From IMG/VR virus record IMGVR_UViG_3300037088_000332: DNA of 20,000 bases; one strand, given 5' to 3'. How positions within the stretch are numbered: the stretch's first letter is position 1; the number at the start of each line of letters is the position of its first letter. The notes under the pieces were generated by a model. That model ran no database searches. It saw nothing but the letters and a program-made list of their open reading frames with translations, and was not told where the DNA came from. Below, piece after piece: positions 1-20,000 of this stretch. Origin of the DNA: an uncultured virus (IMG/VR IMGVR_UViG_3300037088_000332). Lineage: Duplodnaviria > Heunggongvirae > Uroviricota > Caudoviricetes. The translations under genes and the position numbers were made by a program.

Positions 1-26
1 AACGAGTTGTTCGATAAGCGATTCAT
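1..26 (-). CDS. 5' start of a gene running off the left edge (MNRLSNNS...)
   Basis: Minus strand reads AAGGAAGAT-ATG at 26, open to the window edge and downstream of a GTATTATA motif at 147-154. An in-frame upstream ATG near 131 is an alternative start. Confidence 0.45.
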
Positions 27-44
27 ATCTTCCTTTGCAAGCCG

Positions 45-78
45 CGGCCGGGGGGATGGAAAATGGACCCCCCGGCCG
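45..78. other. GC-rich inverted repeat (11-bp stem, 12-nt loop) in a 5' leader
   Basis: CGGCCGGGGGG (45-55) pairs perfectly with CCCCCCGGCCG (68-78). Confidence 0.75.
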
Positions 79-146
79 GTACTGCGACTGCAACTGCAAC
101 TACGGACGGAACGTCTCACTTCAAACCACATACTACCTTACATTCA

Positions 147-154
147 TATAATAC
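147..154 (-). promoter_or_regulatory. Putative phage promoter -10 element GTATTATA
   Basis: The identical 8-mer also occurs at 1267, 1544 and 17817, each intergenic and upstream of a minus-strand unit. Confidence 0.6.
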
Positions 155-209
155 TTCCGATAGTCACAATTTTCAGGAAAATTTTTTATGGCCAGCCTCT
201 ATACGTGTC

Positions 210-1250
210 CTAGTTGGCGTCTTTCCATTCTTTCATGGATACCCGCTGCACCGCAGCGGGATTGACGGCAAAGCCAGATTCCTCGCTGATGGAGAACCCG
301 AAGAACGGCCCGGGGTAACAAACTTCATGCCCGACATTGTTGATGTGCAGGTCGTCGAAGAGCGATAACATATTAAGCCTCACCTTGTCAACGACATACC
401 CTGCATATATTCCGTCGTCGGTACCATCTACTACCTTTGTGGCCTCGGTCTTCCCAGTGACATACATATACCCCTCGGGAACTGACCGGCTTTGGTAAAT
501 GTCAGTGTTGCCTATCCCCCCCATCAATCCGGTTTTAAGGCTTTTTTCAACATAGTTACAGTCCAGCCGAACTTTGTCTTTCAGCTTGAGTATCTTAGTA
601 TAATCATAAGGATGGACAAAGACGAACAATACGGTCATTACACCTCTGTTTGATAACTTATCCCTTGTTTTGGTCAAAAAGTCGGGACCAAACGGAATGT
701 CGTTCTCATCCTTGGACACGGCGTCAATTAAAGAGAACATCTGGGCGTTTTCGGCCGCAACCATTTCTGCTTTACCGAGGTTAAGACCACGGGCGATAAG
801 GTCAAACCGGCGCTCCTCGATATACGTTATTGGGAACACGGGGTTAGACGTAATTTTGAATGTCGGAACAGCCATATCTTGGTCGCAGTAACACCACGCC
901 GTCTGCTTGCCAGTGGGGACGGTAGAAGGCAATAGGTTAAGTTTGTTGAGGCTGGACACATGGTTCCCATCCACCACACGGAACGCCTTGCGGACAAGGC
1001 TCATGTAATCCCGGCGACGGGAGATAACGGGTCCGAGGGTAACCGCAAGTTTCTGGCGACCAGTGGTGGTGCTTAACAGGCTGTAGAGAGATGTAATCTG
1101 TTCCATAGTTTCAACTTCAGCGACGTTCGTAACTACGGTTTGGGCAAAATCGGTGCCTTCGGGGACTGACGGAATGTCCGTCGTGAACTCGGCTCCCGTG
1201 ATTGTTGTCATTCCCCCTAGTCTGGCCTGAAATAAACTGCGGTGTTCCAT
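210..1250 (-). CDS. Diverged major capsid protein homologue (HK97/encapsulin-like fold), 346 aa
   Basis: The segments GRQKLAVTLGPVISRRRDYMSLVRKAFRV and PTFKITSNPVFPITYIEERRFDLIARGLNLGKAEMVAAENAQMFSLID resemble, from memory, a large-phage capsid family (GRxKLAxxMxxPLRxRRDY...FEIASNPEIPLTQIKERRFDLIER). The C-terminal IYQSRSVPEGYMYV and GFSISEESGFAVNPAAV are typical of HK97 folds. Confidence 0.65.
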   Translation of the reverse strand: MEHRSLFQARLGGMTTITGAEFTTDIPSVPEGTDFAQTVVTNVAEVETMEQITSLYSLLSTTTGRQKLAVTLGPVISRRRDYMSLVRKAFRVVDGNHVSSLNKLNLLPSTVPTGKQTAWCYCDQDMAVPTFKITSNPVFPITYIEERRFDLIARGLNLGKAEMVAAENAQMFSLIDAVSKDENDIPFGPDFLTKTRDKLSNRGVMTVLFVFVHPYDYTKILKLKDKVRLDCNYVEKSLKTGLMGGIGNTDIYQSRSVPEGYMYVTGKTEATKVVDGTDDGIYAGYVVDKVRLNMLSLFDDLHINNVGHEVCYPGPFFGFSISEESGFAVNPAAVQRVSMKEWKDAN

Positions 1251-1266
1251 AGTGGTGCTTCTGCCT

Positions 1267-1274
1267 TATAATAC
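1267..1274 (-). promoter_or_regulatory. Putative promoter -10 element GTATTATA for the capsid-like gene
   Basis: Recurrent motif 16 nt upstream of the ATG at 1250, immediately after a terminator. Confidence 0.6.
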
Positions 1275-1287
1275 TAAACTTATCGCT

Positions 1288-1321
1288 AAAAACAGGAAGG
1301 GGGGAGCTTTCGCTCCCCCCT
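1288..1321 (-). terminator. Rho-independent terminator
   Basis: Minus strand AGGGGGGAGC-GAAA-GCTCCCCCCT (10-bp stem, GNRA tetraloop) followed by TCCTGTTTTT. Confidence 0.8.
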
Positions 1322-1540
1322 CTTAATCTACCTTAATATTTGATGCACTTTGATTAGATGGTTGAAATAGGATTTAGGTTCCCTACATCATACACCTCCT
1401 GGTTTGAAGTAGGAAACGGGGATTTAAGGTTGTTTGCTCCCCGTTTCCTATGGGGGTGCGTACCGTGATGAGCACGACTCGCTCCCCTCCACCACCGGTT
1501 TCCCTCGTGACCCGGAAACGTTCATTGGATGTACTGCCAC
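1288..1540 (-). ncRNA. Putative structured small RNA / minigene transcript (~250 nt), family unknown
   Basis: Bounded by the GTATTATA motif (1544-1551) and a terminator. Hairpins at 1498-1519, 1453-1487 and 1410-1450 (perfect 13-bp stem). AGGAGGTG-T-ATG-ATG-TAG at 1400-1383. No ORF of useful length. Confidence 0.6.
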
Positions 1541-1543
1541 TTA

Positions 1544-1551
1544 TATAATAC
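1544..1551 (-). promoter_or_regulatory. Putative promoter -10 element GTATTATA
   Basis: Recurrent intergenic motif, here preceded by AT (ATGTATTATA), giving a TG immediately before TATTAT. Confidence 0.6.
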
Positions 1552-1652
1552 ATTGGATATTGGAAAATTTAGGGAGGAATTTTTCTGGCCATTGAACTAC
1601 TTGCTTCCTATATGTGAGGGCTTAAGGGGCGTCCCCACTCCGAGGAGGTCAT

Positions 1653-3554
1653 ATGAACATAAGGGTTTCGCCTAAGACAGGAAGAAAGTACGGTTTCCAG
1701 CACTGGAAGGCAGAGGGGACCCACGGACCTTATCAGAACACCTATACTATGATGACGGTTGACCAGCCTCCACTAGAGGTCAGCCAACTACAGTGGATGC
1801 CGCCTGTTTACGACCAAGGACAGGAAGGCTCTTGCACCGCTTTCGGGGCAAAGAACGTCAGGGAATTCCTTAGCATCAAGTATGTAAAAAAGCCGGTTTC
1901 GCTCAGCGCCCAGTTTCAGTACTATTGCGAGCGCCTGCTTAACGGAAACGTAGGCCAAGATGCCGGGTCCACAGTATCGACAGCAATGCTGTCAATGCGG
2001 ATGTTCGGCATCTGCCCCGACGCTGATGAGTCGTACACAACCCCCTTTGTGACCAAGCCGTCTCAGAAGGATTTCGTGGATGCCGCCCGCTATAAGATTG
2101 GGAACATTTATACTATCAACACCTTGACGGACATGAAGAACGTCCTTAACGCCGGATGGGTCTTTGAACTTGGATTCCTCGTCTATGAATCTTTTGAGTC
2201 CGATTCCGTGGCCACAACTGGCATCATGACCATGCCATCTTCCAAGGAGCAACTTCTCGGAGGTCATGCGGTCTGCCTTACCGCAGATACCAAGATATCC
2301 TTGCTGGACGGAACGGAGAGATCCATCCTAGACCTATGCAAGGGGTTTGAGGATAGGTCGTTCTGGGTATATAGCTGTGACGAAAACGGGGGTGTGGTTC
2401 CAGGGCTGGCACATCATCCACGAAAGACTGGAGAAAAAAAGCCGATAGTGAAGGTTACCCTGGATAATGGGGAGACAATCCGCTGCACCCCGGATGAGTG
2501 GTTCATGCTGCGCGATGGGTCGTATCGGGAGGCATTCAACCTAGTAGCGGGAGACAGTCTGATGCCATTGTACCGCAAGATAGACGAGAAGCAGTTGCCT
2601 GGCTATGAGATGGTGTATAACCTTGCCACGAAGCGGTGGAGGCATACTCATCGTGCTTCTTACAGCGGAACTTACGGGAAATATGACAGAGGCGTTATAC
2701 ACCACGACGATTTCAATAAGCGCAACAATGTTCCCGATAACCTGATTCATATGACATGGGAACAGCATACTGCTTTGCACAGTCAAAACATTGCCTTATT
2801 AGAAGATTATGCAAAAAGTGATGAGGGCAGAGAGCATAGCCGTCAACTTATGACCAAACTCTGGGGTGACCCAGATTGGCGGGAAGAGTCTATGCTACGG
2901 ATTAAAGAGAACGGTAAGAAGGTATCCTATCAGTTGGCGCTAGAGGGACGTTGCGGATTTCAAGCTATGGATAAGGATGTGATAGCTGCAATCGGGCACA
3001 TAACTGGTCCAAAGAATATCCTAAAGACTCAAACCCCTGAGGCGCGGACAAAGCAAATAGCTACCCTAAAATTTCGCTATGCAACCGACTCCGAATTTTC
3101 CAAGGTTGTACTGGAAAAAGCATTGAGGGCATCACAGGTTGCGGCTCTTCTTGCCCCGACGCAGGCGCAGATAGAGGCTCGTCAAGAGAATGTGAAAGTC
3201 GCCAGGGCTACCAAGGCTAAAAAGTTCGCTATGGCTGCCGTAAACAACCATAAGGTTGTCTCTGTGGAGGATGCTGGATATGAGGATGTCTATGATTTAA
3301 CCGTAGATAGATACCACAACTTTGCTCTTACTTCTGGGATATTTGTCCACAATTGTGTCTGGGGGTACAACGACACCTTTATGTTCCCCGGTCTCCCGAA
3401 CGGTGCGCTGGCCATCCGCAATAGTTGGGGTACTTGGGGCAACAACGGTAACTTCTTCATGCCCTACGGTTATCTGAACGGAATTGACCCTAGTGGCAAT
3501 GGACCGTTTGTGAGCGATGCCCATTTGTGCCATTTGGGACCGGTTTGGTCGTGA
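1653..3554 (+). CDS. Papain-like C1 cysteine peptidase precursor containing an intein (633 aa; about 273 aa after splicing)
   Basis: DQGQEGSCTAF (oxyanion Gln55, catalytic Cys61), LSAQFQYY, GGHAV (His205), and IRNSWGTWGNNGNFFMPY (catalytic Asn). Strong RBS GAGGAGG. Confidence 0.93.
   Translation: MNIRVSPKTGRKYGFQHWKAEGTHGPYQNTYTMMTVDQPPLEVSQLQWMPPVYDQGQEGSCTAFGAKNVREFLSIKYVKKPVSLSAQFQYYCERLLNGNVGQDAGSTVSTAMLSMRMFGICPDADESYTTPFVTKPSQKDFVDAARYKIGNIYTINTLTDMKNVLNAGWVFELGFLVYESFESDSVATTGIMTMPSSKEQLLGGHAVCLTADTKISLLDGTERSILDLCKGFEDRSFWVYSCDENGGVVPGLAHHPRKTGEKKPIVKVTLDNGETIRCTPDEWFMLRDGSYREAFNLVAGDSLMPLYRKIDEKQLPGYEMVYNLATKRWRHTHRASYSGTYGKYDRGVIHHDDFNKRNNVPDNLIHMTWEQHTALHSQNIALLEDYAKSDEGREHSRQLMTKLWGDPDWREESMLRIKENGKKVSYQLALEGRCGFQAMDKDVIAAIGHITGPKNILKTQTPEARTKQIATLKFRYATDSEFSKVVLEKALRASQVAALLAPTQAQIEARQENVKVARATKAKKFAMAAVNNHKVVSVEDAGYEDVYDLTVDRYHNFALTSGIFVHNCVWGYNDTFMFPGLPNGALAIRNSWGTWGNNGNFFMPYGYLNGIDPSGNGPFVSDAHLCHLGPVWS
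2274..3353 (+). mobile_element. Intein (360 aa) with HNH homing endonuclease domain
   Basis: Block A CLTADTKISLLDG; block B IRCTPDEWF; HNH IHHDDFNKRNNVPDNLIHMTWEQHTALH; block F VYDLTVDRYHNF; block G IFVHN followed by +1 Cys. Removal restores GGHAV-CVWGY. Confidence 0.95.
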
Positions 3555-3640
3555 CGACTTACATTTTGAACTTTCCAGAATATTAGGAAATAAAAAAGTT
3601 GTAGGTGCCTTAAAAAGGGGACATTTAAGCAGGTGAATCT

Positions 3641-3835
3641 TTAGCCTTGATGCGGGTCCTTAAACCCGACGACCTCTTGGCTATCCGGGGTCAAAAATCC
3701 TTCTTTGAGAAGCTCCTGCTCGATGAGGGCGGACTCGCTATGACCGACCTCGCCTGACTTTAGGCTATCCTGTGCCTTGACCGCCCCTCTTAGGATGGCG
3801 TTCCTTGCCTTGGTCCAGTTTGATGGTGCTTCCAT
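3641..3835 (-). CDS. Hypothetical protein, 64 aa
   Basis: ORF with AGAGGA RBS before the ATG at 3835; last gene of the minus-strand run. Confidence 0.6.
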   Translation of the reverse strand: MEAPSNWTKARNAILRGAVKAQDSLKSGEVGHSESALIEQELLKEGFLTPDSQEVVGFKDPHQG

Positions 3836-3846
3836 AATTCCTCTTT

Positions 3847-4110
3847 TCAAAAGGGATTGCGTTCTGGATAAAAATCTCCCTCATCCTCTATCAAGCATCC
3901 TGTATTCGTCTTCCTTCCGTAGAAGTAGGCAAACTCCCTAATCTTGGTAGCATTCCATCCGCACGAATTGGCGATGCAGGATGCCTCCTGTAGGTCGTGG
4001 GCGGCGATTAGCCAGAACTCCCCGGTGTCGGGGTTGCCCAGCCGGAACATCCGTGGCTCCACATAAGGTTTGGGAGTGGGGGTGTGCTCGCAAGTTAGAT
4101 GTATGGCCAT
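3847..4110 (-). CDS. Hypothetical protein, 87 aa (MAIHLTCEH...)
   Basis: Start revised to 4110 on the basis of a TAATG overlap with the upstream stop. Confidence 0.65.
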   Translation of the reverse strand: MAIHLTCEHTPTPKPYVEPRMFRLGNPDTGEFWLIAAHDLQEASCIANSCGWNATKIREFAYFYGRKTNTGCLIEDEGDFYPERNPF

Positions 4111-4400
4111 TAGTCCCTGTAAACTAATCGTATAAATCGGGCGTAAAGGATGTTGCCCACGAGGTTGACATGCTGCAACATGGTTCTGTCCGGGAATATG
4201 TTGGGAGGGAAGTCCATAGCTCGTCCCGCTGAGGTATTGTAGCAGAGGTCGCATAACCATTTGTAGTTTTCTTCGGTCGGTCTCTTTCTCCACTCCTCTT
4301 CGGTCATATGGAGACCTATACGGTCCCGCTCGCATTCCGTCAGTTTATCGGTGGTGAAGCCACAACTTTGGCATTCACCTGGATTACTGGTTTTCGACAT
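4110..4400 (-). CDS. Hypothetical zinc-binding protein, 96 aa
   Basis: CQSC and CDLC pairs; coupled to neighbours; GGAAAAG upstream. Confidence 0.7.
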   Translation of the reverse strand: MSKTSNPGECQSCGFTTDKLTECERDRIGLHMTEEEWRKRPTEENYKWLCDLCYNTSAGRAMDFPPNIFPDRTMLQHVNLVGNILYARFIRLVYRD

Positions 4401-5358
4401 ATCTTTTCCCTTCTGCCAGTTCCAGCATCCAGAATTGCTTGTGCATCCGCCAGAACGCCGCCCTGACCGCCGCTCCCTGCTCGTCAGATACCACGAGGAC
4501 TGAACTCATCCTGGGGATGATGATGCAGGTCTCGTGGACGATGTCGTGCTCGGAGAACACCTCAAAGGCGACCTTGCGGGAGAACAAAACTTGGTTGAGA
4601 ATCTCACCCCCGGATTTGGAGTGGAAGGGATAGGCAATCTCATCTGCAAGTAAGTCTTCAGGACGGGTGGAATCGTGCTTGACCATCATTGGAGCGCTTC
4701 CCGGCACCCAGTGGATGTACCAAGCCTTAAGGCTTGGCATTACCTTCAAGTAATTGTCCGAGCCTATACCAAGCATGGATATGTTATTGCTATCTGAAAA
4801 TACTGGGGTCTGCCCCCTTGGGCTTACCCGGAAGGATAGCTGCGGCGTGAAGCCTGCGATAATCTTGAGGGACTTGAGGGTACTGAGGTCATGGTTGAAC
4901 TTATCGTCTTCGGTCGTCAGGTGAGCAGCGTGGGATGCCCTGACCATCTTGGCACCTGGCTCAAGGGGGCTATGCTTGCTGTCCTTCCATTCCCCCTCCA
5001 GCTTCTTGATGTCGTCTTCGGCGTCCCTTGCTTGGTACCCCATGCCGACATAGGACTGGAGGTTGAGCAAGACCTGCGTGAAGATGTTGTAGTCCAGCAA
5101 CCTATGCCCGTGGAGCTTCTTAAGGACGACATTGCGGTCATAGCCTGTCGGCTCTCCCTTGACCTCGGGGCCCACTTCCATCCAGCAGTCACGAAAGACT
5201 TTCCAGATTACACTTCCCCAGTGGTCGGTTCGACTGAATTCCAAAGCAGGCAATATCTCCAAGAACTTTGCCTTGAGGGTATCTTCGGACTCAAATAATT
5301 CAGATATTCTCGCTGCAAAAAGGTTGGTTACCCGCTGGTAGATTTGTTCCATTTCCAT
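4384..5358 (-). CDS. Hypothetical protein, 324 aa
   Basis: Long ORF on the operon strand; no motif recognised. Confidence 0.8.
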   Translation of the reverse strand: MEMEQIYQRVTNLFAARISELFESEDTLKAKFLEILPALEFSRTDHWGSVIWKVFRDCWMEVGPEVKGEPTGYDRNVVLKKLHGHRLLDYNIFTQVLLNLQSYVGMGYQARDAEDDIKKLEGEWKDSKHSPLEPGAKMVRASHAAHLTTEDDKFNHDLSTLKSLKIIAGFTPQLSFRVSPRGQTPVFSDSNNISMLGIGSDNYLKVMPSLKAWYIHWVPGSAPMMVKHDSTRPEDLLADEIAYPFHSKSGGEILNQVLFSRKVAFEVFSEHDIVHETCIIIPRMSSVLVVSDEQGAAVRAAFWRMHKQFWMLELAEGKRYVENQ

Positions 5359-5528
5359 GTAATTTTTCCAATCGTCATCTCAAGTGTTTCCAGTTCACTG
5401 TCATGGAAGTGATGGTGGGTCTTGGTATCGTCAGGTGTTATCACCACAACATAACCATTCTCATAGTAGACTTGTTCGGCATTGGCGTAGTCCCACTGTC
5501 CTTCCATGGCGGTTATTCGGACATGCAT
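5328..5528 (-). CDS. Hypothetical protein, 66 aa
   Basis: Fills the gap between neighbours with short overlaps. Confidence 0.6.
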   Translation of the reverse strand: MHVRITAMEGQWDYANAEQVYYENGYVVVITPDDTKTHHHFHDSELETLEMTIGKITWKWNKSTSG

Positions 5529-5860
5529 TTTTGCATTCTTATTTCGTCATCCTCTGCACACGCTGGGCAGCCTGAGACATTCTCCCCGCCTAGGTGGTTG
5601 TGCATAAGTTCAGGCTTAGCCACATTGCCGTACCAGCGCTTGTGGTTGTCCCCACGGGCGAAGTCTGCCGGGCATGGAAGTTCCTTATCCTCGGGTTCAT
5701 ACCCCGTGAATGAAATTCCCCACGCTACCCTTAGTTCCTGCCAATCCTTATGCCTGTCACAAAACTCGCATTCACCTGGGGCATAGAGGATGCGTTGGTC
5801 ACAGTGTGGGAATTGAGCAATGTGTTTTACAGTTGTAAGAGGCTTGATTCTCTTGAACAT
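5513..5860 (-). CDS. Hypothetical Cys/His-rich phage protein, 115 aa
   Basis: AAGGAG RBS; FPHCDQRILYAPGECEFCD motif and a C-terminal CPAC. Confidence 0.75.
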   Translation of the reverse strand: MFKRIKPLTTVKHIAQFPHCDQRILYAPGECEFCDRHKDWQELRVAWGISFTGYEPEDKELPCPADFARGDNHKRWYGNVAKPELMHNHLGGENVSGCPACAEDDEIRMQKCMSE

Positions 5861-5872
5861 ACTGTTCTCCTT

Positions 5873-6076
5873 TTACCACTCATAGTGACAATATTGGTCC
5901 CAGATTTCGTTGGTAAATTGACCACATCGGTGCTTCCCCACATGCCCTTGTTTCAAGGTGCATACGTGAGGGGAATCCTCCTTACGGTGGGTGACAATAA
6001 TCCCAGAAAAATCGGGAAGCGTGACGAGGGGGACTTGGCGTATCTTCCCGCAAAGCTTGGACAGGTCAACCACCAT
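5873..6076 (-). CDS. Hypothetical protein with CxLxxGHxGxH motif, 67 aa
   Basis: Start revised to 6076 (GGAGGAG RBS, TAATG overlap). Confidence 0.7.
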   Translation of the reverse strand: MVVDLSKLCGKIRQVPLVTLPDFSGIIVTHRKEDSPHVCTLKQGHVGKHRCGQFTNEIWDQYCHYEW

Positions 6077-6279
6077 TACTCCTCCGAGGTTCTGGAAAGA
6101 CGTTTCATCCCAGTCAGGTACTTGCTCCTGAGCGCCAGTGTCTCGGTGCTCCCGCAGTCGGGGCACTCCACGAAGGCATAAGGAATCTCAACCAGTCCGC
6201 CCACTGCTCGTATCTTCTGAACCCTCGTTTGGACATACTCGTTCAATTCTTTCTGACATCTGAGGCAATTTACCGCCAT
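6076..6279 (-). CDS. Small zinc-ribbon protein, 67 aa
   Basis: CLRC and CPDCGS pairs; AAGGAAG upstream. Confidence 0.7.
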   Translation of the reverse strand: MAVNCLRCQKELNEYVQTRVQKIRAVGGLVEIPYAFVECPDCGSTETLALRSKYLTGMKRLSRTSEE

Positions 6280-6299
6280 ATTGTACTTCCTTTCTTTAG

Positions 6300-6899
6300 T
6301 TACTTACGCTCTAAAGGGCAATGTCCATACACTCCACGGGAACAGTTGCAATTCCAGCACATCGCTCTGAATTCATCCTTTGGATATCCGTGTGCTTTAA
6401 GCCATCTATAGAAATGAAAACCACCACTGACCTTTATAGATTTTCTATGTTTATGCCCCCCACCTACAATATGGTCAATGGTGAGAAGCTCAAAAATTGA
6501 AATTGAACATCCGCAAGGACATTGGCATTTTCCCCCATAGGCGGCAATGACCTCTGCCTTGATGGTCCTAGAGTACTGGCGTTTCCTATCTGAGCAAATT
6601 TGACAGGAGAGCCCCTCTCTATTTTGAAGTCTACCACATCTGCATTTCCCTTGTTTTAAGTTTAGACGCTGGTGGTCGTTCAGCCTTTGAGTACATTTTT
6701 TACAAAGCTTCCTTTTTGGTAGAGCCTTTCTACCACACCCACAAAATCCTTTTGATTTTCTAAGGTTCTTTAGGGCTGTTTGTGTTTTTACGCAACATAC
6801 TTTACAGATTCTACGACGACCCCCTAAACTAGAGCCGTGTTTAGCAAACTGGTTAATCGGTTTTGGGGCGTCACATCTTTTACAAATTCGGATTTCCAC
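6300..6899 (-). CDS. Free-standing HNH endonuclease (putative homing endonuclease) with Cys-rich N-terminus
   Basis: AYGGKCQCPCG...LTIDHIVGGG...FRAMCWNCNCSRG is a His-Me finger signature; multiple CxxC; very basic; visibly more AT-rich than its flanks. Confidence 0.85.
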   Translation of the reverse strand: MEIRICKRCDAPKPINQFAKHGSSLGGRRRICKVCCVKTQTALKNLRKSKGFCGCGRKALPKRKLCKKCTQRLNDHQRLNLKQGKCRCGRLQNREGLSCQICSDRKRQYSRTIKAEVIAAYGGKCQCPCGCSISIFELLTIDHIVGGGHKHRKSIKVSGGFHFYRWLKAHGYPKDEFRAMCWNCNCSRGVYGHCPLERK

Positions 6900-7488
6900 G
6901 CAATAAGGTTTCCATTTCTGAGGCTAATTGAGCAGCCTTGTTGAATATGGGCTGACACTCATTGTGGCCTTCCAAGATAGCCTGCATAAGATAACTTAGG
7001 AAGTCTAAAACCTCCTGGTAGGCATCAAGAAAGGCGTCCCGCCCGTTGTTGGTCCTAAGTCTTTGGCCATATTTCTTCTCGCCCATTTCAATGCGCTTCT
7101 CGTGGTCGGTGGCCACTTCCGGCATATGCAAGGATATCAAATGGTTGATTACGAACCTACCTACATCCTGCTCTGTGTCCGGGGCGGTAGGCCTTTGCTG
7201 CACAATGGTGGGGTCATAGCTTACCGTAAGGGTTGGGTCATAACTTACAGGGATGGTTGGTCTAAACTTGATGGTATTGTCACACTGAGGACACGCAGGG
7301 GGTCGCCACGGCTCCTTGCTTATATAATCGCCGTGCGTAAAGCATTTTCCCCCTGAATGATGGCTGCCTTCGTGTCCAAAGGGGAGAGCACAGGGAAACC
7401 AAGACCCCTCCCGTGCGATAAAAGAACAGACAAAGGCTTTGCACAGGTCGCTACTTATAGCGATGTTGGTATCAGACTGTGTTAGCAT
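6880..7488 (-). CDS. Two-domain protein: Cys/His-rich N-terminus plus putative all-alpha NTP pyrophosphatase-like (MazG-like) C-terminus
   Basis: RIEMGEKKYGQRLRTNNGRDAFLDAYQEVLDFLSYL (GxxKYG...ExxD..Y). Start set at 7488 after GAGGAGGGGG. Confidence 0.6.
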   Translation of the reverse strand: MLTQSDTNIAISSDLCKAFVCSFIAREGSWFPCALPFGHEGSHHSGGKCFTHGDYISKEPWRPPACPQCDNTIKFRPTIPVSYDPTLTVSYDPTIVQQRPTAPDTEQDVGRFVINHLISLHMPEVATDHEKRIEMGEKKYGQRLRTNNGRDAFLDAYQEVLDFLSYLMQAILEGHNECQPIFNKAAQLASEMETLLRGNPNL

Positions 7489-8137
7489 TTTCTTCCCCCT
7501 CCTCATCCAATACTGAGAATCCCGAGCTTTCCCACGGCTGCCCCCGAACCTTATCCTTCCATTCTTGCCAGGCTGGCATCTTGGCGTTCATCTTCTGGAT
7601 GACCTGCTCAATAGATACCGGGCGGAAGTCCCAAGCATCCACGCCCACATCAAACGACAGGTAATGGGGAATCTCGGGGAGATTGCTGTGCGAGTGCCCG
7701 TAGAGCTGCCAACTGGAATACCCCATGTTGCGCCAAGTGCGCATAGCATAGTGGCAGAGGGTAATCATCTTATTCTGCTTGTCGTCGAACCACGGCTGAC
7801 CGACCTTTATCTCCTCGTAGGGGCGGAACCAGACGAACGCCCCCTTCTTGGCCATATTCCTGGCGATGTTGTCGTGATTGCCGTGGATGAAGTAGTGGTT
7901 CCCGTTGTAGCGCTTCTGGATGGTCAATGCTTGGTCAAGCGACAGCTTGAGGTAGCCGTCTCCGAGGTTGTAGACAAGGTCCCCCGGCTTGACCACGGCG
8001 TTGTGGCGCTCAATCATCGTCTCGGTCATCTCCTCCACTGAAGCGAACGGGCGCTTCTTTTCCCGTACAAGAAAAGTGTGCCCATGGTGATAGTCAGCAG
8101 TGAAGAATAGATTAGGATAGTTTTTAAGGATGGTCAT
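7472..8137 (-). CDS. Calcineurin-like metallophosphoesterase, 221 aa
   Basis: FTADYHHGH, NLGD, IHGNHD, LCHY, LYGHSH, FDVGVD motifs. Confidence 0.92.
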   Translation of the reverse strand: MTILKNYPNLFFTADYHHGHTFLVREKKRPFASVEEMTETMIERHNAVVKPGDLVYNLGDGYLKLSLDQALTIQKRYNGNHYFIHGNHDNIARNMAKKGAFVWFRPYEEIKVGQPWFDDKQNKMITLCHYAMRTWRNMGYSSWQLYGHSHSNLPEIPHYLSFDVGVDAWDFRPVSIEQVIQKMNAKMPAWQEWKDKVRGQPWESSGFSVLDEEGEENANTV

Positions 8138-8544
8138 TTTATACCTATAGATACCAAATTATTTAGGCGTTTTAGGCGTTTGTGGTGTTTCTCATCAAAT
8201 ACACACAGACCCTCACCTTGGGTGGGAGTAAAGTTACGACAGGTCCAAGGTCGGTCTTTATAGATTGAGCATCTGCCGTCTTTTAGTTTAGAGCATCGAA
8301 ATGACCAATACCCGTAACGCTTACCTGTCTCCTCGTCAACCCAAACACTCCTGCTTTCCGCATTGAAGCGGATGGGGTGGAAGTGGTTAATCCCAATTCT
8401 CTTCATAACGTCTTCGAGGGTGTCATCCTCCCAGTGAGTTTGTACTATGGTAAAGTTATCGCAACACGACCCTGGCTTGGGGCATATGGTGCACAGAGAC
8501 ATCTGTGGAACGTTTTCCTTTAGGATGATGAATTCATCCCCCAT
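8134..8544 (-). CDS. YkgJ-like Cys-cluster (Fe-S/Zn) protein, ~136 aa
   Basis: CTICPKPGSCC...CSKLKDGRCSIYKDRPWTCRNF. Start at 8544 by TGATG overlap; 8577 is an alternative. Confidence 0.85.
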   Translation of the reverse strand: MGDEFIILKENVPQMSLCTICPKPGSCCDNFTIVQTHWEDDTLEDVMKRIGINHFHPIRFNAESRSVWVDEETGKRYGYWSFRCSKLKDGRCSIYKDRPWTCRNFTPTQGEGLCVFDEKHHKRLKRLNNLVSIGIK

Positions 8545-8831
8545 CAGATTTCCCTTCCTCCGGTTGAAGGCGGCCATAGCGGAGGCTGTGGTAAATGAGG
8601 AGGTGAGGAAGGAAGTGCCAAGATGAAGAGTCTAAGCGTCTCATCCAATAGTTCTCGGCATTCCTCTGTGGAGTGGTCGTTCTCCAGCCTCCATGCCCGA
8701 AGATAGACAAGCTCGGCGTGCTCCGCTTCCGCCTCCATCAGGTGCTGGCATTGGGTTATCTGATATGACGCCGTACCAAGCATTATCACGAAAACTATCC
8801 CGAGAGTTTCGACCCAGCGCACGAGGGTCAT
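8544..8831 (-). CDS. Hypothetical protein with N-terminal transmembrane segment, 95 aa
   Basis: Start revised to 8831 (ATGA overlap); hydrophobic LGIVFVIMLGTASY; Pro-rich tail. Confidence 0.6.
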   Translation of the reverse strand: MTLVRWVETLGIVFVIMLGTASYQITQCQHLMEAEAEHAELVYLRAWRLENDHSTEECRELLDETLRLFILALPSSPPHLPQPPLWPPSTGGREI

Positions 8832-9295
8832 AAGTTCAGTTCTTCCATTTCCCTGACGATGCTGTCTATCTCCCGGTAGGCATCGCTGAATGTCGGGACG
8901 AGAGCGTCCGCATGGGCCAAGAGCCAAGGGCTTGGGCACTTGTTGTCGCAGACCACGATAACCCGCTTGTCAAGGTCGTGGGCGTATAGTATCTCCATTG
9001 CTGTTCCCCATGATGGAACCGGGGCATAGACAAGGAGGATGTCGGACCTGGCTATGGCCATCTTGTCCCGCTTGATTATCCACTCGGCGGCAGCCTTGAC
9101 GCTCATGTCCGGGCGGTATTCAATCCTAGTGGGGATAATGAACCCTATCTCGGGTCTTCCACACCCTTGCCCCCCAAAAAGATAAGGAACTCCGTCCTCA
9201 CGGCAGCCATGGTGCTTGCAGACCTCATGTCTCCATCCGAAGGCTTGCTCATCGGTCAGCCCCTTGATTCCCCCGGATAAATAGATTGTAACCAT
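8828..9295 (-). CDS. Nucleoside 2-deoxyribosyltransferase-like / N-glycosidase fold protein, 155 aa
   Basis: IYLSGGI...RDKMAIARSDILLV...SWGTAMEILYA, carrying the catalytic Glu motif GTxxE; AGGAG RBS. Confidence 0.85.
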   Translation of the reverse strand: MVTIYLSGGIKGLTDEQAFGWRHEVCKHHGCREDGVPYLFGGQGCGRPEIGFIIPTRIEYRPDMSVKAAAEWIIKRDKMAIARSDILLVYAPVPSWGTAMEILYAHDLDKRVIVVCDNKCPSPWLLAHADALVPTFSDAYREIDSIVREMEELNL

Positions 9296-9310
9296 TTGGT
9301 CTCCTACTCC

Positions 9311-10351
9311 TTATATCCCACAAAGTTCTTTGGCAAGCGCCAATAAAGAAGGGTCGTCCGGGCATAACAATCTGAGCGCCTCGGCGGGGTCGGATGTCTC
9401 CACCCCATCCACAGCCTCGTCCATCTTGGAGAAGAACTGCTTCATTTCCTCGGATTTCTCCACTTTTCGCACTGCTTGGTCGGCGACCACGAATGCTTGT
9501 TCTAGTGGCTTTATGGGGATAGGTATCTCCTTAACCTTGACCTCCCCTTCCTCGGGGAAGGATAGGACGGATACGCACACCGGTCGGTCTACCTGGTCGG
9601 TGTCTAGTGCCGCCCGAGCGAGCGAGCCGAGGCGGATATGCGTCACGTTCCCGACCTTGACGGTCTCTTCCCGGCTGTGGTCGTGCCCCCAGAGCAGGTA
9701 GTCGAAGTCACTCTTGGCTACCTCATCGTAGCCGATGCTCTTCTCTCCGAAATAGGTTGAGCTGGGTCCCGGTCCGCCATAAGCGTGGACGATGCCCACA
9801 TGATACTTGGCGTTTGGATGGCGGCGGGAGGCAAGAATCCTTGCTAGCGTGCCCTCCGCCCGGTCGTAGGGAAAGGACTCCACCTGGACGCCAAGATATG
9901 TTGCTGAGGGACCGTCTAATGTTTTCGGTAAAGTTATCGGGGTATTGTAAAATATGACGGGCTCGCTGGTAAGGTCATGGTAAGCACCGGCTGCTATCAG
10001 GACGCCGAGCGGTTGACTAGGGAGAGAGTCCATCCGTTCACCTTGAGCTAGGTCATGGTTGCCCACGGAACCATATATCATCCCAGTGGGAAAAGTTCTG
10101 AGCAGCCTCAGTGTGGCCACCAATAGGGATAGGCTGTTCGCCGGGTGCTTGGCGGATTTGATGTGAAAAACATCCGCCCCGCATATACTCACCCCTCCTA
10201 TCTTGTGGGCTATATCCCTGACGAACGCTACCTTATCGAGTATCGCTGTTTGGTAGTCGTCAGCCCTGCGACCGGGGGGGATGGCGCTCAGATGCCAGTC
10301 CGTGGAAAAGACTAATCCAATTCTTTCGGTCTTTAGGTTTACTTGGAGCAT
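9311..10351 (-). CDS. Mre11/SbcD-like metallophosphoesterase (DNA repair exonuclease subunit), 346 aa
   Basis: STDWHL, GADVFH, VGNHDL, IVHAY, LWGHDH, LGSLAR motifs plus a C-terminal capping region. Confidence 0.88.
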   Translation of the reverse strand: MLQVNLKTERIGLVFSTDWHLSAIPPGRRADDYQTAILDKVAFVRDIAHKIGGVSICGADVFHIKSAKHPANSLSLLVATLRLLRTFPTGMIYGSVGNHDLAQGERMDSLPSQPLGVLIAAGAYHDLTSEPVIFYNTPITLPKTLDGPSATYLGVQVESFPYDRAEGTLARILASRRHPNAKYHVGIVHAYGGPGPSSTYFGEKSIGYDEVAKSDFDYLLWGHDHSREETVKVGNVTHIRLGSLARAALDTDQVDRPVCVSVLSFPEEGEVKVKEIPIPIKPLEQAFVVADQAVRKVEKSEEMKQFFSKMDEAVDGVETSDPAEALRLLCPDDPSLLALAKELCGI

Positions 10352-10381
10352 AGTGGTTATTACTGAAAAAACGAGAAAATT

Positions 10382-10864
10382 TTAATCCCCTAACTTATTA
10401 CCGTAGGTCTGGAAAGCAGCCACCTGCGCCTCACCGTCAGGGGTTCCGGCACAACCAGGAGACGCCTCCCAGCCCGAAGCCTTAAACTTTGCTTTAGGAA
10501 CCTGTGGAAAACTGAACTCAACCATTTCAAAGTTGGAACTATCCATCAGGTACTCAGTGTTTCCTGCTGGAACCTCCCCTCCCCGTGTTTGACCTCCCGC
10601 CACGTATAAGAGTAAGCGCTCCAATATCGGGATGATGGCGTTGCAGTTGGCATTCGTCGTTGAGGGGACATCAGGCTTCCACCTGTCAACTATCGCTCGA
10701 AGGTGGAACTCAACATCTTTGAGAAAGGGCTTCTTGTAACTGCCGTTGTAGTTGGTGCGATAGTCGTCGTAGGAGTGGAATGCCGTCTCCATCCGGGCGA
10801 CCATACCCTTGTGATAATCCAGATTGCTCTGGTCGTTAGTGCTCTTGAGTGTTATTTCAGACAT
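10382..10864 (-). CDS. Conserved phage hypothetical protein, possibly all-alpha NTP pyrophosphatase-like, 160 aa
   Basis: GMVARM...RLLLY...GNTEYLMDSSNFEMVEFSFP...SPG resembles a phage family recalled as GNTEYLxDxANFAMIEF. The function is inferred. Confidence 0.6.
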   Translation of the reverse strand: MSEITLKSTNDQSNLDYHKGMVARMETAFHSYDDYRTNYNGSYKKPFLKDVEFHLRAIVDRWKPDVPSTTNANCNAIIPILERLLLYVAGGQTRGGEVPAGNTEYLMDSSNFEMVEFSFPQVPKAKFKASGWEASPGCAGTPDGEAQVAAFQTYGNKLGD

Positions 10865-10870
10865 TTGCGG

Positions 10871-11100
10871 TTACTCCAATACGCCGGGTAGGTACTTCCT
10901 GAGGTTGGTGTATTCCGGCTCCATGTCCAGCGAGTGGATTATCTCTATCGCCGCCCCGTTGGCGATGCCGTCTATGGCGCAGTCGAGGACTGGCTGGTCC
11001 GCCCTCACCCAGCAGGCCTTCTCAACGGCACGGGCGGCACGGATGGCCGTGAGTACCTGCTGCTTTATCCAGACCTCTTGATCGGCATTGACCTTGGCTC
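10871..11100 (-). CDS. Hypothetical protein with uncertain or missing 5' end (…VNADQEVWIKQQ…LPGVLE)
   Basis: The C-terminal ~75 codons of ORF 10871..11293 look protein-like. The N-terminal part is an alternate frame of the methyltransferase remnant. Confidence 0.5.
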
Positions 11101-11150
11101 TCTGCGTGCAGCACCGCTGTTGACCGGCCGGGGAATCTCGCAGGTCGGCT

Positions 11151-11408
11151 CTATATCTTGTCTCTTGATTGTTTCGCAGTCCAGACGGGCTGGTCGTCAG
11201 GCCATCCGACGAGGCGGAGGGCATAGGACCACACCCCAAGTCCGGCGAACCAGTGGCACTGGGTAAACTCTTTGACATCTTCAGGACAGACATCGTTGAT
11301 GCTCCTTCCGTCTACCTCTCCGGGGACTATAACACCTTCCCTGATGAGTTCTCTAAGCCACTCGCAGGCGAAGGAGTTTACCTCGTTATAGTATGCCCAT
11401 TTTCGCAT
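11151..11408 (-). pseudogene. Truncated DNA cytosine-C5 methyltransferase (N-terminal fragment only)
   Basis: AYYNE...WLRELI...PGEVDGRSINDV...QCHWFAGLGVWSYALRLVGWPDDQPVWT matches phage C5-MTases (motif I FAGxG). The sequence diverges exactly where GSCPCQPFS (catalytic PC) is expected and stops 8 codons later. Confidence 0.85.
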
Positions 11409-11418
11409 TCTTCCTCAA

Positions 11419-11646
11419 TCATCTTCTGAAGACCTTGGTAACGCTGGCTATGGTGAGCCACAGCATTACTCCTGTCATGACCCCTTGCTCCCATGGTGGA
11501 TGGCGGTGGAAGGGGGCGTCGGGGCAAAACACCACAATCATCAGGGTGGTGACCCAGAACAGCGACAGGATGAAGAACAGCAGTCGGTTGTCGCCCATGA
11601 AAAGGAACACGAGCATTATCAGCGCGAAAAGAAAAAGGTTTCCCAT
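11419..11646 (-). CDS. Small membrane protein, 75 aa, about 3 TM segments
   Basis: Three hydrophobic stretches; GAGG RBS; abuts the upstream stop. Confidence 0.75.
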   Translation of the reverse strand: MGNLFLFALIMLVFLFMGDNRLLFFILSLFWVTTLMIVVFCPDAPFHRHPPWEQGVMTGVMLWLTIASVTKVFRR

Positions 11647-12078
11647 CTAGTCCTCTCTTTTGTAGAAGTTTTCGGAAGGTACTGGAATATGGGGCTTGCA
11701 GGCTATCTTGTGCTTGCGGTAAAGCTCTTCCCCCCATGCCTTGAATTCGACATCGTTGCGGAGCGTGTATATTGCCCCCGTGAAGAGGTTCTCTATCACA
11801 GTCTTGCTCCCCTCCACACCGTTATGCCTCGCCAAGTAGTAGGGGCACCCCGTCTTTTCCGCCATTGTCCGGGTATAACGGGTGGGCTTGTAGCCGTCCA
11901 TGTTCCTTGTCCATTCCACCAAGACTACCGGGAGGGCGCACTCGTCACAGATTATAAACGGGTCTACGTCAAAGGACCTCAATCCTTCACAGCCAGGCGA
12001 CCTCTCGTCGGGAAGGCGCATCTTCCGGGAAGCTTCCATATCCCGTTCATGGGTTCGTTCCACATTATTTGATGTCAT
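11647..12078 (-). CDS. Hypothetical protein, 143 aa
   Basis: GGAGGG RBS; operon-strand ORF. Confidence 0.75.
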   Translation of the reverse strand: MTSNNVERTHERDMEASRKMRLPDERSPGCEGLRSFDVDPFIICDECALPVVLVEWTRNMDGYKPTRYTRTMAEKTGCPYYLARHNGVEGSKTVIENLFTGAIYTLRNDVEFKAWGEELYRKHKIACKPHIPVPSENFYKRED

Positions 12079-12544
12079 TCTTACCCTCCTTCATTACATC
12101 TTCAAGGGTGCTGGCGATAACAGTGATGAATGAGCCGTGGTCCATCTCCCCGCCGCCGTCAGCGATGGCTCTTAGGGTCATGCCACACTCCGTGCAGACC
12201 CTCTTAACCCAGTCCACATGATGAACATGCTTTTCTTCCATCATTCCTTTTTCATCAGAAAGCACAGCCTTTACCACTGTACCGGGCTTTGGCGGAGTAT
12301 TTCGTCCCTCCCAGCCAAAGTTATGAATATGCCTGCGTGCCAAGGCATCCACAAGTTTCACAGGCCAAGCCACCTCTTCGGAGGGATTCCGTGTATGGAC
12401 GATGCTCTTGGCCTCGGTCTCCGTGTATTTCCCGGCAGCATCCAAGTCACAGGTATAGCCGCCCTTGTTGGGTCCCCAGAACAGGGCGCAATTTCCGATA
12501 AAGCGGGTGACATACTGGATATAGAAAAGTCCTTCTTCCATCAT
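12065..12544 (-). CDS. Hypothetical phage protein, 159 aa
   Basis: VGN-like FIGNCALFWGPNKGGYTCDLDAAGKYT segment; C-terminal CTECG; ATGA overlap. Confidence 0.75.
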   Translation of the reverse strand: MMEEGLFYIQYVTRFIGNCALFWGPNKGGYTCDLDAAGKYTETEAKSIVHTRNPSEEVAWPVKLVDALARRHIHNFGWEGRNTPPKPGTVVKAVLSDEKGMMEEKHVHHVDWVKRVCTECGMTLRAIADGGGEMDHGSFITVIASTLEDVMKEGKNDIK

Positions 12545-13002
12545 TTCCCCCTTGTCCGAACCAAGACATCGGCGTCGGACGGGCTTACCAGCCCTTGTAG
12601 GATGTCGATGGCTACGCCCACCAGCTTGGAGTGCAAACCCTGCCGGACGGCGTCGGCCGCCAGCTTGACCACAAGGCTCCGGGCCACCGATGAGCCTATC
12701 TCTCCGGAGAATACCTTCCAGTCATATGCCTTCTTGTTGGACAGGGAGTCCCTTCCCTTGATGATGACGCTCCTCTCCACCTGAACGGGAGTTCCCAGCA
12801 GGGATGAGGCTATGCTCATGTCATAGAGGCTGCGGACACACACCACGAAATCCCGGTTGGGGTGCGATTCCAGAAGCCTGACCTCCGCCTTGGAGCCTCT
12901 CCAGCCTATCCTTACGGGGTTGTCGGTGATATCGTTGAGGATAGGCTCAAGCTCCAGCAGGGTGGGACCGCTGAACCTCGGGTCAACCTCAACCTTTACC
13001 AT
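12541..13002 (-). CDS. Hypothetical protein, 153 aa (MVKVEVDPRF...)
   Basis: Start revised to 13002 (GAGG upstream; short overlap with the previous gene). Confidence 0.7.
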   Translation of the reverse strand: MVKVEVDPRFSGPTLLELEPILNDITDNPVRIGWRGSKAEVRLLESHPNRDFVVCVRSLYDMSIASSLLGTPVQVERSVIIKGRDSLSNKKAYDWKVFSGEIGSSVARSLVVKLAADAVRQGLHSKLVGVAIDILQGLVSPSDADVLVRTRGK

Positions 13003-13342
13003 CTTTTGCCTCGTTGACCAGCGGCAGCGCTCGGATAATACCGGCGTATTCCAAGGCTGCGTCCCGTATCTCGCATCCGCATTCCTTATGGTCTTCGGCG
13101 AGAAGCTCCAAGAGGTGGGCGGCTCTCTCTCGCATGTATCTGATGGGCTGTAGGGTGTCTTCCGGCACGAGGGTTGGCTTGGGAACCCGCCTGATGCAGA
13201 GCATACACCACGAGATAAAGAACCCGATGAAGGCAATGATTACTGACAGCCACGCCAGCCTCTTATGCCCTATCAATATGGAGAACCCCAGCATCCCTCC
13301 AAGGGATATCGGGACAAGGAATCTAAACCCCTTCAGGGTCAC
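12989..13342 (-). CDS. Hypothetical membrane protein, 117 aa, 2 TM
   Basis: GAGGAGGAG RBS, GTGA overlap, two hydrophobic segments. Confidence 0.75.
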   Translation of the reverse strand: MTLKGFRFLVPISLGGMLGFSILIGHKRLAWLSVIIAFIGFFISWCMLCIRRVPKPTLVPEDTLQPIRYMRERAAHLLELLAEDHKECGCEIRDAALEYAGIIRALPLVNEAKDGKG

Positions 13343-14172
13343 GTTATCTCCTCCTCATTGAGGTCACTGGGCACCGAGTGTGCTGGTCGAGGCGTCCCGG
13401 TCTTGAAGAACGTCCCCTTAATTTCCGTTGGAAGGGTACCGCCCCCCCTCACTTCAGGTTCCTCAAACTGGTCCAAAGCCTCTTCCTCAAGCAAGGACTT
13501 CGGCTCAAGTAGCCTGCCAGGAGGCTCCGTCGTTATATCGTTGCTCCCGTTGAACATCGGCATATGGCTAGTCCAGCTTGCATTAACTTGGTCCTTGCCC
13601 ATGGAGTACTTGTCCATCTGGGTGCGCTTGTGTTCCCTTATTTCCAGCTTCAGGAGCTTGATGGAGTTGAGCAGGCTGTCCATCGTGATGTTAAGGTCGT
13701 TTATTAACCGGGAGTATTCCGAGTCAGCAAGCTGCCTTATCTGCACGGCGGTGAGACGGAGTGGTTTATCAATGGCTATCCACTCACGGGTTTGTTCAAC
13801 CGCTAAGGCATACCAGACCCCGAACTCCCCGTGCAGGCGCTTGAGTCTCCCCAGAGCCTCACGGGCCTTGGACTCGAACTTGCTGACCTTGTGGGATACC
13901 CGGTCGCAGTCGTCCACGACCTTCTCCATCGACATGGTAAGCTGGATGCTGTACTGTGCTTCGCCCCCGGTCGGGACGGAAAGCTCAAGGTGCAGCTTCG
14001 GCAGGGCGTCTACCTCGGCGGCGAGGGAGGAGTAGAGGTCCTCGTAGGATATCTCCTTGCCGTCAGAATTGTAGGAGAGTTCTTGGAAGAGCTTTTGGAT
14101 GAAGGTCAGAACATGGGAGCCTGCTAGGAGTTTCTCCGCCTGGAAGGAGTCAAGTAGCGTGTTTTCAATCAT
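13339..14172 (-). CDS. Hypothetical coiled-coil protein, 277 aa (MIENTLLDSF...)
   Basis: Start revised to 14172 (ATGA overlap); long helical heptad-like region and acidic/Pro tail. Confidence 0.75.
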   Translation of the reverse strand: MIENTLLDSFQAEKLLAGSHVLTFIQKLFQELSYNSDGKEISYEDLYSSLAAEVDALPKLHLELSVPTGGEAQYSIQLTMSMEKVVDDCDRVSHKVSKFESKAREALGRLKRLHGEFGVWYALAVEQTREWIAIDKPLRLTAVQIRQLADSEYSRLINDLNITMDSLLNSIKLLKLEIREHKRTQMDKYSMGKDQVNASWTSHMPMFNGSNDITTEPPGRLLEPKSLLEEEALDQFEEPEVRGGGTLPTEIKGTFFKTGTPRPAHSVPSDLNEEEIT

Positions 14173-14522
14173 GATGCCGCCGTTCCGCCCGGCTGTTCTG
14201 GGGCACTGGGCTGGATTCCGATTCCATCTTGCCTCCTGAGGTATGCCTTGACCTTCTCCGTCTGTTTCATCGTGTTCTCTATCTTTTCTTTCAACGTCTG
14301 TCCGTTGATGATGCCTTGGGCAAACTTGGCGGCTAACAGGGACTTCCATGCCGCCAAAAACATATCAAGGCTGTCGTCCACCGCCTCGCCGATGTCTTTC
14401 AAGGGAATGCCACCGTCTTCATATTTACCACGTAGGTTTACAAACCGGCTCATCCCGTTCCCAAACTCCTTGTCGGCAACCTCAAGGCTTATAGTCACGG
14501 TCTGGATAACGAAATCACTCAT
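14169..14522 (-). CDS. Hypothetical protein, 117 aa (MSDFVIQTV...)
   Basis: Start revised to 14522, 5 nt after the upstream stop; AAGGT upstream. Confidence 0.75.
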   Translation of the reverse strand: MSDFVIQTVTISLEVADKEFGNGMSRFVNLRGKYEDGGIPLKDIGEAVDDSLDMFLAAWKSLLAAKFAQGIINGQTLKEKIENTMKQTEKVKAYLRRQDGIGIQPSAPEQPGGTAAS

Positions 14523-14527
14523 ATCTG

Positions 14528-14749
14528 TTACCTTTTCCTCTCTTCCCAATACCCCTCTCCCCAAGTCCAAGGATTGTACCAAACGCCGATACTAATCCAC
14601 TGTTCCCGACGAAGATTGAACGATGACAAAGGCTGTGAGCACTTAGGACAACTGGGGCACTCATCAACCACCCAAGTAGGGTTTTCAAGGTATGTTTGTT
14701 CATATTTTGAACCGCATGAGCATACCAAGTGGTGTTTGTAGAGGTTCAT
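14528..14749 (-). CDS. Small zinc-ribbon protein, 73 aa
   Basis: CSCG and CPKC; ATGA overlap at 14746-14749. Confidence 0.65.
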   Translation of the reverse strand: MNLYKHHLVCSCGSKYEQTYLENPTWVVDECPSCPKCSQPLSSFNLRREQWISIGVWYNPWTWGEGYWEERKR

Positions 14750-15027
14750 AACTTGTCCTTGTCCAAGAATCCGGGACATTCACACTTGTAGCTCAGACAC
14801 AGCACGGGTCTGGGGAGTTTTAAGATGTCCGGCATTCGGGTGGGTATATGCTGTACGAGGATATGCTCCTCTAAGTTATGGCCACACCCTATCCTGACAC
14901 ACCTCTTGTCCCTATGCCAGTTGTTATAAGTGACTAAACGCCCGTCAGGCTCTTGAAAAAGCTCCTCACGCTCCAGCGATACTTTGGCGGTCCACAGATT
15001 GACGAACAGAGTCCAAAAATTTTTCAC
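14746..15027 (-). CDS. Hypothetical Cys/His protein, 93 aa
   Basis: CVRIGCGHNLEEH...CLSYKCECPGF; GTGA overlap with the helicase stop. Confidence 0.7.
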   Translation of the reverse strand: MKNFWTLFVNLWTAKVSLEREELFQEPDGRLVTYNNWHRDKRCVRIGCGHNLEEHILVQHIPTRMPDILKLPRPVLCLSYKCECPGFLDKDKL

Positions 15028-17081
15028 TGCAATTGAAAATCACATTCCTCGGGCTCCTCTTCCATGGCTGGGTCTGGCTTTTTGTTCCTCAATTTACTAT
15101 TACTGGATTTCCTGTCTTTTTTCTCGAATATCATCGTGTAGTCATCGTCACCTACGGCCATATTGATGTAGTCGCCTTCGAGAAATTTTTTCATTGATGC
15201 CAAGCGGCGGTGGGCCGTGCGGAGCAGTTCGAGCTTGAACTGGTCATCCGAGTCACATTCCATCCCGCTGTCCAGGTTGAGGTCGTTGCCTCCACCCAGC
15301 AGCCCGGCACTGCTGGACTCTCCCAAGATGGCCTCTACCACGCCCTTCTTCCCGATGAGGACATCAATGGTGTATTCGTTCACCGTACCCTTCGCCACGA
15401 GGATGTGGAGGGTACAGGACGTGTGCGGAGAGGCTGACCGCACCATCCTGCCTACTAATTGAATCAGGTCGCCCCAAGACCAGGGAAGGTCTATACAAAC
15501 TAGGTGAGCAGCCTGTTGGAGATTCAAGCCTTCGATACCGGCCGCATTAATGAAAATCAGGTCATGGTCGGGAGACTCCTGAAACAATCGCTTGGCGACA
15601 TTCCTCTTTTTCTCCTTCTCCTTCCCGGTGATTCGTAGAGGTATGCGGGAGGTAAACTTACCGTTCTTGCTAAGCTCCTCTAGTCGGTCTATATGGCGGA
15701 GAAACTTGGAAAATACGATGACCTTCTCACCCTTCAGGTCACCGTCCAAAAGGTCAAGGAGCGCTTCCTCTTTGGGAGACAAGATAGGGGAGAAAAAGTT
15801 CTTCTTGTCCGCCCGGTCGATGAGTCCCCAGTGGTTGGCCACAAGCTCTTGCACCGACAGCATAGTCATAGCATTGCTGGGGTCCCTCTCCTTCTCATAA
15901 ATCTCCCCGGCGACCTTGATAAGGCTGGGGGGAAGGATGAAGGTGCCGTTGGGGATGTCTTCCAGCAGGAGTTTTCTCTGCTTGTCGTCGAGGTCCACCG
16001 GATGGTAGGTCGTCTGGAGTGTAGGCAAGGGTTCCTTGACCTGTGCCTGCGACCTCCCGAGGTAGAAGGGGCGTAATCCCTTCTTAAACTCCTCCATATT
16101 CTGGTAGCCGTCGAGGACCCGCTTATGCATCCCCCTTCCGACATACTGCTTGTGGAAGATGCAGAACTTTTCTCCGAATTCCCACATATTACCGAACGGA
16201 CGGACGCCGAGGGCGGAGATGGCAGCGTAGAATTCTGTTGCGTTGTTCTTCATCGCCGTGCCGGTAAGCCCCCACGCCCATCGAGCAGGCTTAGACAGAT
16301 ATATGACGAGGGCACGAGTTTGTGAACCTGATTGCTTAAATCTATGTGCTTCGTCAAAGATGATGACTGTCCTATCTCCGTGCTCCTTAATAATCTTGGC
16401 GAACTCCCGTATCTCCGACGATACTGGCTCTATCTTGGGCTTGCCGTTATCATCAAACTTTCCAGGTATCACCCTGCGCTTTCCAATCATGGAACTGTAC
16501 TTGCCGATGAGGACATCCTTCTTGTGACCAGAAAGGAAGTCTCTAAGTTGCTGATGGCGAGCAGCATACGACTTTATCCCCCGATATTTGTCTACCATGA
16601 CGAAGGGGCGCAGGAGGCTGAACCGACGAATCTCGTCAAACCATTGCCAAGTCGTTGACCTAGTAGTGACTACAAGAACCTTAAGGTCGGGGATGCGGTC
16701 TTTAAGCCAGCATACGGCGGCGATACAGTCGCTAGTCTTTCGGAGGCCAACTGCGTCCCCGACCATAAAACGGTTCATCCTGGCTAAGTGGTGGATTTGA
16801 ACTTTCTGATATTCCCGAAGAATTAAGGACTCCTCTTCTTGCTCAGTGCTCAAATTTAGTATTTTAGTTCTGAGCAGAGGAGGCCACTTGAATGGTATAG
16901 GGTTGTTAATATTCCCAACTTCATCAATTTGGCTGTCCCACTTCCTAAGCAGAAAGAGCTTGTAGAGTATATCATGGCTGATTCCCAACTCGTTAGTATA
17001 ATCAGTTATCAGTGGGCATGGCTGCTCTAACTGTTGCCCATCTACGGCTTTGTCCTTCGCTAATGCGTTTTCTATGCTCAT
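15024..17081 (-). CDS. SNF2/SF2 helicase-like ATPase, up to 685 aa (start uncertain)
   Basis: LREYQ (Q motif), GDAVGLRKT (atypical Walker A), IIFDEAH, WGLTGT, VIVFS, GIEGLNLQQA, DLPWS, QLVGRMVR. Confidence 0.92.
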   Translation of the reverse strand: MSIENALAKDKAVDGQQLEQPCPLITDYTNELGISHDILYKLFLLRKWDSQIDEVGNINNPIPFKWPPLLRTKILNLSTEQEEESLILREYQKVQIHHLARMNRFMVGDAVGLRKTSDCIAAVCWLKDRIPDLKVLVVTTRSTTWQWFDEIRRFSLLRPFVMVDKYRGIKSYAARHQQLRDFLSGHKKDVLIGKYSSMIGKRRVIPGKFDDNGKPKIEPVSSEIREFAKIIKEHGDRTVIIFDEAHRFKQSGSQTRALVIYLSKPARWAWGLTGTAMKNNATEFYAAISALGVRPFGNMWEFGEKFCIFHKQYVGRGMHKRVLDGYQNMEEFKKGLRPFYLGRSQAQVKEPLPTLQTTYHPVDLDDKQRKLLLEDIPNGTFILPPSLIKVAGEIYEKERDPSNAMTMLSVQELVANHWGLIDRADKKNFFSPILSPKEEALLDLLDGDLKGEKVIVFSKFLRHIDRLEELSKNGKFTSRIPLRITGKEKEKKRNVAKRLFQESPDHDLIFINAAGIEGLNLQQAAHLVCIDLPWSWGDLIQLVGRMVRSASPHTSCTLHILVAKGTVNEYTIDVLIGKKGVVEAILGESSSAGLLGGGNDLNLDSGMECDSDDQFKLELLRTAHRRLASMKKFLEGDYINMAVGDDDYTMIFEKKDRKSSNSKLRNKKPDPAMEEEPEECDFQLQ

Positions 17082-17805
17082 CTGTGAATCCTATGGTTTT
17101 TATTCTCAAAGATGCTGATACTGATTGTTTACGTTTAGTTTCCTCAGAAACTGGCTGCTGGCTAAAACGCCTTTGTTGCCCCTCCTTCATCCGCTCTAAA
17201 GTTTCAGGAGAGTATGTACGACCCATTGTTTTTTGCGATATCAATTTTCTAACAGAATCGGGTCTTTTAACCCCCCTTCGACTAATACTTAAAAGCCGTA
17301 ATCTCTGAATATGTTCAACAGATAGAGGATTTTCTTTGAATCGTTTATATTGAGAAACTGACATTTTATTACGGGATTCTAAAGAGTGCGGACCTTTAAA
17401 CACTGGGGGAATAGTCGGGAACTTCCCTCTACCCTGTTTCCACATTTCTTTTGAAGCACGACCAGTTTTTTTACGAGCTTCTTGGGAAAGTGGACCGGTG
17501 CGTCCCTCCCCCCCTCTACAGATGTTGTAGCCATATTCGGAGTCTTGAGCTTTGAGGAACTTGATAAAGTCTTGTTCAGTTTCGTCAAGTTCGGGTTTGG
17601 TCTGGATATCCGACCGAAGGGCATGGATGGACCAAGATGTGTGATTTGGATGCTTTCGCATTGAGTTGTAGAGATAAGAATGCTGAGAGGTATTTCTCTT
17701 AGCAGCCGATAGTTTGTCCTGAAGGTACTTTTTTAGGTTAGTCCCCTTATGTTGACCGACATAGTATTTTCCAGTTTCATGATTCACAATCAGATAGATA
17801 AACAT
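17002..17805 (-). CDS. GIY-YIG homing endonuclease with NUMOD3-like repeats, 267 aa
   Basis: FIYLIVNHETGKYYVGQH, LYNSMRKH, LDETE..FI, YGYNICRGGEG, then repeated (H/Y/V)SxETRxK(M/I)S units; AT-rich. Confidence 0.92.
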   Translation of the reverse strand: MFIYLIVNHETGKYYVGQHKGTNLKKYLQDKLSAAKRNTSQHSYLYNSMRKHPNHTSWSIHALRSDIQTKPELDETEQDFIKFLKAQDSEYGYNICRGGEGRTGPLSQEARKKTGRASKEMWKQGRGKFPTIPPVFKGPHSLESRNKMSVSQYKRFKENPLSVEHIQRLRLLSISRRGVKRPDSVRKLISQKTMGRTYSPETLERMKEGQQRRFSQQPVSEETKRKQSVSASLRIKTIGFTDEHRKRISEGQSRRWATVRAAMPTDN

Positions 17806-17816
17806 AGACCCCTATG

Positions 17817-17824
17817 TATAATAC
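17817..17824 (-). promoter_or_regulatory. Putative promoter -10 element GTATTATA
   Basis: Recurrent motif 11 nt upstream of the GIY-YIG ATG. TGGACT lies further upstream as a possible -35, though the spacing is short. Confidence 0.6.
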
Positions 17825-17885
17825 CACAAAAAGTCCATTTTCTTTTTTACAGATTGTGAAGTATCTGGATTTGGTATGGGGTGTT

Positions 17886-18170
17886 TTACATATCGTCCCA
17901 ATTAATCTGTATGGGGTCGTCTTCCTCTTCTTCCTTGTGGCCACGGCGGTGCCGCTTGACGATATGCCCGTTCTTGCCTATCTCCAACTCTTGCAAGAGG
18001 TCGTCTTCCTCCTCCTCTTCCTCGTCATCCGACTCCTTGTCAGGGTCTTTTTCCTCAAAGAAGTCATATTCCTCCCTATATTCCTCCTCGTTCCGCTCTT
18101 CTTCCGAGCGGACCACTAATTCATTGTGGAAAAGTGCCCCTTCCAAATCGAGATTTTTCCTCTTGCCCAT
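17886..18170 (-). CDS. Highly acidic small protein, 94 aa
   Basis: About 37 of 94 residues are D/E; starts 1 nt after the upstream stop. Confidence 0.75.
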   Translation of the reverse strand: MGKRKNLDLEGALFHNELVVRSEEERNEEEYREEYDFFEEKDPDKESDDEEEEEEDDLLQELEIGKNGHIVKRHRRGHKEEEEDDPIQINWDDM

Positions 18171-18171
18171 G

Positions 18172-18444
18172 TTAGCTCTTCGTCAGGAGGTCGGCAAGCT
18201 CCGTTGGGCTTACCTTCCTCCAGTCCTTGCTCTTCTTTTCCTTGACCTCTACATCGAAGCCGGGAAGTCCGTCAATGTCGTTTTCAACTATGGTTATCTC
18301 CCCGAGAGCGGGAAACTTCTCGGTCGCCGGAATGTCAATGACAACCTCTGGTCTCCCGAACGGTGAGCCGTCCTCAAGGCGGTTTCGTACCCATGCCTTG
18401 GATATGTCAATTCCGTTGACCCTCAGGAACATCCGGGGAGCCAT
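18172..18444 (-). CDS. Hypothetical protein, 90 aa
   Basis: GGAGGG RBS; CAGTATCTT promoter-like motif at 18471-18479. Confidence 0.75.
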   Translation of the reverse strand: MAPRMFLRVNGIDISKAWVRNRLEDGSPFGRPEVVIDIPATEKFPALGEITIVENDIDGLPGFDVEVKEKKSKDWRKVSPTELADLLTKS

Positions 18445-18508
18445 AGTTTCCCTCCATGTTTGTCTATTACAAGATACTGAAAGCGGGGAATTTATGAGTG
18501 GATGAAAA

Positions 18509-18554
18509 GGGGAGGTCTGGGGGGAGGTCTGGGGGGAGGTCTGGGGGGAGGTCT
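18509..18554. repeat. Tandem repeat (GGGGGGAGGTCT) x 3.8
   Basis: One 10-nt partial copy plus three perfect 12-nt copies, intergenic. Confidence 0.95.
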
Positions 18555-18627
18555 TTCATAGGGTTATTGGCCAGTTTCCTGTACTAACTTCCATGTTGCA
18601 TTGGGCATAGGTCTCATTTAATTATAA

Positions 18628-19215
18628 CTATTCCAGACCCTTTGCGGGGATGATGGTATCATTACCGCTCGCTGTGAATATTGCCTCGGACAAGTCTTCC
18701 CCCTGCATATACTTGCCCACTAGGTAGGCTATGCATCCCAGCGCCAGCTTAGGACCATGGATGAGGGAGGGCAGGCCATACAGTTGGATAGAGGTAGCAT
18801 CCTCCTGTTTATTGAAAAGGAACGAGGGAAGCCCATACACCCCATACTTGGACCCGTAGACGATAACCCGAGGTCCCCCGCTAGGTTGGGAGCTGACGCC
18901 AGGAGGTGGGCAGGCGGCGAAAACAGACACTCCACGGTACAGCGGGTTATGCTGAACCTTATAGGCCGCAAGACCCCCTATCCCTATGCCGATGAGCAGG
19001 GTCTTGGCATATGTAAGGGGGTTAAAGGTTATATGGAATACATAATCATCTAAGTTCTCCGGGCACTCTACTTGTATGAAGGAGTCGTTAGGGAACCTTT
19101 CCCGTAGTATCTTGGCGAGCTTGTCAGAGAGCGTTTGGGACTCCTCCCCATCGTCAGCCAAGATAAAATGGGACAAAAACCTGCTATTATTCCCGTTCGG
19201 TAACTTTTTACTCAT
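18628..19215 (-). CDS. Hypothetical protein, possible degenerate alpha/beta-hydrolase fold, 195 aa
   Basis: LLIGIGIGGLAAY resembles the nucleophile elbow without Ser; VSVFAACPP, RVIVYG and a late His (LIHG) follow in the expected order; GAGG RBS. Confidence 0.55.
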   Translation of the reverse strand: MSKKLPNGNNSRFLSHFILADDGEESQTLSDKLAKILRERFPNDSFIQVECPENLDDYVFHITFNPLTYAKTLLIGIGIGGLAAYKVQHNPLYRGVSVFAACPPPGVSSQPSGGPRVIVYGSKYGVYGLPSFLFNKQEDATSIQLYGLPSLIHGPKLALGCIAYLVGKYMQGEDLSEAIFTASGNDTIIPAKGLE

Positions 19216-19360
19216 TATTGCCTCTCAGGAGCGGGGGTGTTCCCACTCAGTAACTTCTTGAGGAACCGGCCAGTCCTCTGCTTCCAGTACCCCCACCATG
19301 TCATTCCCATAGCACTGGCCGCAACGACCGCTGCGGCTGCCTGTGGTCAAAGTGCGCACA

Positions 19361-19576
19361 TCAGAGCTTCTCCATCATCTCAAAGATACATAGGGCTTTA
19401 AGCATATTTCCGTAAGTTCCCTCAAAAGAAGGTGACAACAGACCGCACTGCATGTGCTCATCAACCGCTTTTGCCAACTGCTTCTCCGCCTCCAGTTTTT
19501 TCTTAAGCTTCTCATTGTCGGCAATAAGGTCAGCATTCTTCTTGACCTTGGCGTTGTAGGTATGTTCTGCGCCCAT
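19361..19576 (-). CDS. Hypothetical protein, 71 aa
   Basis: AGAGGTG RBS before the ATG at 19576; short coiled coil. Confidence 0.65.
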   Translation of the reverse strand: MGAEHTYNAKVKKNADLIADNEKLKKKLEAEKQLAKAVDEHMQCGLLSPSFEGTYGNMLKALCIFEMMEKL

Positions 19577-19586
19577 GGTCACCTCT

Positions 19587-20000
19587 TTATATGTGGCAAT
19601 CTGCGATTGACATCAGGGTGTCGTCCGGCAGCGAGTCAACGAGGTCAGAGAACTGCTTGGTCCACTCGTTCTCGTCCTTCTCGTCAGACACGCATCCCCA
19701 CCAGCCCATGCTGCCCCGTTCGTACCACAAACTGTCCTTTACTATCGCAAATGTCCTGATGGCTTTCGCACGGGCATGCTCGATGTACTCCTCCCGACTG
19801 CACTGGAAGTCGTCAAGTTCCCACCATATGGCCTCGCGGTCGGAGTCGGCGTTAAGAGCTTTGACGACAGGCTGCTCATGGTATTCGTCTCTGGCCGTTT
19901 TGCAGTCTACTTCCCCGTCCTTGGTGTGCTTAGCCTGTAGCTGTTGCCATGTGAGCGGTGTCGGGCACCCGGCAGTGAGGGCGGTGTACTTGTCGTACTG
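19587..20000 (-). CDS. 3' part of a conserved phage hypothetical protein (not in the ORF track)
   Basis: Open frame of 138 codons (including the stop) from the right edge, ending TFAIVKDSLWYERGSMGWWGCVSDEK...LPDDTLMSIADCHI*, a C-terminus I recall from many phage proteins. Confidence 0.85.
   Translation of the reverse strand, partial: QYDKYTALTAGCPTPLTWQQLQAKHTKDGEVDCKTARDEYHEQPVVKALNADSDREAIWWELDDFQCSREEYIEHARAKAIRTFAIVKDSLWYERGSMGWWGCVSDEKDENEWTKQFSDLVDSLPDDTLMSIADCHI

Follow-up and report, generated by a model that had tools for sequence, protein, structure and literature searches.

A candidate promoter-proximal terminator between tandem promoter boxes upstream of the major head gene of an uncultured giant peat phage

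Introduction

In the jumbo phage 201phi2-1, the capsid gene is described as having three consecutive promoters, with terminators placed right after two of them (PMC11512511). The same account lists eleven short RNAs in this phage, eight of which come from transcription that ends prematurely within a 5ʹ UTR; of these eight, one is positioned immediately ahead of a tRNA (PMC11512511). Tandem promoters and promoter-proximal terminators before the major capsid gene are reported there for both 201phi2-1 and phiKZ (PMC11512511). In lambdoid phages, PR'-tR' yields a short terminated RNA (6S/StxS) that, by the published description, became the regulatory sRNA StxS (PMC7547250).

The locus described here belongs to an uncultured giant phage from peat and lies in a 20-kb window of the record IMGVR_UViG_3300037088_000332; throughout, "the window" denotes this whole stretch of analysed DNA. 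Like the capsid loci reported for 201phi2-1 and phiKZ, it shows consecutive putative promoters ahead of the capsid gene and a predicted terminator immediately past the upstream one, and its unit is comparable to the transcription units of fewer than 250 nt, ending right after their start, that are described in those phages. However, the window comes from an unrelated lineage (with a phage G/Tunturi_5-type capsid), uses another promoter and has no sequence similarity to them. The 201phi2-1 and phiKZ ends are reported as mapped by ONT-cappable-seq, whereas those of the window are deduced from sequence. With lambdoid PR'-tR', as described, the locus shares the order of a promoter, at once an intrinsic terminator, and then late genes. 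Unlike in the lambdoid case, neither an antiterminator resembling Q nor a site for Q binding was identified in the window. Lambda is not known to have a second promoter past tR', whereas in the window a second promoter box lies past the terminator.

The reading that we favor, with confidence falling a little short of an even chance, is that two late-type promoters stand in tandem before the major head gene and that the element combines the upstream one of them with a promoter-proximal intrinsic terminator.

Genomic setting and promoter boxes

The major head (capsid) protein gene occupies 210..1250 on the minus strand and encodes 346 aa (phrog_2522, E 1.1e-6); its product resembles proteins annotated as major head proteins in Tunturi_5 and phage G. 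By capsid protein, the nearest relative is P0002, at 52% identity and on a 63-kb contig, and the capsid protein of the relative G001 is 43% identical to that of the window (tblastn). The element sits within a 400-bp divergent region, with the capsid gene on one side and the window's only plus-strand gene on the other. In the relatives, same-strand genes directly adjoin the capsid gene upstream, and the window neighborhood is rearranged with respect to all of them. Mobile elements are plentiful in the window, among them an HNH-bearing intein and a GIY-YIG endonuclease.

Two copies of the box GTATTATA precede the capsid gene on its own strand. The first, P1, lies at 1544..1551 (minus strand) and contains a −10-like TATTAT at 1550-1545; transcription from it would start at G1538, 7 nt past the hexamer. 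The second, P2, which the sequence-only reading of this locus had not listed, lies at 1267..1274 (minus strand) between the terminator and the capsid ATG (1250), 16 nt before that ATG, and its predicted start is G1261. The window holds four copies of GTATTATA, all on the minus strand, where 0.34 are expected, and four copies were reached in 0 of 200 shuffles. Relatives carry the same signal: in L001-L004 an identical box stands 16 nt ahead of the capsid ATG, as in the window, and G001 has three copies (0 for the control), one ~165 nt ahead of a tmRNA gene and another ahead of an array of nine tRNAs. Because these two copies precede a tmRNA gene and a tRNA array, the box acts in transcription, not translation.

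The base at which transcription would start is also shared. A G occupies the seventh nucleotide past TATTAT at 9 of 9 sites in a first set. A second set of 13 sites, from G002, G004, and G005, has it at 10, the other three lacking it. By itself the 8-mer is unspecific at ~51% GC, with nine matches in G002 against six for a control pattern. An extended promoter pattern gave 118 viral matches, mostly by chance in AT-rich contigs; the few high-GC relatives among them are informative, for the promoter only. Where real genes stand behind the box, their ATG is 7-21 nt downstream of it. We infer that the box is a late promoter and that the late mRNAs of this clade have leaders of merely ~6-12 nt.

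Secondary structure and termination

Every feature that had been listed for the unit was found in place on the minus strand when the sequence was re-read, and only four of them beat chance: the GTATTATA box, a 13-bp hairpin, the interrupted hairpin beside it, and the terminator. Hairpin 1 (1498..1519, minus strand), a 6-bp GUUUCC/GGAAAC stem, is at chance level, with a z of −0.36 and 100 of 300 shuffles equally stable; the Shine–Dalgarno–AUG-AUG-UAG string, discussed below, is at chance level as well. Hairpin 2 (1453..1487, minus strand) has an interrupted 12-bp stem of −16.4 kcal/mol (z −2.7; 5 of 300 shuffles). Its two internal mismatches were said to become G-U pairs on this strand; one U-G pair is present in the predicted fold, and an adjacent G-U is possible. 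Hairpin 3 (1410..1450, minus strand) pairs perfectly over 13 bp around a 15-nt loop (−22.2 kcal/mol, z −6.9, 0 of 300 shuffles) and is the longest of the five perfect inverted repeats in the 20 kb.

Downstream of these, the start-stop falls within a weak predicted hairpin (1358..1395, minus strand; z −1.2, 35 of 300 shuffles). The loop of this weak hairpin, AACCUAAA, shares a motif with that of hairpin 3. The box AACCT(T)AAATCC occurs twice, at 1431-1420 and 1380-1370. An AU-rich spacer (1323..1357, minus strand) is predicted to be largely unpaired. Within it, UUAAGGU (1336-1330) is complementary to ACCUUAA in the hairpin 3 loop, a 7-nt pairing that was spotted post hoc and was reached in 23 of 2000 shuffles.

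The unit ends in a predicted intrinsic terminator at 1288..1322 (minus strand), made up of an 11-pair stem (8 G-C) with a GAAA loop at 1322-1297 and the tail UUCCUGUUUUU; the tail, read as TTCCTGTTTTT, runs to 1288. The U-tract UUCCUGUUUUU has the minimum of 5 T per 8-base window that the scan requires but is broken by CCUG. At −24.7 kcal/mol (z −4.1, 0 of 300 shuffles), the structure ranks first among the 17 terminator-like sites in the window, and blocking it in the fold prediction costs 20 kcal/mol. No fold competing with the terminator appears in the prediction for the RNA itself, which thus offers no built-in antiterminator, and no antiterminator gene was recognized among the 28 ORFs scanned. 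Box (1551-1544), terminator (1322-1288), and capsid ATG (1250) follow one another on one strand, the layout of a promoter-proximal terminated leader, and termination at 1322-1288 would be expected. The terminator hairpin and U tail, preceded by the predicted AU-rich single strand at 1357-1323, also have the layout of an Hfq-type sRNA.

Taken whole, the unit folds with a z of −4.25 against shuffles and the opposite strand with −4.07. This near-equal folding means that folding energy does not assign the strand; the minus strand is assigned because of the promoter, the T-tract, and the wobble pairs. The equal folding of the two strands is also what would be seen if the element worked as DNA, with the 13-bp palindrome (15-bp spacer) and the AACCT(T)AAATCC boxes binding a regulator of the divergent region, or serving some other DNA transaction, and the RNA fold being secondary. 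The palindrome is perfect, the box is repeated, and the element does lie in the 400-bp divergent region, yet for an operator the palindrome is oddly placed, with P1 ~90-130 nt upstream of it and the plus-strand gene ~200 nt away. Moreover, hairpin 2 and the start-stop hairpin contain wobble pairs that suit a minus-strand RNA only, and promoter and terminator neatly bracket the element. A DNA-level function is, in our estimation, decidedly unlikely.

The unit is instead best described as a short promoter-to-terminator stretch ahead of the capsid gene that probably gives a folded RNA of ~250 nt. The earlier proposal of a dedicated transcript of this length gains indirect support: the box is overrepresented, confined to one strand, and found again ahead of RNA genes in G001, and the unit, with no credible gene inside, ends at the strongest terminator-like site of the window. 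RNA data were sought among the 15 sequencing runs listed for this DNA, none of which is recorded as RNA. Contigs of three runs cover the element fully with zero differences, and those of a fourth cover only parts, with no listed variant in the element; the identity across the three fully covering runs shows only that this single strain was sampled. The sequence-only reading had recognized no known RNA family here, and an Rfam scan of the window gave no match at gathering score (the best sub-threshold match reached 21.7 bits against a gathering score of 56). ARAGORN found no tRNA or tmRNA in the window.

Related loci

Sequence relatives of the unit were sought at several levels. A blastn search with 1251-1652 against 50,697 phage records gave no match, and an exact 22-mer was absent from viral_contigs. 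Relatives of the capsid gene were taken from metagenome_contigs (4 loci) and from viral_contigs (80 of 161 kept); genome_contigs contained none. Against these 84 capsid loci, blastn-short returned words of 12-13 nt only, nhmmer returned zero, and a single-sequence covariance model (R1) found nothing beyond the window itself. The same model and BLAST, run against five related records, returned the self-match only. A pattern built from the arms of hairpin 3 returned 36 matches in genomes and 3 in viruses, all of them unrelated hairpins, which were set aside. Upstream of the capsid gene in the 4 + 80 relative loci there is no comparable unit; a coding gene lies there.

A single analogous unit was found elsewhere, in G001 (locus L125). 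There, a promoter box is followed by a 168-nt fold (z −6.1) with a GAAA-loop terminator at its end and then by the tRNA array. Both units have the box, the first bases GTATTATATARGTGG, and an ATG 18 nt past the box; both fold very stably and end in a GAAA-loop terminator directly ahead of highly expressed genes. The two are analogous and non-homologous. They differ in that similarity ends after the first 15 nt; in that the G001 unit is ~168 nt rather than 250 and has no Shine–Dalgarno–start-stop; and in that no further promoter box lies between its terminator and the tRNA array. Among four leaders compared, no k-mer of at least 8 nt is common past the promoter-proximal bases.

The setting of the window's unit could also be that of a leftover, in which an old promoter lost its gene by rearrangement and a decaying, functionless spacer still folds and terminates by chance. 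In G002, a promoter that differs from P1 at only 1 of 19 positions is followed by a leader of 215 nt and a protein gene, both of which it drives, and both the rearranged neighborhood, in contrast to the directly adjoining genes of all relatives, and the plentiful mobile elements fit a history of gene loss. However, when the intergenic region was compared by tblastx with the closest relatives' loci, the best E was only 0.022, over 23 aa, and one would not expect a decaying spacer to contain both the window's longest perfect hairpin and its best terminator. A leftover is an unlikely explanation.

Small open reading frames

Two open frames lie in or across the unit. A 56-codon ORF at 1553-1383 (minus strand) ends in ATG ATG TAG, and a candidate 25-codon ORF at 1448..1525 (minus strand) begins with an ATG 18 nt past the promoter box, at about +14 of the predicted RNA; the UAG that opens hairpin 3 is its stop codon. 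The unit could on these grounds be a gene for a small protein, its RNA a short-leader mRNA for a 25-aa peptide from AUG 1525, or for the 56-codon frame or its 30-codon GTG version, with the hairpins and terminator as ordinary mRNA features. The 18-nt distance falls inside the 7-21 nt range of real genes, and the G001 unit, too, has an ATG at 18 nt, opening a 31-codon ORF; the candidate peptides of the two units are nevertheless unrelated. The 56-codon frame is open along its length, but its ATG overlaps the promoter box and hence lies outside the predicted RNA, neither this ATG (1553) nor that at 1525 has a Shine–Dalgarno sequence ahead of it, and the candidate ORFs traverse the most stable hairpins.

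Protein comparisons point the same way. Searches of the unit's ORFs against Pfam and PHROGs found nothing (Pfam was empty even at E <= 10), and tblastn against all fetched loci gave no match. The exception is phmmer, with eight matches at E <= 1e-3, all to Ig-like repeat proteins. These proteins are 594-2617 aa long and belong to three different Ig-like families, single pairwise scores are ~25 bits, and the reported scores are sums over 4-8 weak repeats; an Ig-like domain in the 56-codon frame was accordingly rejected. Judged by its sequence, the unit contains no credible gene, and we regard a small-protein gene as unlikely, in about the same degree as a leftover.

Shine–Dalgarno sequence and start-stop

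The lambda bar minigene consists of two codons, AUG AUA, followed by a stop; the corresponding codons in the window are AUG AUG UAG. Here, a Shine–Dalgarno-like AGGAGGTG (1393..1400, minus strand) precedes ATG ATG TAG (1383..1391, minus strand), which is at once a two-codon mini-ORF and the last three codons of the 56-codon frame. The core AGGAGGUG stands 3 nt before the first AUG and 6 nt before the second, which is then followed by UAG, so that AGGAGGUGU AUG AUG UAG has the sequence of a start-stop or minigene. Such sites can be functional: E. coli is reported to have working start-stops with SD-like sequences, and those of yecJ and hslR, which lie inside genes, are described as shown by Ribo-RET and toeprinting (10.1101/520783). 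Minigenes are likewise described as able to sequester tRNA (PMC2490762). The window resembles yecJ, hslR, and bar, as described, in having an SD-like sequence and an AUG that is followed by a stop directly or after one further codon; unlike the E. coli start-stops, its motif is intergenic, predicted to be paired, and not rarer than chance.

The sequence-only reading had proposed that the RNA recruits ribosomes and encodes at most Met-Met, serving as a ribosome or initiator-tRNA sink, a minigene like bar, or a ribosome-protected RNA. This part of the proposal found no support. Counting both strands, the window has 22 copies of AGGAGG. Seven sites fit AGGAGG-N4-10-ATG, and two of them reach a stop within two codons, namely this one and one at 16892 on the plus strand, which is antisense to the helicase gene; the pattern thus arises here by chance. 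In the predicted ensemble the Shine–Dalgarno bases after the first have unpaired probabilities of 0.01-0.32, and the nine bases of AUGAUGUAG have 0.01-0.14 save two at ~0.96; the SD and AUGs are thus mostly paired, a point that had been overlooked along with the fact that the motif is the natural end of a longer open frame. Finally, the motif is missing from the G001 unit, the only analogous unit found. Ribosome engagement is very unlikely, and AGGAGGUGU-AUG-AUG-UAG looks incidental. As the start-stop is not distinct from chance, it should not be counted as a discovery.

In a more elaborate version, a strong promoter of its own would drive a late, stand-alone folded RNA whose role is to have host ribosomes load on a consensus SD and an fMet-Met minigene. 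This loading would park ribosomes, drain initiator or elongator Met-tRNA, or shield the RNA, and SD-poor late mRNAs with short leaders, such as that of the capsid gene (11-nt leader), would meanwhile use another route. We give this version slightly less credence than ribosome engagement as such.

Discussion

Under the tandem-promoter and early-terminator reading, RNA polymerase would initiate near G1538, and hairpins 2 and 3 would form as the RNA emerges from the polymerase. The majority of polymerases would halt at 1322-1288, freeing a folded, probably non-coding RNA of ~250 nt. Capsid mRNA with an 11-nt leader would come from the second promoter, starting near G1261, and read-through of the terminator, perhaps via a phage antitermination factor, may supplement it. 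The terminator may also screen the capsid promoter against transcription arriving from upstream. The short RNA itself would be a by-product, or may since have been recruited to a small-RNA role of its own. Among the alternatives raised in the sequence-only reading, an attenuator controlling read-through into the capsid-like gene comes nearest to this account. Against the account, P2 renders read-through from P1 dispensable for capsid expression.

The G001 unit before the tRNA array has a counterpart in 201phi2-1, where one short RNA is described just upstream of a tRNA. To our knowledge, tandem promoters with an early terminator before a capsid gene have so far been mapped only in phiKZ-like Pseudomonas phages.

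The analysis also yields two by-products, namely a promoter consensus for this uncultured clade of peat phages, GTATTATA-N5-G (often GTATTATATARGTGG), and the likelihood that its late mRNAs have short leaders; both may outweigh the element itself in usefulness. If the favored reading is true, the tandem-promoter and early-terminator arrangement at the capsid gene would be present in a second, unrelated lineage of giant phages. This would point to a general mechanism by which capsid expression is timed or boosted, and to a source from which phage small RNAs recurrently arise.

Genome setting of the element

The minus strand of the window (G+C 51%) carries nearly all of its long ORFs, including the gene for a major head (capsid) protein at 210-1250(-) (phrog_2522, E 1.1e-6). 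In tblastn searches, this ORF aligns with the major head proteins annotated in Tunturiibacter phage Tunturi_5 (309 kb) and Bacillus phage G (498 kb), as well as with an unannotated 485-kb uncultured phage record. The same DNA is contained in 15 listed sequencing runs, 14 of them labelled peat metagenome and none recorded as RNA; together with the capsid matches, this indicates that the window comes from an uncultured giant-phage-like genome. The sole long plus-strand gene encodes a papain-like (papain-family) peptidase split by an intein with an HNH endonuclease (1653-3554), and the element, minus-strand 1551-1288, sits in the divergent gap of 402 bp that separates the peptidase gene from the capsid gene. 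Contigs from three runs are identical to the window, and a fourth run, which covers parts only, has no listed variant within the element.

Elsewhere in the window, the ORF of a GIY-YIG homing endonuclease (17002-17805, minus strand) overlaps the start of an SNF2 helicase ORF by 80 nt, and a 66% identical copy of the endonuclease is present in G002, a 140-kb record otherwise dissimilar to the window. A perfect 12-nt tandem repeat of 3.8 copies (18509-18554; plus strand GGGGAGGTCTGG) is located in the gap before the gene at 18172-18444(-); read on the minus strand, which is the one transcribed, the repeat becomes AGACCTCCCCCC and gives four copies of the anti-Shine-Dalgarno-like CCUCC.

A putative promoter box ahead of protein and RNA genes

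The element begins with the box GTATTATA (P1, 1551-1544), which occurs four times in the 20 kb where 0.34 copies are expected, each time on the minus strand; none of 200 shuffles reached four, and TATTATA is found nowhere in the window outside the box copies. A second copy (P2, 1274-1267) lies between the terminator of the element and the capsid ATG, 16 nt before that ATG. Of the two further minus-strand copies, one lies downstream of the capsid gene, 15 nt ahead of an ATG, and the other precedes the GIY-YIG ATG by 11 nt. Four loci encoding capsid proteins 47% identical to that of the window have the same box at the same 16-nt spacing to the capsid ATG. In G001, a 78-kb viral record whose capsid protein is 43% identical, the box occurs three times, versus zero for a control pattern: one copy precedes a tmRNA gene by approximately 165 nt, another stands ahead of a nine-gene tRNA array, and the third appears to fall inside coding sequence. 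Because it is found ahead of RNA genes, the box would act in transcription, not translation. The seventh base after TATTAT is G at all nine sites of a first set and at 10 of 13 sites in a second set from three other records, one of which (~51% GC) yields many chance matches (nine to the box vs six to the control). We infer from this pattern that transcription starts at that G, placing the P1 start at 1538 and the P2 start at 1261.

The RNA genes of G001 lie on the minus strand of two loci (L124, 238-551, 980-1333 and neighbours; L125, 1-1324) and comprise a tmRNA with the tag ANMQYAFA, 15 tRNAs predicted by ARAGORN, and an RNase P RNA of bacterial class A (187.7 bits; gathering score 100). None of eight huge-phage papers returned by a full-text search uses the term 'RNase P RNA', so this phage-encoded RNA may deserve attention of its own.

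Predicted fold and terminator

Each minus-strand feature listed in the sequence-only reading is found where it had been placed, although these features are of unequal weight. Hairpin 3 (1450-1410) has a perfect 13-bp stem, the longest among five perfect inverted repeats in the window (z -6.9 vs 300 shuffles), and the terminator (1322-1288) ranks first of 17 terminator-like sites in the window (z -4.1). Hairpin 2 (1487-1453) shows a moderate excess over chance (z -2.7; 5 of 300 shuffles), whereas hairpin 1 (1519-1498; z -0.36) and the hairpin enclosing the start-stop (z -1.2) are no better than shuffles. The entire unit folds with a z of -4.25 and its complement with -4.07; since both strands fold similarly, the assignment of strand rests on the promoter, the T-tract, and the wobble pairs rather than on folding energy. 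That the element instead acts at the DNA level, through the palindrome underlying hairpin 3, is quite improbable.

Blocking the terminator in silico cost 20 kcal/mol and revealed no competing helix, and thus any control of read-through would need a trans factor. In the predicted fold, the terminator is preceded by an AU-rich single strand, a layout that would fit a small RNA bound by a chaperone. The motif AACCU(U)AAAUCC (1431-1420 and 1380-1370) lies in the loops of hairpin 3 and of the start-stop hairpin, and its complement, UUAAGGU, occurs at 1336-1330 in the AU-rich spacer. The 7-nt complementarity between the hairpin 3 loop and this strand, a post hoc observation, was reached by 23 of 2,000 shuffles and hints at a loop-to-tail tertiary contact.

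Start-stop motif and coding potential

The sequence-only reading had proposed a dedicated RNA of ~250 nt that recruits ribosomes through a Shine-Dalgarno sequence followed by ATG ATG TAG (1391-1383) and encodes at most Met-Met. The two strands of the window together contain 22 copies of AGGAGG, of which seven have an ATG 4-10 nt downstream. Long ORFs begin at three of these seven, and two reach a stop within two codons: the start-stop of the unit and a site at 16892(+) that is antisense to the helicase gene. At such density, chance therefore produces the pattern. Moreover, a 56-codon open frame (1553-1383) ends in frame with this ATG ATG TAG, and most Shine-Dalgarno bases and both AUGs are paired in the predicted ensemble, which further weakens the motif as a signal. 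A ribosome-loading RNA is biologically possible, because E. coli has genuine start-stops to which ribosomes bind (10.1101/520783) and minigenes can starve cells of tRNA (PMC2490762). Nothing in the window points to ribosome binding here, however, and the proposed ribosome sponge is not favoured and very unlikely.

It is also unlikely, if less so, that the unit encodes a small peptide. The 56-codon frame has no match in Pfam or PHROG, even at E <= 10, and its ATG would fall outside the RNA because it overlaps the promoter box. An exhaustive phmmer search with this frame returned eight matches at E <= 1e-3 (best 3.8e-7), each of them adding up 4-8 weak stretches within a protein of 594-2617 aa. 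The top two gave pairwise alignments of only ~25 bits, and five of the matched proteins, scanned against Pfam, fall into three different Ig-like repeat families; the apparent Ig-like kinship was accordingly treated as an artefact. A 25-codon ORF runs from the first AUG in the inferred RNA, which stands 18 nt past the box, to the UAG opening hairpin 3. A functionless leftover is just as doubtful as a peptide gene: when the intergenic DNA was compared with the closest relatives by tblastx, no sign of a decayed gene emerged (best E 0.022 over 23 residues).

In an Rfam scan, no family scored at its gathering threshold anywhere in the window, and the best sub-threshold match between 1200 and 1700 had 21.7 bits against a gathering score of 56. 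ARAGORN found no tRNA or tmRNA.

Leaders behind related promoters

No homologue of the unit was recovered by blastn against 50,697 phage records, by exact k-mer or hairpin-arm pattern searches, or in the capsid loci and five related records; the capsid relatives have a protein-coding gene directly upstream in its place. The unit ahead of the tRNA array of G001 is, judging by sequence, an analogue and not a homologue. It shares the box and first bases with the unit of the window, and its ATG also stands 18 nt after the box but opens 31 codons unrelated to the ORF of the window. Its very stable 168-nt fold (z -6.1) closes with a terminator that has a GAAA loop and a clean U-tract, and the first tRNA gene follows ~15-20 nt past this terminator with no intervening promoter box. 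In G002, a promoter sharing 18 of 19 positions with P1 leads into a hairpin-rich leader of 215 nt, which is followed by a protein gene. G002 also holds a homologue (75 of 100 positions identical, E 4e-12) of the promoter and leader at 154 in the window, where a minus-strand box (154-147) is followed by an 11-bp GC hairpin with a 12-nt loop (78-45), a Shine-Dalgarno sequence, and an ATG at 25; because the hairpin precedes these, the first ATG behind the box (131) may not be the true start. Long folded promoter-proximal RNA is thus common behind such promoters, and in two cases it ends in a predicted terminator directly before very highly expressed genes.

A putative terminated leader before the capsid gene

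The original observation thus stands in part: the promoter box, hairpins 2 and 3, and the terminator exceed chance, the first and last of these lending indirect support to a transcript unit, whereas hairpin 1 and the Shine-Dalgarno-start-stop do not. With no more than moderate confidence, the element is best read as a leader RNA that terminates close to its promoter, ahead of the capsid gene of a giant phage. In the simplest account, the capsid gene would be served by two tandem promoters, the upstream one, P1, being followed by an early terminator. P1 transcripts would mostly stop at 1290, yielding an RNA of ~250 nt, and P2 would produce the capsid message, which P1 read-through, perhaps with the help of a phage factor, would supplement; the terminator would also shield P2 against transcription from upstream.

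Such an arrangement is already published for other giant phages. In phage 201phi2-1, three promoters in succession precede the capsid gene, and two of them are immediately followed by terminators (PMC11512511). The authors propose that these control when the capsid gene is expressed and point to antitermination; the phiKZ capsid gene, as cited there, likewise has three promoters. Eight of the 11 short RNAs of 201phi2-1 reflect premature termination in a 5ʹ UTR, one of them just upstream of a tRNA (same paper). The late promoter PR' of lambdoid phages is constitutive, but its transcripts terminate at tR', and the short RNA from PR'-tR' became the Hfq-binding regulator StxS (PMC7547250).

Should transcription begin at the G seven bases after TATTAT, late mRNAs of this clade, judged from box sites including window 1250-1274 and 2974-3000 of the capsid locus L004, would have leaders of only ~6-12 nt, and the capsid message of the window would have a leader of 11 nt without a Shine-Dalgarno sequence.

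What the first reader, a model, noticed from the sequence alone, without database searches (positions are those of the whole stretch)
1653..3554. Intein inserted at the catalytic His motif of a phage papain-like protease: a splicing-gated protease
Seen: a 360-aa HNH intein (2274-3353) splits GGHAV|CVWGY, three residues after catalytic His205. It separates Cys61/His205 from the catalytic Asn (RNSWG). Established: most inteins lie in nucleotide-binding, replication or recombination proteins (and phage terminases), so a C1 peptidase is an uncommon host. Inference: the precursor cannot form its triad until splicing, so the intein could act as a conditional zymogen switch, for example by redox at Cys1/Cys+1. 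This is also the only plus-strand gene here, and it is divergent from a capsid-like gene.
Basis: partly seen in the sequence, partly recalled or inferred. Interest (0 to 1): 0.8.

Follow-up and report, generated by a model that had tools for sequence, protein, structure and literature searches.

The report
Register-shifting intein in phage protease
A large peat phage carries a papain-type protease gene split by a mobile self-splicing insert; the insert looks like an optional selfish element rather than a switch, but its relatives sit at any of five neighbouring codons after the active-site histidine, which suggests an intein lineage that shifts its landing site as it spreads.

Summary
Observation confirmed. 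A 360-aa HNH intein (2274-3353) splits a xylellain-like C1A peptidase of a large phage (contigs up to 201 kb) between His205 and Asn590. The switch reading is not supported. The seven closest orthologues, one in a syntenic phage, have no intein. The nearest intein sits in a host only 33% identical. Four HNH catalytic residues are intact in 91 of 91 relatives, and no redox-trap Cys is present.

(1) 96 non-redundant relatives occupy five consecutive positions, His+1 to His+5, in papain-fold hosts. They are each other's best hits (95 of 96), yet the site classes are not clades: 69-72% identical inteins sit in different registers in 16-19% identical hosts. Other hosts of the same family mostly keep one lineage per site. 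(2) This copy has Glu in place of the block-B His, so splicing may be slow, compensated or dead.

This scan had already found other inteins in papain peptidases on other DNA (catalytic-Cys and Asn sites). I found no paper on the His site or on the register drift. The mechanism is inferred.

The parts
1643..1649 (+). Shine-Dalgarno-like AGGAGGT before the ATG
   Evidence: read directly from the sequence
1653..2273 (+). N-extein of the C1A peptidase, 207 aa: oxyanion Gln55 (1815-1817), catalytic Cys61 (1833-1835), catalytic His205 (2265-2267), -1 residue Val207
   Evidence: 62-73% identical to intein-free orthologues; xylellain 3OIS is the top structural and sequence match
2274..3353 (+). 360-aa class-1-type intein inserted at His+3 (Cys1 ... 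His-Asn)
   Evidence: empty allele; GC3 0.51 against 0.63/0.64 in the exteins
2487..2498 (+). Block B, T-P-D-E: Glu282 (GAG) replaces the normally essential His
   Evidence: His in 92 of 96 His-site inteins and 436 of 439 inteins in other hosts; codon covered with no other letters by a contig of run X12
2643..2780 (+). HNH nuclease core (H350, H351, N359, N363, H372, H376), weakly I-HmuI-like
   Evidence: Pfam HNH_3; residues conserved in 90-91 of 91 relatives; 1U3E is the top but weak hit: Foldseek E 0.17, VIA Z 4.9, rmsd 3.3 over 70 residues
2790..3236 (+). Long basic helical arm, presumed DNA-binding region (inferred)
   Evidence: helical in both models; no specific fold match
3285..3353 (+). 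Blocks F and G (Asp548, His555, His566, Asn567), all canonical
3354..3554 (+). C-extein, 66 aa: +1 Cys568, native at His+3; catalytic Asn590 in RNSWG (3420-3422)
   Evidence: 78-87% identical to the seven closest empty orthologues, all with Cys at His+3
210..1250 (-). Divergent HK97-fold capsid-like gene (context only; link to the peptidase not conserved)
   Evidence: no match in the 12.6-kb L001 locus
4384..5358 (-). Unknown 324-aa gene, syntenic downstream neighbour of the empty allele
   Evidence: 58.6% identical to L001:6840-7787; four more window genes match in the same order

Best explanation
A selfish, horizontally acquired HNH homing intein sits in the most conserved strand of a phage xylellain-type cysteine peptidase. 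SHOWN: the insert is optional, foreign and nuclease-intact. It belongs to a lineage that specialises on the Gly-Gly-His motif of papain-fold genes and occupies five consecutive codons (His+1 to His+5), changing register repeatedly as it moves between hosts. INFERRED: the precursor is inactive until splicing restores His-x5-Gly. An I-HmuI-like nuclease recognises the GGH codons and nicks nearby. Repair from a divergent donor gene usually co-converts the donor's register, but sometimes it resolves illegitimately. One route is pairing the recipient's single Cys codon with the TGY codons at both ends of the donor insert (Cys1 and Cys+1). That drops the intein in frame in front of whichever Cys that allele has and keeps the strand length. 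Selection removes products without a +1 nucleophile. In this phage the landing Cys was native at His+3. The block-B His-to-Glu change is probably tolerated (bulky Val at -1), giving slower rather than no splicing.
For: Optional: the seven closest orthologues are empty, and no intein-bearing protein other than the window's own cluster exceeds 43% identity over most of the length. Horizontal: the sister intein P0004 (99/96 support) sits at His+4 in a 33% identical host. Nuclease: H350, H351, N359 and H372 are present in 91 of 91 full-length relatives; an HNH hit is found in 94 of 96. Sites: 33/6/27/24/6 at His+1 to +5 among 553 non-redundant inteins. For 95 of 96, the best hit is another His-site intein, and none is among the 439 in other hosts. 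Site classes are not clades: at least 25 changes on 91 rows against a minimum of 4, while the catalytic-Cys and post-NSWG inteins each form one clade. The AU test rejects monophyly in a hand-picked 28 and in a random 30 (p 0.004, 0.012, 0.043). Pairs of 69-72% intein identity and 16-19% extein identity differ in register, with Hint and HNH parts equally similar. Control: in other hosts 6 of 453 pairs 1-5 aa apart reach 65% Hint identity, against 320 of 3375 here. Precedent for illegitimate, microhomology-based repair by phage homing elements: PMC2988022 passage. Precedent for bulky -1 residues rescuing loss of the block-B His: PMC6333167 passages.
Against: No splicing, cleavage or homing was measured. 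DNA microhomology beyond the Cys codon is no greater than in other +1-Cys inteins (mean common prefix 2.8 nt, n=15, against 2.74, n=82). A native Cys at the landing site is shown only for this lineage: the best empty relative shares the Cys position in 3 of 20 testable cases, 2.1 expected by chance. Site counts track Cys availability in 118 empty alleles (11/0/21/12/1) only weakly (rho 0.67, p 0.22). The His-site group is not strictly monophyletic: 90 of 91 lie in a 102-row group (SH 94) that also holds 12 inteins from other sites or hosts. The I-HmuI match is weak. Sampling started from this intein. The pairs are not independent.
Confidence: 0.7

Rival explanations
1. Domesticated conditional zymogen switch: splicing is gated by redox or another cue, so the protease is released only at the right time.
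For: The insert separates Cys61/His205 from Asn590. Cys1 and Cys+1 are present. The block-B His is replaced by Glu, which could slow step 1. Conditional splicing has precedents such as MoaA (PMC10663303 passages). Some relatives lie beside endolysin genes (L030, L104, L110), where timing could matter.
Against: 7 of 7 closest orthologues lack the intein. The nuclease is retained in 94 of 96. The register varies across five positions. An N-extein trap Cys is present in only 2 of 96, and Ser+1 occurs in 3 of 96. Gene context is not conserved.
Confidence: 0.1
2. Crippled intein: loss of the block-B His blocks splicing, so this allele is a knocked-out or barely active peptidase carried along by a working nuclease.
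For: [quoted passage not shown] The window's exteins carry 7 private changes at 138 otherwise invariant columns.
Against: The ORF, triad and all other splicing residues are intact on 6 contigs. The extein branch (0.17) lies within the range of unpaired empty orthologues (0.11-0.28), and one of them has 8 of 139 private changes. Glu needs two base changes yet is the commonest replacement (4 of 7 non-His cases among 553). It appears on separate branches, each time with a bulky -1 residue (V, T, L, V).
Confidence: 0.15
3. No landing-site flexibility: registers arise by rare in-place sliding of a resident intein, or the intein carries its own +1 Cys in a conversion tract, and the mixing on the tree is partly error.
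For: Cys is rare at His+2 (0 of 118) and His+5 (1 of 118) in empty alleles, yet 12 inteins sit there. Best empty hits mostly lack the Cys. Carrying of the +1 residue has been proposed (PMC11855218 passage). Many deep forks are unresolved.
Against: Shifted pairs span hosts only 16-19% identical. One shift is four codons (His+1 against His+5, 69% identical inteins) into CVVAV, a motif native in 8 of 118 empty alleles. His-to-Gly spacing is kept (Gly at +6 in 86 of 96), which in-place sliding would have to break in passing.
Confidence: 0.15

Closest known systems
[quoted passage not shown]
   Same: Cys1, Asp F4, His-Asn end, +1 Cys, nested HNH; NF052663 matches the intein at 2e-44
   Different: Host is a papain-fold peptidase (no 'peptidase' or 'protease' in the survey's main text); block-B His is replaced by Glu; the lineage spans five adjacent sites
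Xylellain (PDB 3OIS), bacterial C1A peptidase
   Same: Best sequence match (2e-25 for the empty allele) and best structure match (1e-10); Gln/Cys/His/Asn set present
   Different: Phage-encoded and intein-split; substrate unknown
Closely spaced intein sites: TerL1-a/b (1 aa apart, PMC5050341 section 9) and DnaB a/c (2 aa apart, PMC4760082 passage)
   Same: Neighbouring insertion points in one catalytic motif
   Different: Those are read as independent invasions; here one lineage occupies five consecutive positions and close relatives differ in register
Non-allelic homing and extein switching (Anaeramoeba, PMC10710043 section 9; terminase to Cas4, 10.1101/2025.01.02.630785 passages)
   Same: Intein movement between hosts of very low identity through a shared short motif
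   Different: Reported as jumps to an equivalent site or another protein, not as recurrent codon-scale register shifts at one motif
I-HmuI, nicking HNH homing endonuclease of Bacillus phage introns (PDB 1U3E)
   Same: Top but weak fold hit for the nuclease core; nuclease joined to an extended arm
   Different: Intein-encoded; the helical arm has no match to the I-HmuI DNA-binding modules; nicking untested
Protease-hosted inteins ClpP and Lon (PMC5784728, PMC4760082 and PMC10710043 passages)
   Same: Intein in a protease gene
   Different: Serine proteases of other folds; LonB is listed as a P-loop host
Inteins lacking the block-B His: Tko CDC21-1 and Arthrobacter FB24 DnaB (PMC4031507 passage)
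   Same: His B10 absent; bulky -1 residue as in CDC21-1 (PMC6333167 passage)
   Different: Glu replacement, recurring on separate branches; no shared compensating residue found in the Hint columns

Membership tests
Class-1 intein | In-frame insertion absent from homologues | tested here: met
   Empty allele GGHAVCVWGY
Class-1 intein | Cys/Ser1, terminal His-Asn, +1 Cys/Ser/Thr, block F Asp and His | tested here: met
   C208, D548, H555, H566-N567, C568
Class-1 intein | Block B Thr-x-x-His | tested here: not met
   T279-P-D-E282; the copy is non-canonical, and known inteins without this His exist
Class-1 intein | Hint fold | tested here: met
   Foldseek hits to DnaB, DnaE and RecA inteins, E 7e-07 to 2e-05
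Class-1 intein | Protein splicing activity | not testable with these tools
   needs expression
HNH homing endonuclease | Intact His/Asn/His catalytic set | tested here: met
HNH homing endonuclease | I-HmuI-type architecture | tested here: inconclusive
   1U3E ranks first but weakly (E 0.17; Z 4.9, rmsd 3.3, 70 aligned); the arm is unmatched
HNH homing endonuclease | Cleaves the empty allele and drives homing | not testable with these tools
   only indirect: patchy, horizontal distribution
Peptidase family C1A (xylellain-like) | Gln, Cys, His, Asn (NSW) in papain order and fold | tested here: met
Peptidase family C1A (xylellain-like) | Proteolytic activity | not testable with these tools
   needs assay
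Redox-trapped conditional inteins (MoaA type) | Cys in the proximal N-extein able to pair with Cys1 | tested here: not met
   window has G-H-A-V at -4 to -1; 2 of 96 relatives have such a Cys
Redox-trapped conditional inteins (MoaA type) | Splicing responds to oxidant | not testable with these tools
   needs assay
Allelic intein family (one lineage, one site) | Inteins at one site form a clade and closest relatives share the site | tested here: not met
   met by the catalytic-Cys and post-NSWG groups and mostly by other hosts

The most novel reading that the evidence does not exclude
A homing intein lineage whose target is a motif rather than a codon. Its HNH nuclease reads the Gly-Gly-His codons of papain-fold genes across hosts under 20% identical, and the element installs itself in frame before whichever Cys lies 1-5 codons downstream. 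This would be a recurrent, testable route by which new intein sites are born. Several branches also splice with Glu in place of the block-B His, possibly helped by the host's bulky -1 residue or its own catalytic His at -3/-4.
Probability: 0.5. Interest if true: 0.82.

Novelty: new variant of a known kind. Interest (0 to 1): 0.63.

Why it matters
How inteins reach new sites is a long-standing question, usually argued from single jumps. Here one lineage offers many codon-scale shifts at one motif, with natural donors, recipients and an empty allele in hand, so site creation can be tested directly. It also adds papain-fold peptidases of uncultured phages as a heavily invaded host: five His registers, the catalytic Cys, post-NSWG sites, and six doubly invaded proteins. 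Natural His-to-Glu block-B variants bear on splicing chemistry and intein engineering. As a single locus it is most likely a selfish insert, not a regulatory device.

Tried and rejected
No whole genome was available. Scanning viral contigs with the intein alone found nothing. A back-translated His+3 junction pattern gave 25 loci, of which 1 was a C1 gene. Among cultured or deposited phages, 3 records hold a C1 homologue and 10 a related intein; none of the annotated intein hits lies in a peptidase, and the two lists share no record. In GTDB genomes, 1 of the 80 best loci (of 381 confirmed) held C1 plus intein, on a 7-kb contig. Extended DNA microhomology between the intein start and the downstream extein: no signal. 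Native Cys in the best empty relatives of other hosts: no excess. A shared compensating residue among the four Glu variants: none found. dN/dS against L001: dS saturated. Four low-coverage runs were laid to look for an empty allele in the same population; no joint skipped the intein, which is uninformative. No RNA holder was listed. The promoter and terminator scan was at chance level. The structure models gave no coordinates, so triad geometry in the precursor was not measured. The helical arm has no specific fold match. No complex prediction was run, since no binding claim is made. Literature: ten full-text searches showed no paper on C1-peptidase inteins or register drift, judged from listings and the passages read. 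Subscription papers, InBase itself, bioRxiv supplements and file 1 of the PMC4760082 supplement were not seen.

Full report
OBSERVATION. The ORF 1653-3554 encodes 633 aa with Gln55, Cys61, His205 and Asn590. Pfam and NCBIfam give Intein_splicing, both TIGR intein ends, Peptidase_C1 and a sub-threshold HNH_3. The model matches xylellain and Hint structures. An intein-free allele (P0199, GGHAVCVWGY) lies in two IMG/VR contigs of 237 and 317 kb, with five more window genes matching in the same order. This fixes the boundaries. The same 633-aa protein is on 6 contigs, up to 201,562 bp. 14 of the 16 listed runs are peat metagenomes, 7 of them possibly the source. The divergent neighbour is capsid-like, but that link is absent in L001, where tRNA genes lie upstream.

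OPTIONAL AND FOREIGN. The seven closest orthologues (62-73% N-extein, 78-87% C-extein identity) are all empty, and all have Cys at His+3. That search could not return long proteins, but the 348-1108-aa search found no intein-bearing protein above 43% over most of the length outside the window's own cluster. Third-position GC is 0.51 in the intein and 0.63-0.64 in the exteins. The sister intein (P0004, support 99/96) sits at His+4 in a 33% identical peptidase.

THE FAMILY. From proteins and loci I extracted 633 inteins, 553 after collapsing at 90%. In papain-fold hosts they sit at His+1 (33), +2 (6), +3 (27), +4 (24) and +5 (6). Ten more sit in front of the catalytic Cys, 5 after NSWG and 3 at a Cys-like site; 439 are in other hosts. 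Two His+1 cases were labelled by hand. My classifier used the His-x5-Gly spacing, but no C1-hosted intein except those two was left unclassified, and Gly is at +6 in 86 of 96. Six peptidases carry two inteins. Neighbours of eleven loci are phage-type or unassigned and vary: endolysins in L030, L104 and L110, baseplate genes in L062 (59 selected ORFs, not all). Only 1 of the 80 best GTDB loci held the combination.

REGISTER DRIFT. For 95 of 96 His-site inteins the best hit is another His-site intein, often in another register; none is among the 439 in other hosts. A FastTree was built from 131 rows: 91 His-site inteins of at least 300 aa, the 25 most similar from other hosts, and 15 from other C1 sites. 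On it, the catalytic-Cys and post-NSWG groups are single clades, while the His registers need at least 25 changes against a minimum of 4. Of the 91, 90 fall in a 102-row group that also holds 12 others. AU tests reject monophyly of His+1, +3, +4 and +5 in 28 rows that I chose after seeing that tree. They also reject His+3, +4 and +1 in a random 30 (p 0.004, 0.012, 0.043; bootstrap not settled). P0005 (+5), P0007 (+3) and P0023/P0026 (+4) share 69-72% intein identity at 16-19% extein identity. P0013 (+1) and P0151 (+5) share 69%. Hint and HNH parts are equally similar in these pairs. Control: in other hosts, same-site pairs have median Hint identity 0.61, and pairs 1-5 aa apart are at background (6 of 453 reach 0.65). 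At the His motif, offsets 1-4 have the same median as offset 0 (0.56-0.61 against 0.58; 320 of 3375 and 170 of 1185 reach 0.65) (pairs are not independent). One intein clade occupies only hosts with Asp at His+1 (6 of 6; 0 of 118 in empty alleles), across hosts mostly 16-41% identical. That fits either recognition of those codons or co-conversion.

MECHANISM (inferred). HNH residues H350, H351, N359 and H372 are present in 91 of 91 full-length relatives, and 94 of 96 keep the domain. This is the signature of ongoing homing. The core's best structural match is I-HmuI, weakly. Phage HNH enzymes nick their targets, and one-sided homing gives illegitimate junctions at microhomologies (PMC2988022 passages). 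They are also less specific (PMC3943268 passages). I propose recognition of the GGH codons, ordinary co-conversion most of the time, and occasional resolution at the recipient's own Cys codon, which matches the TGY at both ends of the insert. Against this detail: there is no extra microhomology; best empty relatives share the Cys position in only 3 of 20 cases (2.1 expected; most are only 45-62% identical); and site counts follow Cys frequency in empty alleles only weakly. An intein that carries its own Cys (mentioned in PMC11855218) remains open for His+2 and His+5.

BLOCK B. This copy has Glu282 where 92 of 96 His-site inteins and 436 of 439 others have His. A contig of run X12 carries the same codon. 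[quoted passage not shown] Bulky -1 residues can rescue its loss (PMC6333167 passages). Glu is 4 of the 7 replacements, lies on separate branches, and always follows V, T or L. The exteins show no gross decay: branch 0.17 against 0.11-0.28 for unpaired orthologues, and 7 private changes in 138 conserved columns against 0-8 in the others. Slower splicing is my best guess; a dead allele is possible.

THE SWITCH IDEA. An inactive precursor is plausible: the His strand is cut, and the model is unsure there. But insertion in conserved motifs is what parasitic inteins do (PMC2814812 abstract). The MoaA-type trap needs an N-extein Cys (PMC10663303 passages), found in 2 of 96 and not here. Optional presence, retained nuclease, shifting register and variable context all favour a selfish element.

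WHAT IS KNOWN. Protease hosts ClpP and Lon are known (PMC5784728 passages; PMC4760082 passages and 2 of 3 supplement files, with no 'papain' or 'COG4870'). Sites 1-2 aa apart are known in TerL and DnaB and are treated as independent (PMC5050341 section 9 and passages). Non-allelic homing and extein switching are described (PMC10710043 passages and section 9; 10.1101/2025.01.02.630785 passages, supplements not seen). Passages of PMC7765530 and PMC7824862 added nothing on C1 hosts. Ten searches showed no report of this host or of register drift; subscription journals and InBase were not covered. Earlier unchecked notes of this scan describe LAGLIDADG inteins at the catalytic Cys, a Gln-ended intein after the Asn, and a related HNH intein in GyrA. 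None named the His site.

VERDICT. Real, and a new variant of a known kind: a selfish HNH intein in a phage C1A peptidase, part of a lineage that shifts register across five codons. Interest 0.63; the zymogen-switch reading about 0.1.

Noticed in passing
L001 and L002:936-3377 (+): Large-phage gene for a major vault protein homologue (MVP_shoulder 1e-21, Vault_3 1.5e-10) beside a cluster of 11 Ser/Leu/Tyr tRNA calls.
   Followed up: no
P0003, P0016, P0122, P0123, P0124, P0128: C1 peptidases with two inteins at once: the His site plus the catalytic Cys or a post-NSWG site. P0124 pairs a LAGLIDADG-type with an HNH-type intein.
   Followed up: partly
P0043, P0044, P0046, P0049, P0059, P0064, P0281, P0298, P0003, L124: A separate clade of HNH inteins uses the peptidase's catalytic Cys as +1 nucleophile; all 10 have Cys rather than Asp at block F4.
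   Followed up: partly
P0200-P0303: The wider HNH-intein family invades portal, terminase-like, baseplate, caspase-like (PF00656), thymidylate synthase and gyrase genes; many proteins of 1,200-3,000 aa hold several copies.
   Followed up: partly
P0023, P0025, P0026, P0029, P0130, P0137, P0156 and relatives: A divergent papain-like phage family with GGH ... [TS]WG in place of NSWG; the six members scanned have no Peptidase_C1 hit. It hosts about a quarter of the His-site inteins.
   Followed up: no
P0146, P0177, L055: Further inteins with Glu in place of the block-B His, on separate branches.
   Followed up: partly
window 17002-17805 (-): Free-standing GIY-YIG/NUMOD3 homing endonuclease overlapping the called start of an SNF2-type helicase at 15024-17081.
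   Followed up: no
window 210-1250 (-): HK97-fold capsid-like gene with no other recognised virion gene among the ORFs scanned in the window; possibly an orphan or second capsid-fold gene.
   Followed up: partly
window 1297-1322: An 11-pair GC-rich hairpin in the intergenic gap between the capsid-like gene and the peptidase; the scan's overall count is at chance level.
   Followed up: no
window 11151-11408 (-): 85-aa fragment matching only the N-terminus of a DNA methyltransferase family (phrog_363, 4e-22); looks truncated.
   Followed up: no
L089/P0200, P0051/P0229, P0241/P0292: A few close intein pairs 1-5 aa apart in non-C1 hosts (Hint identity 0.68-0.73) hint that register shifts also occur rarely elsewhere in the family.
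   Followed up: no
L030, L104, L110: Intein-bearing papain-fold genes lie next to endolysin genes; in L062 the gene lies inside a baseplate/tail module.
   Followed up: no
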